Origin: Alphaproteobacteria bacterium | GTDB lineage: Bacteria; Pseudomonadota; Alphaproteobacteria; SP197 | Length of the DNA stretch: 64,000 bases | Assembly: GCA_964291265.2 (NCBI GenBank) | Contig: OZ219746.1 | Span: 128,001 to 192,000, forward strand | Reading direction: 5' to 3' | Part shown: piece by piece, positions 1-64,000 of the stretch | Numbering within the stretch: the first letter of the stretch is position 1 | How the letters are laid out: every line of letters starts with the position of its first letter | Program-made: the position numbers and the translations under genes | The notes under the pieces: generated by a model | Seen by the model: only the letters and a program-made list of their open reading frames with translations | Told to the model about the DNA's origin: nothing | Database searches by the model: none

Positions 1-21
1 ACGGTCCAAGACAAGGGAGAT

Positions 22-1191
22 ATGAGAATGCGAGTGATGTTGATCGTCGGGGCGCTGACCCTCGCGACAGTGGCCGGCAGCACGGCCGCAGAGGCAGACG
101 AGGCGTGGATCGATAGCTTCGCGTTCGCCTGCACGACGCCGGAGGGCGAGACCCTGAAGCCGAAGTTTGGAGACATCGACGGGATCTTCTACCCGGACCT
201 CCCGGCGCAGCGGGAGCAGTGCCTGGAGACGATCCAGCGCAAGATTGTGCACTGTCGCGATAACGTGGACTTCGGATCCAACACGAAGAACGAGACGTAT
301 GCGCCCTGCCTGCCGATCTTCGCCGAGCAGGCCGAGGCCTGCGTCGGGCACTTCATCTTCGAGCGGAGCAAGTGCGACGTCGGCGGGTACGGCACGGAGG
401 CGGCGGGTCAGGCGGAGGACGAGGCGGCGCCGGAGGAGTCCCATTCGGTGGCGCCGCTGGATGAGACGATGGAAGTGACGACACGCGCCAACGTGCGTTC
501 AGGTCCCGGCACTGGCTACGACGTGCTCGACACGCTGGATGCGGGCGTCGGCGTACGGGTGACGGGCGTTGTCGAGGGCGGCAAGTGGATGCGCGTGGAC
601 TTGCGCGAGGACGGAGGGCCAGCCTTCATCCACGCCTCGCTGCTGAAGGAGGTGGCGGATCAGGCGGAGGACGAGGCGGCGCCGGAGGAGTCCTATTCGG
701 AGGCGCCGCCAGATGCGACGATGGAGGAGATGGCGCCCGAGGCGCCGAACGCCCCGCCCGAGGTCTTCGGACCGAACTGGATTTTCGCGGAGAACCAGCC
801 CTGCCAACTCATGTCAACTCACCCCGTCGAGCCTGACGACACCGTGACATGGTGGGGACCTTGCGTGGACGGCAAGGCTTCGGGTCAAGGGCGGTTTGTC
901 TGGCGCATAGGCGGCAAGGATTACACGTACGAGGGCGGCATGCGCAACGGCAAGGTGCACGGCCACGGGATCATGACCTATTACGACGGCAATCGTTACG
1001 AGGGCGAATGGCGCGACAGCACTTTGCACGGCTGGGGGACCTTTACCTGGCCCACCGGCGAACGTTACGAGGGTGGATGGCGCGCCGGCAATCAGCACGG
1101 CCGGGGGACCTATACCTATGCCGACGGCGACGCCAAGACCTGTGAATGGCGCGATGGCGAGGCCGTCGACGGGACCTGCAAATGGCACTAG
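22..1191 (+). CDS. Secreted protein with Cys-rich N-terminal region, bacterial SH3 domain and C-terminal MORN repeats
   Basis: Signal peptide MRMRVMLIVGALTLATVAGSTAAEA; SH3b-like ANVRSGPGTGYDVL...W; repeats YEGGMRNGKVHGHG / YEGEWRDSTLHGWG / YEGGWRAGNQHGRG; RBS GGGAGA upstream. Confidence 0.85.
   Translation: MRMRVMLIVGALTLATVAGSTAAEADEAWIDSFAFACTTPEGETLKPKFGDIDGIFYPDLPAQREQCLETIQRKIVHCRDNVDFGSNTKNETYAPCLPIFAEQAEACVGHFIFERSKCDVGGYGTEAAGQAEDEAAPEESHSVAPLDETMEVTTRANVRSGPGTGYDVLDTLDAGVGVRVTGVVEGGKWMRVDLREDGGPAFIHASLLKEVADQAEDEAAPEESYSEAPPDATMEEMAPEAPNAPPEVFGPNWIFAENQPCQLMSTHPVEPDDTVTWWGPCVDGKASGQGRFVWRIGGKDYTYEGGMRNGKVHGHGIMTYYDGNRYEGEWRDSTLHGWGTFTWPTGERYEGGWRAGNQHGRGTYTYADGDAKTCEWRDGEAVDGTCKWH
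409..726 (+). repeat. Imperfect ~66-bp direct repeat (409-474 and 661-726) flanking the SH3 domain
   Basis: caggcggaggacgaggcggcgccggaggagtcc occurs at 409 and 661, with similarity continuing to gatg.gacgatgga. Confidence 0.9.
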
Positions 1192-1328
1192 CCGCTGAAT
1201 GGCCGGGCTGCTGTTTGCCGAGCGACACGCCGCGCTTCCCGCTCGACATGTGACCTCTGCTGCAGGCTGCTCGGGCGGACGAGACAACGGCGGCTTCCTG
1301 CCGCTTGCCGCCTGCAAGGAGGCCTGGG

Positions 1329-1858
1329 ATGGCCGCCGACATTGAAGATGGCGGCGGCATGGGCGCAGGGTTCGCGGAAGAGGATGGCATCATCCTGGTG
1401 GAGGCCGGTCGATCCCTCCCGCGAAGACACCGGCGTGTTCGTCGGCGAATGCGTTCAGCCGGACAGTACGCGCTGCACGTCCGTCGGCGCCGTCCTGGTC
1501 CGCTGTGTCCCCGACCCGCACGCGACCATGGCTGGAGCTCGTGGCGAGCCGGCAGCCGTCACCTCGACAGCCTCCACTGGGAGGAGAAGCCTGGCCCCGC
1601 AGGGACTTCGCCGCCTTCCGCGACCATGTCGTCCGCCTCGTCGAGGTCAAGCCCTCGAGGCTGGAACAACTCGAGGGGTACCACGCCAACGCCATGACTC
1701 ATCCAGGACACGCGGCAGGAGCAGGTCGACTCCGACTCGCAGGAGCATGCCGATCTGGCATACATGATTGCCGGTGTCACGGATATCGCCGCAGAGCTGC
1801 AGGAGGACATCAAGGCTCCGAAGGCCGCGCAGCCGGACGTGGCCACCGCCGCACGGTG
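1329..1858 (+). pseudogene. Possible decayed gene of unknown family
   Basis: Protein-like segments in alternating + frames (WPRRDFAAFRDHVVRLVEVKPSRLEQLEGYHANA / LIQDTRQEQVDSDSQEHADLAYMIAGVTDIAAEL). Confidence 0.3.
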
Positions 1859-2437
1859 ACAGTCCGCCATTTGCCGGACCCAGCGCTCAAGTGGGATGAG
1901 CGGGGTCACCGCGGGGAGGATCGGTGCCTGGACGCGAAGCGCCTCTCCGCGGATTTTCATGGCGCTCTCACGCGCACAGAACGGGTAATGGCACGGCCTG
2001 CTGGCACTTCAGGCCGCTACAGGCGGCGGGGGACTATGGAACATCCGGCGGAAGCAGGCTCTCCCGCCCGGTCGCAAGCGAGGTGTCATGGCACTGACCG
2101 AGCGAGGGATGGTCCTGTCTCCCTGACACATAACGCTTGACGTTGCCTTGACCCAGGACATCCCGATTCGGCCTCCGTTCTTCAGCCTCCCGAAAGATCA
2201 TCCGCAGCGTGGGAAAGGCCTGCGACAAGAGCACTGCTGGCGCTGGTCGACGAACCCGACCGGACCGGCACCGTCCCTCCGGAAACAGGCCTCCGCCTCG
2301 TCTGCGACATCGACGGCGCAACACTCCACAATCGTCTCAGCCGACATCAGGACGTCTGAAACTCCGCTTTCAGGGACTGCCTCGATTCACCACATGGTGT
2401 AATGTGGGGAAGAGTGTGTGTCCGGAATCGCAGTGCC

Positions 2438-2629
2438 ATGAACGGACGCGAGGCAGACAGGCAAGGAACGAAACCCCAGGGGCGGCGCCCGTGTGTACCT
2501 CGATCAGTTTTCAACCGGATATCCACGAGGCTGTGGAACAGATCGCCAGGCAGAAGAAGGTGTGCATGGCCAGGGGTTGTGCGGAGCGCGGTCCGGCGAT
2601 ACGTCGCCGAACAATCGGAGCGGGAATGA
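2438..2629 (+). pseudogene. Frameshifted ribbon-helix-helix (CopG-like) regulator
   Basis: TSISFQPDIHEAVEQIARQKKVCMA in one frame joins VVRSAVRRYVAEQ in another, giving a typical RHH sequence. Confidence 0.6.
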
Positions 2630-2663
2630 GGTTCGACACGACAGGACTGACGGAGAACCGCAG

Positions 2664-5345
2664 ATGACCGCGGAAGCGACCTCGGATCGCATGCAGGCCG
2701 CATTGAACCTTCCGAACGGTGCACGGTTCTACCGCTGCGCCCTGCAGGTCAATCCGTTCGCCTATCTCAGGACGCACGGGAAGGCGACCGCCTTCATGGT
2801 GGAAGACGACTACAACAGGGCGATCATCGAAGCCTGCCTTGAAATCGGCATCGAGGTCATCGCCGTCACGGATCACTACCGCGTCGATCTTTCGGCAAAC
2901 CTCGTGTGCTCGGCGCGCCATGCCGGCCTCCACGTGTTCAGCGGTTTCGAAGCCGTGACCAAGGACGGCGTTCATTTCCTGTGCCTGTTCGATCCGGACA
3001 AGGACGGATTCCTGGAACGCTTCATCGGCGAGTGCGGCATTCACGACGCCGATCAGCCGTCACCGACGGGCAGCAAGGACTCCATCGAACTTCTGGAATG
3101 TGCGAAGACCTGGGGCGCCGCGTGCATCGCCGCCCATGCAGCCTCCCAGGGCGGATTGCTGAAGAAGCTCTCGGGGCAATCGAGAGTCAACGTCTGGCGC
3201 CATCCCGACCTGCTTGCCTGCGCGCTGCCAGGTCCGGTCAGCGACGCGCCGGACGGGATCAGGTCGATCCTCGAAAACAGGGATGCCCAGCATACGCGTG
3301 ACCGTTTGCCTGCGATTCTGAACGCTTCGGACGTCAGCGGTCCCGAGGACCTGAAGAGGGACAGCGCTTCCTGCTTCATCAAGATGTCCACCGTCTCTGT
3401 CGAGGCGCTCCGGCAGGCGTTTCTTGACCCGCACTCCCGGATCCGTCTGCACAGCGATGCGGCGCTCGAACCCCATGCCGAGTTTCGCACCATGACCTGG
3501 GAAGGCGGGTTCCTGCACGGCAACGCCGTGCATTTCAATGAAAATCTCAATGTGCTGGTCGGCGGACGAGGCACCGGGAAGTCGACGATCATCGAAAGCA
3601 TACGCTACGTGCTCGGTCTCGATCCTCTCGGCGAGGAGGCGCAGAGGGCCCATGAGGGCGTGGTTCGCCACGTCCTGCAGTCCGGCACGAAGGTCTCGTT
3701 GCGTGTGCGATCGCACAGACCGTCCAGGCGTTGTTACACGATCGAAAGATCGGTGCCCAATCCGCCCGTCGTGAAGGACGAAGCGGGGGAAGTCCTGACG
3801 TTGTCGCCGCGTGACGTGGTGCCGGGCGTGGAAGTTTTCGGCCAGCACGAGATATCCGAACTCACGAGAAGTCCCGAGAAACTGACGCTCCTGCTGGAAC
3901 GTTTCGTTGACCGGGATCCATCCCTGTCGGGACGCAAGTCGCAGGTACGCCTGGAATTGGCGCGCTCGCGCCGCCGGATCGTGGATGTGCGCCGCGAGAT
4001 GAAGCGACTTGGCGAGCGCCTGGAGGCGCTGCCGGGTCTCGAAGAGACGCAAAGGCAATTCCAGCGGGCCGGGCTCGAGGAACGGCTGAAGGAAAGGAGC
4101 CTGGTCATTCGCGAGGAACGTCTGTTCTCCAACCTGGAGGAGCGGCTCGAGCAGTACCGTACCCTTCACAATGAACTCACCGAAGAAGGGTTGCCTGTCG
4201 ATACGGCATTCGTTTCCTGCAAGGCCCTTGAAGGGTTGCCGAACGCTGACATCCTTTCCGAAATCGAGGGGATTCTTGGCCTGCTGGGCAGGAATCTGAA
4301 GACAGTCGGCGAACAGTTCGGCAACGCACTTGCCGACGCAGATCGTGCGATGGCGGAAACGACATCACGCTGGAACGAACGCAGGACCGCCATCGAGGAA
4401 ACCTACGAGAAGCTCCTGCGCGAACTCCAGAAGTCCAGGATCGATGGCGCGGAATTCATCCGGCTTCGCCGTCAAGTCGAGGACTTGCGCCCGCTGAAGG
4501 ACAAGGCGGAAGGCCTCGAGCGCGATCTGGAAGCGCACGAGGCCCAGCGCCGCAGCCTTCTGGCGGAGTGGGAAGACATCAAGGCAGCCGAATACAGGCA
4601 GGTCGAAACGGCGGCGGGGCGGGTATCGCAGAAGCTCCGTGACAGGGTGCGGGCCAGCGTTGCGATGGCCGGAAACCGGGCCCCGCTCGAACTGCTTCTG
4701 CGAGAGGTGGGGGGCAATCTTGCCGCCGCGCTCGATCGCCTGCGCGAACGGGACCAGCTGTCCCTGCCGGAATTCGCGCAGCGGTGCCGGGAAGGCAGGG
4801 AAGCGCTCATGAAGCACTACAACCTGCCGTCGGGAGCGGCCGAGCGGATCGCGCAAGCCGATGCGGACCTCTTCATGCGTATCGAGGAGCTGGAACTACC
4901 TGCGACAACAAAGATCGAGTTGAACACCGCTCCCTGCGGGGAACCGGCCCATTGGCAGACGCTGCAAGAGCTATCGACCGGACAGAAGGCAACCGCTGTC
5001 CTGCTCCTTGTGCTTCTTGAATCGGATGCGCCGCTTGTCGTCGATCAACCCGAAGACGATCTCGACAATCGCTTCATCACGGAGGGTGTAGTGCCGATCA
5101 TGCGCCAGGAAAAGCGCCGCCGCCAGTTCGTCTTCTCGACGCACAACGCCAACATCCCGGTTCTGAGCGACGCCGAACTCATCCTCGGCCTCGTTGCGAC
5201 GGGCGAGGCCGAGGGCGGCCAGGCACGGGTTGCGACGGAGCGCATGGGCTCCATCGAGTCGCAACCTGTACGGGAACTGGTCGAGGAAATCCTCGAAGGC
5301 GGCAGAGCCGCGTTCGAGATGCGTCGATCCAAGTACGGGTTCTGA
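2664..5345 (+). CDS. PHP-domain + coiled-coil ABC/SMC-type ATPase (TrlF/Ppl-like)
   Basis: PHP motifs AVTDH, GFE...GVHFLCLF, IAAH, ASD; Walker A GGRGTGKST, signature LSTGQK, Walker B LVVDQPEDDLD, H-loop STHNAN; ATG 2664 with GGAG RBS. Confidence 0.85.
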   Translation: MTAEATSDRMQAALNLPNGARFYRCALQVNPFAYLRTHGKATAFMVEDDYNRAIIEACLEIGIEVIAVTDHYRVDLSANLVCSARHAGLHVFSGFEAVTKDGVHFLCLFDPDKDGFLERFIGECGIHDADQPSPTGSKDSIELLECAKTWGAACIAAHAASQGGLLKKLSGQSRVNVWRHPDLLACALPGPVSDAPDGIRSILENRDAQHTRDRLPAILNASDVSGPEDLKRDSASCFIKMSTVSVEALRQAFLDPHSRIRLHSDAALEPHAEFRTMTWEGGFLHGNAVHFNENLNVLVGGRGTGKSTIIESIRYVLGLDPLGEEAQRAHEGVVRHVLQSGTKVSLRVRSHRPSRRCYTIERSVPNPPVVKDEAGEVLTLSPRDVVPGVEVFGQHEISELTRSPEKLTLLLERFVDRDPSLSGRKSQVRLELARSRRRIVDVRREMKRLGERLEALPGLEETQRQFQRAGLEERLKERSLVIREERLFSNLEERLEQYRTLHNELTEEGLPVDTAFVSCKALEGLPNADILSEIEGILGLLGRNLKTVGEQFGNALADADRAMAETTSRWNERRTAIEETYEKLLRELQKSRIDGAEFIRLRRQVEDLRPLKDKAEGLERDLEAHEAQRRSLLAEWEDIKAAEYRQVETAAGRVSQKLRDRVRASVAMAGNRAPLELLLREVGGNLAAALDRLRERDQLSLPEFAQRCREGREALMKHYNLPSGAAERIAQADADLFMRIEELELPATTKIELNTAPCGEPAHWQTLQELSTGQKATAVLLLVLLESDAPLVVDQPEDDLDNRFITEGVVPIMRQEKRRRQFVFSTHNANIPVLSDAELILGLVATGEAEGGQARVATERMGSIESQPVRELVEEILEGGRAAFEMRRSKYGF

Positions 5346-5348
5346 GGC

Positions 5349-6569
5349 ATGACGACGCGTACCGACCTGCTGGAAATCATGGCGAACGGCGAGAACTCGG
5401 GAGTTGAATTCAAGAGAGATGATGTGCAGAACCACGCACTCGCCAGGGAACTTGTCGCATTCGCCAATCTTGAAGGCGGGATGGTGCTGCTCGGAATCGC
5501 GGACGACGGTACTGTTTCAGGACTGACGCGGGATAAACTGGAAGAATGGGTCATGACGGCGTGCCGGGACAAGATCAGGCCCGGAATCATTCCCTTCTTC
5601 GAGATCATCAAGGACGTTGAACCGGGCAAGGATGTGGCGGTTGTTCGCGTGCCGCGCGGAGCCGATGTTCACAGCCACTGGCACAACAACAGAAACACCT
5701 ATTACATCCGGGTCGGCACACAGAGCCGCGAGTCCTCTCCCCAGGAACTGAGCCGTCTCTTCCAGCAACGGGGAATGTTCAGGGCTGAACTGCGGCCGGT
5801 TTCCGGAGCGACGGTCAGTGATCTCGATCGCCGCCGCCTCAAGGATTATTTCGGGCGTGTCCGCCAGCAGGAAGTTCCGGAGGATCGTGACGATGCAGGG
5901 TGGCAGACACTTCTCGTCAACACGGAGATCATGGTGGAAGACGGTGTATCCCTTTCGGGGATGCTGCTGTTCGGAAGGACGCCGAACAGGTTCCTGCCGC
6001 AGGCGGGGATTGATGCGGCAGCCTTTCCGGGGACGGAAAAGGACTATGCGGCAAGGGAGCGCACCACCCTGCGCGGGCCGATGACGCCGCTCATGGACCG
6101 GAACGGAGATATCGTCGAAGCCGGGCTGGTCGAACAGGCGCTTGACTTCGTCAGGCGCAACACTCCCGTGACCACTGTGCTCGAGGACGGTGCACGGCGG
6201 GTGGACAGGCCCGCATACCCTGTCGAAGTGATCCGGGAGGCTGTGGTCAATGCCCTGATCCACCGCGATTACCTTTTCGCCAACACTGATGTCGAACTGG
6301 TCATTTACGAAGATCGACTGGAAGTCGTCTCACCGGGCAGACTGCCAAATGGCATAACGCCCGAAAGGATGCGGGCGGGAACGAGAGCTGCCCGAAACCA
6401 GCTTCTGAAGGATGTCATGAAAGACTACGGCTATCTTGAACACATGGGGATGGGCGTTCCGCGGAAAATCATCCGCGGGATGAAGGAACACAACCAGACT
6501 GACCCTGATCTGATGGAGGACAATGAACGATTTCTTGTGCGCCTGTTCGTGCAGGCGCCGGGCGCATGA
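5349..6569 (+). CDS. AlbA_2 (Schlafen-like) domain + HATPase_c_4 protein
   Basis: GENSGVEFK, ELVAFANLEGG..LLGIADDG, YYIRVG; REAVVNALIHRDY, SPGRLP, RN..L...GYLEHMGMG. Confidence 0.85.
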   Translation: MTTRTDLLEIMANGENSGVEFKRDDVQNHALARELVAFANLEGGMVLLGIADDGTVSGLTRDKLEEWVMTACRDKIRPGIIPFFEIIKDVEPGKDVAVVRVPRGADVHSHWHNNRNTYYIRVGTQSRESSPQELSRLFQQRGMFRAELRPVSGATVSDLDRRRLKDYFGRVRQQEVPEDRDDAGWQTLLVNTEIMVEDGVSLSGMLLFGRTPNRFLPQAGIDAAAFPGTEKDYAARERTTLRGPMTPLMDRNGDIVEAGLVEQALDFVRRNTPVTTVLEDGARRVDRPAYPVEVIREAVVNALIHRDYLFANTDVELVIYEDRLEVVSPGRLPNGITPERMRAGTRAARNQLLKDVMKDYGYLEHMGMGVPRKIIRGMKEHNQTDPDLMEDNERFLVRLFVQAPGA

Positions 6570-6745
6570 TGGATCGGTGCGGCGAGGGCGGGGATCCGAA
6601 CCATGATGGCAGGGTAACGCGGGCGATTGTCGCAGGCTGGCCCTGAGTACCTGCGGTCCCCCGCTCCCGGTCGCCACGCGCCATCGGGGACTGTCACATC
6701 GGGTTCATGGCCGCAACACAGGGGTGCGCCTTGCCTCCTGACAGG

Positions 6746-8062
6746 TCAGGAGGCAAGGCGGGGAAGCCAGAGCACGAGATCGGGAATGGCGAAGAGGAGA
6801 CCGATGCGCACCAGTTCGATGGCGATGAAGGGAATGAGTCCGCGAAACGTGTCGCCGAGCGCCACGTTTCGTGCCAGGCCGTGAACGACGTAGACGTTCA
6901 TGCCGACAGGGGGTGTGATCAGGCCGAGTTCGATGACCACGAGGGCGAGAATGCCGAACCAGATGGCGGTGTCGTCGGCCGTCATCCCGAGGTCGAGCGC
7001 CAGCAGGATGGGAAGGAACACGGGCATGGTCAGCAGGATGACGGAGAGCGAGTCCATGAAGCAGCCGGCGGCGAGATAGAAGAGCAGCATCAGGAAGACC
7101 ACCAGCCAGGGACCGGCGCCGGCGCTCGTCAGCCAGGCCCCCAGTTCCTGGGGCAACCGGGTGAAGGCCAGGCCGGCGCTGAAGAGATCGGCGCCCAGGA
7201 GAATGAGAAAGACCATGGCCGAGGTCTGCGCCGTGGCCAGCAGCGCAGTCCTGAGACCCTGCCACCGCATGCCGCGCGCCAGGGCCAGGGACAACGTCGC
7301 GCCAGCCCCCACGGACGCACCCTCGACGGGTGTGAACCAGCCGATGTAGATGCCGCCGATCACCACCAGGAAGACACCGACGACGACCCACACGCTGGCC
7401 AGGGCCCGCCGCCTGTCATGGCGGCCGGCACGGGCCTCGAGGGGTGCGATCGAAGGCCTGAGCCAGACCGACACCCGGATGGCGACGGCGAATCCCGACA
7501 CGGCGAGCAGACCCGGGAGGAGTGCTGCCAGGAACATGTCGCCGATCAGCTGCTCGCTGAGGATGGCGTAGATCACCAGCACGAAACTCGGCGGAATGAG
7601 GATGCCGAGGGTGCCGCCGGCCGCCAGTGTCGCGGTGGCGAAGGAGCCGGCGTAACCGGCGCGCCGCATTTCCGGCCAGGCTGCCTGGCCCATGGTGGCG
7701 GCCGTGGCAAGTGAGGAACCGCAGATGGCGCCAAATCCCGCCGCGCCGGTGATGGAGGCGAGAGCGAGGCCGCCGCGCCGGTGGCCCATCCAGGCCCGCG
7801 CCGCCGTGAAGAGGGCCCGGTTCATGCCCGACTGCGTGGCGAACTGGCCCATGAGGAGAAAGAGCGGGATCACGGCAAGGCTGTGGGTGGAGGCGAGAAA
7901 GAAGGGCGTCGTCTGCAGGTGAAAGAGCAGGGGATCGACACCGCGCACGACGGCATAGGCCGTGCCGCCGGTGACCAGCATGGCAAGTCCCACGGGGACT
8001 CTGAGAACGATCAGTCCGATGAGACCGGCGAGCATGACGAGGCCGGTCTCGACACCGCTCAC
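6746..8062 (-). CDS. dctM: TRAP transporter large permease
   Basis: IPLFLLMG, GAICGSSLATAATMG, AGGTLGILIPPS, GLITPPVGMN; GTG start overlaps the dctQ stop (GTGA). Confidence 0.92.
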   Translation of the reverse strand: MSGVETGLVMLAGLIGLIVLRVPVGLAMLVTGGTAYAVVRGVDPLLFHLQTTPFFLASTHSLAVIPLFLLMGQFATQSGMNRALFTAARAWMGHRRGGLALASITGAAGFGAICGSSLATAATMGQAAWPEMRRAGYAGSFATATLAAGGTLGILIPPSFVLVIYAILSEQLIGDMFLAALLPGLLAVSGFAVAIRVSVWLRPSIAPLEARAGRHDRRRALASVWVVVGVFLVVIGGIYIGWFTPVEGASVGAGATLSLALARGMRWQGLRTALLATAQTSAMVFLILLGADLFSAGLAFTRLPQELGAWLTSAGAGPWLVVFLMLLFYLAAGCFMDSLSVILLTMPVFLPILLALDLGMTADDTAIWFGILALVVIELGLITPPVGMNVYVVHGLARNVALGDTFRGLIPFIAIELVRIGLLFAIPDLVLWLPRLAS

Positions 8063-8589
8063 GGGTGGCCTCGCCCGTCGTCCGGCATGGCCGGTGCCGG
8101 GTCCGGGTCCGGCGTGTGGTCTGTCAGCCGTTGAGGCCGCCAGGCGCCGGCCAGACTGACGGCGGCGAGCAGCGCCAGGGAGAAGACGATCGCCGGAAAC
8201 AGCCACCACAGGGCGAGTCCGAGAATCATGGTCGATTCCCGCCACGCCCTGAGGTCCTCGCCTCCCAGGTACATGCGCCAGGCGAGGAGCAGTGCCACCA
8301 CCGCCAGAAGGCACGATGCCCCGGCATCGAGCCCGTCGACAACACGCGGCGCCAACCAGCGCCGAGCCAAGGCCACGGTGACATGACCACGCTGCACCTG
8401 GCACCAGGGGAGGCCGGCGAAGAAGGCGAGCGCGCTTCCCAGCGCCACCAGTTCCGTGTCGCCGGGGACCGGTCCCCACCCGAGGTTTCTGCCGGCAATG
8501 GAAAGAACCGACACCAGGGCGACGACCGCCAGGGCTGCGGCTCCGACGAGGGCCCAGGCCGCGGCCAGGCGGTGGAGAGGGCGCGTCAA
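8059..8589 (-). CDS. dctQ: TRAP transporter small permease
   Basis: Four hydrophobic segments, GDTELV, LPWCQVQRGHVTV; lies between dctP and dctM; start uncertain (TTG). Confidence 0.8.
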   Translation of the reverse strand: MTRPLHRLAAAWALVGAAALAVVALVSVLSIAGRNLGWGPVPGDTELVALGSALAFFAGLPWCQVQRGHVTVALARRWLAPRVVDGLDAGASCLLAVVALLLAWRMYLGGEDLRAWRESTMILGLALWWLFPAIVFSLALLAAVSLAGAWRPQRLTDHTPDPDPAPAMPDDGRGHP

Positions 8590-8602
8590 GGGGAGGCCAG
8601 GG

Positions 8603-9619
8603 TCATTCCCGATAGTGATCGACGAGAGCTCTTGCCTCGTCAAGGAGCGTCTGGCCGTCAAGTCCCGCCTCGTCCATGGCCGCGATCCAGGCATCGATCA
8701 CCGGTTGCGTGGCCTGGCGCCAGCGATCCTCTTCGGCGTCATCGAGAACGATGATGTTGCCTCCGCCATCGGCCACGATCCCGCGCGCCTCGATCTCGTT
8801 CGCATCCCAGATGGCGCCCGCCTCGCGGGCCGCTTCCAGTCCCGAATTGTCATCGATCACCTGCCTCAGGTCATCCGGAAGGCCGTCGTAGATGTCCTGG
8901 TTCATCGCCAGGAGGAACACCGCGGTATAGAGTCCGCTTTCGGTGTGATGGCGGGTGAGTTCCGGCAGACGCAGGGCGAGAGTGACTTCGTATGGAACGA
9001 GGGCGCCCTCGACAACGCCCCGGGAGACGGCCTCCGGCACCTCCGGCACGGGCATGCCCACCGGAACCGCTCCCAGAGCTCCCAGAGCCGCGTTGATCTG
9101 GCGGGTCGGAGCGCGAAGCTTCAGTCCGGCGAGGTCCTCGATCGCCGTGACCGGAGTCGAACGCGTGTGGATGACGCCAGGCGCGTGGACATGAAGGATG
9201 AGGGGCTTCACACCCCTGAACTCCTCGACGAGGTGGTCGTCGTGGAAATCCATGACCGCCTGGCTCGTCGCTTCGGCGGAGCCGGTGACGAAGGGCAGTT
9301 CGAACACCTCGGCAATCGGAAAGCGGCCGGCGGTGTAGCCGGGCAGGGTCCAGATGATGTCGGCAATGCCCGTGCGCGCCTGATCGAAGAGTTGGGGCGG
9401 TTTCCCGCCCAGCGTCATCGAGGGGTAGATCTCGATGGCGATTCGCCCCCCCGACTGGTCCTCCACCCTCTTCGCCCAGGGTGCGAGAAACGTCTTGTGG
9501 GTGTTGGACTGGGGCGACAGGAAATGGTGCAGGGTGAGCGTGACATCCTGTGCCGGGGAGGGCTGCGCCCCGGCAGCGAGGAGGATGAGGCTGGCGAGGA
9601 GCGCCGGTCGCATGTCCAT
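8603..9619 (-). CDS. dctP: TRAP substrate-binding protein
   Basis: Signal peptide; SGGRIAIEIYPSMTLGG, GYTAGRFP, GLKLR, GAVPVGMP. Confidence 0.93.
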   Translation of the reverse strand: MDMRPALLASLILLAAGAQPSPAQDVTLTLHHFLSPQSNTHKTFLAPWAKRVEDQSGGRIAIEIYPSMTLGGKPPQLFDQARTGIADIIWTLPGYTAGRFPIAEVFELPFVTGSAEATSQAVMDFHDDHLVEEFRGVKPLILHVHAPGVIHTRSTPVTAIEDLAGLKLRAPTRQINAALGALGAVPVGMPVPEVPEAVSRGVVEGALVPYEVTLALRLPELTRHHTESGLYTAVFLLAMNQDIYDGLPDDLRQVIDDNSGLEAAREAGAIWDANEIEARGIVADGGGNIIVLDDAEEDRWRQATQPVIDAWIAAMDEAGLDGQTLLDEARALVDHYRE

Positions 9620-9735
9620 GGCGGATCTCCTGTCTCGAGCGGACCAATAGTGTGGAAAGGCGTCCGGTGCAACGCCGGATTTCTCCGGCAGCGGCGTGGA
9701 CGATGTGCCGGGGACCGGCTAGCTTGCGCGCCATC

Positions 9736-10545
9736 ATGACGCGTTTCACCATTGCCACCTGGAACATCAACTCGGTACGTCTGCGGCTCGCCCAGGTTCT
9801 GGCATTCCTGGATGATCACCGGCCCGACGTGCTGTGCCTCCAGGAAACCAAGACGGCCGACTCCACCTTTCCCCTCGGCGCGTTCCGGAATGCAGGCTGG
9901 CCGTATGCCATGATCGCCGGTTTCAAGGGCCGCAACGGCGTGGCGATCCTGAGCCGTCATCCCTTCGCCGGCAGTCACGAGCTGTCGTGGTGTGGCAAGG
10001 ATGACGGCCGCCACGTGCAGGTGACCTTTCCCGACGGCCTTCGGATCGACAACATCTACGTCCCGGCGGGCGGCGCCATCCCGGATCCCGGGATCAACGA
10101 CAAGTTCGCCCACAAACTCGATTTCCTGGAGGAGGTGACGGACTGGATCATCGACGAACGGGACCAGGGCGCACGGCGAGTCCTGGCCGGCGACCTCAAC
10201 ATCGCGCCGCTGGAACACGACGTGTGGTCGCACAGGAAGCTTCTGCGCGCCGTCTCCCACACTCCGGTGGAAGTGGAATCCCTGGGGCGTCTCTACGCCT
10301 CCCATGACTGGACCGACGTCGCCCGCCATTTCGTGCCGCCCTCCGAGAAACTCTATTCCTGGTGGCCCTACAGGAGCGGCCGGGACTGGTCCGCCAAGGA
10401 CTATGGCCGGCGCCTCGATCACATCTGGGTGACGCCGTCCCTCGTGTCGTCCCTTCGCGGCTGCCGGACGCTGCGTCACATGCGCGAACACGATCAGCCG
10501 AGCGACCACGTTCCGGTGCTCGCTACCCTGGAGTTCTCCGGATGA
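9736..10545 (+). CDS. xth: Exodeoxyribonuclease III
   Basis: ATWNINS, LCLQETK, NGVAILS, GDLNIAP, RLDHIW, PSDHVPV. Confidence 0.95.
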   Translation: MTRFTIATWNINSVRLRLAQVLAFLDDHRPDVLCLQETKTADSTFPLGAFRNAGWPYAMIAGFKGRNGVAILSRHPFAGSHELSWCGKDDGRHVQVTFPDGLRIDNIYVPAGGAIPDPGINDKFAHKLDFLEEVTDWIIDERDQGARRVLAGDLNIAPLEHDVWSHRKLLRAVSHTPVEVESLGRLYASHDWTDVARHFVPPSEKLYSWWPYRSGRDWSAKDYGRRLDHIWVTPSLVSSLRGCRTLRHMREHDQPSDHVPVLATLEFSG

Positions 10546-11306
10546 GCACGGACAAGGCCTGGCGCGTGTCCGGCGAGGGCGCCATCGCGACACTGACGCT
10601 CGATCGTCCGGACAAGCACAATCTCCTGAAGATGTCCGAGGTCGATGATCTGGTCGGCGACCTCGACGCCCTTGATGCCGACACCTCGCTCAGGGTGATC
10701 GTGGTGACCGGCACGGGCGCCAGGACCTTTTCGGCCGGAGTCGACCTCGGCGACATCCTGACCCGGGACTGGACCGACAATCCCGTGGAGCGCCTTGCCG
10801 ACCGCATCGAGGCGCTGCGCCCGGTGACCGTCGCGGCGCTGAACGGCCATGTCTACGGTGCGGCTGCCGATCTTGCCCTGGCCTGCGATTTCCGCATCGG
10901 CGTCGAGGACATGAAACTGGTCATGCCTCCGGCGCGCTACGGACTCGTCTTCCATGAATCGGGCCTTCGCCGCTTCATCGAGAAACTGGGTCCCGGCACC
11001 GCCCGTCAGCTCTTCCTCGCGTCGCGGGACATGGGTGACCGACGCCTCCTCGAAACCGGCTACCTCGACCAGCTGTGCACGAGGGAGGATTTCTCCGACA
11101 CGGTGAAGGCCTTCGCCGAACACCTTGCCTCCCTCTCCCCGCTGTCTCTTGCCATCACCTCGAAGGCGATCACGGACATTTCGCGTGGCACGCTCGATTC
11201 CGCGCGACTCAAGCGCGAGACGGTGGCGTGTTTTGCGACCGACGACGCCCGCGAAGGCATGGCCGCGGCACGCCGGAAGAGACTTCCCCGATTCGTCGGC
11301 CGCTGA
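10542..11306 (+). CDS. Enoyl-CoA hydratase/isomerase family protein
   Basis: LDRPDKHN, FSAGVDL, VAALNGHVYG, LACDFRI; ATGA overlap with xth. Confidence 0.9.
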   Translation: MSTDKAWRVSGEGAIATLTLDRPDKHNLLKMSEVDDLVGDLDALDADTSLRVIVVTGTGARTFSAGVDLGDILTRDWTDNPVERLADRIEALRPVTVAALNGHVYGAAADLALACDFRIGVEDMKLVMPPARYGLVFHESGLRRFIEKLGPGTARQLFLASRDMGDRRLLETGYLDQLCTREDFSDTVKAFAEHLASLSPLSLAITSKAITDISRGTLDSARLKRETVACFATDDAREGMAAARRKRLPRFVGR

Positions 11307-11494
11307 CGGAGCGTGGCACGGCGTTCGGTGTACCGCACAGATCATGCCGGAGTCGGTGTCATCGGGGAGTCGATCTCCCGGGAGAACGAGTTGCCAAACG
11401 GAAGCCTCCTCTCCCTGCGGACCTGACCGACCAGTCAAGTGACATCCGGCGGCTCGTGGCGACATCGCGGGAGGAGGGGGGCGGTTTCTCCGGT

Positions 11495-12334
11495 TCAGCC
11501 GTGTGCGGCGACGAGGGAAGCGAGAAAGGCGTTGACGGTCCTGGGAGCATGGCGGTTGAGCGAGACGTGCCCGAGACCGGGCAGTTCGTGGTAGTGGCCG
11601 TGGCGCGCCGCTTCGGCCACACGCCTGACCACGCGCGGCGGCGTCTGGATGTCTTCCGAGAAGGCGACCGCATGGATGGGCACGGGACAGTCGGCGAGGG
11701 CGGCCGTCACGTCGTAGTCAAGGCACGCCTGCCACTGCGCGATCAGCATCTGCGGGTCGCGGTCGGCGAAGCGGGGCGTGTAGGCAGCCTTGATCCGTTC
11801 CCACAGGGCTTCGTCCTCCAGGGCATTGGCGGGATGGGCAAAGGCGGCGTAGTGACATGCGGCAAAGTCCGGCGGCATGGCGAGGCCGCCATCCAACCGG
11901 GCCTGGACTTCCGCTGTCATCCAGTCGCGCGTGAAACCGGTGATCCTGGCCGACGTTCCCATGACGATGGCGAGGCGAACGAGATGGGGGTGATCGATGG
12001 CGACCTGCTGGGTGATGAGCGATCCCATGGACAGCCCGGCGAGAATGACGGGCGGCGAACAGAAGGCTTCGATGATGCCGGCGCAGTCATCGCCAAACTG
12101 CTTCATCGACCAGGGCGGCGGCGTGCCGGTGGTTTCACCCGCACCCCGGGGGTCGTAGGCCGTCGATCTGAGGTCGTTGTGGAAGAACTCGAACTGCTCG
12201 GCCCAGTAATGCGCCGGACTGTCTCCTCCGGGAACCCAGACAATGTCGGGTCCGCTGCCTCCCTGCAGCACCCGGAACCGCGCATTCGCCGTCTCGTGGA
12301 ACTGCACACGGACCATGTCGGCAAACGTCGTCAT
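11495..12334 (-). CDS. Alpha/beta hydrolase
   Basis: YDPRGAGET, nucleophile elbow GLSMG, C-terminal GLGH. Confidence 0.88.
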   Translation of the reverse strand: MTTFADMVRVQFHETANARFRVLQGGSGPDIVWVPGGDSPAHYWAEQFEFFHNDLRSTAYDPRGAGETTGTPPPWSMKQFGDDCAGIIEAFCSPPVILAGLSMGSLITQQVAIDHPHLVRLAIVMGTSARITGFTRDWMTAEVQARLDGGLAMPPDFAACHYAAFAHPANALEDEALWERIKAAYTPRFADRDPQMLIAQWQACLDYDVTAALADCPVPIHAVAFSEDIQTPPRVVRRVAEAARHGHYHELPGLGHVSLNRHAPRTVNAFLASLVAAHG

Positions 12335-12462
12335 CCGGAGCGCCTCCGCCGCGATGATCGCCAACGGTAGAAGGCACGCGGCTTCTCGGCAACCGCTTGG
12401 ACTTCCACCGAGCCCGGGGATAGAGTGCCGCTCCGCGACACATCCCGGGAGGACCGAGTACC

Positions 12463-13767
12463 ATGGTTGCCGTATCGAAGATCGCCCGCGAGAAGGGTAT
12501 CAGGTATTTCCTGATCAGCTTTTCGGACCTTGCCGGCGTGGCCCGCTCCAAGCTGGTGCCGGCTGCCGCGATCGATGACATGGTGGCTGACGGTGCCGGG
12601 TTCGCCGGGTTTGCCACCCACCTCGACATGACGCCGGCCCATCCGGACATGTTTGCCGTGCCCGATCCCGAATCTCTCATCCAGCTTCCCTGGAAACCGG
12701 AGGTCGGCTGGATGGCCGGCAACCTCGTGATGGCCGGAAGAGAGGTCGACCATGGTCCGCGCAACGTGCTGCGGCGCATGATCGTGCGCGCCGGGGACGA
12801 AGGCATGCGTTTCCGGACCGGTGTGGAGTGCGAGTTCCACCTGATCAACGCCGACGGCAGCGACATTCACGATTCCCGCGACATCATGGACAAGCCGTGC
12901 TATGACCAGCAGGCTCTCATGCGTCGCTATGACGTCATCGCCGAGATCTGCGATGCCATGCTGACCCTGGGCTGGGGGCCCTACCAGAACGACCACGAAG
13001 ACGCCAACGGCCAGTTCGAGATGAACTGGGACTACGCCGATGTCCTCGTGACCGCTGACCGCCACACCTTCTTCAAGTTCATGGTGAAATCGATCGCCGA
13101 GAACCACGGGCTGCGGGCCACGTTCATGCCCAAGCCTTTCACGCACATCACTGGAAACGGCTGCCATACCCATGCCAGCATGTGGAATTCGGCAGGTGAC
13201 ACCAACCTGTTCCACGATCCGGACGGGGAGCTCGGCATTTCCCGGATGGGCTACCACTTCCTCGGTGGCGTGCTCAGGCATGCCCGGGCGCTGACTGCGA
13301 TCTTCAATCCGGTGATCAACAGCTACAAGAGGATCAACGCCCAGGTCACGGCGTCGGGCGCGACATGGTCGCCCAACACGGTCTCCTACACGGGCAACAA
13401 CCGCACGCACATGGTGCGGATTCCCGACGAGGGGCGCTTTGAGTTCCGCCTGATGGACGGGGCCACCAACCCCTACCTGGCCCAGGCCGCCCTGCTCGCC
13501 GCCGGACTTGACGGAATTGCCGGCGAGGTCGATCCAGGCGAGCGTCTTGACGTCAACATGTACGAAACCGATGCCGAAGCGTTGAATGTCGAGCGCCTGC
13601 CGCTCAATCTCCTCGACGCGGTTCGCGTGGCTGAGTCCAACACGATGCTGCGTGACTATCTCGGCGACGAGACCGTCAACGCCTTCCTTTCCATGAAGAA
13701 GCGCGAGTGGCTCGATTACACGCGTCACCTGACCCAGTGGGAGCGTGTCAACACTCTCGATTGCTGA
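12463..13767 (+). CDS. glnT: Type III glutamate-ammonia ligase (GlnT / gamma-glutamylmethylamide synthetase GmaS-like)
   Basis: SKLVPAAAI..M..DGAGFAGFA, GVECEF, QNDHEDANGQFEMNW, ATFMPKPF, GNNRTHMVRIP. Confidence 0.9.
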   Translation: MVAVSKIAREKGIRYFLISFSDLAGVARSKLVPAAAIDDMVADGAGFAGFATHLDMTPAHPDMFAVPDPESLIQLPWKPEVGWMAGNLVMAGREVDHGPRNVLRRMIVRAGDEGMRFRTGVECEFHLINADGSDIHDSRDIMDKPCYDQQALMRRYDVIAEICDAMLTLGWGPYQNDHEDANGQFEMNWDYADVLVTADRHTFFKFMVKSIAENHGLRATFMPKPFTHITGNGCHTHASMWNSAGDTNLFHDPDGELGISRMGYHFLGGVLRHARALTAIFNPVINSYKRINAQVTASGATWSPNTVSYTGNNRTHMVRIPDEGRFEFRLMDGATNPYLAQAALLAAGLDGIAGEVDPGERLDVNMYETDAEALNVERLPLNLLDAVRVAESNTMLRDYLGDETVNAFLSMKKREWLDYTRHLTQWERVNTLDC

Positions 13768-13809
13768 ACGTGCGGCCCACCCGTCTCGCTGGCGAGGGAG
13801 CGTGAAACG

Positions 13810-14721
13810 GTGATCCTCGTCTTCGGCTCGCTCAACATGGACTTCATCCTTCAGGTGGAGCGCCTGCCGGCGCCGGGGGAGACGGTGCTCACTCCGGAGC
13901 ACGCCACGGCGCCCGGCGGCAAGGGAGCGAACCAGGCGGTTGCCTCCGCCCGCGCCGGGGCAAATGTGAGCATGGCGGGTTGTGTCGGGCCGGACGACTT
14001 TGGCCGCGAACTGACTGCCATCATGACCGGCGAAGGCATCGACATGACCCATGTCGCCACGGCGACCCTGCCGACGGCGCTGGCTGTCGTCACGGTCGAT
14101 TGCGAGGGCGCCAACCAGATCGTCGTGTCGAGCGGAGCCAATCGAGAGGCCCGGCAGGCATATGTCGGGGATGACATGCTGAACGCGGCGACGACCCTGC
14201 TGCTGCAACGCGAAGTGCCTGTCGGCGAGTGCGCGGTCCTGGCCCGCCGGGCCCGGAACGCCGGCGTGCGTGTCATTCTCAATGCCGCACCGGCGGGTCC
14301 GGTTGATGGCGATGCGCTTGACCTCCTGATCGTCAACGAGGTTGAGGCACAAGCCGTCGCCAGGGAGTCGGGCCTGGACGGGCTTGCTCCAATCGATCTT
14401 GCACACCACCTGGCGCGCCACGATGGCGTGACAACCGTGGTGACACTGGGCGAGCGCGGTGCAGTCGCCGTCGGTCCCGGTGAGACCTGGAGCATTGGCA
14501 GCCTTGCGATCCGGCCGATTGACACCGTGGGGGCCGGCGACGCCTTTTGCGGCACCCTCGCCGCGGCTCTTGACATGGACATGCCGCTTCCTCGGGCCCT
14601 GCACCGTGCCTGCGTTGCCGGCGCCCTTGCCTGCCTTGAGCCGGGCGCCATGCCGGCCCTGCCGCGTTCCGAGGCCGTTGATGCCCGCCTCGAGGAACTG
14701 GCGCCGGCGGTTGCCGTGTGA
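13810..14721 (+). CDS. rbsK: Ribokinase (PfkB family)
   Basis: GSLNMD, PGGKGANQAVA, VNEVEA, DTVGAGDAF. Confidence 0.9.
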   Translation: MILVFGSLNMDFILQVERLPAPGETVLTPEHATAPGGKGANQAVASARAGANVSMAGCVGPDDFGRELTAIMTGEGIDMTHVATATLPTALAVVTVDCEGANQIVVSSGANREARQAYVGDDMLNAATTLLLQREVPVGECAVLARRARNAGVRVILNAAPAGPVDGDALDLLIVNEVEAQAVARESGLDGLAPIDLAHHLARHDGVTTVVTLGERGAVAVGPGETWSIGSLAIRPIDTVGAGDAFCGTLAAALDMDMPLPRALHRACVAGALACLEPGAMPALPRSEAVDARLEELAPAVAV

Positions 14722-16031
14722 TGACTGACCGGCGGCGTGCCGGTCTGCCGCGGCTGGTGGCCCTCGATGCCCTCGTGGCGTGCCTCGAGGACCGGCGCCC
14801 GCTCGATCATGTGCTGGAACGGGACAAGCGGTTCAACAGCCTTGACTCCCGCGACCGGGCGCTCATTCATGCCGTGACCGCGGGGACCTGCCGCCGGCTG
14901 GGCCAGATCGACGCGCTGATCGCCGCCAGCCTCGAACGACCGTTGCCGGTGCGAGCGCGCACTGTGCGCGCCATCCTGCGCCTCGGCATCGCCCAGCTGC
15001 TGTTTCTCGGATTTGCGCCCCATGCCGCCATCGACAGTTCGGTACGCCTTGCCCATGCCCGTGCAAGGGGCATGGCCCCCTTCGTCAATGCCGTTCTGCG
15101 GAGGCTGCAAAGGGAGGGAAGGTCGCTGATGGCCTCCCAGGATCCGACGGTGCTGAACACGCCCGCCTGGCTCTATCGGTCATGGCGGGACGCCTGGGGC
15201 GGCGCTTCCGCGTCCGCCATCGCGAACGTGAACCTCGCCCGTCCGGAACTTGACATCACCGTGGTGGACGACGCGCAAGCCTGGGCGACACGGCTGGGGG
15301 GCCGCGTCCTTTCGACCGGCAGTCTCAGGGTACCTTCAGCCAGCCCTGTCAGGGATCTCCCGGGGTATGAATGCGGACGCTGGTGGGTTCAGGATACGGC
15401 CGCCTCGTTTCCGGCCCGTCTGCTCGGCGACATTGCCGGACGGCGGGTTCTTGATCTGTGTGCGGCACCGGGTGGCAAGACGGCGCAGCTTGCCGTTGCC
15501 GGGGCCCGCGTCACGGCGGTCGACGTGTCCGGACAACGCATGGCGAGACTGCAGGCCAACATGGAGCGCCTCGGTTGCACGATCGAGACATGCATCGCGG
15601 ATGCGGCCACCTGGCGTTCGTCAACGCCGTTCGACGCCGTGCTGCTCGATGCGCCGTGCAGCGGCACCGGCACCATACGCCGACATCCCGACATACCGTG
15701 GATCAGGGACCGGACGGACGTTTGCCGTCTCGCGTCCCTGCAGCGGCGGATGATTGCCAATGCTCTTGCCAACCTCTCTCGCCGGGGAGTTCTCGTCTAC
15801 GCGGCGTGCTCCCTGGAGCTGGAAGAAGGAGAAGCGCACCTCGGCCACCTGGGGCATGGCTGCCACGTCGATGCCATTCGTCCAGACGAGGTTCCTGGAC
15901 TCACCGAGGCGGTGACAGAGGAGGGATGCCTGAGGATACTGCCCACGCACCTTGCCCGGGAGGGAGGTCTGGACGGCTTTTTCGTCGTGCGCTTGCGACA
16001 GTCGGGTGAAGCTGGTACCTCAGTCGTGTGA
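14718..16031 (+). CDS. rsmB: RsmB/NOP RNA m5C methyltransferase with NusB-like N-terminus
   Basis: VQD, LDLCAAPGGKT, LDAPCSGTGTIRRHPD, YAACSL..EEGE. Confidence 0.9.
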   Translation: MMTDRRRAGLPRLVALDALVACLEDRRPLDHVLERDKRFNSLDSRDRALIHAVTAGTCRRLGQIDALIAASLERPLPVRARTVRAILRLGIAQLLFLGFAPHAAIDSSVRLAHARARGMAPFVNAVLRRLQREGRSLMASQDPTVLNTPAWLYRSWRDAWGGASASAIANVNLARPELDITVVDDAQAWATRLGGRVLSTGSLRVPSASPVRDLPGYECGRWWVQDTAASFPARLLGDIAGRRVLDLCAAPGGKTAQLAVAGARVTAVDVSGQRMARLQANMERLGCTIETCIADAATWRSSTPFDAVLLDAPCSGTGTIRRHPDIPWIRDRTDVCRLASLQRRMIANALANLSRRGVLVYAACSLELEEGEAHLGHLGHGCHVDAIRPDEVPGLTEAVTEEGCLRILPTHLAREGGLDGFFVVRLRQSGEAGTSVV

Positions 16032-16687
16032 AGCAGTCCCTGCGCATTGCTCCTTCCATCCTGTCGGCCGACTTTTCCAGGCTCGGTCAGGAAGTCCGCG
16101 CCATCGACAGTGCCGGGTGTGACCGCATCCATATCGACGTGATGGATGGTCACTTCGTGCCCAACCTGACACTGGGCGCTCCGATCGTCGCGGCGCTGAG
16201 GGACTGCAGCACGAAGCCCTTCGACGTTCACCTGATGGTAAGTGCTCCCGATCATCTCATCGGGGACTTCATCAGCGCTGGCAGCGACATGGTGACTGTG
16301 CATGTCGAGGCAACACCGCATGTCCATCGCACCCTGCAGGTCATCCGTGAGTCAGGCGCCGGAGCCGGCGTTTCCCTCAATCCCCAGACCCCCGCCGTTG
16401 CCGTCGCCGCACTGCTTGAGCAGGTCGATCTCATCCTTGTCATGACCGTCAATCCGGGGTACGCGGGACAGACGTTCATCAAGGGTGTCCTGCCGAAGAT
16501 CGCGGAACTGAGGGCGATGATTGACGCCGGGGGACATGATATCGATCTCGGGGTCGACGGCGGCATCACACCCGCCACCGCGCACCTCGCGGCGACGGCC
16601 GGCGCCGATGTGCTGGTGGCGGGCACGGCCGTGTTCGCCGGCGGCCCTGGGCACTATGCCGACAACATCCAGGCGCTCCGGGTTTAG
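16028..16687 (+). CDS. rpe: Ribulose-phosphate 3-epimerase
   Basis: IAPSILSADF, HIDVMDGHFVPN, DVHLM, VMTVNPG, VDGGI. Confidence 0.97.
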   Translation: MKQSLRIAPSILSADFSRLGQEVRAIDSAGCDRIHIDVMDGHFVPNLTLGAPIVAALRDCSTKPFDVHLMVSAPDHLIGDFISAGSDMVTVHVEATPHVHRTLQVIRESGAGAGVSLNPQTPAVAVAALLEQVDLILVMTVNPGYAGQTFIKGVLPKIAELRAMIDAGGHDIDLGVDGGITPATAHLAATAGADVLVAGTAVFAGGPGHYADNIQALRV

Positions 16688-16689
16688 CG

Positions 16690-18387
16690 GTGGTGCACCA
16701 GGCAAGCGAACCGGGTTTCGTGTCCGATCCGCTGGAAGGACTCCGGTCGGTACTCTTTACAAGCCGGATCTATCGTTTCTTCCTGGCGCGGGAAGTACCG
16801 GACAATCTCCTGCAGAGTCTCAACGATCCGTGGCCAGGAGATGCAGCCCGGGGTCACGCCATCAGCGAGGGGCACTGGAAGCTGGCGAACCAGACATTCG
16901 TCTTCGATCATCGGCTGGGTCCGCCCGACTGGTATCCTCCGGGGGCCTGGAACGGCTGGCTCGAGGAGTTGCACGGCTTTACATGGTTGCGTGATCTTCA
17001 GGAAGCGGGAGGACACGCCCGCCAGATTGCCCAGACGGCCCTCACCGGATGGATTGCCGATTGCGGATCCTGGAACCGCTTTGCCTGGCGACCCGACGTT
17101 CTGGGACGGCGCCTTGCCTCGTGGCTGACGCATCACGGATTTCTCATCGGCGATGCCGATCCCCGTTTTCGTCAGCAGTTCTTCAGGAGCCTCACGGAAC
17201 AGACGCGGCATCTGGCTCGCGTGGCGACGCGGGGATCCTCGGGTCTCGGCAGGATCGCCGCCCTGCGGGCCCTGATCTTCGCCGGAATCACCCTGCCGGG
17301 GTCGGTGCGGCGCCTGCCGCAGGTCATGCGCCTCCTCAAGCAGGAACTGGATCACCAGATGTTGCCGGATGGCGGACAGCGCGAACGCAATCCCAGCGTC
17401 CAGTATCTTCTGTTGCGTGATCTCGTGGACATTCGCCTGGCCCTGATCCAGGGCCGCCATCCCGTTCCCGGCTGGCTCCAGCAGACCATCGACCGTGCCG
17501 CGCCCATGCTCCGCTTCTATCGACACGGTGATGGCGGACTGGCGCTCTTCAACGGGTCGCGGGAGGAATCGTCCCACCTGATCGACAATGTGCTGGCCAT
17601 CGGCCAGGCCACGGGACGGCCGCTGCGGCGCACACCGTACACGGGTTTCGAACGTCTCGAGGCGGGCAGTACCGTCGTTCTCGTGGATGCCGCCTGGCCT
17701 CCGGCAGCCGAGTGGACCGCGCGGGCCCATGCAGCCCCTCTTGCCTTCGAGGTGAGCTGTGGCAGGGAACGGCTGATTGTCTCCATGGGCGCCTGGCATG
17801 GCCCGGACAGCGACTGGCAACAGGCTGCCCGAGAGACCGCGGCGCACTCGACCATGACGGTGGACGATCGAAGCCTGGCGGAGTTCAGAAAGGATGGGCT
17901 CCTCGGCCGGGGACCACGCGAGGTGGAGGTGGAACGGCGCGAACGGCAGGGCAATGTGAGTCTTGTCATGAGACATGATGGATACCAATCGCCGTTCCGC
18001 CTGATCCACCACCGCACGCTTGCCCTCGCTGCAGATGGCCATGTGCTGAGAGGCGAGGACGTTCTCGACGGTCCTGGCGGCGAACGCTTCTCGCTGCGCT
18101 TCCATCTTCACCCCGATGTCCGGGCAGCGGTTGTGCACGACAGCCAGAGTGTTCTCCTCAGCCCGAGGTCCGGCAAGGGATGGCGGTTGAGCGTCAAGGG
18201 GGGTGTTCTGGAACTGGTGGGCAGTGTCTATCTGGGCGCGGGCACCATGCGCACGTCCCAGCAGGTGGTCGTGTCCCGGGGGCTGAACGGGGTCAGGAAC
18301 GTCGTCACGTGGGAGCTCGAACGCATCGAGTCGAGACCGAGAAGGAAACGGAAGCGTTCACACGGTGAAGAACTGGCTCTCGTCTGA
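16690..18387 (+). CDS. Heparinase II/III-like protein
   Basis: LHGFTWLRDL, LPDGG...RNP, RHGDGGLALFNG, HAAPLAFE, TAAHST, RFHLHP; usual position after rpe. Confidence 0.85.
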   Translation: MVHQASEPGFVSDPLEGLRSVLFTSRIYRFFLAREVPDNLLQSLNDPWPGDAARGHAISEGHWKLANQTFVFDHRLGPPDWYPPGAWNGWLEELHGFTWLRDLQEAGGHARQIAQTALTGWIADCGSWNRFAWRPDVLGRRLASWLTHHGFLIGDADPRFRQQFFRSLTEQTRHLARVATRGSSGLGRIAALRALIFAGITLPGSVRRLPQVMRLLKQELDHQMLPDGGQRERNPSVQYLLLRDLVDIRLALIQGRHPVPGWLQQTIDRAAPMLRFYRHGDGGLALFNGSREESSHLIDNVLAIGQATGRPLRRTPYTGFERLEAGSTVVLVDAAWPPAAEWTARAHAAPLAFEVSCGRERLIVSMGAWHGPDSDWQQAARETAAHSTMTVDDRSLAEFRKDGLLGRGPREVEVERRERQGNVSLVMRHDGYQSPFRLIHHRTLALAADGHVLRGEDVLDGPGGERFSLRFHLHPDVRAAVVHDSQSVLLSPRSGKGWRLSVKGGVLELVGSVYLGAGTMRTSQQVVVSRGLNGVRNVVTWELERIESRPRRKRKRSHGEELALV

Positions 18388-18424
18388 CAACGGCGCCTTG
18401 CCGCGAATCGCCAGGTGGATACAT

Positions 18425-18519
18425 GGAGGGGGATCGGTTCCGGTGGACCGCCCGGTCTTCAAAACCGGTGAGGGGCGCAAGGCGTGCCTGGTGGGTTCGA
18501 CTCCTGCCCCCTTCCGCCA
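18425..18519 (+). tRNA. selC: tRNA-Sec (anticodon UCA)
   Basis: 95 nt; 8-bp acceptor GGAGGGGG/CCCCTTCC + G-CCA; 6-bp D stem with 4-nt loop; anticodon arm CCGGT-CT-TCA-AA-ACCGG; long variable arm; TTCGACT T loop. Confidence 0.96.
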
Positions 18520-18531
18520 TCGCGGGGATTC

Positions 18532-20721
18532 ATGGATATCGTTCTGATCGGCGGTGGTCATGCCCACGTCGAGGTTCTGCGAAGCGCTCTCATGACACCC
18601 ATCTCCGGCGCGCGCTTCACCCTGGTCACGCGGGATGTCGCGACACCCTATTCGGGGATGATTCCCGGGTATCTCGCGGGACATTATTCCCGGGCGGAGG
18701 CGCACATCGATCTTGTGCCCCTTGCAGCGCGGGCCGGAGCCCGGCTGATCCATGCTGCCGCCACCGGCCTGGACCCCGAAGCGCGCCAGGTGCAATTCGA
18801 GAACCGTCCCCCCCTGCGTTTCGATGTCGCCTCGCTGAACATCGGTTCCCGACCGGCAAGCGACGGAATCGCCGGAGCCGGGGTGCACGGTCTGCCGGTC
18901 AAGCCAATCGACCGCTTTCTTGAACGCTGGACGGACGTGGAAGCGGTGGCGTGCAGGACCACAGGGCGCTACCGCGTGACGATGGTTGGTGGGGGTGCGG
19001 CCGGCGTCGAGGTCGCCATGGCTCTCCATCGCCGCCTCGCGGACCACATGGACGAGGCCGGGCGTGATTCGGCATCGCTCGTCTTCACCGTCGTGAGCGC
19101 CGATTCGGCCTTGCTGGCGGATCACACGTCCCGCGTGGGCAAGATGCTTGCCCGGGCCCTTGCCGGTGCCGGCATCGGCATCTGCCTGAATGCGCCTGTC
19201 GTGGCACTTGAGCATGGTCATGTCCGCCTGGATGACGGTTCCGCGTTGGAGAGTGATGTCACAGTCCTTGCCACCGGAGCTGCCGCGCCGGACTGGATCC
19301 GCCACACCGGACTCGCCGTTGACAGCAGGGGATTCGTCGCCGTCGATGGCTTCCTGCGTTCGATATCCCACCCGTACGTGTTCGCTGCCGGCGACATCGC
19401 CGGCTTCACACCAGGTGAGCTGCCCAAGAATGGCGTCCACGCCGTGCGCCAGGGGCCGTTTCTGAACAGCACCTTGAGGCGCCTTGCACACGGGCGGGAA
19501 CCAGTGGCCTACAGACCCCAGCGGCACACCCTGGCGCTTGTCTCGACCGGAAGGGCGCGCGCGGTGGCCTCACGGGGACCGGTCGCGGTGTCAGGGCGCT
19601 GGGTGTGGCGGTGGAAGGATCGCATCGACCGGCGGTGGATGCACCGCTATCGGGATCTGCCGATGATGGACGAGGTCCTTCCCATGCGGTGCGGCGGATG
19701 CGGCGCCAAGGTGCCGTCGCGCGTGCTCGAACGGGCGCTGAGCCGTCTGGCTGTTCCCGCCATGCCCGGTGTCCTGGTAGGCCTCGACGCGGCCGACGAC
19801 GCGGCGGTTCTCGCGCCGGTCCCGGGCAAGGTGATGGTGCAGACGGTCGACCAATTCCCGGCCTTCGTTGACGATCCCTGGCTGTTTGGCCGCATCGCGG
19901 CGGTTCACGCACTCTCCGATGTCCACGCCATGGGAGCCGAACCCCATGCCGCCATGGCACTCGTTGGTCTGGTTCCCGGCGAGGCAGACACCATGGAAGA
20001 CGATCTCGTGCACATGCTCGAAGGAGTCCTTTCGATCCTTCGCGAGGAGGGTTGCGCCCTGGTGGGCGGCCATACCGGGGAATCGGACCGCGCCGCCCTG
20101 GGGCTGGCCGTCACCGGTCATGTCGACGAGTCGGCGCTCATTCGTGCTTCGGGCCTCGAACGGGGTGACGTCCTTCTTCTGACAAGACCACTCGGCACCG
20201 GGACACTGCTCGCCGCCAACATGCGCGGCGAGGCCGAGGGTGCGTGGGTCGGGAGCATTCTCGCTGCCATGCAGCGCAGCAATGGACCGGCGGCGCGCCT
20301 TCTCGCCGGTGCCGGCGTCCGTTCGATGACGGACGTGACCGGTTTCGGGCTTGCCGGACACCTGTGGGACATGGCGCGGGCCTCGGGCGTCGCCATCGAG
20401 ATCGGCAGGGTCCCCGCCTATGCCGGGGCGCTCGAACTCCTCGCCCGGGGCCGGGCCAGCACGCTACATCCCGGCAATGTTGCGGCGCTGAAAGGCATCC
20501 TCGATGCCGATGTGGCCGACCCGATCCTGTTTGATCCGCAGACGGCCGGAGGACTCGTTGCCGGACTTCCGGAGGAAAGGGCAGATGAGGCGTTGGCCCT
20601 CCTCCATGAAGCAGGCGAGCTCGGCGCCGCGCTGATCGGACGGGTGACCGGTTCGGAGGCCGCAGCTCTCTCGCTCGGGCCGGGCGCTCAGCCGTTCACG
20701 TATTCCGGCACGAACATGTAG
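18532..20721 (+). CDS. selD: Selenide,water dikinase (Cys form) fused to an N-terminal FAD-dependent NADH-dehydrogenase-like domain
   Basis: GGGHAH, YSGMIPG, GGGAAGVE, FAAGD; then CGGCGAK, DDAAV, QTVD, SDVHAMG, GGHT, TDVTGFGLAGHL, DPQTAGGL. Confidence 0.93.
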   Translation: MDIVLIGGGHAHVEVLRSALMTPISGARFTLVTRDVATPYSGMIPGYLAGHYSRAEAHIDLVPLAARAGARLIHAAATGLDPEARQVQFENRPPLRFDVASLNIGSRPASDGIAGAGVHGLPVKPIDRFLERWTDVEAVACRTTGRYRVTMVGGGAAGVEVAMALHRRLADHMDEAGRDSASLVFTVVSADSALLADHTSRVGKMLARALAGAGIGICLNAPVVALEHGHVRLDDGSALESDVTVLATGAAAPDWIRHTGLAVDSRGFVAVDGFLRSISHPYVFAAGDIAGFTPGELPKNGVHAVRQGPFLNSTLRRLAHGREPVAYRPQRHTLALVSTGRARAVASRGPVAVSGRWVWRWKDRIDRRWMHRYRDLPMMDEVLPMRCGGCGAKVPSRVLERALSRLAVPAMPGVLVGLDAADDAAVLAPVPGKVMVQTVDQFPAFVDDPWLFGRIAAVHALSDVHAMGAEPHAAMALVGLVPGEADTMEDDLVHMLEGVLSILREEGCALVGGHTGESDRAALGLAVTGHVDESALIRASGLERGDVLLLTRPLGTGTLLAANMRGEAEGAWVGSILAAMQRSNGPAARLLAGAGVRSMTDVTGFGLAGHLWDMARASGVAIEIGRVPAYAGALELLARGRASTLHPGNVAALKGILDADVADPILFDPQTAGGLVAGLPEERADEALALLHEAGELGAALIGRVTGSEAAALSLGPGAQPFTYSGTNM

Positions 20722-21845
20722 GCTCCCGCGTCGCGGAGCGCCGGGTCGTCGCTCGAGAGACACGTCGAGCGCACATCCTGAATGATCCGGCCGGCCGCAG
20801 TCCGGGTCCAGAACCAGGCGATCACGGCTCCGGTATCGATGGCACCGGTGTAGGCTGCGGCAGACTCCATGTAGTAGGCCTTCAGGTCTTCCGAAGCGAG
20901 GCGCAACTGGTCGATTCCGGCCCCCCGAGCCTGCGTTTCGCCATCGAGCCAGGCGGTGAGCAGCCGGGCGGCGCCGGGCGCGTCCTTGCCCGATCCACCC
21001 AGGGCGGTGCGGCCGCGCCTTGCGACGCTCATCTCATACCAGGGACGCAGGCTGTCGACTTCCTGGAGCAACGGGCCGTCGCGGTTGACGGCCAGGAGGT
21101 CAAGGACATCCCGGTCCTCCCCGTCAGGCGGCGCCTCTTCGGTGAAGTCCTCGAGAACGGACCCGGCTGGTCTGTCGAAGAGGTCGAGGAGGGCCATGAG
21201 GACGCGCCGCTGGAACGGCGCATTGTCTGCCGTACCGAAGGGTCGACCCAGCGGAAACGGCACCCAGAGAGCGCGCGGCGGCCTCACATCCTCGGCCTGA
21301 CCGCGTACCAGAGCGATGAGTGCCGTCGCCAGTCCCTCGTCCTCCATGAATTTTGCCAGTCCGCTCACGGCGCACGTGCAAAGAGGTCAGACGGGGGCGA
21401 GGATGACCGTGTTGACGCCCTCCGCCTTCATCTCGCCGGCAAGGTGGCGCGCCGCGCTTTCCATGGCGAGGGGATCGGTCGCGCCCATGAACGAATAGTG
21501 TGTCTTCGCCACGGAACCGATTGCACCGGTGCCGGCGACCTCCAGGAGCCGCTGCAGTGGGAAGACGACATTGATGTCTTCCTGGAAACCCGTCCGATCG
21601 TGGGATGTCGAAACATGATCCTGAACGACATCCGCCGCATCCTCGACAGGAATGCTCCGGTAGTCTGCCGAGCCCTCGCTGAATGCCTGATCGCCACGCA
21701 GCCGCAGTCCGGCCGAGGACACGAGTGCGACCCGCCGCATGGCCGGCGGCGCCGGTTCGATCCAGGGCGAGCCCGGGATATCGGGACAGGAGAACTCGGT
21801 CAGGAATTCCGCCATGTCCGGGTTGAGGTCAGTCATGCGTACCAA
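20688..21845 (-). CDS. Selenoprotein, glycine/sarcosine/betaine/D-proline reductase B (GrdB/PrdB)-like, with C-terminal extension; Sec153 at UGA 21389-21387
   Basis: ORFs 21845-21387 and 21368-20688 share a frame: GTC TGA CCT CTT TGC ACG TGC GCC GTG AGC = V-U-P-L-C-T-C-A-V-S; VALVSSAG, D.N.VFPL.RL, YSFMG, PPRALWVPFPLGRP; RBS GAGGAGG before TTG. Confidence 0.88.
21352..21382 (-). promoter_or_regulatory. Putative bacterial SECIS hairpin
   Basis: TTTGC..CGC-CGTGA-GCG..GCAAA just 3' of the UGA; apical loop ~17 nt downstream with G in second position (folded by hand). Confidence 0.6.
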
Positions 21846-21861
21846 GGGCGCCTCCTCACGG

Positions 21862-23307
21862 TCAATTGACGCTGTCGACGGTTTCGAGCATCATCGGTGC
21901 GAGAGTATCGACCGTGCGTTCTGCCCAGTCCATCCGTGGCACCGCGTCCATCATGGCCTTCTGGCCGGCTTCCAGGCGATCCAGTTCGGCCGCCAGATCA
22001 ACGGTCACGATCTCTCCATCGGCGACCACGCGCTCGCCATCCACCCAGACATCCTTGACGGCACGTTCGGCAGCGACCACGATGAGTGTGCGCAGGGGCT
22101 CTCGGACTGGCCGCATCGCCGGGTGAGCGAGATCGATCGCCACGAGATCGGCCCTGGCTCCGACGTTGATCTTCCCGAGATCATTGCGCCCCAGGGCCGT
22201 CGCGCCGCCGACCGTGGCGGCATGAAAGATGTCCTGGTAGTCAAGATCGGAGACACTGCCGGCCACGAGGCGGGCGGCAACGGCCGCCGTGCGCATCTCG
22301 TCCAGCATGTTGTGCGGATAGGTGTCGGTGCCCAGGCCCATGACGATCCCGTGCCTCCGGTAACCGCCAAAGGTGTCAAGTGCGATTCCGCGGCGCGAGA
22401 ACACGGTCGGACAATGGGCAACGCCGGCGCCGCAGTCACGCATGAGATCAAGATCGCGACGTGCAGTCCAGTGCAGCCACGGATGATGATCAAGGAAGAT
22501 GCAATGGGCAATCGTGCTTCGTTCATCGAGCACCCCGATGTCGTGCATCCACTGGATCGGCGAGGCACCGTGACGCCTTTGCATCTCGTGGAACTCGGTC
22601 ACGGATTGCGCGGCATGGATCGTCCACGGGAGCTTGCGTTCCCTCGCCGCTGCGTGGCTGTCGCGCAGGGTCTCCTCGCTGCAGGTGTCGACCTGGGAGG
22701 GGGCAACCATGCCCGAAAGGCGGCCTGAGGGATGCTGGCGTGCCAGCTCGATGACGGCCAGCGCCCGCTCCAGCCCCCGGGCGCCGGCGCCTGGCAGCCA
22801 GTCGTAGTCGAGGCTGTGCCCGTCCGTCGTCAACCAGCGTGCATCGCGGAACATCGGTGCGGCGACGGCACGGATGCCGCTCGCAGCAAGGGCGTCGACC
22901 CAGCCGTCGTAGGGCATGGAAAGATCGACCGCCGTGGTGACTCCCGATAGCAGCAATTCGGCGAGCGTCACCTTGAGACAGGCCTCGCGTCCGTCATCGT
23001 CCGTCGGGTTGAAGACCGGCAGGTGTTCATAGAGCGAGCTGTGCCAGAAGCCCGGGGACCGTGTTTCGTCGGTGATCCCCTTGCGCATCGCCTCGCTCTG
23101 GGCGTGGGTGTGGATGTTGACGAGGCCGGGCATGACGAGGAGGCCCGAGCCGTCAATGCGCCGGCTGGCCGGAACGTCCAGGCCCTTGCCGACACGGGTG
23201 ATGGCGCCGTTGGCGAAGGCGAGGTCGGCATGCCGCAGGTAGACATGCCTTGTTCCGTCCCAGGCCACGAGCCAGGCAATATCGTGGATGAGGGTTGTGT
23301 CATGCAT
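21862..23307 (-). CDS. Metal-dependent amidohydrolase (Atz/Trz, chlorohydrolase/deaminase-like)
   Basis: MPGLVNIHTH, SGVTT, IHAAQS, AHC, HCP, LGTD, GA.ADLV. Confidence 0.9.
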   Translation of the reverse strand: MHDTTLIHDIAWLVAWDGTRHVYLRHADLAFANGAITRVGKGLDVPASRRIDGSGLLVMPGLVNIHTHAQSEAMRKGITDETRSPGFWHSSLYEHLPVFNPTDDDGREACLKVTLAELLLSGVTTAVDLSMPYDGWVDALAASGIRAVAAPMFRDARWLTTDGHSLDYDWLPGAGARGLERALAVIELARQHPSGRLSGMVAPSQVDTCSEETLRDSHAAARERKLPWTIHAAQSVTEFHEMQRRHGASPIQWMHDIGVLDERSTIAHCIFLDHHPWLHWTARRDLDLMRDCGAGVAHCPTVFSRRGIALDTFGGYRRHGIVMGLGTDTYPHNMLDEMRTAAVAARLVAGSVSDLDYQDIFHAATVGGATALGRNDLGKINVGARADLVAIDLAHPAMRPVREPLRTLIVVAAERAVKDVWVDGERVVADGEIVTVDLAAELDRLEAGQKAMMDAVPRMDWAERTVDTLAPMMLETVDSVN

Positions 23308-23648
23308 GGTTTGGCACCGCCATCATAAGGGCAAGCGCGACAGGGGACCACCCGACAGACATGCGCACGCTTGAAGAAGACGACATCATGCCGCTGGCCG
23401 CCACCGCCTGGACCCTGGGACCCGGCGGTCCGCATGACGGCTGGCTCGGACTGGATGCGCTCTGTCGCTTGGCGTCACGATCGATCTCCTGGCTCTCGAA
23501 GAACTCGGCGACGACTTCGACATGGCTTCGCGCCCGGCGTCCACAGGATCGGCAGAACGATGAACCCGCAGCGGTTCCGGGTCTCGTCAGGCCGTTGCCC
23601 GACCGGGCGCTCTGTGACCTGAGCGGTTCGGCACGGGAAGAATGCTAA

Positions 23649-24036
23649 GCCGAAGTTCCAGCACCGTTCAGAGGTATCGTTATGAATGTATTGACGATTG
23701 AGAGAATCGCGTGTGTCGCTACTGGGAACGCTAGAGGCGCACGCCGAGGTGGTTCAGGGCTTTTTTATGGAGCGTCGTGGGCCGCGTGGTGACCTGGAAG
23801 GGCCGCAGGGTTTCGACGTTCTCCATGGGCCAGGAGGAGAGACTGGTGGCGGGGGGCTCATGCGGTTGGGGACGATGTCCACGTACATGGCAACGTACAT
23901 GGGGGCAACAGCTGCCTGTGTCAACATGGTGTTTCACCGTTACATGGGAACTCTTGCATGTTGTCTCTGTGCGATTTTATCAGTAAGATCAACTAGTTGG
24001 TGTGGTTGTATTGCTAAAGTCGTCCGGAACTTCGGG
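23649..24036 (-). mobile_element. Internally deleted IS1634-like element (388 bp, MITE-like)
   Basis: Inverted ends GCCGAAGTTCC / GGAACTTCGGG, flanked by CTAA on both sides; minus strand keeps MYVDIVPNRMSPP, SLSSWPMENVETLR and C-terminal TRPTTLHKKALNHLGVRL; lower GC. Confidence 0.7.
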
Positions 24037-24129
24037 CTAAGTTGAGGACGCGCGAGACAGCCCAACGTGCCGCTGTCTTCTGCAACCACCGCTGCAGCCG
24101 CTGATCCATGCGGCGGCGAACGCCGGTTG

Positions 24130-25164
24130 CTAGACCTTGACCGTGCCACCGGCCTCGCGCCATGCGGCAATGCCGCCGATCATGTGGCAGACATTGCGCA
24201 CGCCGCACTGGCGCGAACTCTCTACCGCCATCGCCGAACGCTCGCCGAAGGCGCAGTAGTAGACAAGTCGATGGCCAGGACGCCCGGCGAGGGCGCGCAG
24301 CGCCCCGCCGGGTTCGATCATCTCCGCGAGGCGATCGTATGGCGCATGCACCGAGCCGGGGATCGTTCCTTCGCGGGCCCGTTCACCGGCCTCACGCAGG
24401 TCGACGAGGATGTCGTCGGGCCGGCGGTCGTGCATCACATCGCGCGCGTGCATCGCGCACTCGGGATGCGCTTCGTCCTCTTGATCTCGGCCGACGCTGA
24501 GATTCGCCGGAACAGCCACGTCCATCATCCTGGGGTCGCTGAGATCGAGGCTGTCCATCAGTTCCGCGTATTCGGCGGGCGAGGCAACCTGGAGGCGAGG
24601 GTTGAAGCGCCTCTCCTCGCCGATGGTGCTCACCGTGTCACCCTTATAGTCGTGGCCGGGATAGACCAGGGTCTCGTCGGGCAGCGTCAGCAACTTGCCG
24701 AAGAGCGAGTCGTACTGCTGCAACGCGTCGCCGTTCTGGAAGTCTGTGCGGCCGGTGCCGCGGATCAGCAGCGTGTCGCCGGTGAAGACCCGGTCCGCCA
24801 TCACGAAGCTGTAGGAATCGGCGGTGTGCCCCGGCGTGTGGAGTGCGCGCAGGCTCACGCCCTCGACCTCGATCGGGTCGCCATCGTCAACGCGCATCGA
24901 GACCACGTTCACCGGCGCCTCGCGGCCCATCACGGTGATGCAACGGGTGCGGTCGCGCAGTGCCGCCATGCCGCTGATGTGGTCAGCGTGGACATGGGTA
25001 TCGAGCACCTTGGCAAGCGTGAGGTCAAGTTCGTCCAGCAGTGTGAGGTAGCGCTCCACCCGCTCCTCTACAGGGTCGATGATGAGCGCCTCGCCCCCGG
25101 CTTGCCCGCCCAGCAGGTAGGTGTAGGTGCCCGAATCCTGATGATGGAGTTGGCGAAAGATCAT
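24130..25164 (-). CDS. Persulfide dioxygenase (ETHE1-like MBL fold) fused to rhodanese
   Basis: THVHADHISG, TPGHT, FTGDTLLIRGTGRTDFQ, PGHDY; rhodanese YCAFGERS, GGIAAW. Confidence 0.92.
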   Translation of the reverse strand: MIFRQLHHQDSGTYTYLLGGQAGGEALIIDPVEERVERYLTLLDELDLTLAKVLDTHVHADHISGMAALRDRTRCITVMGREAPVNVVSMRVDDGDPIEVEGVSLRALHTPGHTADSYSFVMADRVFTGDTLLIRGTGRTDFQNGDALQQYDSLFGKLLTLPDETLVYPGHDYKGDTVSTIGEERRFNPRLQVASPAEYAELMDSLDLSDPRMMDVAVPANLSVGRDQEDEAHPECAMHARDVMHDRRPDDILVDLREAGERAREGTIPGSVHAPYDRLAEMIEPGGALRALAGRPGHRLVYYCAFGERSAMAVESSRQCGVRNVCHMIGGIAAWREAGGTVKV

Positions 25165-25583
25165 CGACGGTTGTCCGCTGTGCGATTTGTCACGGCGTCA
25201 TTGTAAGGCTTCGCCGCCGCCTCGGGCCAGCGCAACGGCCCCGGGAGGAGTGACATTCCTTGCCCAACATCCAACGACACTCCGGCCGTCACTCGCCAGA
25301 ATCTCAGCGATTGCCGTGCCACGCGGTTCGTGCCCGGATGGCGCTGACGGGCGAGGAGCAGCTCGTACGTCACCGCCTTGCCGCTCCGCCAAGCCCGGCC
25401 TCGGCGATGAGCTTGCCGGTCCCAGCCCGGCAGCGGGGTGACGCTTGCCGAGGCGCTCGCGTCTTCTGGGCACGCGTTTCGGTCCAGGCAAGCAGGAGGA
25501 CCGGTCGCCAGGCGGCCGGCATCAACCGTCGGATTCGGGGTCACTGGACTTGAGAGCCAGGCCAGAGGGTTTTCGGAAACGCA

Positions 25584-28130
25584 TCATCGGACCTCCGGCG
25601 GGGAGAGGCGGCTCAGCAGGTCATGGCTGTCTGTCTCGGGGGACGCGGCGTCCGGCCTTTCGACGGTGTAGCCAAGGCTCTCATACCCTCGGACGCGCTT
25701 GTCGCTCATGCGCATGAGTGTCGGCACGGAGAGGTCGACATAATCGTGGACCAGCACTTCGTGCTTCGCCGCATGCAGGCGGTGGAGACGGCCGACATAT
25801 TGTGCCAGCGTGCCTCTCCATGAGATCGGCATCGTCAGGAACAGCGTGTCGAGGCGGGCGTCGTCGAAGCCCTCGCCGACATAGCGCCCCGTTGCGATGA
25901 TCACCCGCTCTTGCGTCTCGGGGATGCCTTCGAGACGCTGCATGATCTCGTGGCGCTGCCTGATCCCCATGCCACCACGGAGAACGAGCACGTTCCGGGC
26001 AAAGCGGCCGAGCCGCTCCGCAAGATGGTGGGCATGGTCCCTGCGCTCGGTGAGCAGGATTGGCGACCGGCCCGACTCCAGCGCCTGCAACACGTCGTCG
26101 AAGATGATGTCGTTGCGATCCTCGTCGGCGGCCAGAGCGGCGTAGACATGCTGGATCGGCGGGCGCTCCGCGTCCATGCGGGCCGGCAGCCTGAATCCCG
26201 TCGGGCGCAGGATCGCCCGGTGTCCGAAGGGTCGCTGTCGGGCCTGCGCCTTCGCGCTGGTCCGGAACCGGACGGGACCGCACTGCATGAAGACAATCGG
26301 ATGGTGACCATCCCGGCGCGTGACCGTTGCGGACAGGCCGAGGACGTATGTCGCCTTGGCCCGGCGGGCGACCGCCTCGAAGCTGACGGCGGAGACATGG
26401 TGGCACTCGTCGACCACGAGATGCCCGTAGTCGGCGATGATGTCGTTGACTTCACCCTTGCGCACCAGACTCTGGATGACGCTGACATCGACAATGCCGC
26501 CCGGCTTGCGCCTGCCGCCGCCGATTTGTCCGATCGCGGTGGCAGGGAGATCGAGGAACGCCGCAAGCCGCGCGATCCACTGTTCCATGAGCTGGCGGCG
26601 GTGAACGAGCACCAGCGTGTTGGTCTTGCGGGCGGCGATGACAGACGCGGCGACAACCGTCTTGCCGAACCCGGTTGCAGCCGAAAGCACGCCGGTCTCG
26701 TACGGCAGCAGTGCATCGGCGGCGGATTGCTGTTCCGCTGTCAGGCTTCCGAGAAAGGTCGTTTCAATCGGCCGGCCGGGATTGCGCTCGTCGCGCATGT
26801 CCAGGGAGACGCCCAGTTCATCCAGCAACCCTTTCAACGCCTCGCCGCAGCCGCGAGGCAGGCCGATGTGGTGAGAAAGCAACTCGGCGCAGGCGACGAT
26901 GCGCGGGATTCCGAAGGTGGAGAGCCGCATCGCCTGGGCGCTGTAGAAGGCCGGGTTCTGGAATGCCGCGAGACGCATGAGTCGGTTGACAAGACCGGGC
27001 GGCAGACTGGCGCGCGGAACGTAAATCTGGTCGCTCAGAACCGCGTCGATCCGCTTTGGCAGCGGTCCGGCAATCCGGGGCAGCGGCCGCTGCCGCGACG
27101 GCGCCGCACGCCAGGGCTCGTCATCCTCGTCGCCGAGTGGCAGACGCAGCCCGACAACCCGGCCCTGCCGGCCGGCCTCGTCGGCGATGGCGGCCGCCTC
27201 GGCCGGGGCGAGGCGGCGCATGGACGAAAGAAATGCCCACTGGTCGGCATGGGGCTCGAAGCTGTCGTCCAGAAAGACGCTGTTGCCGTCCTCCCGCGGA
27301 GCGCCCTGCAACGGCAGCGCGATGAGATTGCCGAAGCCGCCGGCGGGCACGGTGTCCTGGCTGGGAAAGAACCGGTCGTAGGACGCGAACCCGATATCCG
27401 GGTTGCGTTCCATCGTCTCGGTGATCAGATGGGCGCCGAGACGGCGTGCGAGGACGGCGGGAACCGGTTCGGCGAAGAAGATCCAGACATGCCCGCCATT
27501 GCCCGAACGCGAGCGTTCGAGGGCCGCCGGTACATCCTTCGAGCGGCAGGCTTCAAGAAAGGCGCCTGCGTCCCGCCGCCAGCTCGCCTTGTCGAAGTCG
27601 GCGGCGAGAAACCGACAGGTGTCGTCCGCAAGCATGGGATAGACGCCGATCGTGTGACGGCCGCGCAGATGCCCGTCGATCGCCTCGTCCGTCACCTCCC
27701 GGAATGCCTGGTTGGGACAGGCACCGCACTTGACGCGCGGCTTGTCGCAGATGCGGGGCACCCACTCGTTGGCGCAGACCGGCGCGTAGCCTGCCTTGCT
27801 CTTCGCGGCATTTTCCCAGCGCTTCGAATAGACATCCTCGCGACCACGAAACAGGGATCTGAACAGTGCGATCTTTTCGCCCGTCGGCGAACGGTTGGTG
27901 ATCGGTCCCGCGGACGGCAGGACGTCCTTCAACGCCGTGGAGCGGCCCCCGATCTCGACGAGACGGACCTCGAGGGCCGCCTTCTCGACCTCAAGGCGCG
28001 CAAGCCGCCTGCGAATGAGCGCGGCTTCCCCGTGGTGACATGAAGCGTGCGCCAACGTGTCCCCGTTTCGTGGATCGACCCGTGCATGGGGGCAAGCAAG
28101 CAGGATAGGACTCCTCGAAAGGCCCGGCAA
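25584..28130 (-). CDS. AEP (TOTE-type primase-like) domain + SF2 DEAD/DEAH helicase
   Basis: LFRGREDVY, GYAPVCANEW, FLAADFD, ERSRSGNGGHVW, GNLIALPLQ; ATGFGKT, DECHH, GLSAT, GEGFD, QYVGRLHR; start uncertain. Confidence 0.85.
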   Translation of the reverse strand: MPGLSRSPILLACPHARVDPRNGDTLAHASCHHGEAALIRRRLARLEVEKAALEVRLVEIGGRSTALKDVLPSAGPITNRSPTGEKIALFRSLFRGREDVYSKRWENAAKSKAGYAPVCANEWVPRICDKPRVKCGACPNQAFREVTDEAIDGHLRGRHTIGVYPMLADDTCRFLAADFDKASWRRDAGAFLEACRSKDVPAALERSRSGNGGHVWIFFAEPVPAVLARRLGAHLITETMERNPDIGFASYDRFFPSQDTVPAGGFGNLIALPLQGAPREDGNSVFLDDSFEPHADQWAFLSSMRRLAPAEAAAIADEAGRQGRVVGLRLPLGDEDDEPWRAAPSRQRPLPRIAGPLPKRIDAVLSDQIYVPRASLPPGLVNRLMRLAAFQNPAFYSAQAMRLSTFGIPRIVACAELLSHHIGLPRGCGEALKGLLDELGVSLDMRDERNPGRPIETTFLGSLTAEQQSAADALLPYETGVLSAATGFGKTVVAASVIAARKTNTLVLVHRRQLMEQWIARLAAFLDLPATAIGQIGGGRRKPGGIVDVSVIQSLVRKGEVNDIIADYGHLVVDECHHVSAVSFEAVARRAKATYVLGLSATVTRRDGHHPIVFMQCGPVRFRTSAKAQARQRPFGHRAILRPTGFRLPARMDAERPPIQHVYAALAADEDRNDIIFDDVLQALESGRSPILLTERRDHAHHLAERLGRFARNVLVLRGGMGIRQRHEIMQRLEGIPETQERVIIATGRYVGEGFDDARLDTLFLTMPISWRGTLAQYVGRLHRLHAAKHEVLVHDYVDLSVPTLMRMSDKRVRGYESLGYTVERPDAASPETDSHDLLSRLSPPEVR

Positions 28131-28686
28131 ACATCGCCGACGCCGCTTGCGCTTCGGCTTGACCGCTGCATGGGGACAATGCCGTCGAGAAATCGGTCGC
28201 GTGTACTCAGCGTGGTCATTCGGGCGCCACGGTGCACCGTGGCGTCACCGAGGCGTGGCGCCGGGACGGCAAGGCCCGGTCCTCGTCGGTGCGGTGCTTG
28301 CGGTGGAAGGCATGCCCATGCCGGTCGACCGGTTCGCCCAGGATTTCACTCTCGTATCGTCCTGACCGGGGCTGCCTTCAACTCGGGTGTAGTTCTCGTA
28401 TGGCGAAGCCAAGTCATTGAATTATCACGGTTGTGCGGTCGTGATGGAGCGGCGAATACGGGGTTTCGTGACAATTGTCCGTTTCAGGACCGGATCTTGT
28501 CACGACAGCAGGGCTTGGCGGTGGATGCGGGAACGCTCCGCGGCGCAAGATGCGATATGATGCTCCCAAGCTCGGGCCTCACCCAGCGATCGAAGCGGAA
28601 TGGCCTGCTACAACCCGGCGCATGGTTCGCCGGGCACGGCTTGTCGGCCTCGACCTGGCAGACTGCCCTGGAGCACGAGACCACGC

Positions 28687-29199
28687 TCATCGACGGGGTT
28701 CCGCCAGATCCTCAAGCCGCGCACTGACTTCGTGTGAGGGCAAGAACACCGTCTCATCTGATTGCCACGCCTCGAGCGCCCGACCGAGAATCGATCTGCT
28801 GCAGACTGCCGCAGCCTTGAGCTCGTCGACCACCCAGAGCACGCCGTGGACCCGCAGCCCGTTCGCCTCAGCAACTCTGCGCAGCAGGGCATCGCCCGTG
28901 AGCAGAATGCCTGGATAGGCTTGAGCAGTGGCCAGGCAGAAGCAGTCGTTGGCGGAGATGCCCGCATGACGTTCCTTCACGGCGAGCGCCAGGCCGACTT
29001 CTTCCGATGTCAGGTCGTGCGTGATCATGCCGGCCTCGTCGAGCGCCCGCCAGTCGGCTTCCGAAAGGCCGAGTACTTCTGACGCCCGCACGGACAATGA
29101 AATCACGAATTGACAGGGCAGATCGCAAACGACGCCCAGCAGACCTCCCTTGCGGAGGTCGATCAGGCAGGAGGCGTCGTTGACGATGACGCAGGTCAA
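28687..29199 (-). CDS. PIN domain protein
   Basis: IVNDASCLIDL, SANDCFCL, LLTGDALLR, HGVLWV; 4-nt overlap with the upstream gene. Confidence 0.85.
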   Translation of the reverse strand: MTCVIVNDASCLIDLRKGGLLGVVCDLPCQFVISLSVRASEVLGLSEADWRALDEAGMITHDLTSEEVGLALAVKERHAGISANDCFCLATAQAYPGILLTGDALLRRVAEANGLRVHGVLWVVDELKAAAVCSRSILGRALEAWQSDETVFLPSHEVSARLEDLAEPRR

Positions 29200-30275
29200 T
29201 GGATATCAGGGCCGCTGATCTGCCGCTCGACGGACTCGAGGGACTGGTTGAGCAGTGCGGCCGCACGCACCGGCGAGATCAGCTTCTCGCCCATCGCGCG
29301 GGAGACGAGTCGCTTGAAGCGACAAGGCTTCTCGAAAGCCGCGAACCCATGCTCGGCCTGGATCGGGTCCGGTTCCGACTTCCGCCAGGTCCGGGCAAAC
29401 GTCGCGAACGCGCGCTGCACGGAGCCCTCGGACAGCACGCCCACCTGCCCCAGACGCATCAGCAGGGCCGCCGCCGACACGCCGTAGATGTGCTTCAGAC
29501 GGACGATCTCGTAGTAGGTAACCCTGCGGCGACCGGCCCCGACCTTGTCCCGAAGGCTCTGGCCAGGAACCAGAAACGCGCCGGCGAAGCGGTTCATCGC
29601 TCGCTCGAGGTTGATCGCGGGATGGCCGGTGGAACGGATGATCCGGTGCGCGAGCTCATGGGCCAACGTGAACCTCCTGCGCTCGACATTGACCCGGCTG
29701 GACACCACGACGGCCTCAGCGACGATCTCTCCGCCTCGCAGAACGTGGCACGAGAGCCCATTGATACTCTCCGGGAGGTCGGCTTCCACCACCTTGATTC
29801 CCTTGTCTTCAAGCAACTCGCACAAACTGGGAATCGGGTCGAGGCCAAGAGCCCAGACTCCGCGGAGTTCATCGGCCCGCTCGTCGATCCGGGTTTCGCT
29901 CGCGACGCAGTCGTGTGGCCGCGTCTCCACCCAGTCGACGCCAGCCTCGATGTCGAGGATGTGCTCGATGGCGAGGTAACGCTCCAGGCTGTCGATCACA
30001 ACCGCCTCGGCCCTTGCGCGATCGCGGGCCGAAGCGCCGGACTGCTTGCGGAACTCGACTGCTTCGAGCACCTCGACCTGCGCGCTCATCAGGAAATCCA
30101 GCGAGACGCCAAGAGTCTTCCCGAGGCCGACCAGCACGGCCGAGGAAGGCAGCATCTTGCCCGCCTCGTACTTGCTGACCGCCTGAGCGGTCACTTTCGG
30201 ATTCGTCGCGTCCGCGAGCGCCCGCATCGACAGACCTGCCCGTTTCCGGGCGAGACGGAGCCGTTGCCCAAACAT
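29196..30275 (-). CDS. XRE HTH + ImmA/IrrE zinc metallopeptidase
   Basis: MFGQRLRLARKRAGLS..AVSKYEAG; RRFTLAHELAH; ANRFAGAFL-like segment. Confidence 0.92.
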   Translation of the reverse strand: MFGQRLRLARKRAGLSMRALADATNPKVTAQAVSKYEAGKMLPSSAVLVGLGKTLGVSLDFLMSAQVEVLEAVEFRKQSGASARDRARAEAVVIDSLERYLAIEHILDIEAGVDWVETRPHDCVASETRIDERADELRGVWALGLDPIPSLCELLEDKGIKVVEADLPESINGLSCHVLRGGEIVAEAVVVSSRVNVERRRFTLAHELAHRIIRSTGHPAINLERAMNRFAGAFLVPGQSLRDKVGAGRRRVTYYEIVRLKHIYGVSAAALLMRLGQVGVLSEGSVQRAFATFARTWRKSEPDPIQAEHGFAAFEKPCRFKRLVSRAMGEKLISPVRAAALLNQSLESVERQISGPDIH

Positions 30276-30701
30276 TTATCCCTTCCTTCGTTAACCCAAG
30301 GTTTATATATGGGATGTTCCTGCATTTTTGTAAACCAACAACCGGCCCTTCACATCTCGACTCGGCATCAACCTCGATATGGTCTGAAAGACGGTACGGG
30401 GAGACGTGCCCGAACCGGTCACTCCGCTTGAGCGTGTCTTGAGCCTCCCGCGCCACCCGCTACACACCGCGTCGAACCGCACGCCCTGCGCATAGAGGGT
30501 CGCGCACACGCTGATCGCACAATTCGGCGATCTCGAACTTGTTCCTGTTTCCGGCGGCATCTCTTGCGCGTCCCGCTGGTCGAAACCCTTCAACTCCGCC
30601 ATCCCGGCGATCTTGTGAGCGCTCCCCTCTCTCATATATGATATGTCAGGTTTCTCGAAGGACCTTCCGAGGTCAGGAGAGGTGCACCGGCAGGGCAGGT
30701 C

Positions 30702-31526
30702 ATGAGTCATTGGGATCTTGACGATATCGATTGGCAAGCCTTCGATCGGCCCAGTGTCGTTCCCGACATGGTTCGCATCGTCAAGGCTGCTTCGCTGGTC
30801 GAGTACAACGGCGATCTCTATGGCCGGTATCTGGCGAACATCTTTGCGGGCGACGATGCCTTCGTCGCAGCCGCGGAAACCTGGGCCACGGAAGAGGTGC
30901 GCCATGGCGTCGCCCTGGGGCGTTGGGCCACCATGGCTGACCCTGCCTGGGATTTCGAAACGGCGCGGGAGCGATTCAGGTCCGAATGCAACCAGGTCGA
31001 TCTCAGCCTCGAGCACTCGGTGCGTGGTTCGCGTTTCAGCGAACTGGTCGCCCGCTGCATCGTCGAGGTGGGAACGTCGTCCTACTACACCGCCCTTGCC
31101 GATGCGACGAAGGAGCCCGTCCTGAGGCAGATCTTCAGGAAGATCGCGGCCGACGAGTTCCGTCACTACAAGCTGTTCTACGACCACATGAAGCGGTATC
31201 GGGCGATCGACAATCCCAATCTCCTGACACGGGTCCGTGTCGCCGTGACCCGCCTTGCCGAATCGGAGGATGACGAACTCGCCTTCGCCTACTACATCGC
31301 CAACAACGTTCCGGAGGCCTACGACCGGAAGGCCTGCGCCGCTGCCTACGGCAGCCGGGCCCTGCCGCACTACCGGCGAAACCACATCCGCCTGGCCGTC
31401 AACATGACGACGAAGGCCATGGGTCTGGAACCGAGGAGCCGCCTGGCCTCCCTGATTGCATGGGTTGTCTGCCGCCTCTTCGAATGGCGCCGCCAGCGCC
31501 TTCTGCAACAGGCTCCCGCCTATTGA
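30702..31526 (+). CDS. Ferritin-like (acyl-ACP desaturase-like) di-iron protein
   Basis: LVE, WATEEVRHG, VEVGTSSYY, IAADEFRHY (two EXXH motifs). Confidence 0.85.
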   Translation: MSHWDLDDIDWQAFDRPSVVPDMVRIVKAASLVEYNGDLYGRYLANIFAGDDAFVAAAETWATEEVRHGVALGRWATMADPAWDFETARERFRSECNQVDLSLEHSVRGSRFSELVARCIVEVGTSSYYTALADATKEPVLRQIFRKIAADEFRHYKLFYDHMKRYRAIDNPNLLTRVRVAVTRLAESEDDELAFAYYIANNVPEAYDRKACAAAYGSRALPHYRRNHIRLAVNMTTKAMGLEPRSRLASLIAWVVCRLFEWRRQRLLQQAPAY

Positions 31527-32035
31527 CATCCTCGCGCCGAGAGGCTTGAGGTGTCGTCTCGGTCGAGGAGGTCGGCGAACGCGGTGAAGATGTCACGGTA
31601 CATCTGACGCTTGAACGCGACGATGCCGGCCTCGATGGCGTCGGCATGCATCCAGCGCCATGCGCCGAATTCGGGATGGTCGGTGCCGCGAACGTCGATG
31701 GCATCGTCCGTTCCCTCGAAGCGCATGGCGAACCACACCTGTCTTTGGCCGCGGTACCGGCCATTCCAGGTTCGGCTGACGAGCTCCGGGGGGAGATCGT
31801 AGGTGAGCGCCTCGCGGGTCGCACGAAGCACCGTGACAGAACGGATTCCGGTTTCCTCGGCGAGTTCACGCAAGGCTGCCTCGAGGGGTTTCTCTCCCTT
31901 GTCGATTCCGCCCTGGGGCATCTGCCAGACACCGGGCAGGTCAAGTCTCTCGCCGACAAGGACCCGGCCTGCGTCGTTGAGCAGAACGATGCCCACGCCT
32001 TGCCGCCACGGCAGGCGCGGGTGCCGGGACGTCAT
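31520..32035 (-). CDS. rppH: RNA pyrophosphohydrolase
   Basis: WQMPQGGID.GE....AALRELAEETG, YRGQRQVWF, PEF..WRW. Confidence 0.95.
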   Translation of the reverse strand: MTSRHPRLPWRQGVGIVLLNDAGRVLVGERLDLPGVWQMPQGGIDKGEKPLEAALRELAEETGIRSVTVLRATREALTYDLPPELVSRTWNGRYRGQRQVWFAMRFEGTDDAIDVRGTDHPEFGAWRWMHADAIEAGIVAFKRQMYRDIFTAFADLLDRDDTSSLSARGCQ

Positions 32036-33294
32036 CGTGACGCCAGAGCGATGCCTTCAATGAGATCGAGTGCCCGGCTCAACTGATAGTCATTCATCGC
32101 CTGTTCGCTGCGCCGGGAGGAATCCTTGTCCTCGTCTTCGGCGGGAAGGGTGTTTCCGGCCTCGAGGCTGTTGGCGAGATCGGCCTCGCCGAGGCGTTCC
32201 ACGTCATGGGACTGGATAACCGCTTCCTCGACGATGATGTCCGGCGAGATGCCGGTTCCCTGGATCGACATGCCGGAAGGCGTGTAGTAGCGGGCGGTCG
32301 TCAGGCGCATGGCGCCGCCGCTGGCCAGGGGTATGAACGACTGGACCGATCCCTTTCCGAAGGACTGAGTCCCCATGATGATGGCCCTGCGGTGATCCTG
32401 CAGGGCGCCGGCGACGATCTCGGAACCCGAGGCGGAGCCGCCGTTGATCAGCACGATCATCGGCAGTCCCGACGCAAGGTCGCCGCTCTCGGAATGAAAG
32501 CGCTGGGCATCGTCCTTCCGGCGTCCGCGGGTCGAGACGATTTCCCCCTGTTCAAGGAAGGAGTCGGCGACGGAGATGGCCTGGTCGAGCAGGCCCCCGG
32601 GGTTGTTGCGCAGATCCAGGACGATGCCCTGAAGACCGTCGGCCGCGGCCTCTCCGATAGCCTCCATGGCGTCGTCGACGCCGCCCTGGGTCTGCTGAGT
32701 GAAGGACGTGATGCGCACGTAGCCTACCTTCTTCTCGAGACGCCATCGCACCGACTGGATGGTGATGATGGCACGGATGATGGTGAAATTGATGGGCTTG
32801 TCGACGCCCTCGCGGACAACGGTGAGCGTGACTTCGGAATCGGGAGGGCCGCGCAGCCGGTCCACCGCTTCGTTGAGGGTGAGACCAAGCAGGGGCTCAT
32901 CGTCGAGATGGGTCACGAAGTCACCGGCCTTGATGCCGGCGCGCTGCGCCGGCGTGTCATCGATCGGCGCCACGACCTTGACGAAGCCGTTTTCCATGGT
33001 GACCTCGATCCCCAGGCCGCCAAACTCCCCGGTGGTCTGGACCTGGGCTTCGGCATAGGCATCGGGCGAGAAATAGCTCGAATGGGGATCAAGAGAACCC
33101 AGCATGCCCTCGATGGCGGCTTCGATCAGATCGGAATCGGAGACCTCCTCGACGTAGTCCGAGCGAAGGCGTTCGAATACGTCGCCGAAGAGATCAAGGG
33201 CGCGCCACGTGTCGTCGCCGGATGCCGCCGCGTACCCCGGGCCCTGCAGGACCAGAAGACCGAGGACGATCGCCAGGGAAGTCGTTCGTTTCAT
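32032..33294 (-). CDS. ctpA: Carboxyl-terminal processing protease S41
   Basis: LDPHSSY, PDZ domain, DLRNNPGGLL, SASGSEIVAGALQD, FGKGSVQ. Confidence 0.93.
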   Translation of the reverse strand: MKRTTSLAIVLGLLVLQGPGYAAASGDDTWRALDLFGDVFERLRSDYVEEVSDSDLIEAAIEGMLGSLDPHSSYFSPDAYAEAQVQTTGEFGGLGIEVTMENGFVKVVAPIDDTPAQRAGIKAGDFVTHLDDEPLLGLTLNEAVDRLRGPPDSEVTLTVVREGVDKPINFTIIRAIITIQSVRWRLEKKVGYVRITSFTQQTQGGVDDAMEAIGEAAADGLQGIVLDLRNNPGGLLDQAISVADSFLEQGEIVSTRGRRKDDAQRFHSESGDLASGLPMIVLINGGSASGSEIVAGALQDHRRAIIMGTQSFGKGSVQSFIPLASGGAMRLTTARYYTPSGMSIQGTGISPDIIVEEAVIQSHDVERLGEADLANSLEAGNTLPAEDEDKDSSRRSEQAMNDYQLSRALDLIEGIALASR

Positions 33295-34406
33295 CGTTTG
33301 CTCTCTTCGGTGAAGGTCGCGGTCAGCCAGTCCGGGGCGTGCTCGGGAATCCCCTTGTAGCGGAGTTCTACATAGAGGGTTCGCTTTTCGGTGTCATCCG
33401 TTGCCATGACGGCGACGGGCTGTCCGGCCACCAGCCACTCGCCTGTTTCGACGGTGCTGCGTTCAAAGCCGAGAAGGATCGTCCGGTAGTTGTCACCGTG
33501 ATCGATGACGAGAAGCCGCCCATGTCCGGCAAAGGGGCCTGAATACAGGACGATGCCATCGAATGGCGAGATGACCGGTTCATCCGGCGCCGTCGCGATG
33601 AAGACCCGGCGCCCCCCGTCAGGCGCGCCGCGTGCGGGGTAGGGCAGGGTCCCCTTCCGGGATTCGATGTCCGTCGCCATCAGGGCCGCACGGATATCCG
33701 CCGTCAGGATGTTGTCCGTGGACCCCTGTGTCCTCGATCCTGCTGCGATGCGGTACAGAAACGAGGTCAGGGTCTCCGGAATTCCGATCACGGGTTTCCG
33801 CACGACCGTCAACGGCGCCAGAATCTCCCGGACGCGCCTGCTCGCGGCGTCGAGTTCCTCCTGGATGGCGTGGAGACTCCCGAGTGTGTCGAGTCGGGCC
33901 GAATCCACGTCTTCTCGGATGGCGCCGAGCGCACTCAACTCCTCGAGGCGCCGTGTCATGTCCTTGATGTGTTCCTCGATGCCGGTCACAAGGGCGCGGG
34001 CGACAACCGAGGATCGGTGCACGAAGGACAACGACGCCGGCATCGCGATGACGACCCCGGGCGGGATACCGGACACCCGGTGGAGTACGCTGATACGTGT
34101 GCTCCAGGTCTCGCGATGGGGTTCGAGATCCATCAGTTCGACGTCGATCCTGCGATCGATATCGTCGAGACCCTCTTCGATCGACTCGAGGATGTCGGCA
34201 AGGCGGCGCCTTTCCGATTCTCCGGACAACAGCGTGTCGCGCAGGGACGCGAGGTCGGTCGTCGAAGGGGAAGGTTCCGCGGCCGGACCATCCTTGCCCG
34301 TGGAGATCAGGGTCTCGAGGTCGCCCGGAGTGTTCTCACCCGGAACGGGCGAGTGGACAAGGAGACCCGCTGACAGGAGCAGGGGCGCCAGGCGGAAACG
34401 GCTCAT
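33291..34406 (-). CDS. envC: Murein hydrolase activator EnvC-like (coiled coil + degenerate M23)
   Basis: Coiled coil, then SPFDG.VLYSGPF.GHG.LLVIDHG, LYVELR; lies between gpmI and ctpA. Confidence 0.75.
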   Translation of the reverse strand: MSRFRLAPLLLSAGLLVHSPVPGENTPGDLETLISTGKDGPAAEPSPSTTDLASLRDTLLSGESERRRLADILESIEEGLDDIDRRIDVELMDLEPHRETWSTRISVLHRVSGIPPGVVIAMPASLSFVHRSSVVARALVTGIEEHIKDMTRRLEELSALGAIREDVDSARLDTLGSLHAIQEELDAASRRVREILAPLTVVRKPVIGIPETLTSFLYRIAAGSRTQGSTDNILTADIRAALMATDIESRKGTLPYPARGAPDGGRRVFIATAPDEPVISPFDGIVLYSGPFAGHGRLLVIDHGDNYRTILLGFERSTVETGEWLVAGQPVAVMATDDTEKRTLYVELRYKGIPEHAPDWLTATFTEESKR

Positions 34407-35935
34407 CGACGTATCGAGAGCAGCGACGTTCCGGACATCTCGTCCGGCTGTGCGAGGCCCAGGAGGTGAAGCAGGGTGGGCGCGAGATCCTGCAGGGACC
34501 CCGAACGAAGTCTCCCGCCGGGCGGGCCATGGACCAGGGCCAGGGGAACGGGGTTGGTCGTGTGAGCCGTGTGAGGGCCGCCGTTGACCGGATCCACCAT
34601 GGTCTCGATGTTGCCGTGATCGGCGGTGACCACGAGACAGCCTCCCCTGTCGGCGACCGCGTGCGCCATGGCGCCGAGACACTGATCGACGGCTTCAACC
34701 GCCTTCACGGCTGCCGGAAGGACGCCGGTATGGCCGACCATGTCGGGATTGGCGACGTTGCAGATGATGACATCGAAGGTGTTGTCGCGCACGGCCGACA
34801 CGAGCCGCTGCGCCACCTCGAATGCCGCCATTTCGGGCTTGAGATCGTATGTGGCGACGTCAGGCGATGGCACGAGAATGCGTTCTTCCGCCGGAAAGAC
34901 CTGCTCTCGTCCGCCATTGAAGAAGTACGTGACGTGGGCATACTTTTCGGTCTCGGCGATGCGCAGCTGGCGCATGCCGGCGTCGGCAATCAGACTGCCG
35001 AAACTTCGATTCACCTCCGGGGACGGAAACATCGCCGGCAGGTGTCGATCGAGATGGGCGGCATAGGGAACCATGCCGACACACCCGGCGAGCTGCAGTC
35101 TTCTGTCCCTGTCGAAGCCGGTGAAGCCGGGGTCGACGAGGGCGCCTGTGATCTGTCGTGCCCTGTCGGCACGGAAATTCGCCATGACGAGGCCATCGCC
35201 GTCACGCATGCCGGAGTAGGCGCCGATGACTGCGGGCGTGACGAACTCGTCAGTCAGCGCCGCTGCCCGGGCACTCTCGATGGCCTCGCCGATCGTGCCG
35301 AATCGTGCGCCGTCTCCCTTGACCATGGCCGCCCAGGCCCGCTTCACCCGCTGCCAGCGCCGGTCCCGGTCCATGGCATAGTAGCGTCCGGTCAGGGTCA
35401 CGATCCGGGCGTGGGGCGCGGCGGCGGCAAAGCGTTCGAGAAAGGACCCGGCGCTTGACGGCGGGGTATCGCGACCATCGAGGAAGGCGTGGACGGCCAC
35501 ATCGATCCCCTGATCATGGAGCGTGTTGGCAATTGCTGCCATGTGGTCCTGATGACTGTGGACGCCGCCGGGCGACAGGAGCCCGGCGAGGTGGCACACG
35601 CCTCCGCTGCGTCCAAGCGCCCCGGCCAGGTCTCCAAGAAGCGGATTGCCGGCCAGGGATCCGTCGCGAACGGCAGCGTCAATACGCGGCAGGTTCTGCA
35701 TGATCATGCGGCCCGCACCCATGGTGAGATGGCCGACTTCGGAGTTCCCCATCTGGCCGCATGGCAGTCCGACGGCTTCACCGGATGTCGCGAGCGTCGT
35801 CATGGCATGGGAGTTCGCGATGGCAGACCAGGTGGGTGTTGCCGCCCGGCTGATGGCGTTGCCCGGCCCGGATTCGGCAAGACCCCAGCCGTCAAGGATG
35901 CAAAGGACCAGTGGTCGGGGGATCATGTCGGACAT
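34403..35935 (-). CDS. gpmI: 2,3-bisphosphoglycerate-independent phosphoglycerate mutase
   Basis: LCILDGWG, GQMGNSEVGH, GRYYAMDRD, AETEKYAHVTYFFNGG, TADHGN. Confidence 0.97.
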   Translation of the reverse strand: MSDMIPRPLVLCILDGWGLAESGPGNAISRAATPTWSAIANSHAMTTLATSGEAVGLPCGQMGNSEVGHLTMGAGRMIMQNLPRIDAAVRDGSLAGNPLLGDLAGALGRSGGVCHLAGLLSPGGVHSHQDHMAAIANTLHDQGIDVAVHAFLDGRDTPPSSAGSFLERFAAAAPHARIVTLTGRYYAMDRDRRWQRVKRAWAAMVKGDGARFGTIGEAIESARAAALTDEFVTPAVIGAYSGMRDGDGLVMANFRADRARQITGALVDPGFTGFDRDRRLQLAGCVGMVPYAAHLDRHLPAMFPSPEVNRSFGSLIADAGMRQLRIAETEKYAHVTYFFNGGREQVFPAEERILVPSPDVATYDLKPEMAAFEVAQRLVSAVRDNTFDVIICNVANPDMVGHTGVLPAAVKAVEAVDQCLGAMAHAVADRGGCLVVTADHGNIETMVDPVNGGPHTAHTTNPVPLALVHGPPGGRLRSGSLQDLAPTLLHLLGLAQPDEMSGTSLLSIRR

Positions 35936-35967
35936 GGCTCGACCCTCGTCAGAGCCGACCAGCGGCG

Positions 35968-36342
35968 TCAGGCAGTGGCTTCCACGGGAAGCGAGGCGGG
36001 CATCGCCCACATCCGTTCCAGGTGATAGAGACTGCGCAGTTCATTGTGGAAGATATGGACGATCACATCGCCCAGATCGATCAGGATCCAGTCGCCGGGA
36101 TCGTATCCTTCCATGCGGGCGACACGTCGTCCATGGCCCTTGAGGGCTGTGGAGACCCTGTCGGCCAGGGCCGTAACCTGTCTTCGGGTCTGTCCGCCGC
36201 ACACGATCATGGAATCGGCGAACGTTGTCTTCCCGACAAGGTCGATGACCACAACGTCATCCGCCTTGCCATCTTCCAGTACCTTCGTCGTCACGCCGAC
36301 GAGGTCCAGGTCCTCATCCCTGGAAGCGGTTTCATGAGGAAT
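35968..36342 (-). CDS. rsfS: Ribosome silencing factor
   Basis: K.DDVVVIDL, D.MIV, WILIDLGDVIVHIF...R..YHLER.W; start is GTG 36294 or ATT 36342. Confidence 0.9.
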   Translation of the reverse strand: MPHETASRDEDLDLVGVTTKVLEDGKADDVVVIDLVGKTTFADSMIVCGGQTRRQVTALADRVSTALKGHGRRVARMEGYDPGDWILIDLGDVIVHIFHNELRSLYHLERMWAMPASLPVEATA

Positions 36343-36991
36343 GGATGAATCCCCCCCTTCTCATGTCACGGTTGGTTTGGTCGGCGAAGGCGAAACGCAC
36401 ATCGCCCGATCTGATGGCCGTTGCCGAGGCGTCGTGTCTGTGGCCGACAATGAGCGCCCAGACCGGTGGTTTCCTCAAGACCAGGGATCTCGCCAGGTGT
36501 CCCGGTATGCGACAACGTCGGTAGCGTATGGCTGCCCTGCCCGTCAGACTTCTCAGAGAATAGGGAGCCCGGTCGAACACTGCAATGGGGATCATGGCAA
36601 AGAGTCGCTCCCAGTGCTTCCACAGGTGGATCTCGGCAAGGTTGTCAGCTCCCATGAGCCAGGCGAATCGACAGACCGGCGCCCGGCGCCTGAGGCAGGC
36701 GATGGTATTGACCGTGAAGTGTGTGCCAAGATCAGCCTCAAGCCCGGTCACCGAGATTCGTGCACCGCCCGCAAAGCTCCTGGCCCTCTCCAGCCGTTCG
36801 GGAAAGGGCATCATGCCGTGGACGGGCTTGAGAGGGTTGTGCGGCGCCACCAGCCACCACACCTCGTCGAGGCCCAGCTGACGGCGGGCGACGTGACTGA
36901 CAAGGAGATGCCCCTCGTGTGCGGGATTGAACGAACCACCGAGAAGGCCGATGCGCCGGCCACAACCGGCAGGGGGAATGGGATGAATCAG
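36332..36991 (-). CDS. nadD: Nicotinate-nucleotide adenylyltransferase
   Basis: IGLLGGSFNPAHEGH, WLMGADNL, SATAIR; start probably non-canonical at the proA stop. Confidence 0.93.
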   Translation of the reverse strand: MIHPIPPAGCGRRIGLLGGSFNPAHEGHLLVSHVARRQLGLDEVWWLVAPHNPLKPVHGMMPFPERLERARSFAGGARISVTGLEADLGTHFTVNTIACLRRRAPVCRFAWLMGADNLAEIHLWKHWERLFAMIPIAVFDRAPYSLRSLTGRAAIRYRRCRIPGHLARSLVLRKPPVWALIVGHRHDASATAIRSGDVRFAFADQTNRDMRRGGFIHSS

Positions 36992-38274
36992 GGCCGGGTC
37001 TGTCCGCTGCCGCGCACGATGTACTTCATGGTGGTCAGCTGTTCGACGCCCACCGGTCCCCGTGCATGCAGCCTGCTTGTTGAAATGCCGATCTCGGCCC
37101 CCATGCCGAACTCGCCACCGTCGGCAAACTGTGTCGACGCATTCCACATGGCGATGGCGCTGGGCGTACGGGCGAGGAAGTACTCGGCAACGGTCTCGTT
37201 GTTCGTGACAATGGTGTCGGTGTGTTCCGAACCGTGCCGCCTGATATGGTCGAGGGCGCCATCGACCCCATCGACGGAGGCGACCGAGATCACCGCATCG
37301 AGGTACTCCGTCGACCAGTCGTTGGCGGAAGCCGGTTTCACCCTGGGATCGAGTGGCGCGGTGGAGCGGTCACCGCGGACCTCGCATCCCTGGTCCAGGA
37401 GGGCCTGGACGATGGTCCTTCTCGTGACATCGCCAAGAGAGTTGTCGAGCAGCAGCGTTTCCGCGGCGCCGCAGATGCTGGTGCGCCGCATCTTGGCATT
37501 GATGGCGATGTCGCATGCCATGTCCGGGTCGGCATCGGCATCGACATAGACGTGGCAAAGCCCGACGAGGTGGGCGAGCACGGGGACGCGGCTCTCGCGC
37601 TGCACCCGCTCCACGAGCGAAGGGCCGCCGCGTGGCACGATGATGTCGATCCAGCGGGTCATGGTGAGCATTGCGCCCACAGCGGCACGATCGGTGACCG
37701 GCACCATCTGGATGGCATCTTCGGGAAGGCCGGCGTCCGCCAGTCCCTCTCGCAGGCACCTCGCAATCACGCGGGACGTGGCGACACTCTCCGAGCCGCC
37801 GCGCAGGATGGCCGCATTCCCCGACTTGAGACAGAGCGCCCCGGCGTCCGCCGTCACGTTGGGGCGCGACTCATAGATGATTCCGATGACGCCGAGCGGA
37901 ACCGAAACCCGTGCGATATCGAGACCGTTGGGCCGGTTCCAGCGGGCGAGTTCGCGCCCCACCGGATCGTCCAGGAGCGCGATGGCGTCGAGTGCGGCGG
38001 CCATCGATTCGATCCTGGCATGATCGAGAGTGAGGCGCTCGAGCATCGGTGCCGACATGTTCGCCGCCCGAGCCCTGTCGAGATCGGCGACGTTGGCGGC
38101 AAGAATGTCGTCGCGGCCGTCCCGCAGACGGAAGGCTGCGCGATTGAGGGCACGCCGTTTTCGTGTATCCGGCGCATGGGCCAGAACTCCGGCAGCGTGG
38201 CAAGCGGCCCGGCCAAGATCCTCCATCATGTCCGTGACGGCATGGGTGTCCTCGCGTCGGGCGGTTCGGGTCAT
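36988..38274 (-). CDS. proA: Glutamate-5-semialdehyde dehydrogenase
   Basis: PLGVIGIIYESRPNVT, ICGAAETLL, NASTQFADGGEFGMGAEIGIST. Confidence 0.97.
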   Translation of the reverse strand: MTRTARREDTHAVTDMMEDLGRAACHAAGVLAHAPDTRKRRALNRAAFRLRDGRDDILAANVADLDRARAANMSAPMLERLTLDHARIESMAAALDAIALLDDPVGRELARWNRPNGLDIARVSVPLGVIGIIYESRPNVTADAGALCLKSGNAAILRGGSESVATSRVIARCLREGLADAGLPEDAIQMVPVTDRAAVGAMLTMTRWIDIIVPRGGPSLVERVQRESRVPVLAHLVGLCHVYVDADADPDMACDIAINAKMRRTSICGAAETLLLDNSLGDVTRRTIVQALLDQGCEVRGDRSTAPLDPRVKPASANDWSTEYLDAVISVASVDGVDGALDHIRRHGSEHTDTIVTNNETVAEYFLARTPSAIAMWNASTQFADGGEFGMGAEIGISTSRLHARGPVGVEQLTTMKYIVRGSGQTRP

Positions 38275-39383
38275 GACAACACCAGATCGTCCCTGTGGAT
38301 CAGTTCCTCGCGACCTCGATAGCCCAGGAGCCGTTCGATTTCACTGCTTTTCTGGCCGGCGATGGATTCGGCGTCGTCCCGGGAGTAGGCAACGAGTCCA
38401 CGGGCGATCTCGACTCCGTCCGGATCTTCGACAATGACGGCATCACCCTTGCGGAAGGCGCCGGAAAACCCTGTCACGCCGGCCGGCAGAAGGCTGCGGC
38501 CGCGATTGAGGGCGGCATGAGCCCCGGCATCCACGGTGATGGTGCCGGAGGGTTTGAGGGACCCGGCAATCCAGCGCTTGCGGGCGCCGGCGGGATTGTC
38601 CCTGGCCATGAACCACGTGCAGGGCCTGCCTTCGAGAATGGCGCGCAGGGGATGCTGGATGTGCCCGTTGGAGATCACCATGTGGCAGCCCGCCGTCATG
38701 GAGATTCCGGCGGCGATGAGCTTGGTCTTCATGCCGCCTGACGAGTCGCCGGGCCGGATCCGGCCGGCCATGGCCTCGATGCGGGGCGTGACCGCGTCAA
38801 CCTGTTCCACCAGGGGCGCATCGGGATCGTCCTTCGGGTCCCTCTCGTAGAGGCCGTCGACATCCGACAGCAGGACGAGGGTATCGGCGCTCGCCATCAT
38901 GGCGACACGGGCCGACAGCCTGTCGTTGTCGCCGAACCGGATTTCGTGGGTGGCGATGGTGTCGTTTTCGTTGATGACCGGGACGATGCCGTACTTCAGG
39001 AGGCGGTTGAGAGTGTTGAGCGCATTGATGTAGCGTCGGCGATCCTCGGTATCGTCGAGTGTGAGGAGGAGTTGCGCAGTGCCCGTGTCGTGGCGGCCGA
39101 GGGATTCCTGGTAGGCGTGGACCAGCCGTGCCTGGCCGGCTGCGGCTGCGGCCTGGCTGTCGTCGAGACGCAGGCGTCCCGGGGGGAGATCGAGATGGCG
39201 TCGACCGATGGCAATGGCGCCGGAGGTGACGATCACCACCTCGCAGCCGCCGTTGCGCATGAGGGTGATGTCGTCGGCCAGGGAGTGGAGCCAGGACCGC
39301 CGGATCCGTCCTTCATGTTCGTCCACGAGCAGTGAGGATCCGATCTTGATGACGATCCTGCGGGCCTGGTCCAGCCGGGGCAC
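38271..39383 (-). CDS. proB: Glutamate 5-kinase
   Basis: VIKIGSS, INENDT, FGDNDRL, GGMKTK, PUA domain. Confidence 0.97.
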   Translation of the reverse strand: MPRLDQARRIVIKIGSSLLVDEHEGRIRRSWLHSLADDITLMRNGGCEVVIVTSGAIAIGRRHLDLPPGRLRLDDSQAAAAAGQARLVHAYQESLGRHDTGTAQLLLTLDDTEDRRRYINALNTLNRLLKYGIVPVINENDTIATHEIRFGDNDRLSARVAMMASADTLVLLSDVDGLYERDPKDDPDAPLVEQVDAVTPRIEAMAGRIRPGDSSGGMKTKLIAAGISMTAGCHMVISNGHIQHPLRAILEGRPCTWFMARDNPAGARKRWIAGSLKPSGTITVDAGAHAALNRGRSLLPAGVTGFSGAFRKGDAVIVEDPDGVEIARGLVAYSRDDAESIAGQKSSEIERLLGYRGREELIHRDDLVLS

Positions 39384-39396
39384 GGGACGTCAGTCC

Positions 39397-40395
39397 TCAG
39401 CCGTGGTTGCGCTGCCGGACGAGTCCCGCCAGCAGACGCAGGAGTGCCGGCACGCCCTCGCCGGTGACCGCCGAAACGGCATGGGCGTCGCAGCCTGCCG
39501 AACCGGAGAGCTGCCGCAGGGCCTCGTGCCTGTCGCGGTCGCTGACGGCGTCGATCTTGGTGAGAACCGGCACCATGGTGCGTGCCGCGAGGTCATGGCC
39601 ATAGGATTCGATCTCGCGGCGCACCGTCTGGAAATCGGCGGCAGGATCGCCGGTTGTCCCGTCCACGAGATGAAGCAGGGCGGCACAGCGTTCTGCATGA
39701 CCGAGGAAGCGGTCTCCGAGTCCCGTCCCCTGGTGCGCCCCCTCGATGAGACCGGGGAGATCGGCAAGAACGAAGCCGTCGTCGTTCCGCTCGACCTTGC
39801 CGAGATGGGGGTGGAGTGTGGTGAAGGGGTAGTCGGCGATCTTCGGATGGGCCCGTGTCACCACCGAGAGCAGGGTTGACTTGCCGGCGTTGGGCAGGCC
39901 GACCATGCCGATGTCGGCGATGAGCTTGAGACGCAGCCACACCCACATCTCCTCTCCGGGGCGTCCTGGCTCGGCATTCCGGGGGGTGCGGTTGGTCGAC
40001 GACTTGAAGCGGGCGTTGCCGCGGCCGCCGATGCCGCCGGGGAGCAGGGTCATCCGTTCGCCAGGGCGTGTCAGGTCCGCGAGAACCGTCTTCCTGTCTT
40101 CGGCAAGGACCTCGGTGCCGGGCGGCAGATTGATGACGATGTCGCTGGCGCTGGCGCCGGTGCGCTGGTTGCCGCCACCGGGCATGCCGGTCCGCGCCCG
40201 GAAGTGCTGGCGGTAGCGAAAGTCGATCAGGGTGTTGAGGCTTTGGACGCAGGCAAGGACAATGTTGCCGCCGCGTCCTCCGTCACCGCCGTCGGGCCCG
40301 CCAAATTCCACGTGTTTCTCGCGGCGGAAACTCACGGCGCCCCTGCCGCCGTCACCGCTCTTCAGGCAGATTTTCGCTTCATCGAGAAACTTCAT
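39397..40395 (-). CDS. obgE: GTPase ObgE/CgtA
   Basis: MKFLDEA, FRREK, GLPNAGKST, YPFTT, DLPGLIEGA, TKID. Confidence 0.97.
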   Translation of the reverse strand: MKFLDEAKICLKSGDGGRGAVSFRREKHVEFGGPDGGDGGRGGNIVLACVQSLNTLIDFRYRQHFRARTGMPGGGNQRTGASASDIVINLPPGTEVLAEDRKTVLADLTRPGERMTLLPGGIGGRGNARFKSSTNRTPRNAEPGRPGEEMWVWLRLKLIADIGMVGLPNAGKSTLLSVVTRAHPKIADYPFTTLHPHLGKVERNDDGFVLADLPGLIEGAHQGTGLGDRFLGHAERCAALLHLVDGTTGDPAADFQTVRREIESYGHDLAARTMVPVLTKIDAVSDRDRHEALRQLSGSAGCDAHAVSAVTGEGVPALLRLLAGLVRQRNHG

Positions 40396-40424
40396 GCCGG
40401 CAGTCCAGGCCAGGCATCGAAGCC

Positions 40425-40694
40425 TTACTCCGCGGCGAGGGGCGGTGGAACGACGTCGATGTAGGTCCGGGTGCGCCCTCGACGACGGAACTGCACGGTA
40501 CCGGTCGACGTGGCGAAGAGGGTATGGTCCCTGCCCATCCCGACATTGGCCCCCGCATGGAACCGCGTGCCGCGCTGGCGAATGATGATGTTGCCGGGAA
40601 TCACGTTCTCGCCGCCGAACTTCTTGACGCCGAGCCTCTGTCCCGGGGAGTCACGCCCGTTGCGCGAACTGCCGCCTGCCTTCTTGTGGGCCAT
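40425..40694 (-). CDS. rpmA: 50S ribosomal protein L27
   Basis: [16 protein letters not shown]. Confidence 0.98.
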
Positions 40695-40711
40695 GGATCA
40701 ATCCTCTCTCA

Positions 40712-41035
40712 TCAGGCGTTGCCGCCCGAGGAACTGTCGAGGATCTCCCTCACCCGGACGACGGTCTGTTGCTGGCGGTGGCCGGCGCGCCGACGATACT
40801 TCTTCCGGCGCTTCTTCTTGAAGACGAGAATCTTGGCCTGACGCTTGTGTTCCAGGATCTCGGCCTTCACGCTGGCGCCGATGGCGTTCGTGTCGATTGC
40901 GCCCTCGCCACCGACCATCAGGACTCTTGTGAACTCGACGATATCGCCGGGGCTGCCATCGAGGCGCTCCACGCTGAGCACACCCTCGGGCTCCACCCGG
41001 TACTGCTTGCCGCCGGTCTGGATGACTGCATACAT
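40712..41035 (-). CDS. rplU: 50S ribosomal protein L21
   Basis: MYAVIQTGGKQYRV...FKKKRRKKYRRRAGHRQ. Confidence 0.98.
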   Translation of the reverse strand: MYAVIQTGGKQYRVEPEGVLSVERLDGSPGDIVEFTRVLMVGGEGAIDTNAIGASVKAEILEHKRQAKILVFKKKRRKKYRRRAGHRQQQTVVRVREILDSSSGGNA

Positions 41036-41133
41036 GGTCTGTTCCGCCAGTCTGCGTCCTGCCACCATGGCAGAGGAGCGTTATACTGCGGGTCCCCGCA
41101 AAGTCAACATTCCGCGAGGGCCTCACCTCGCCG

Positions 41134-41556
41134 TCAGCGATAGAGTTCGTCCCACAGGAAGATGGTGCACACCATGAAGGCGAGGAGGGAATAGAGCAGG
41201 GTGGTGAACACCTCGTGCTGTGTGCAGGCAAACAGGGCTACCCGCCCCTGCTTGTCATGGCCGAAGATCGGCGGTGCGTGATCGGGAGCGGTCCGCTGGG
41301 TCATGATGACGGCCAGAGGAACGATGCCGAGAACATAGGCAAAGGGCGCCAGGTCACTGAGGTCCAGAAAGGGAAAGTAGCCGCTGGCCCCGAAGACGCC
41401 CACAGGAAGGATGGACCAGAAGAACCCCATGTTGGCCAGGAACTCGGTGTTCATTTCCGTGGCCTTGCCAAACCCGCGGCACAGCATTGCCAGGATGGCC
41501 GCGAGCAGAAAACCGCAGAACGTCCAGATGGCAAGACCGCTGCCTGTCAGTTCCAT
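41134..41556 (-). CDS. Small multi-pass membrane protein, unknown function
   Basis: About four hydrophobic segments; fills the gap between the SDR gene and rplU. Confidence 0.6.
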   Translation of the reverse strand: MELTGSGLAIWTFCGFLLAAILAMLCRGFGKATEMNTEFLANMGFFWSILPVGVFGASGYFPFLDLSDLAPFAYVLGIVPLAVIMTQRTAPDHAPPIFGHDKQGRVALFACTQHEVFTTLLYSLLAFMVCTIFLWDELYR

Positions 41557-41631
41557 GGATCGTTTCCCCGGGCGGTTGTGCAAGGTCCGCGAGCCGCGAT
41601 TATAGGGAGATCGTCAGGGCCTGCGCAACCG

Positions 41632-42393
41632 TCATCCCCTGCCGATGTACGGCATGCCGTTGGCCATGACGGTCACGAAGGGGATATTGGCATCGAGCGG
41701 CATGTTGGCGATCACGAGAATGGTGTTGACGACATGGGCGACGTCCATCACGGGTTCCGGCGCGATGCGCCCGTCGGGTTGTTCCAGGCCATCGCCCGCC
41801 CCTGCGGTCATGTCGGTCAGGGCGTTGCCGATGTCGATCTGGCTGCAGCAGATGTCATGGGCCCTGCCGTCGAGGCAGATGGAGCGGGTGAGGCCGGTCA
41901 CGGCGTGCTTGGTTGCCGTATAGGGAGCGGACAACGGGCGCGGCACGTGGGCCGACACCGAGCCGTTGTTGATGATCCGTCCGCCCCTGGGGTCTTGAGC
42001 CTTCATGAGACGCATCGCCTGGCGTGCCATCAGGAAGGATCCCGTCAGGTTGGTATCGACCACGGCCTGCCACTCGTCGATGTCCAGTTCCTCGAGAGGC
42101 GCGGCCCTGGCGCCGATGCCGGCATTGTTGAACAGGAGATCGAGGCGGGGGAAGCGCCGTTCGAAGCTGGCAAAGAGGTCACCGACCGATTCGGGTCGGG
42201 TGACGTCACACTGGATCGCGACGAGGCGTCCTGCAAGATCCGGGCGTTCCGCCACCACGCCGTCCAGGCGTTCCTTGCGGCGTCCGGCAAGAACGACATG
42301 AAAACCGTCATCGCCGAGTCCGAGCGCGACAGCCCGCCCGATACCTATGCTGGCTCCCGTCACGACTGCAACCCGCTGGCCGCTCTCACCCAT
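41632..42393 (-). CDS. Short-chain dehydrogenase/reductase
   Basis: [20 protein letters not shown]. Confidence 0.93.
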
Positions 42394-42505
42394 GACCTCT
42401 TCCCTTCATCCTTGCACAGGCAGGATGTCGTTTCATCAAGCCTCACGATAGGGTCTTGTCGCGGAACGGTCATCCCCTTCGTCACCTCAACGCAGGACTG
42501 ATCCC

Positions 42506-43612
42506 ATGAAGATCACCCGCATATCCGTCCATGGCCTGGATCTCCCCTTTCGGGAAGGCGCCTACCGTTGCCGCAATCATACCGAACACGGACAGACGAC
42601 GAGCATGGTCAGGATCGACTCGGATGAGGGAATCAGCGGCTGGGGAGAGATCGCGCCCCTTGGCGCCTTCTACTCCGAGGCCTTCACCGGAAGCGTGCGC
42701 GCCGGACTGGAACGCCTTGGGCCCGTGCTGCTGGGTGCCGATCCAAGGGAAACGGACAAGCTTGCCCGTATCATGGATGCGGCGATGCAGGGTCAGATGG
42801 ACGTCAAGTCGCCGCTCGACATCGCGTTGTGGGATATGGCCGCGCAAGCGGCCGGACTCCCCCTGGCCGAATTCCTCGGCGGGCGTGACGGCGCCTCCGT
42901 CGCCCTCTACCGCCCGGTATCGCAGGCCTCGCCGGAGATCATGCTGGCCTCGGCCCGCCATCACGTGGCCGAGGGGTACCGCCGTCTGCAGGTGAAGGTG
43001 GGAGACGACCCGGTCCTGGACGCCAGCCGTCTTCAGACCATTGCCGATGTCATGGGCGGCAGTGTCGTCGTCTTCTGCGACGCCAACGGCGCCTGGACCA
43101 GCCACGACGCCTTGCGTTTCGTCGAGAGGACGCGGGGAATCGACTACGTTCTCGAACAACCCTGCCGGACTCTGGGCGAGAACCTGGCGGTGAGGCGCCA
43201 CGCGGCGATTCCGATGGTGCTTGACGAGAGTGTCGACAGTCTCGATGCGCTGCTGCGCATTCACCGCAAGGGCGCGGCCGACGGCGTCACCATCAAGATT
43301 TCCAGGTTCGGCGGCATCACCCGCGCCAGGCGGATACGCAACCTTGCGGTCGATCTCGGACTCATGGTCACGGTCGAGTGTGTCGGCGGGGCCGACATCG
43401 CGAGCGCGGCCATAGCCCACATGTCGCTCTCCACTCCGCAAGCGATGCGGCTCCACACGGTCGACTTTCATAACTGGACGACGGTGTCGAATGCCGCCGG
43501 GCTTCCGGATGTCTGCGAAGGCGTCATGCGGGCGCCGGTCGATTCCGGCCTCGGCGTGACACCACGCGACGACGTCATCGGCACACCGCTGTTCTCATGT
43601 CACGCTGCCTGA
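42506..43612 (+). CDS. Enolase-superfamily (mandelate racemase/MLE-like) enzyme, hydroxyproline(-betaine) epimerase/dehydratase-like
   Basis: GWGE..P, DIALWD, QVKVG, DANGAW, EQP, LDE, K.SRFGG. Confidence 0.85.
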   Translation: MKITRISVHGLDLPFREGAYRCRNHTEHGQTTSMVRIDSDEGISGWGEIAPLGAFYSEAFTGSVRAGLERLGPVLLGADPRETDKLARIMDAAMQGQMDVKSPLDIALWDMAAQAAGLPLAEFLGGRDGASVALYRPVSQASPEIMLASARHHVAEGYRRLQVKVGDDPVLDASRLQTIADVMGGSVVVFCDANGAWTSHDALRFVERTRGIDYVLEQPCRTLGENLAVRRHAAIPMVLDESVDSLDALLRIHRKGAADGVTIKISRFGGITRARRIRNLAVDLGLMVTVECVGGADIASAAIAHMSLSTPQAMRLHTVDFHNWTTVSNAAGLPDVCEGVMRAPVDSGLGVTPRDDVIGTPLFSCHAA

Positions 43613-45474
43613 TTGCCGCGCCCGATGAGCCGGACGGCTGGCCTGCCTGGCGTGATGGCCTGGAGGCTTGGCGACGGTCATGCCGTCTCACCGGGGCCAG
43701 GCCTGCCCGGGACTGGGTGGGCCGCTGCTTCACGGCACACAAGATCCTGCTCTGGGACGAACGGTTCCTCGACCGCGAAACCGGGGCATGGCTCGTCGAG
43801 GACTACGTCGACGCGTTCGAGGCGCGCTTCGGCCCCCTTGACTGCGTCATCCTCTGGCATGCCTACCCCAACCTCGGCTTCGACCAGCGCAACCAGTTCG
43901 ACTTCTGGCGCGGCATGCCGGGCGGCATGGAGGGCCTCGCCGACATGATTGCCCGCCTGCACGCCTGCGGAAGTCGTGTCCTCCTCGCCTACAACCCCTG
44001 GGATGTGGCGACCCGCAGGGAAGGCCGCGACGATGCCACCTGCCTGGCCGATCTCGTGACGGAGCTCGTTGCGGACGGCCTCTACCTTGACACACTGTCG
44101 TCTGCGGCGCGTGATCTCGCCACCGTGCTCGAGGATGCCAGGCCCGGTATCGTCCTGCAGTCGCAGGCCCTCGTGCCGCCTGACAGGCTCGCCGATCATC
44201 GCATGGGATGGGCGGAGTCATGGGATGATTCCTGGGCGCCGGGGGTCCTGGCCAACAGGATTCTGGATCGCCGCCACATGATCCATGTCGTGCGCCGCTG
44301 GATGGCGGACCACACGCCGGAGATCCAGCTGGCGTGGATGAACGGCACCGGCATGGTGGTATGGGAGAACATCTTCGGGTCGTGGAATGGCTGGCGAGAC
44401 CGGGATGCCGTTCAGTGGAGTCTGGCCAGCCGGGTTCTTCGCCGGTGGTTCCGTCACTTCAATGAAGGGGTGTGGACACCGCTCGCCTGCATGCCGGCGC
44501 CCGGGGTGTTTGCCTCGAGATGGGAACTCGACGGCGTCCGGTTGTGGACGCTCGTCAATCGCAATCGCCAACCGGCGTCCGGTATCCACATTCCCGTCGA
44601 GGCTCCGGCAGCCTGTGAACCCCTGGCCGGACGCCAGCTTGTCGTCAACGACAATCAGGTCGCGATCGACATCCCGGCCGTCGGTCTCGGCGCTGTGGTC
44701 GAGGAAACCGTGGAGAGTGATTTCCTGATCAGCCAGGCAGACCGGTACCGACAACTCGACCTTGCTCCACACAAGCCGTCCCGTCTCGTTCCCAGGGCCC
44801 GCATGCGCCCCGCAACCCAGGGCTCGGCGCAGGCGCCGATCGGCATGGTCCACGTGACCGGGGGGGTGTACGTGCGGCGCGCCCGTTTCAGGCTGCGCGA
44901 GTGCGGCATGTACGAGAGCGCCCGCGCAGGCGAGAGCACGGACCTGGTTCTCCCCGGACTCCATTCCGTGGTGTCCCTGGAGTTCAGGGAGGAGCTGTCG
45001 CCCTATGCCATCGACCGGTATTCCGTCACCGTGGCGGCTTTCCGGCGCTTTGTGGAGGAAGCCGGGTACTTGCCCGATACGCCCGGGTCCTTCCTCGAGG
45101 CTGGGGCCGGGCCTCACGAGCCGGTCACGCGGGTTGATCCCGACGATGCCCGCGCCTATGCATCCTGGCTCGGGCGACGCCTGCCTACGGAAGCGGAGTG
45201 GCAACGGGCCGCCGAGGACGGACTGCTGGACGATGACCCGGTGCGTGTCTGGAACTGGACCGAGCCTGAAATGAGCGACGGACGAACACGGTTCTGCATT
45301 GTGAAGGGGGGCAGTCATCACCACCTCAAGGGCTCCGACTGGTATGCCGATGGAGGGGTGCACGATGCGGCGTTTGCCGCCAAGTACCTCCTCATGTGGT
45401 CCGGTCTCGACCGCTGTGACACCATCGGATTCCGCACCGCGATCGATCTCCGGGACCCACCTCAGGCCTCGTGA
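43597..45474 (+). CDS. Trp-rich N-terminal catalytic-like domain + FGE-sulfatase (SUMF1-like) domain protein
   Basis: W..YPNLGFD.RNQFD, YNPWD, GLYLDT; C-terminal PVT.V...DA.AYA.WLG.RLPTEAEW, VWNWT, KGGS, IGFR. Confidence 0.8.
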   Translation: MSRCLIAAPDEPDGWPAWRDGLEAWRRSCRLTGARPARDWVGRCFTAHKILLWDERFLDRETGAWLVEDYVDAFEARFGPLDCVILWHAYPNLGFDQRNQFDFWRGMPGGMEGLADMIARLHACGSRVLLAYNPWDVATRREGRDDATCLADLVTELVADGLYLDTLSSAARDLATVLEDARPGIVLQSQALVPPDRLADHRMGWAESWDDSWAPGVLANRILDRRHMIHVVRRWMADHTPEIQLAWMNGTGMVVWENIFGSWNGWRDRDAVQWSLASRVLRRWFRHFNEGVWTPLACMPAPGVFASRWELDGVRLWTLVNRNRQPASGIHIPVEAPAACEPLAGRQLVVNDNQVAIDIPAVGLGAVVEETVESDFLISQADRYRQLDLAPHKPSRLVPRARMRPATQGSAQAPIGMVHVTGGVYVRRARFRLRECGMYESARAGESTDLVLPGLHSVVSLEFREELSPYAIDRYSVTVAAFRRFVEEAGYLPDTPGSFLEAGAGPHEPVTRVDPDDARAYASWLGRRLPTEAEWQRAAEDGLLDDDPVRVWNWTEPEMSDGRTRFCIVKGGSHHHLKGSDWYADGGVHDAAFAAKYLLMWSGLDRCDTIGFRTAIDLRDPPQAS

Positions 45475-45480
45475 CGATCC

Positions 45481-46035
45481 ATGATGCGGGCGATCAGACC
45501 GGACACCATCACCACGTCGCGCCTGGTTCTCGAACCACTGGACTTGCGTCACGCAACCCCCGTGACGCGTTTCTGCCGCCTGTGGGAGGTGGCCCGGTAC
45601 ACGACCAACATTCCTCACCCCTATCCTGCGGGTTGCGCCGAGGCCTTCGCCAAGGATGCCGCCAGCGAGAGGGAATCGGGAGGAGGCTGGGTCTATGCGG
45701 TCACCGTGGCTGACGGGGGTGATGTGATCGGCGTCATCGACATCACGCTCTGTGACAAGGACCGCACGGGCGAACTGGGCTATGCCTTTGCTCCCTGGAG
45801 CTGGGGCAACGGCTATGCTAGCGAAGCGGCACGGGCGTTGATCGGGTTCGCCTTCCGGATCCTGCGTCTCGACAAGGTCGAAGCCTTCGTCATGGCGGAG
45901 AACGAGGCCTCCCAGCGACTGCTCGCCAGAGTCGGCATGCGCCGGGTCGGAGAACGCATGATGCCGGCCCCGGCGAGAGAGCGGGAGGTCCTGTGCCAGG
46001 TCTTCCAGGTGTTCTGGTCATCGGTTCGCGCATGA
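45481..46035 (+). CDS. RimJ/RimL GNAT N-acetyltransferase
   Basis: T.RLVL, IPHPY, ELGY...WGNGYASEA, NEASQRLL..VG. Confidence 0.88.
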   Translation: MMRAIRPDTITTSRLVLEPLDLRHATPVTRFCRLWEVARYTTNIPHPYPAGCAEAFAKDAASERESGGGWVYAVTVADGGDVIGVIDITLCDKDRTGELGYAFAPWSWGNGYASEAARALIGFAFRILRLDKVEAFVMAENEASQRLLARVGMRRVGERMMPAPAREREVLCQVFQVFWSSVRA

Positions 46036-46442
46036 CGCGGCGATCAGATCTGCTGGTCGTGGTCGCCTGTGCTCTGGTGGATACCGACAATCGGGTTCTC
46101 CTTGGCAGGCGCCCCGAGGGAAAACCCATGGCTGGTCTTTGGGAGTTTCCGGGCGGGAAGGTGCGCGCCGGCGAGACTCCGGAACACGCCCTGATCCGGG
46201 AGTTGCGCGAGGAACTCGGTATCGATGTCAGCGAGGCCTGCCTTGCGCCCTTCACCTTCGCCAGTCACGCCTGTCGCGACTTTCATCTCCTCATGCCGCT
46301 CTACGTCTGCCGTCAATGGGATGGCGTGATCGCACTCCGGGAGCACTCCGATCTCGCCTGGGTCCGTCCCCGGCGCATGGCCTCCTGGCCCATGCCACCG
46401 GCCGACACTCCCCTCGTCGCCATGCTCTGCGACCTGCTGTAG
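46032..46442 (+). CDS. mutT: 8-oxo-dGTP diphosphatase (Nudix)
   Basis: RPEGKPMAGLWEFPGGK...ETPE.ALIRELREELG, PFTFASH, MPPAD. Confidence 0.93.
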   Translation: MTRRSDLLVVVACALVDTDNRVLLGRRPEGKPMAGLWEFPGGKVRAGETPEHALIRELREELGIDVSEACLAPFTFASHACRDFHLLMPLYVCRQWDGVIALREHSDLAWVRPRRMASWPMPPADTPLVAMLCDLL

Positions 46443-46749
46443 CGTCGGCGTTCGAACCGGTGGCATCGCCGTTGCCGCCCGGCGCCGGCATGATTTCGGC
46501 GGCCGTCCTGCCTCGTATTGCCTGAACCAGAAGCCAGTCCAGTTCCCCGGCTGTCATCGGACATTCCCGTCTGCCATGTGCAGCCATTGGATGTCGAGCG
46601 GGAGATCACGACGCCGAACACACAATCCCAGGTCAACCGGCTCCGGCTGGGACATCGTTGCGCAAGATGAAGGCCGGGGCGGACATGCCCCGCCATGACG
46701 GCGCCATCGGCAAGAGCCGGGTTCCGGGCAACACGTGCGCCACGGGCCG

Positions 46750-46803
46750 CAAGGCCGTCCCACGCTGGAATTCGCTTGATTTCTCTTGACGTCAGGCGTT
46801 CGT
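46750..46803 (+). repeat. Solo copy of the IS end found at 61436-61489
   Basis: 52/54 identical: caaggcc.tcc.acgctggaattcgcttgatttctcttgacgtcaggcgttcgt. Confidence 0.9.
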
Positions 46804-47337
46804 GGACTCACGACATGGAGGTTGCCGCACTGTCGTGACGGTGAATGCAAGGTTCGGCGTCTCTGGGACGAGGCGGTCGCGAAAAGCCTGGGCCGGGATC
46901 CGGACTGGCTGTCCGAATGGCGGCAGTTGTTGCACGGCGAGCCGCATGTGAGGGGGCTTGGCCGCAACCCGTACGGGGAGTGACGCCGATCACGTCCCGC
47001 CTCTACCCCTGACCCGAAATTCCCCGACAGTTGCAAGGTTGACGCGGGACCTGAGGAAGCCCGGGGAGACCAGGCGAGGGTGGCGGCGCTGGAGCGGGAG
47101 ATGGCCTCCCTGAAGCGCAGGAACGCTCAACCTGGAGGCTGAGGCAGCGAAGCTGGGCTCAGACCCGAGCCCAACGACAATACCTCACCGCACCAACGAA
47201 CGCTTGCGGGGGAGGAATGAGGTATCGCCTTTCCCTCCGACGCTGCAACAAACCACAGGAATCAAGTGGGTTGTATCAGGTGATCAACTCCACTGGCGCG
47301 GCATGCGATGTGATTGTGTTCAACATCCGCGCCTCGG

Positions 47338-48198
47338 TCATGAGTCGCGGAGGACTTCGGTGAGGCTGATGTCGCCCGAGCCGGGGCGGAGGGGTTGCTG
47401 CTGGGAGGCGTGGGGAGCCCAGGCTGTCAGGTAGATGATGTCGAAGGTGGCGGGGATTCTCGTTTCGTGATCGGCGTAACGGTCCCGGTAGAGGGATGCG
47501 GCGTGAAGGAAGACATCCCTTCGCGCGAAGGTGCGGGGGCGATCAGCAAGGGCATTGCCTTCCCCCATGGCCCTGAGGTCGCGCATGAGGGAGAAGGCGT
47601 CGGGATAGGTCACCATGATGCGGTCGGCGTCGACGACGGGCAGGGCAAATCCGGCGCGCTGCAGGAGAGCGCCGGCGTCCCTGACATCGACCATGGGCGA
47701 GAGGCGTGGCGAGAGGCCGCCCGTGATGATGATCTCGGCCTCCGCGAGCACGTGCCTCAGTTCGACGAGCGTTTCCCCGCCGAGGAGCGCGGCGAGAAAG
47801 AGGCCGTCGGGCTTGAGCGCCATGCGGACCTGGATCAGCGTGCCGACGAGATCATTGACCCAGTGCAGGGCGAGATTGCTGATGACGGCGTCGAGCGAGG
47901 AGGGAGCGAAGGGGAGGTTCTCCTCGTCGACAGCCAGGTGGCGGGCGAAGGCGGGCGAGAGATCGGCCTCGATGAGAAGGTCGGTCTTGCGCTTGCCGGC
48001 CATGGCTCGGGCGAAGGCGCCGCGTCGGGCGCCAAGTTCGAGAGCGACGGGGAAGCGTCGCGTGATGTCGTCGAGGCGGTCAGCGAGACGGCCGGCAACG
48101 TCTGGGAAGAGGAAGTCGGCTTCGCTGCCCCTGGCCGCCGCGGCGCGGTGACGCCGGACGGCGCGGCGATCGAAGGGACCCTCGTTCATGGGACCCAT
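47338..48198 (-). CDS. SAM-dependent methyltransferase (BioC/NDUFAF5-like)
   Basis: FDR..VR, ALELGA, DEENLPF, LHWVNDL, LLQRAGFALPVVD, DLRAMGE. Confidence 0.9.
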   Translation of the reverse strand: MGPMNEGPFDRRAVRRHRAAAARGSEADFLFPDVAGRLADRLDDITRRFPVALELGARRGAFARAMAGKRKTDLLIEADLSPAFARHLAVDEENLPFAPSSLDAVISNLALHWVNDLVGTLIQVRMALKPDGLFLAALLGGETLVELRHVLAEAEIIITGGLSPRLSPMVDVRDAGALLQRAGFALPVVDADRIMVTYPDAFSLMRDLRAMGEGNALADRPRTFARRDVFLHAASLYRDRYADHETRIPATFDIIYLTAWAPHASQQQPLRPGSGDISLTEVLRDS

Positions 48199-48275
48199 GG
48201 TGAAGGGCGGAGCGGGGTGGCACAACCCGGACCGGAGCTGCTATGGTCGCGCAGGATACGCTCGAGAGAATCGCC

Positions 48276-48539
48276 ATGGTCGAGGTCGTCGTCTACACGA
48301 CCATGTTCTGCCCCTACTGTACCGGCGCCCGGGACCTTCTCAGGTCGCAGGGTATCGCGTTCGAGGACATCGACGTGACGCTCGATGCCGCCAGGAGAAA
48401 ATCCATGGCCCGCATGGCCGGTGGCCGGCATAGCGTGCCCCAGATCTTCATCGAGGGGGAGGCGATCGGAGGCTACGACGACCTTCTCCGTCTCGAGCGC
48501 AACGGCGAACTGGCAGCCAGACTGGGGGAGCCGGCATGA
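48276..48539 (+). CDS. grxC: Glutaredoxin 3
   Basis: YTT.FCPYC, SVPQIFI, IGGYDDL. Confidence 0.95.
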   Translation: MVEVVVYTTMFCPYCTGARDLLRSQGIAFEDIDVTLDAARRKSMARMAGGRHSVPQIFIEGEAIGGYDDLLRLERNGELAARLGEPA

Positions 48540-49435
48540 GGCAGCTCAGGATCGCCTGCGTCCAGGTCAGCGCACAGCTCGACATGGAGGCCAACATCGA
48601 GGCGGCATCAGCCCTGGTGCACCAGGCAGCCGATGCCGGAGCCGATCTCGTCGGTCTGCCGGAGAATGTCGCACTCATGGCTGCGAGCGAGGAAGAACGG
48701 CTGGAGAACGCCTGGCGCCCCGTCGATCATCCGGCTCTCATCGCCTTCACCGGTCTCGCACGACAGCGGGGAATCTGGCTCCAGGCAGGATCCGTGGCAG
48801 CGCTTCGTGATGACGGCACACTGGCCAACCATGCCTTCCTCTTCGGTCCCGATGGCGAAATCACGGACTACGAGAAGATCCACATGTTCGATGTCGATCT
48901 ACCCGACGGATCGCGCTACCGGGAATCGGCGATGTTCCATCCGGGCGACACCGCGGTCCTCGCTCCCACGCCGTGGGGCCTGCTGGGCATGACGGTCTGC
49001 TACGATCTGCGCTTTCCCCATCTCTACCGCGAGCTCTCGAAGGCCGGTGCGGTCATGCTGACAGTCCCCTCGGCCTTCACGAAGGTGACGGGAGACGCCC
49101 ATTGGGAGGTGTTGCTGCGGGCCCGTGCCATCGAGTGCGGCGCCTTCGTCTTCGCTCCCTGCCAGACCGGTCACCATCCGGGCAACAGGCGCACCTGCGG
49201 TCACTCGCTGATTGTCGACCCCTGGGGTGTGGTCCTCGCCGATGCCGGCACGGACGTCGGGTTCTGCATCGCCGATGTCGATCTTGCCGAGGTGGCGCGG
49301 GTTCGAAGCACCATCCCGGCCCTTGAACATGACCGGCCCTATGCGCTCTCAGGTTTCCCGGCGGGCACACAGTCTCTGAAGAGCCGCCGGACGGGGCTTG
49401 ACGACGACGAGATCCTCGTACGCCAGCACGCGTAG
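48536..49435 (+). CDS. Carbon-nitrogen hydrolase (Nit-like)
   Basis: LPE, YEKIHMFDVD, VCYDLRFP, HWEVLLRARAIE, GHSLIVDPWG. Confidence 0.93.
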   Translation: MRQLRIACVQVSAQLDMEANIEAASALVHQAADAGADLVGLPENVALMAASEEERLENAWRPVDHPALIAFTGLARQRGIWLQAGSVAALRDDGTLANHAFLFGPDGEITDYEKIHMFDVDLPDGSRYRESAMFHPGDTAVLAPTPWGLLGMTVCYDLRFPHLYRELSKAGAVMLTVPSAFTKVTGDAHWEVLLRARAIECGAFVFAPCQTGHHPGNRRTCGHSLIVDPWGVVLADAGTDVGFCIADVDLAEVARVRSTIPALEHDRPYALSGFPAGTQSLKSRRTGLDDDEILVRQHA

Positions 49436-49885
49436 GCTTCCGGCCACGGCCTCGAGAAGTTCTCCGGGTCCGAGGAGGAATGCTGGATTGCGCGGCCGAC
49501 CGAAACGCTCGTTGCCGACGGCGAAGGTCTCGTAGATGAGAAGGCCGCCCGGGGCGACATTGGCAACGATGTCCTTCAGTCCCGGACGCCACAGGTAGTT
49601 GGTGACGACGACGCCGGCGAAGGTCCTTCCCGAAAGGGGCCACCCGTCACCACTCTCGAGATCGCATTCCAGAAGCGTGACGCGCTCATCCCCGGCGAAC
49701 CGGGCCAGCGGTCCGGTGTCACGGTCGAGCGCGGTGACCGGATGGCCGTGTTCGAGCAGGAGTTGCGTGTGGCGGCCGCTTCCGGCGGCGAGGTCGAGCA
49801 CGTTTGCCTGCGGAGGGAGAAGGGAGATGAAACGCCGAACCCAGTCACTGGCGTCGGAGGTGGCCGGGTGCGGTGGAGGTGTCAT
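49349..49885 (-). CDS. Class I SAM-dependent methyltransferase
   Basis: VLDLAAGSGRH, VVTNYLWRP, YETFA.GN.RFGRP.NP.FLL. Confidence 0.85.
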   Translation of the reverse strand: MTPPPHPATSDASDWVRRFISLLPPQANVLDLAAGSGRHTQLLLEHGHPVTALDRDTGPLARFAGDERVTLLECDLESGDGWPLSGRTFAGVVVTNYLWRPGLKDIVANVAPGGLLIYETFAVGNERFGRPRNPAFLLGPGELLEAVAGSLRVLAYEDLVVVKPRPAALQRLCARRET

Positions 49886-50056
49886 CGAGGGGCTCGGCGG
49901 CACGAACGGCGAGGCGTGGTCCGGTTGCCGTCGACGGGGACCACGGAGTGGTAGCCGAGGAATGTGATCAGGGTTCTCATGGCGTGCTCGGTGACGATAT
50001 CCCTTGTTCCGGTGAAATTTGCGCCTACATTTCATGCGACGGTTCAGGATGTTCTG

Positions 50057-50518
50057 ATGATCGTCTTCGATATCCAGTGCGGCAATGGCCATGTCTTCGA
50101 GGGCTGGTTTGCCGATTCCGCATCCTTTGACGCCCAGGTCAAGGCGAAGCATGTCGCCTGTCCCATATGCGGCGACACTGCCGTCGAGAAGGCCCTGATG
50201 ACGCCCAGCATTGCCGTGGCCCCCCGGTCCGGTGGTTCGGTGGAAGAAGAGCCTCCTGACGCCAGGACCGTGGCGCTTGCCAAACAGAAGAACGAGACCC
50301 GGAAGGTCATGGCGATGGCCCGCGCGCTGAAGGCGCACGTCGAGAAGAACTTCGAGAACGTCGGCGCGCGCTTTGCCGATGAGGCACGCAGGATTCACCA
50401 TGGTGATGCGGAAAGACGCAACATTCACGGCGTGGCGACACCGGTCGAATCCCGGGAACTGCGCGAGGAGGGGATCGAGTTCGGCGAACTGCCGGCATTG
50501 CCGAAACTCGACAGCTGA
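50057..50518 (+). CDS. DUF1178 family protein
   Basis: MIVFDIQCGNGHVFEGWF, CPICG, KALM.P, VG..FA.EAR.IH.G. Confidence 0.9.
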   Translation: MIVFDIQCGNGHVFEGWFADSASFDAQVKAKHVACPICGDTAVEKALMTPSIAVAPRSGGSVEEEPPDARTVALAKQKNETRKVMAMARALKAHVEKNFENVGARFADEARRIHHGDAERRNIHGVATPVESRELREEGIEFGELPALPKLDS

Positions 50519-50524
50519 ACCGGG

Positions 50525-51754
50525 TCACGTCCGCTGGATGACGGCACGGATTGCGGGTTCGGTCAGGACGTAGGCCATCAGGAAGACCATCAGCAGCGCA
50601 TTCATGACGAAGGGACCCGGGGTCCAGATCATGTAGAGCGGCATGGCGATCATCGGGCTCAGCACATGTCCGGCGGCGCCGGTGCCGATCAGGGTTCCCG
50701 CCGCCGTTCCCTGTTCCTTGGGCGAGACCGCGAGTGAGGCCGCCGTGGCGAATCCGGGGCGCAGCATGGCGATGCCGACACCGAAGAGCATCATGGCGGC
50801 CACCATGAGCGGGTAGGAGTCGGCAACGAGGATGACGACGAATCCCGCCAGGGCCAATGGACCGCCGGTCTTCAGAAGAAAACCCGGGCCCAGATTGAGG
50901 CGGGGCACGATGACCATCTGGAAGACGAGCGCGGCGCCGGCCGCCAGTGTCAGGCCGAAACCCACCTTGCGCGCCGCCTCTCCGGGATCGAAGAGGAGGG
51001 TGTCCATCATGTAGAAGGCGATGGTCTGCATCGACGACGCATGACAGATGCTCATGATCACGCTGCCGATGACGAAGGGCAGGATGCGGCGGTCAAGAAG
51101 CGAGATGCGCGGCATCGCCTTCCTCGACGAAGCGGACGATGATTCCGGGAGATAGAGGGCGATCACCACAAGACTGCATGCGGCAATGACGGCGACGGCC
51201 ACCAGCGGAGCCAGCAGGTGAACACCGACCAGGAGTGCTCCCAGACCCGGCCCCAGAACGACTCCGGCGGTGAAGGCCGCGTTGAGCATGGAGATGCCGC
51301 CGGTTCTCCCCGCCCGGTTGGTCCTGTCGGCGATGTAGGCCTGCGCCGCCGGGAAGGAGCCCGAGCCAAAGACGCCGTTGACGAGGCGGGCAGCAATCAT
51401 CAGGGGAAAGGCGACCATGACCGGCAACCAGCCGGCAAGGCCCGAGTGGATGGCGAGAGTGAAGAGCAGCATGGAGACGGCATAGGCGCCTACCCCCTGG
51501 GTAATGATGGGCTTGCGGCCGACGATATCGCTTCGGCGTCCCCAGAACGGGCTCATGGCCGCCCACATGCCCCCGGAAATGGCGAACACCAGTCCGACAT
51601 GCCACTCCGCGAGCTCCATGGTGCGGGCAATCGGCGGCAGGACAGAAAAAAGGAGGGACTGACCGAGCCCGACACAGACCAGGCTGGCAAGGAGGATGCC
51701 GAAGGCGGTCCTGTCCTGTCCGGGCCGACTTGTTCCCGGGGATGGTGGCGTCAA
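50525..51754 (-). CDS. MFS transporter (DHA1/TetA-like)
   Basis: WGRRSDIVGRKP, AYIADRT, about 12 hydrophobic segments. Confidence 0.9.
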   Translation of the reverse strand: MTPPSPGTSRPGQDRTAFGILLASLVCVGLGQSLLFSVLPPIARTMELAEWHVGLVFAISGGMWAAMSPFWGRRSDIVGRKPIITQGVGAYAVSMLLFTLAIHSGLAGWLPVMVAFPLMIAARLVNGVFGSGSFPAAQAYIADRTNRAGRTGGISMLNAAFTAGVVLGPGLGALLVGVHLLAPLVAVAVIAACSLVVIALYLPESSSASSRKAMPRISLLDRRILPFVIGSVIMSICHASSMQTIAFYMMDTLLFDPGEAARKVGFGLTLAAGAALVFQMVIVPRLNLGPGFLLKTGGPLALAGFVVILVADSYPLMVAAMMLFGVGIAMLRPGFATAASLAVSPKEQGTAAGTLIGTGAAGHVLSPMIAMPLYMIWTPGPFVMNALLMVFLMAYVLTEPAIRAVIQRT

Positions 51755-51770
51755 GACCTGTTCTCGGACC

Positions 51771-53183
51771 TCACAGCGGAGGACGTCGGTGCGCCCAGGG
51801 GCGGAGCTTCTCGATGGCCGCGCCGATCCTGAGGACTGTCAGATCCTCGAAACGCCGCCCGACGATCTGCAATGCCGTGGCCAGACCGTTCGCGGTCATG
51901 CCCGAGGGCACCGAGAGCGCCGGACACTGCGACACGTTGTTGAAGACGAGAGTCATGTCGTTCGAGAGCATCTTGCCGTCCGGCGTCTCGCCGAGCTGCT
52001 CGGCGTCCGAGCCGGACGCAGGAGGCGCCTCGGCCGGAGTCGTCGGACAGATCAGCGCGTCGTGATCGGCGAAGATCTCGCACAAACGTTCCCACTGTCG
52101 GGTCCTGACGAACTCCAGGCGCTTGAAGCTGATGGCATCCATCCTCCGGGCCGCCTCGAACATGGCGACGATGTTCGGGTCGAGATCGTCCCGCCTGGTG
52201 TCGAGATGCTGCTCGAAGAACGCGGCGAGATAGACGTTCCAGTAGTCGAGCCAGGCATCGGCGCACTCCCGCCGCCATCCCAGGTCCACGTCCTCCACGA
52301 CGGCGCCGGCACTCGTGAGAGCCTCCGCGCAGCGCTCCACGTTGGCCGCCACCTCGTCGTCGACGTGATAGAAACCAAGGTCAATATCCATGGCGATCCG
52401 CATGCCCTCGACATCGCCCGGCAGGGGATGGGGAATGTCCAGGGGCTCCGGGTTTGACATGATGTCGTATTCGTCGGGCCCCTGGCAGACGTCGAGAAAG
52501 AGGGCCGCATCGTCCAGGGTCCGGGCCAGGGGGCCGAAGTGGCTGATGTTGTCGAAGACCGACGCGAGGATGGTCATCGGGATCCGGCCCAGACTCGGCT
52601 TGAGGCCGACGATGCCGCAAAAGGCGGCCGGAATGCGCACCGATCCTCCCATGTCGGAACCCTCGGCCAGCGGTACGCAGCCTGACGCTACCGCTGCGCC
52701 CGAGCCGCCGGACGAACCACCGGGCGTGCGATCCGGATTCCAGGGATTGCGCGTCACGCCCCACAACGGGCTGTGGGTGAAGCCGTCATGGGCGAACTCG
52801 GGCGTGGTGGTCTTCCCCACCATGATGGCGCCGGCGCCAAGAAGATCGCTCACCACCCGGGCATCCTTCTGCGGCACGTGGTCACGATAGACCCTGCTTC
52901 CCATCGTCGTGGTCTTGCCGGCCGTGGGCGTGAAATCCTTGATGGCGATCGGCACGCCGTGAAGCGGACCGAGAGACGCGCCTTCCATGACGGCGCGTTC
53001 CGAGGCCCTGGCCTGCTCCAGGGCCTCCTCGGGGTAGACAAAGCAGAAGCAGTTGAGCCCGGGATTGATCTCCTCGATGCGCTCCAGGCTGTTGGCGACA
53101 ACCTCGACCGGCGACAACTCCCGCGCGGCGATGTGCCGGGCAAGCGTGACGGCAGGGGTGTAGCAAAGGTCGAGATTCACCAT
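51771..53183 (-). CDS. Amidase-signature family amidase
   Basis: LHGVPIAIKD, GKTTTPEF, TPGGSSGGS, GSDMGGSVRIPA. Confidence 0.95.
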   Translation of the reverse strand: MVNLDLCYTPAVTLARHIAARELSPVEVVANSLERIEEINPGLNCFCFVYPEEALEQARASERAVMEGASLGPLHGVPIAIKDFTPTAGKTTTMGSRVYRDHVPQKDARVVSDLLGAGAIMVGKTTTPEFAHDGFTHSPLWGVTRNPWNPDRTPGGSSGGSGAAVASGCVPLAEGSDMGGSVRIPAAFCGIVGLKPSLGRIPMTILASVFDNISHFGPLARTLDDAALFLDVCQGPDEYDIMSNPEPLDIPHPLPGDVEGMRIAMDIDLGFYHVDDEVAANVERCAEALTSAGAVVEDVDLGWRRECADAWLDYWNVYLAAFFEQHLDTRRDDLDPNIVAMFEAARRMDAISFKRLEFVRTRQWERLCEIFADHDALICPTTPAEAPPASGSDAEQLGETPDGKMLSNDMTLVFNNVSQCPALSVPSGMTANGLATALQIVGRRFEDLTVLRIGAAIEKLRPWAHRRPPL

Positions 53184-53354
53184 GACCCGGGACTCCGATC
53201 CTGAATGATGCGGGTGCACGACCGGTCAAGGGTCGCGATACCGCGCAAGAATGGGGGTGGTCGACGATGAGTCTACACGGACGACAGCCCCGAATGCCAT
53301 GGCATCGCCGGGACAATCGGTCTAGACACCCCGCCGACAGACGGCAGCAGATCC

Positions 53355-54497
53355 ATGGAATCGAGTACGCTAGAGCACTATCTCAGCCTCGTCGCCTCCG
53401 GCGATCTCGCGTACGACGCGCACCAGAAAAGGGCAGCACGGGTTCTCGATCGACTTGCCCGGAATCTTGCCTCACCGGGACGGGGAGGCCTCATCGATCG
53501 GGTTCTCGGACGGCGCCGCCCCTCTGCCAGAGGTCTGTGGCTCCACGGGGGCGTCGGTACCGGCAAGTCCATGCTCATGGACCTCTTCTTCGAGAACGTC
53601 CGCAGCCGGAAGAAACAGCGTCACCACTTCCATGCCTTCATGCGCGAGGTGCACGGCGCCATCCAGGAGCGGCACAGGTCCTCCGGCGATGCCAGCGACA
53701 CCATCCGCTTTGCCGCCAGGGCCATGGTGGGTGAAACCGACCTCCTGTGCCTGGACGAGTTTCACGTCACCGACATCGCCGATGCCATGATCCTCGGTCG
53801 CCTGTTCCGGCAGTTTCTCGATCTGGGCACAGTCATGGTGGCAACATCGAACGAGCATCCCCGCGAGCTCTATCCGGGAGGCATCAATCGCCAGCTCTTC
53901 TCACCGTTCATCGACACTCTCGAGAAGGAACTCGACATCATCGAAGTCGATGCTGAACGGGACTACCGACTGGCATTTCTTGCCGGCACCGGCACCTACA
54001 TGTCCTCACACGATGACAAGGCGTCGTCTCGTCTCGATGAGGCCTTTCACCATCTCGCAGGCGATGCCGACGTGGCTCCCCTCGACATCCCTCTTCAGGG
54101 AAGGGTGCTTCACGTCCCCCGTCAGGCCCGCCATGTCGCGCGCTTTTCCTTCAATGAACTCTGCGGCCGTCCGTTGGCGGCGCCCGACTACCTGGCGCTC
54201 GCCAGCGCCTTCCACACCGTCATCATCGACGGCATTCCAGTCATGAACCCCGCCATGCGCAACGAGGCCCGGCGGTTCATCATCCTGATCGACATCCTCT
54301 ACGAGCAAGGGGTGGGATTGCTGTGTTCCGCTGCCGCACCGCCCGAGGGACTCTATGCGGAAGGTGACGGTTCCCTGGAGTTCCGCAGGACCGCCTCACG
54401 GCTGATGGAGATGCAGTCGGCCGAATACCTCGAGAGCCGTCGCAGGGTCAGTCAATCGGAACGTCAAGGAACGCCACGAAGGACACCAGTCCGATGA
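53355..54497 (+). CDS. zapE: AFG1/ZapE ATPase
   Basis: GGVGTGKSMLMDLF, HFHAFM, DEFHVTDIADAMIL, RTASRLMEMQS. Confidence 0.93.
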   Translation: MESSTLEHYLSLVASGDLAYDAHQKRAARVLDRLARNLASPGRGGLIDRVLGRRRPSARGLWLHGGVGTGKSMLMDLFFENVRSRKKQRHHFHAFMREVHGAIQERHRSSGDASDTIRFAARAMVGETDLLCLDEFHVTDIADAMILGRLFRQFLDLGTVMVATSNEHPRELYPGGINRQLFSPFIDTLEKELDIIEVDAERDYRLAFLAGTGTYMSSHDDKASSRLDEAFHHLAGDADVAPLDIPLQGRVLHVPRQARHVARFSFNELCGRPLAAPDYLALASAFHTVIIDGIPVMNPAMRNEARRFIILIDILYEQGVGLLCSAAAPPEGLYAEGDGSLEFRRTASRLMEMQSAEYLESRRRVSQSERQGTPRRTPVR

Positions 54498-55464
54498 GCG
54501 TGACGATGATGGCGCCACCGACGTTGAACCCATGACGCACCAGCAGCGCTCCCCGCGATCCGGCGCCGTCACTTTCCACCAGACGCAGTGCCGTCTGGCG
54601 GGCGATGATGGCACCCACGCCCAGTGAGCAGATGGTGAGACCGATACCCAGCGACATGGCTGCGACGAGGAGAAAGCCCGGATAGATCATGTCGTTGGCG
54701 ACCGCATAGAGCATGATGAGCACGGCGCCGGGACAGGGCACGATCCCGGCCGCCACCGCCATCATTCCGCTTTCGACCCTTGATGTTTCCGTGGCATGGC
54801 CGTGGCCGTGATTTTCGTGGTGGCTGTGTCCGTGCTCTTCGCGGCGTGCGTCTTCGCGATCCATGGCATGCCCCTCCTCGGCGTGACTGTGACCGTGGCC
54901 GACCTCGGAAGGATCGATGTAGCCCAGGGCGGCCCTGAAAGCCTGGTAGAGCATGGTGAGACCGATGCCGGCGATGATGAGAAAACTCGCGGCCCTCACG
55001 CCGGGAACCTCCGCCAGTCCGATCCCGAATCCGGATTGCAGGGTGATGTCCGCAAGCCAGACGATGACGATCGCGGCGATGACATGAACGATCGCCACCT
55101 GAATCGCCATCACGATACCGCGGCCAACTCGGGCATCGCGGCCCAGGAAGTAGGAGACGATGATGAACTTGCCGTGTCCCGGACCGACGGCGTGCAACAC
55201 CCCGTAGACGAAGGCAATAGCGAGTCCGAGAAGGAAGGCGCCCGGACTCTGGCCGCTGTCGATGGCGTTCATATGCCGGGCCACCTCGATGTTGGCCCGG
55301 CGCTGGAAGGCGACGACGGCATCCGTCCACCGCGTCCACAGACCACTGTTCTCAGTCGTCATCTCGACGGCCGGGAGCGTCGTCTCGTCGGCGTCAACCG
55401 TTCCGGTGGCGGCACAGACAACGATAGCGAGAATGCCCAAGGCACATGCCAGGCGGCTTGTCAT
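54448..55464 (-). CDS. Nickel/cobalt transporter (RcnA/HoxN-like) with His-rich loop
   Basis: YGVLHAVGPGHGK, GHGHSH...HGHSHHENHGHGH, G.VPCPGA. Confidence 0.88.
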   Translation of the reverse strand: MTSRLACALGILAIVVCAATGTVDADETTLPAVEMTTENSGLWTRWTDAVVAFQRRANIEVARHMNAIDSGQSPGAFLLGLAIAFVYGVLHAVGPGHGKFIIVSYFLGRDARVGRGIVMAIQVAIVHVIAAIVIVWLADITLQSGFGIGLAEVPGVRAASFLIIAGIGLTMLYQAFRAALGYIDPSEVGHGHSHAEEGHAMDREDARREEHGHSHHENHGHGHATETSRVESGMMAVAAGIVPCPGAVLIMLYAVANDMIYPGFLLVAAMSLGIGLTICSLGVGAIIARQTALRLVESDGAGSRGALLVRHGFNVGGAIIVTLIGLVSFVAFLDVPID

Positions 55465-56030
55465 GGTGGATCTCCGCAACGCAGGGTGATGGTCGAGACG
55501 TGGCCTTCGAATGCGCCTGCTCCGGGGCCAGCCACAAAGCGGCATGCCGGATCGAGAGAGCCCTCGACCGTGAGAAAGTCGTTCCCGGCAAAGGAGAAAT
55601 CGAAGAACAGGATGTCGTCGTGGAGACTCGCGGCGAAGGGCGCCTGGAGATCGTCGAGGGAGATGGTGAGCCTCAGGCCGAAATGTTCCCGTTCAAACAC
55701 CGGTTCGACATGTCGTACATGCCAGGAGACCGGCTCACCGCCCCCCTGAATGGTAAGGTACCAGTCCTGCCCTGCAAGGGGGGCAAGGAGCGCGTTCTCT
55801 TTCGCCCGGGCTTCCTCGTTCGTGACGGTTCCGTCACCGTCGGCATCGAAGGCGTTGAAGAGGTAGCTGGAAGCGAAGGGATCGAACGTCCACTCGAGGG
55901 TCAATCCGCTGGCGGATTGCTCCGCCATCCGGAAGTGCCATGTCGTCGTGACCCAGACGTCCGGATTGGCCAGAACCGGCGAGCTGACGACAAGAACCGG
56001 GAAGATCGACATGAGGAACTTGCGAGGCAC
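55461..56030 (-). CDS. DUF1007-like periplasmic protein
   Basis: Signal peptide, P.VWV, WTFDPF.S, DADGDG; directly upstream of the Ni/Co transporter. Confidence 0.7.
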   Translation of the reverse strand: MPRKFLMSIFPVLVVSSPVLANPDVWVTTTWHFRMAEQSASGLTLEWTFDPFASSYLFNAFDADGDGTVTNEEARAKENALLAPLAGQDWYLTIQGGGEPVSWHVRHVEPVFEREHFGLRLTISLDDLQAPFAASLHDDILFFDFSFAGNDFLTVEGSLDPACRFVAGPGAGAFEGHVSTITLRCGDPP

Positions 56031-56097
56031 GGCATCGCATCCTTGATTCCCTCAGGCATCCTGAGTATGACATGTCAGTCGACATTTCAAGGATGTC

Positions 56098-56901
56098 ATG
56101 CTGCGCGACATCGCCGAGATCCTGCGTGCGCCGGCGCCCCTGCACCTCGGACCGATGGGCTACCTCAGGGAACTGGCCGGCATGGCGAGGCGCGCCGAGG
56201 AGTGCCGGAAGGAATGGCACTCCCACCTGACGCGAACTCGGCAGGTGATCGAGCATGCCGCTCTGGGCTGCGGGGGGCACGATTCGGTCCTCGTCGCCGG
56301 TTCCGGACTTCTGCTGGATGTGCCCGTGGAGATGCTCTCCCGCACGTTCCGGCGTGTGGTTCTGGCAGATATCCATCATCGGCGGGGGACCCGCCAGGCC
56401 GTGCGCCACCTTGCCAATGTCGAACTGATGACCCTCGACGTCACCGGTGTGGTCAGAGCCTGTTACAGGTTTGCCCGAACCGGGTGCCGCGGGCCCTTGC
56501 CGGAAGGTCGCCCCCCGGCGATTGGCGATGCGCCTTTCGACCTGGCTGTTTCCGCCAATCTCGTCTCCCAGCTTGCGGTCATGCCGCGCCGGTACGTTCT
56601 CGGACACAGTCCGGCCTTTCCCCCCGATCGCTTGCGCCGGTTCGCCCGGGAGCTGATCGCGGACCACGTGGACTGGCTTGCCCGGCATGGTGATCGGGTG
56701 TGCCTCGTCACCGATGTCGAACGCCACGAACACCACGCTGACGGACGCAGGTTGGTGGTGGATCTCCTGGATGATGCCCGTCTGGGCGAGCCGGAGGAGA
56801 CCTGGACATGGTTCATCGCTCCGCAGGGCAAGGTCTTCAGGGATCGTGCGGTCCGCCATCACGTGGCGGCATGGCGTGATTACCCATCAGCGTCTCGATG
56901 A
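56098..56901 (+). CDS. Hypothetical protein, methyltransferase-like fold
   Basis: W.SHL..T, VAGSG.LLDVP, LAD..H, DVTG, SANLVSQL. Confidence 0.7.
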   Translation: MLRDIAEILRAPAPLHLGPMGYLRELAGMARRAEECRKEWHSHLTRTRQVIEHAALGCGGHDSVLVAGSGLLLDVPVEMLSRTFRRVVLADIHHRRGTRQAVRHLANVELMTLDVTGVVRACYRFARTGCRGPLPEGRPPAIGDAPFDLAVSANLVSQLAVMPRRYVLGHSPAFPPDRLRRFARELIADHVDWLARHGDRVCLVTDVERHEHHADGRRLVVDLLDDARLGEPEETWTWFIAPQGKVFRDRAVRHHVAAWRDYPSASR

Positions 56902-57550
56902 TCTTCATCTGACTCCCGCGTATGGCTCGCTCGGCCTCCGCCCCCGCTCGTTCGCCGTCGCCATCGAGAAGGGCCGAGAGCAGGTCGTCGTGGCGATGGT
57001 GAAACTCGACGTCCCTGTCCTCGAGGGTGAGGCAGAAGTGGACGATACGCTCGTGATGCTCGATGAGGGACATGACGAACTCCGCCAGACGGCCATTCCT
57101 GGATGACTGGACGACGTGTTCGTGGAAGGCGTAGTTGGCTTCGCGATAGGCGGTCCTTGTCCCACCTCCCCTGGCGGGCAGGCAGGCGCGCACCTCGGCA
57201 TCAAGCCGGGTCAGCAGGGATGCATCGACATGTCCGGCCGCAAGGCGCATGGCCTCGACCTCGAGCAGCAGCCGCAGCTGGAAGACCTCGTGGACGTCCT
57301 GGATGGAGATCGGCGCCACGATGTTGCCGAGCCGCTTGCGCGTGATGACCAGTTTTTCCTGGCGCAGCCGTGCCAGGGCGCTGCGCAGAGGCGCCTTGGA
57401 GAATCCATATCTCTCCACCAGCATGGTCTCCGATATCTCGGCGCCCGGAGCGAGGCGGACGAGCAGGATCTCGTTCTTGAGGATCCGGTAGACCCGGCTG
57501 GAGAGATCCTCACGTCGATCAGTCGAATCCTGCATGTCATCCATCCGCAT
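56837..57550 (-). CDS. GntR family regulator (FCD domain)
   Basis: L.PG..ISE..L...YG.S..PLR.AL..L, LR..LE, N..FH. Confidence 0.9.
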   Translation of the reverse strand: MRMDDMQDSTDRREDLSSRVYRILKNEILLVRLAPGAEISETMLVERYGFSKAPLRSALARLRQEKLVITRKRLGNIVAPISIQDVHEVFQLRLLLEVEAMRLAAGHVDASLLTRLDAEVRACLPARGGGTRTAYREANYAFHEHVVQSSRNGRLAEFVMSLIEHHERIVHFCLTLEDRDVEFHHRHDDLLSALLDGDGERAGAEAERAIRGSQMKIIETLMGNHAMPPRDGGPHDP

Positions 57551-57604
57551 TCGCGCGTCGAACGTCAGGGTGCGTACAACGATGTGCCGCGACAGGCCTT
57601 GCGG

Positions 57605-58582
57605 TCACGCGGCGCTTCTCCGCCAGTGGTGACAGGAAACCTGATGATTCTCGGCGATTCTCTCGAGGGTGGGAACGTGCTGTCTGCACGTCTCGTCAGC
57701 CAGGGGGCAGCGCGGATGGAAATGGCATCCGGGCGGCCGGTGAACGGGGCTTGGAGGTTCCCCGTGGACAAGGCGTCCGGCGGCATCGAGACCGACTTCA
57801 TCGAGCAGCGAGGCCGCGTTGAGCGCTTTCGTGTAGGGGTGGCGCGGAGCGCTGAAGATCTGCTCGACGGGAGCTGTCTCGACAATGCGCCCCAGGTACA
57901 TGACCGCCACACGATCGCAGATGTGACGCAAGGCCCGAAGGTCATGGGAAATCATCAGCAGGGAAAGGTCGAATCGCCGGCGCATATCGTTGAGGAGATT
58001 GAGAATCTGGGCGCGAATCGACGCATCCAGCGATGATGTGGGTTCATCGCAGACGACAAACTGCGGTCGCAGGAGGAGAGTCCTGGCGATGACAATCCGC
58101 TGCAACTGCCCCCCGGAACACTGCCCGGGGTAGCGTTCGGCGAATCCCGGATCGATTCCGACTTCGCCCAGCATCGCATGGATCATCGCCAGGCGTTCTT
58201 TCCGGGTTCCGAGATCGTGCGCCGCAAGCGGGGCCATGAGGGAGTCGATCATCCTCATCCCGGGGTCGAGCGCCGCCGTTGGATTCTGGAAGATGAGCTG
58301 GATGGTCCGGCGGAATCGCCTGAGTTCTCCCGCCCTCATCGCCAGGAGGTCGCGGCCGTCCATCATGACCTCGCCGCGATCCGGCCGGATCTGGTTGACG
58401 AGCAGGCGGGCGAGCGTGGATTTGCCGCATCCCGATTCGCCGACCAGGCCCAGCACCTCCGCGCGTCCGACCGCGAGACTCACGCCGTCGACGGACCGCA
58501 CGACCAGCCTGCCTGACCCGCGAAGGGGAAAGTGCTTCACGAGGTTGCGGGCCTCGACGAGGAGACTTGCGGCGCTGCTCAC
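57605..58582 (-). CDS. Oligopeptide/dipeptide ABC ATPase (OppF/DppF-like)
   Basis: GESGCGKST, SGGQLQR, DEPTSSLD, GCHFHPRCP. Confidence 0.93.
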   Translation of the reverse strand: MSSAASLLVEARNLVKHFPLRGSGRLVVRSVDGVSLAVGRAEVLGLVGESGCGKSTLARLLVNQIRPDRGEVMMDGRDLLAMRAGELRRFRRTIQLIFQNPTAALDPGMRMIDSLMAPLAAHDLGTRKERLAMIHAMLGEVGIDPGFAERYPGQCSGGQLQRIVIARTLLLRPQFVVCDEPTSSLDASIRAQILNLLNDMRRRFDLSLLMISHDLRALRHICDRVAVMYLGRIVETAPVEQIFSAPRHPYTKALNAASLLDEVGLDAAGRLVHGEPPSPVHRPPGCHFHPRCPLADETCRQHVPTLERIAENHQVSCHHWRRSAA

Positions 58583-59565
58583 GGTTCCGCCGCCCAGCAG
58601 TGCACCAGGTGGCCTGCGGTTGTCCGTGTCGCCGCCGGCTCGTCAAGGGCACAGGCACTCCCCTTGCGGCGTGCGAGGGCATGAGGGCATCGCGGGTGAA
58701 AGCGGCATCCGGAGATCGACCGGGCGGGAGGCGGAATGGTGCCGGGGATGGACTCGAGATCACCGCTGCCCGCCTTGCGCATCAGCGAACAGTTGATCAG
58801 GGCCTTCGTGTAGGGGTGTTGCGGCGTACGCATGATCGATGCGACAGGGCCTTGCTCGACGATGCCGCCGGCGTACATCACGACAACCCGGTCAGCCATG
58901 GCGGAGACGATGGAGAGGTCGTGGGTGATGAGAAGAATGGCGAGGGCTCTTTGTTTGCTCTCCTTTTTCAGAAGTCCGAGGATCTGCGCCTGGACCGTGA
59001 CGTCGAGCGCTGTCGTGGGTTCATCGGCAATCAGGAGGTCCGGATCGCTGGAAAGGGCTGCGGCAATCATGACACGCTGCGCCATGCCGCCCGACAGTTG
59101 ATGGGCAAAGGAACGGGCGCGCCGGCCGGCTTCCGGGATACCCACCTCCCGCAGGAGTTCGACGGCGCGTTCGAAGGCTGCGCCGCGCGACGCCCGCTTG
59201 TGCAGGCGCAGAGCCTCACTGACTTGATGGCCCACCCTGCAACTCGGATCCAGCATGCTCGCGGGTTGCTGGAAGATCATGCCAACGCGGTTGCCCCTGA
59301 TACGATTGAGGACGTCAGAGGTTGCGTTGGTCACAACCTGGCCGCAGATCGAGACCGTGCCTCGCGTCACCCTGAGCGGCGGTGGCAGGAGATCGATGAG
59401 AGACAGCGCCGTCACGGTCTTTCCGGACCCTGATTCTCCGACGAGGGCGACCGTCTCGCCCCGGCGGATCTCGAGGTTGATCCCTCTTGCAACGGCAACG
59501 GCGTCACCGATCGATATGTCGAGAGTCTCGACCTCGAGGCAGGGCGCTTCACTCGGGGACGTCAC
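58579..59565 (-). CDS. Oligopeptide/dipeptide ABC ATPase (OppD/DppD-like)
   Basis: [32 protein letters not shown]; GTG start. Confidence 0.93.
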
Positions 59566-60419
59566 GAGGCGTCCGTGCGAAGGCGGCGGGACCTGTCGGC
59601 GTCGATCTCCAGCCCCTGCCCCATCAGGGTGACGCTGAGGGCCGTCACCGTGATGGCGATGCCCGGTGCAAGCACGAGCAGCGGCTGACGGGCGGCAAAC
59701 TGTCTGGCGTCGGCCAGCATGGCGCCCCAGTCGGAGTCGGGAGGCTGAACGCCCAGGCCCAGATACGAGAGCGCGCCGACGGTGATCAGCTTGTGTCCGA
59801 AGCGAAGGAAGGTCATGGCGGATATCGGACGCAGCGCATTGGGAATGACATGGCGCAGAAGAATGAAGCTCCGCGTACAACCGAGCACCTCGGCTGCCAC
59901 GATGTAGTCCCGCGACGACATGTCGAGCGCAACGCCGCGGGCGAGACGGGCGAAGGGTGTCCAGCCGACGAGCGTGAGGGCGAGAACAAGGGTGCCGAAC
60001 CCGGGGCCGATGATGGCGATCAGAAAGAGCGCGACGATGACTTCGGGAAAGGAAATGAGGACATCGACGACACGCATCACGAACTCGTCGATGGCGCCTC
60101 CGACCCGTCCGCACCAGGCGCCGATGAGTGTGCCGATCGTGACCGACAGGACGAGGGTGATGCCGGCCACCAGGACGGAGAAACGACCCCCGTGGAGCAG
60201 GCGCGCCCACAGATCGCGGCCGAGCTGGTCGTTGCCCAGCCAGTGGTCGTCGCCGGGTCCCTGAAGGCGCATGGAGAGGTTCTGGGCAACCGGGTCGTGG
60301 AGCGAAATGACCGGCGCGACGATGAGCAACAGGGCGACGGCTGCGCCGCAGGAAAGACCGGCGATGAATGTCCAGTGCTGGCGCCCGATCCAGCGCCCGA
60401 TTCGCGTGACCATCGTCAT
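59562..60419 (-). CDS. Peptide ABC permease (OppC/DppC-like)
   Basis: HWLGNDQLGRD, EAA-like loop, LSYLGLGVQPP..DWG.ML. Confidence 0.92.
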   Translation of the reverse strand: MTMVTRIGRWIGRQHWTFIAGLSCGAAVALLLIVAPVISLHDPVAQNLSMRLQGPGDDHWLGNDQLGRDLWARLLHGGRFSVLVAGITLVLSVTIGTLIGAWCGRVGGAIDEFVMRVVDVLISFPEVIVALFLIAIIGPGFGTLVLALTLVGWTPFARLARGVALDMSSRDYIVAAEVLGCTRSFILLRHVIPNALRPISAMTFLRFGHKLITVGALSYLGLGVQPPDSDWGAMLADARQFAARQPLLVLAPGIAITVTALSVTLMGQGLEIDADRSRRLRTDAS

Positions 60420-61363
60420 CGCGTGTCCTCTGAAACGGTGACGGTCGGATTGAGGACGCCGTAGAGAACATCGGCTGCCGAGCTGATGATGATGGCAAGG
60501 CCGACGATGCAGATGATGCTCCCCTGGAGCATCGGCATGTCGTTGTTGATCACCGCCGAATAGATGAGGCGGCCCATGCCGGGAACGGCAAAGATGACCT
60601 CGACGACGACCGAACCGCCGAGCAGTCCGGCCAGCCACAGGGCGAAGACCGTCAGGACGGGCTGAATGCCGTTTCTCAGCCCATGCCGGACCAGGGCGCC
60701 TGCAAGACCGAGGCCCCGGCTCCTGGCGGCCAGGATGTAGTTCGCATGGAGGACGTCGATCATCGATGCCCGCATGATCTGCGAGAAGTAGGCGAGCGGG
60801 CGCAGGCAGAGCACGACGGCCGGGAGGATCAACGTTTCGAGTCCGGACCAGCCGGCGGAAGGCAGCCAGCCGAGTTCGACGGCAAACAGCAGGACCAGCA
60901 CCGGCGCCAGCCAGTACTCCGGGATCGAGACAAACCCCTGGGCGATGAAGGTGACAATGCCGTCGAAGCGGCGTCCCTGATGCACGGCTGCCAGCGTGCC
61001 CACGGGGAGGGCTATGGCCAGCGCCAGGAAGAGGGCGCTCAATGCGAGGGCGGCCGACACGCCCATGGCCCGCAGGATCTGGTCGGTCACGGGAAGCCTG
61101 CTGGCAAAGGACAGGCCGAGATCCCCCTGCAAGGCGCGGCCGAGCCACGTGAAGAACTGATGCAGCAGCGGCTGGTCGAGGCCGAGCTCGACGCGCAGCG
61201 CCTCGACCGCGGCACTGTCGAGCGCCAGGTCCGCCACGCGCGAGCGGATGATGGCGCGCGCAGGGTCGGTGTCACCGAGCCATGGGACCAGAAAGGCGAG
61301 GAAGGAAACAAGTGTCAGAGTGATAACGAGGACAATCGCTCGCTTGAGCAAAAACCGTTCCAT
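60416..61363 (-). CDS. Peptide ABC permease (OppB/DppB-like)
   Basis: LGLDQPL, GDLGLS, SIPEYWL, ARSRGL, VEVIFAVPGMG. Confidence 0.92.
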   Translation of the reverse strand: MERFLLKRAIVLVITLTLVSFLAFLVPWLGDTDPARAIIRSRVADLALDSAAVEALRVELGLDQPLLHQFFTWLGRALQGDLGLSFASRLPVTDQILRAMGVSAALALSALFLALAIALPVGTLAAVHQGRRFDGIVTFIAQGFVSIPEYWLAPVLVLLFAVELGWLPSAGWSGLETLILPAVVLCLRPLAYFSQIMRASMIDVLHANYILAARSRGLGLAGALVRHGLRNGIQPVLTVFALWLAGLLGGSVVVEVIFAVPGMGRLIYSAVINNDMPMLQGSIICIVGLAIIISSAADVLYGVLNPTVTVSEDTR

Positions 61364-61435
61364 GGTCCCGGCCGACAGGTTTACCCCTCATGCTATCACG
61401 GCCCCGTGCCCTGTCATCCACCGCCCGACCCAGGA

Positions 61436-62540
61436 CAAGGCCTTCCTACGCTGGAATTCGCTTGATTTCTCTTGACGTCAGGCGTTCGTATGTTGCACGC
61501 GCGCGCGGACATTTCCCGCTGGCCATCCCGCTTGGGATGTGCGACGGCCCGGTCATGTTGACGATTCGCAAGCGCATGAAAGCTGTTCCGATCCATCAGG
61601 AAGCACCTGAGGGTTTTTCCCTGTCTGAGGTTGAGGTTCGCCTGGTGAGGCCGGAGGAGCGTCCGCTGTGGGACGCGTTGATGAACGAGTACCACTATCT
61701 CGGCTTCCTTCGCCTGGCGGGTCTGAGGTCTGCGCTACGTTGCGACCTTCAGGGGCCATTGGCTGGGTCTGGCGGCGTGGCAGAACGGCGCCTTCAAGTG
61801 CGCTCCCCGCGACCGGTGGACCGGCTGGAAGCCTTAAGCAGCAGTTCCAGCGGCTCTCGATGGTGGCCAACAACACGCGGTTCCTGATCCTCTCCAAGCC
61901 CGGGGTGTTTGCGAACCTTGCTTCCTGTTTCCTTGCGTGCATGACGCGCCGGCTCTGTGACGACTGGCTGAAGGTGCACGGCCACGGGGTGCTGCTGGCG
62001 GAGACGTTGAAGCGATCCGGAGATCTTTGCCGGCACGATGTTGAAGGCTGCGGGCTGGACGTGTCTGGGTGAGACCAAGGGGTTTGCCCGCTCCAACGGG
62101 CGTTACACCGATCCTCACGGCAAGCCCAAGGATATCTACGTTACGGCACTGAGGCGCGATGCCCGGGCGCTGCTGTCGAGCCCGCTGCCGCTTCCCCCCG
62201 ACGTGGCGCCGCCCTCATGCCCCGAACTGGCGCCCCGGGACCCCAAGGTGCTGCGCTCGCTCTACGCCGAGCTCGCGGCCATTCCCGACTTCCGCCGGGC
62301 GCAGGGAAGGAAGCATACCGTGGCATCGGTGCTCACCGTGCACGTGCTCGCCGAGATCGCCAACATGAAGGGCTGTGTCGCCGCCGCGCAGTTCGCGCGG
62401 TCCCTGTCCCAGGAGGAGTTGGAGGCCATCGGCGCGTGGCTTAACCCGAAGACGGGGCTTCGCGAGCCCGTCTCCAAGTCCACCATCCACCGGGTTATCC
62501 AGTCGATCGACCCCGAGGCTCTGGAGGATGTGCTCGCAAG
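61436..62540 (+). mobile_element. Truncated, frameshifted ISAs1-like element; transposase with N-terminal DUF4338 (DruA-like) domain
   Basis: Left end shared with 46750; stitched frames give HYLG, LRYVA, RDRW.GW, VANNTRFLIL, NLAS, LAET, GT..KAAGW..LG.TKG, then IPDFRRAQGRKH..PVSKSTIHRV (ISAs1-associated domain); catalytic DDE part absent. Confidence 0.75.
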
Positions 62541-62712
62541 GACCATGCATGGCGAGCGGCCCATGCGGTTCGAGCGACTGTGTTTCCGTGCCCTGTCGGA
62601 GGGAGCGATTTCTGAGGCCAAGGCTGCTGAACCGCTCGGCCACTCGGTTCACGAGCTCAACCGCCGGATGCATGAACCTCCGAGCCTAGAGCCGGAACTT
62701 GCAGGGGCGTGA
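62541..62712 (+). pseudogene. C-terminal remnant of an XRE-ImmA/IrrE gene, fused in frame to the transposase fragment
   Basis: ERPMRFERLCFRALSEGAISEAKAAEPLG resembles EKPCRFKRLVSRAMGEKLISPVRAAALL of 29196-30275. Confidence 0.7.
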
Positions 62713-62985
62713 GTTTCGTGAAGATCTTGGTGTCCGACAACTCTGTCCTGATTGTCGACTTGTCGAAGCCACTTTCGGCCTACCGTTCGAGTTCACTGTT
62801 CCCGACTTGCTTTGCGAGCGTGAGCTCAAGGAACACGGCCGGCCGAACTTTGTCAGGCTGGGTCTTCGCGTCGAGGAACTGGATGGCGATGGAATTTTGC
62901 TTGCGCTGGGTTACCGCCGAAAGCGGAGATCGCTGTCTCTTCCGGACAGCTTTGCCCTTGCTCTCGTGAAAACAAATGCGCTTAA
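62709..62985 (+). pseudogene. Frameshifted, truncated PIN domain gene
   Basis: KILVSDNSVLI, then in another frame LPFEFTVPDLLCEREL...LSLPDSFALAL; paralogue of 28687-29199. Confidence 0.7.
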
Positions 62986-63009
62986 CCCGGATTGCGGTTG
63001 GACGGCAGG

Positions 63010-63475
63010 CTTTAGTTGACAGAGTGGAGCAGCCGGTTGACCTTCGGCGCCGAGGGCGGCGGCAAGGCGGTACGCTCAGCGCAGCGAACGTCCCGGGTCT
63101 CCGTGCGTCGCCGACTCAAGATGGAACTCCAGCACCCTCACCAGGTCCGGGTCCTCCTCGGACATGCGCTTGCGGCCGCCGCCGGGACGGCGGGTCCGCC
63201 TGGCCGGTACCGGCAACGTCGCCGTCGCGCCCTTGTCCAGTTCACTCAAACCGGAACGGACCGTGTTGCGGGACCTCCCCGTCGCCTCGACGACCCGGGC
63301 GATGCCGCCGCAGCCGAGCGCCCGCGCCGCGGCCGCCACCCACAGGCACCGCGAGCGCCCGTCCAGAACAGCCTCCAGCGCCACGTACTTGGATCCAATC
63401 GTCTCCGACCCCCATCCATGGTGTACGCATGGCACCGCAGCACAATATAGTCAAACTAGTTTGGTAAGTAACCTT
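63010..63475 (-). mobile_element. ISAzo13-family transposase N-terminal fragment
   Basis: LD.RSR.LW.AA.ARALG.GGI..V..ATG.SRNT...G..EL, R.RRPGGGRK, T.GDP..LR followed by a stop; boundaries approximate. Confidence 0.75.
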
Positions 63476-63538
63476 AGCTTGAAAGCAGCCTAGGTCCATG
63501 CCTAAATACAGATACGTAAACCCCGCTGAGGATCAATC

Positions 63539-63910
63539 GTGAACAGCCTAGGACACAAAAACTTGCAGCGCGTCGTCGTCGAATACGAAAACCTGGACAT
63601 CCCTCCGGCCTACGTGGAATCAGTGCAAGGAGCAGCAAGCCCCAACGGTGTGCTCCATGTCAGCTTCTTTTCGGAACGCATCAAGGGCCTTGAGAGCATC
63701 CCGGGCACTGTGACAGTGCAAGTGGATGAATCAGGAATGACCAGTCTCTCATCTATGGTTGCCGACCCCTATGGGATGGACAGAGAGGAGTTTAGGGTCA
63801 TTCGCCGAGTGGAGGCCAACCTAATCTTCACAGCAAACGCGATAGAGAGGCTGATCCCTTGGCTCCAGCATCAGCTCGATGCAATGCGCAAGAAGGAGGC
63901 CTCGAGTTGA
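63539..63910 (+). CDS. Hypothetical protein in a lower-GC segment
   Basis: 123-aa ORF with GAGG RBS and GTG start; protein-like composition. Confidence 0.6.
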   Translation: MNSLGHKNLQRVVVEYENLDIPPAYVESVQGAASPNGVLHVSFFSERIKGLESIPGTVTVQVDESGMTSLSSMVADPYGMDREEFRVIRRVEANLIFTANAIERLIPWLQHQLDAMRKKEASS

Positions 63911-64000
63911 GCACTTCGTTTCTTTCCATAGTCGTTCCACAGCTGAGTGAACAGCAAATTGCTGAGTTCTCCGGCGACATAAACGTCTTGGCTCTAACGT

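Follow-up and report, generated by a model that had tools for sequence, protein, structure and literature searches.

The two apparent genes at positions 20688..21845 of the window, by which we mean the whole 64,000-nucleotide stretch of DNA analysed here, are very likely a single reading frame on the reverse strand with an internal UGA coding for selenocysteine. On its sequence, we regard the gene as a well-supported selenoprotein and as a further member of a family that has been catalogued under a misleading name. Read from 21845 to 20688 on the minus strand, the window holds one frame of 385 codons, with a TTG start and a TGA stop, whose sole internal interruption is the TGA of codon 153 (21387..21389, minus strand), in the context ILAPV-U-PLCTCAVSG, where the predicted Sec153 would form a U-x-x-C motif with Cys156. 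As the first-pass annotation had anticipated, translation with Table 11 splits this long-form PrdB-like gene into two ORFs of 152 and 226 amino acids. The TTG start is preceded at a distance of 5 nt by a Shine-Dalgarno-like GAGGAGG (21851..21857, minus strand), and the starts of homologues fall in the same alignment column. The predicted mass of the 385-residue product is about 41.5 kDa. Three public contig sets cover the TGA site, two of them possibly from the same source as the window, and show no alternative letter there.

The reading of this UGA as a sense codon is supported by genomic codons at related loci. In a scan of genome contigs for loci of 40-90% identity, TGA is the first in-frame stop at codon 153 in 23 of 23 cases and neither TAA nor TAG occurs at that codon in any of the 23; a TAA, a TAG or a frame offset at this point had been named beforehand as evidence against the single-gene model. 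The proposed interchange of Cys and Sec at residue 153 is also seen, with TGC or TGT in four genomic homologues (L039, L056, L057 and L058). Among 41 genomes (that of the window and 40 relatives), 29 contain a match, including all 22 other members of the genus, and 28 encode the long form, 27 with the internal TGA and one without. An even sample of the class (351 genomes) gave 46 genomes with a match and 27 with the long form, 23 carrying TGA and 4 carrying TGC or TGT. Full-length database proteins of 369-436 residues read C-x-x-C at the site; since selenocysteine is written as C by the tools used, we give more weight to the genomic codons. Searching 1.84 billion representatives with a profile, we obtained 3,911 clusters with E values of 0.001 or lower, a number that takes in short forms and split halves, and most of the best 150 of these 3,911 matches start just after, or stop at, the UGA column.

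Conservation on both sides of the UGA, the other comparison that the first-pass annotation had suggested, points the same way. No block of the alignment is as strongly conserved as residues 153-160, directly 3' of the UGA (0.79, versus 0.32-0.66 in eight other blocks), and Cys156 is invariant in 72 of 72 sequences. Compared with seven close relatives, codons 153-165 show no amino-acid change at all, and in residues 1-152 and 166-240 there are more synonymous than non-synonymous differences. This excess does not extend to residues 241-385, the C-terminal domain being less constrained than the core, with 22-29 non-synonymous versus 13-25 synonymous codon differences.

The genome also encodes the machinery for selenocysteine incorporation, namely selA, selB, selD and tRNA-Sec. 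The presence of selA and selB, on which the single-gene model had been made to depend, was confirmed by matches of 524 and 380 bits, respectively, both above their cut-offs, to adjacent genes on another contig (G000:C2:1887184-1890404). Within the window, the reported 34-bp overlap with a convergent selD and the nearby tRNA-Sec were both found as described: an oxidoreductase (Ndh-like)-SelD fusion gene (18532..20721, plus strand; TIGR00476 271.6 bits against a cut-off of 125, TIGR03169 426.3 bits against 310) has its stop at 20721, and selC, with anticodon TCA, occupies 18424..18519 on the plus strand. In a search of 37 chosen genomes, selB is present in 20 of 22 other genomes with the long TGA form, 1 of 4 with the long Cys form and 1 of 11 with short Cys forms only. 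The two TGA-form genomes in which no selB match was found, G118 and G336, are both fragmented assemblies.

A hairpin of the SECIS type (21354..21380, minus strand) extends from +10 to +36 relative to the U of the UGA and has a 5-nt apical loop, CGUGA. Folded from the window alone, it is no more stable than shuffled sequences (z values of 1.01, 0.31 and -0.24), and a claim of a SECIS element from the single sequence would not stand. We compared 45 Sec genes, including that in the window, with 4 Cys genes, leaving out near-duplicates and also L077, which the motif pattern had missed. The Ala159 codon is GCC in all 45 Sec genes and the Val160 codon is GTG in 43 of them; for Pro151 and Gly171, all four codons are used. 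The first base of codon 158 (21372..21374, minus strand; Cys here and Arg in most homologues) pairs in the stem with the wobble base of codon 162, and this pair is C-G in 27 Sec genes, U-A in 12, A-U in 2, U-G in 1 and unpaired in 3, and it is formed in one of the four Cys genes. Over the nine-pair structure as a whole, pairing occurs in 84.8% of cells, with a covariation score of 0.202 compared to 0.119 in shuffles (0/500) and at most 0.072 in slid controls, these counts being inflated by kinship and the structure having been drawn from the same sequences. RNAalifold recovers the same upper stem, and the expected arrangement of a hairpin just 3' of the UGA with a G early in the apical loop is present. 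Despite the inflation by kinship, three pair types at one position, spanning Alpha- and Betaproteobacteria, would be hard to get otherwise. The SECIS-like hairpin originally proposed for this site is thus supported by codon freezing and compensatory changes across the Sec genes, and not by the folding energy of the window sequence.

The same codon bears on the additional cysteine (U-x-x-C-x-C), which had been taken as a defining feature of the protein. This view is not sustained, since Cys158 is limited to certain clades (the family of the window and one betaproteobacterial pair) and its codon changes in step with the SECIS stem. Of the 45 Sec genes, 29 encode Arg at residue 158, 14 encode Cys and 2 encode Ser. 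GrdB has Arg at the aligned position, and residue 158 does not align with the third cysteine of GrdB. Most homologues carry a cysteine in a linker C-P-V (by a crude count, a cysteine lies somewhere in this region in 108 of 129); it is missing from the subclade of the window, an absence for which Cys158 might compensate. Because four loci (L010, L011, L051 and L052) carry both cysteines, however, we do not treat Cys158 as defining. Codon 158 may thus be seen as specifying an active-site-adjacent residue (Arg, Cys or Ser) that shifts together with a SECIS base pair, which warns against taking each extra cysteine for catalytic.

The assignment to the PrdB/GrdB type holds for the catalytic core, approximately residues 14-235 (21141..21806, minus strand), which has a predicted Rossmann-like alpha/beta fold. 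PF07355 matches at 36.9 bits, against a gathering cut-off of 22, over profile positions 201-345 of 347 and hence in its C-terminal half only, and hhalign aligns the core with the C-terminal half of GrdB at a probability of 99.0%. The closest characterised relative is PrdB of Peptoclostridium acidaminophilum (WP_148296006.1), with 30% identity over residues 14-230 (229 columns, E value 9e-22), and the core keeps conserved PrdB residues. Arg84 is nearly invariant (70 of 72) and is Asn in the PrdB compared. Scores fall below the cut-offs of the PrdB equivalog TIGR04483 (76.3 bits versus 300) and of TIGR01918 (40 bits versus 65.45). The roughly 140 extra C-terminal residues noted in the first-pass annotation (about 130-145 by our estimates) correspond in the structure model to an all-helical domain, residues 259-385 (20691..21071, minus strand), in which the motifs quoted there (LRPWY..RGRT..GSG, DLKAYY.E and WFW..TAAG) are present and conserved, as are the aromatic and acidic residues E262, D320, Y325, E327 and W344. 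The model of the whole protein has a pLDDT of 95.1 and a pTM of 0.93, and its core is Rossmann-like rather than thioredoxin-like. For the C-terminal domain, family searches gave no match, Foldseek against the PDB gave a best E value of 1.7, and hhalign against GrdE/PrdA showed no similarity (probability 0.04%); the wide VIA structure search spanned residues 32-243 only. The long forms make up a separate clade with support of 99 in a quick tree, and Cys forms recur at several places in that tree.

The novelty implied for this family has to be given up, as sequences sharing its C-terminal domain appeared in print in 2008, already read with U and named 'proline reductase' (PMC2398784). Table 2 of that GOS selenoproteome lists 235 Sec sequences of this family in 38 samples and 110 Cys homologues, and the Sargasso Sea survey, in the text available, reports 42 'PrdB' selenoproteins (PMC1088965). 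In the available parts of Dataset S1 of PMC2398784, PVUPNC occurs 21 times and PVUPLC 19 times, and Sec-read records such as JCVI_READ_726179, 802599 and 1118656 have the same C-terminal domain. The heading '#Proline reductase' stands in part 21 and the records, which apparently belong under it, in parts 21-23; matched by eye, they share P-V-U-P-x-C-T, a PPRALW-type segment and the WY/RGRT/DLKAYY/WFW motifs with the window protein. To judge from these parts, the GOS/Sargasso set is the same family, from which the subclade of the window differs in having Cys158 and in lacking the linker cysteine. The accessible portions of these surveys lump long and short forms and assign a PrdB function, with the missing PrdA and the extra domain unmentioned. 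Canonical PrdB alone is listed in the available text of three reviews (PMC13188914, PMC9312934 and PMC1794560), and a text search of PMC13326102 for the family gave no match. Our literature search found no functional study of the partner-free form, though supplements could list the family.

Comparison with characterised relatives shows where the protein departs from them. PrdB of Clostridioides difficile and P. acidaminophilum (TIGR04483) has U-x-x-C at the same place and likewise lacks the N-terminal half of GrdB, but the window protein has the C-terminal extension, a genome with no PrdA-family gene found, and a family in which Cys forms are frequent. Of the selenoprotein B group (GrdB, GrdF and GrdH; PF07355, TIGR01918), GrdB aligns with the core through its C-terminal half; compared to GrdB (about 430 residues), the window protein is without the N-terminal half and the third cysteine, its U-x-x-C-x-C standing against the U-x-x-C-x-x-C given for GrdB in the available text of PMC13188914, and no GrdE or GrdA was found in its genome. 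Short PrdB-like proteins of Alphaproteobacteria (about 260-300 residues, e.g. WP_207415257.1) likewise belong to PF07355, have Sec or Cys and are partner-free, but they match the profile only to position ~230, have no helical domain and are placed by the tree outside the clade of long forms.

The absence of GrdE, PrdA and GrdA, reported earlier for the window, extends to the genome: PF09338 (GrdE/PrdA) and PF04723 (GrdA) have no match in the 100% complete genome of the window (G000) or in G013, G027 and G034, while on the positive control plasmid NZ_CP007453.1 they find three genes and one gene, respectively. A tblastn search of the window's genome with the GrdE frames of this plasmid found nothing, and PF09338 had no match in the 351 class genomes, a run of which the control plasmid was not part. 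Upstream of the selenoprotein gene, an amidohydrolase gene (21862..23307, minus strand) ends 16 nt away and is probably co-transcribed with it; as a neighbour it is conserved only within the genus. For about 50 homologues, we predicted the neighbouring genes with a gene model of our own making and scanned a selection of them. No transporter or pathway operon recurs in these neighbourhoods, and no PrdC-like electron donor or GrdA/C/D is conserved in those scanned. What recurs is Sec machinery: in 8 of 22 TGA-form genomes, selB lies no more than 7 kb away. Selenoprotein genes often cluster with sel genes, and such linkage is a poor guide to function, which tells against reading a redox role from it. 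GST genes lie directly upstream in three lineages (L012/L014, L108/L109 and L111) and come from different subfamilies, with 22-27% identity between lineages; AhpD-like neighbours occur in Betaproteobacteria, one with CxxU, and TauD adjoins two Cys-form loci. The GST and AhpD neighbours are few in number, and neither kind is found at the window's own locus; we take all these recurring neighbours as weak hints.

How the protein might act is best approached from PrdB chemistry, in which, according to the available text of PMC11229817 and PMC3091704, the pyruvoyl group of PrdA binds the substrate, whose alpha-carbon is attacked by the Sec of PrdB to give a selenoether that a cysteine in PrdB resolves. 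Since no pyruvoyl subunit was found, Schiff-base activation of a primary or secondary amino acid would not be available and only substrates needing no Schiff base would remain; the protein would therefore not be a proline or glycine reductase, and a non-Stickland function appears soundly deduced. Our leading reading, which we hold to be about evenly balanced between right and wrong, is a stand-alone Sec/Cys redox enzyme, recycled by thiols, that would reduce a pre-activated electrophile; peroxides, S- or N-oxides and thiol adducts are the likeliest candidates. By analogy with PrdB, the selenolate of Sec153, at the start of the helix after a core strand, would attack the substrate, Cys156 would resolve the adduct to a selenenyl-sulfide, and thioredoxin or glutathione would re-reduce it. 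The model suggests that the C-terminal helices pack against the core, where they would likely take the place of PrdA as a stabiliser or a substrate lid. The lack of a conserved transporter or pathway operon, together with Sec machinery, GST and AhpD-like neighbours, favours a redox function in housekeeping over one in catabolism. Moreover, Cys forms recur in the family while PrdB U151C is inactive in proline reduction (available text of PMC11229817), perhaps hinting at chemistry easier than attack on carbon. Peroxidase activity of GrdB is named in the title of reference B55 of PMC3091704, the title being all that we draw on. The retained PrdB core residues and the Rossmann-like core fit C-N or C-S cleavage equally well, a point against the redox reading.

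A pyruvoyl-independent reductive lyase, which we consider a tentative and clearly less probable alternative, would accommodate those core residues. The substrate would bring its own leaving group, such as a quaternary ammonium (as in glycine betaine or proline betaine), a sulfonium or a halide; Sec153 would attack the substrate at the alpha-carbon, Cys156 would release the reduced acid, and the helical domain, with its conserved aromatic and acidic residues, would bind the substrate in place of PrdA/GrdE. The near-invariant Arg84 could bind a carboxylate, the paralogue L035 has genes for a polyamine-type ABC transporter and a GMC oxidoreductase as its neighbours, and precedent exists, in the available text of PMC10838667, in betaine reductase GrdI and the proposed fluoroacetate reductase FarE, which are without the pyruvoyl-forming cysteines. 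These known pyruvoyl-free enzymes still work with a GrdE-family subunit, however, to which the C-terminal domain has no similarity; transporters, a PrdC-like donor and GrdA/C/D are not conserved in the neighbourhoods, and Cys versions are common in spite of the inactivity of PrdB U151C. The overlap of the gene with selD in the window's genus, and its position next to selD or selA/selB in other families (L041, L042 and L093-L099), could instead point to an accessory role in selenium metabolism, in which the protein would reduce selenium, or carry it, for the neighbouring Ndh-SelD fusion. This we think improbable, because three of four long Cys-form genomes have no selB match, the gene is more than 7 kb from selB or not linked to it in 14 of 22 TGA-form genomes, and in the window it is convergent with selD and not co-transcribed.

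That the protein is a genuine B subunit of D-proline or glycine reductase, acting with a partner not yet recognised or with a PrdA that escaped detection, is highly improbable, even though PrdB is the closest characterised relative and the name is in use by databases, given the TIGR04483 score far under its cut-off, the negative PF09338 and tblastn searches of a complete genome with a working control, and the separate clade of long forms. Finally, the UGA could be a real stop, in which case the locus would hold a pseudogene or a pair of distinct genes; translation could resume at GTG160 or ATG167, the halves are stored as separate proteins in databases and the hairpin is not unusually stable. 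The uniform TGA, the continuous Cys homologues, the extreme conservation of codons 153-160, the frozen SECIS codons and the tracking of selB by the TGA form make this explanation scarcely credible.

The family is among the most abundant selenoproteins in ocean metagenomes, to judge by the GOS counts in the available material, and its members are split in two by gene callers and labelled 'proline reductase' against the absence of a PrdA-type subunit from the class genomes searched. The confident single-chain model and the natural Cys variants make the enzyme directly testable. A bolder and rather unlikely possibility is that a single-chain, pyruvoyl-free selenoenzyme brings Stickland-type reductive cleavage of C-N or C-S bonds to Proteobacteria outside the fermenting anaerobes, with a helical domain of undescribed fold that would replace PrdA and select an onium substrate such as a betaine- or sulfonium-type osmolyte. 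If that were true, this abundant ocean selenoprotein would be an unrecognised source of volatile amines or sulfides.

At some betaproteobacterial loci, the long-form PrdB-like gene is part of a two-selenoprotein operon. An AhpD-like gene encoding a C-x-x-U motif, and split at its TGA, lies directly upstream of the long-form gene at L015 (5352-5966), and the same arrangement is seen at loci L020 and L021, while the AhpD-like counterpart in L012 carries C-x-x-C instead of C-x-x-U. Although they are labelled Bordetella parapertussis and Klebsiella pneumoniae, L012 and L023, respectively, are metagenome bins; the L012 protein clusters with that of an uncultured betaproteobacterium, and the L023 frame has an early stop at codon 217. 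At L039 and L109, a TauD-family dioxygenase gene is located directly 3' of the long Cys-form gene on the same strand. In the window itself, a metallo-beta-lactamase-fold and rhodanese fusion, which we take to be persulfide-dioxygenase-like, is encoded at 24130-25164 (-).

The genes of the Sec machinery are arranged differently among these genomes. In a relative (L099, contig C4 of G006), selA, selB, and the Ndh-like oxidoreductase-SelD fusion gene are clustered and convergent on the long-form gene, whereas selA-selB and the long-form gene are on different contigs in the window's genome. The Ndh-SelD frame of L049 (2563-6129) has about 440 additional N-terminal codons, for which there is no Pfam match, and this extension could result from an error in gene calling. 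Plasmid NZ_CP007453.1 of P. acidaminophilum has a PrdA/GrdE-like stretch (PF09338, E 8e-23) that continues in frame into the annotated prdB (L091 1441-3400, plasmid positions about 258940-260984), giving an apparent PrdA-like/PrdB fusion, the upstream part of which is absent from the plasmid's gene table.

Many genomes of the window's genus have one or two intact, divergent long-form paralogues. In the window's genome, in contrast, the N-terminal part of the PrdB-like gene occurs a second time (C2:1242818-1243105), in a degenerate form with TGA and TAG stops. A thioredoxin-like fusion ORF is present on the same contig upstream of a UGSC-family gene (L085, C2:3712487-3712915). This UGSC-family gene, which has an in-frame TGA and scores 113.5 bits against NF041046, below the cut-off of 125, likely encodes a second selenoprotein of this organism. 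Another in-frame TGA (C2:684156, (-)), which would read as the U of G-H-U-G-G-C and is flanked on each side by sequence with coding bias, possibly marks a further selenoprotein.
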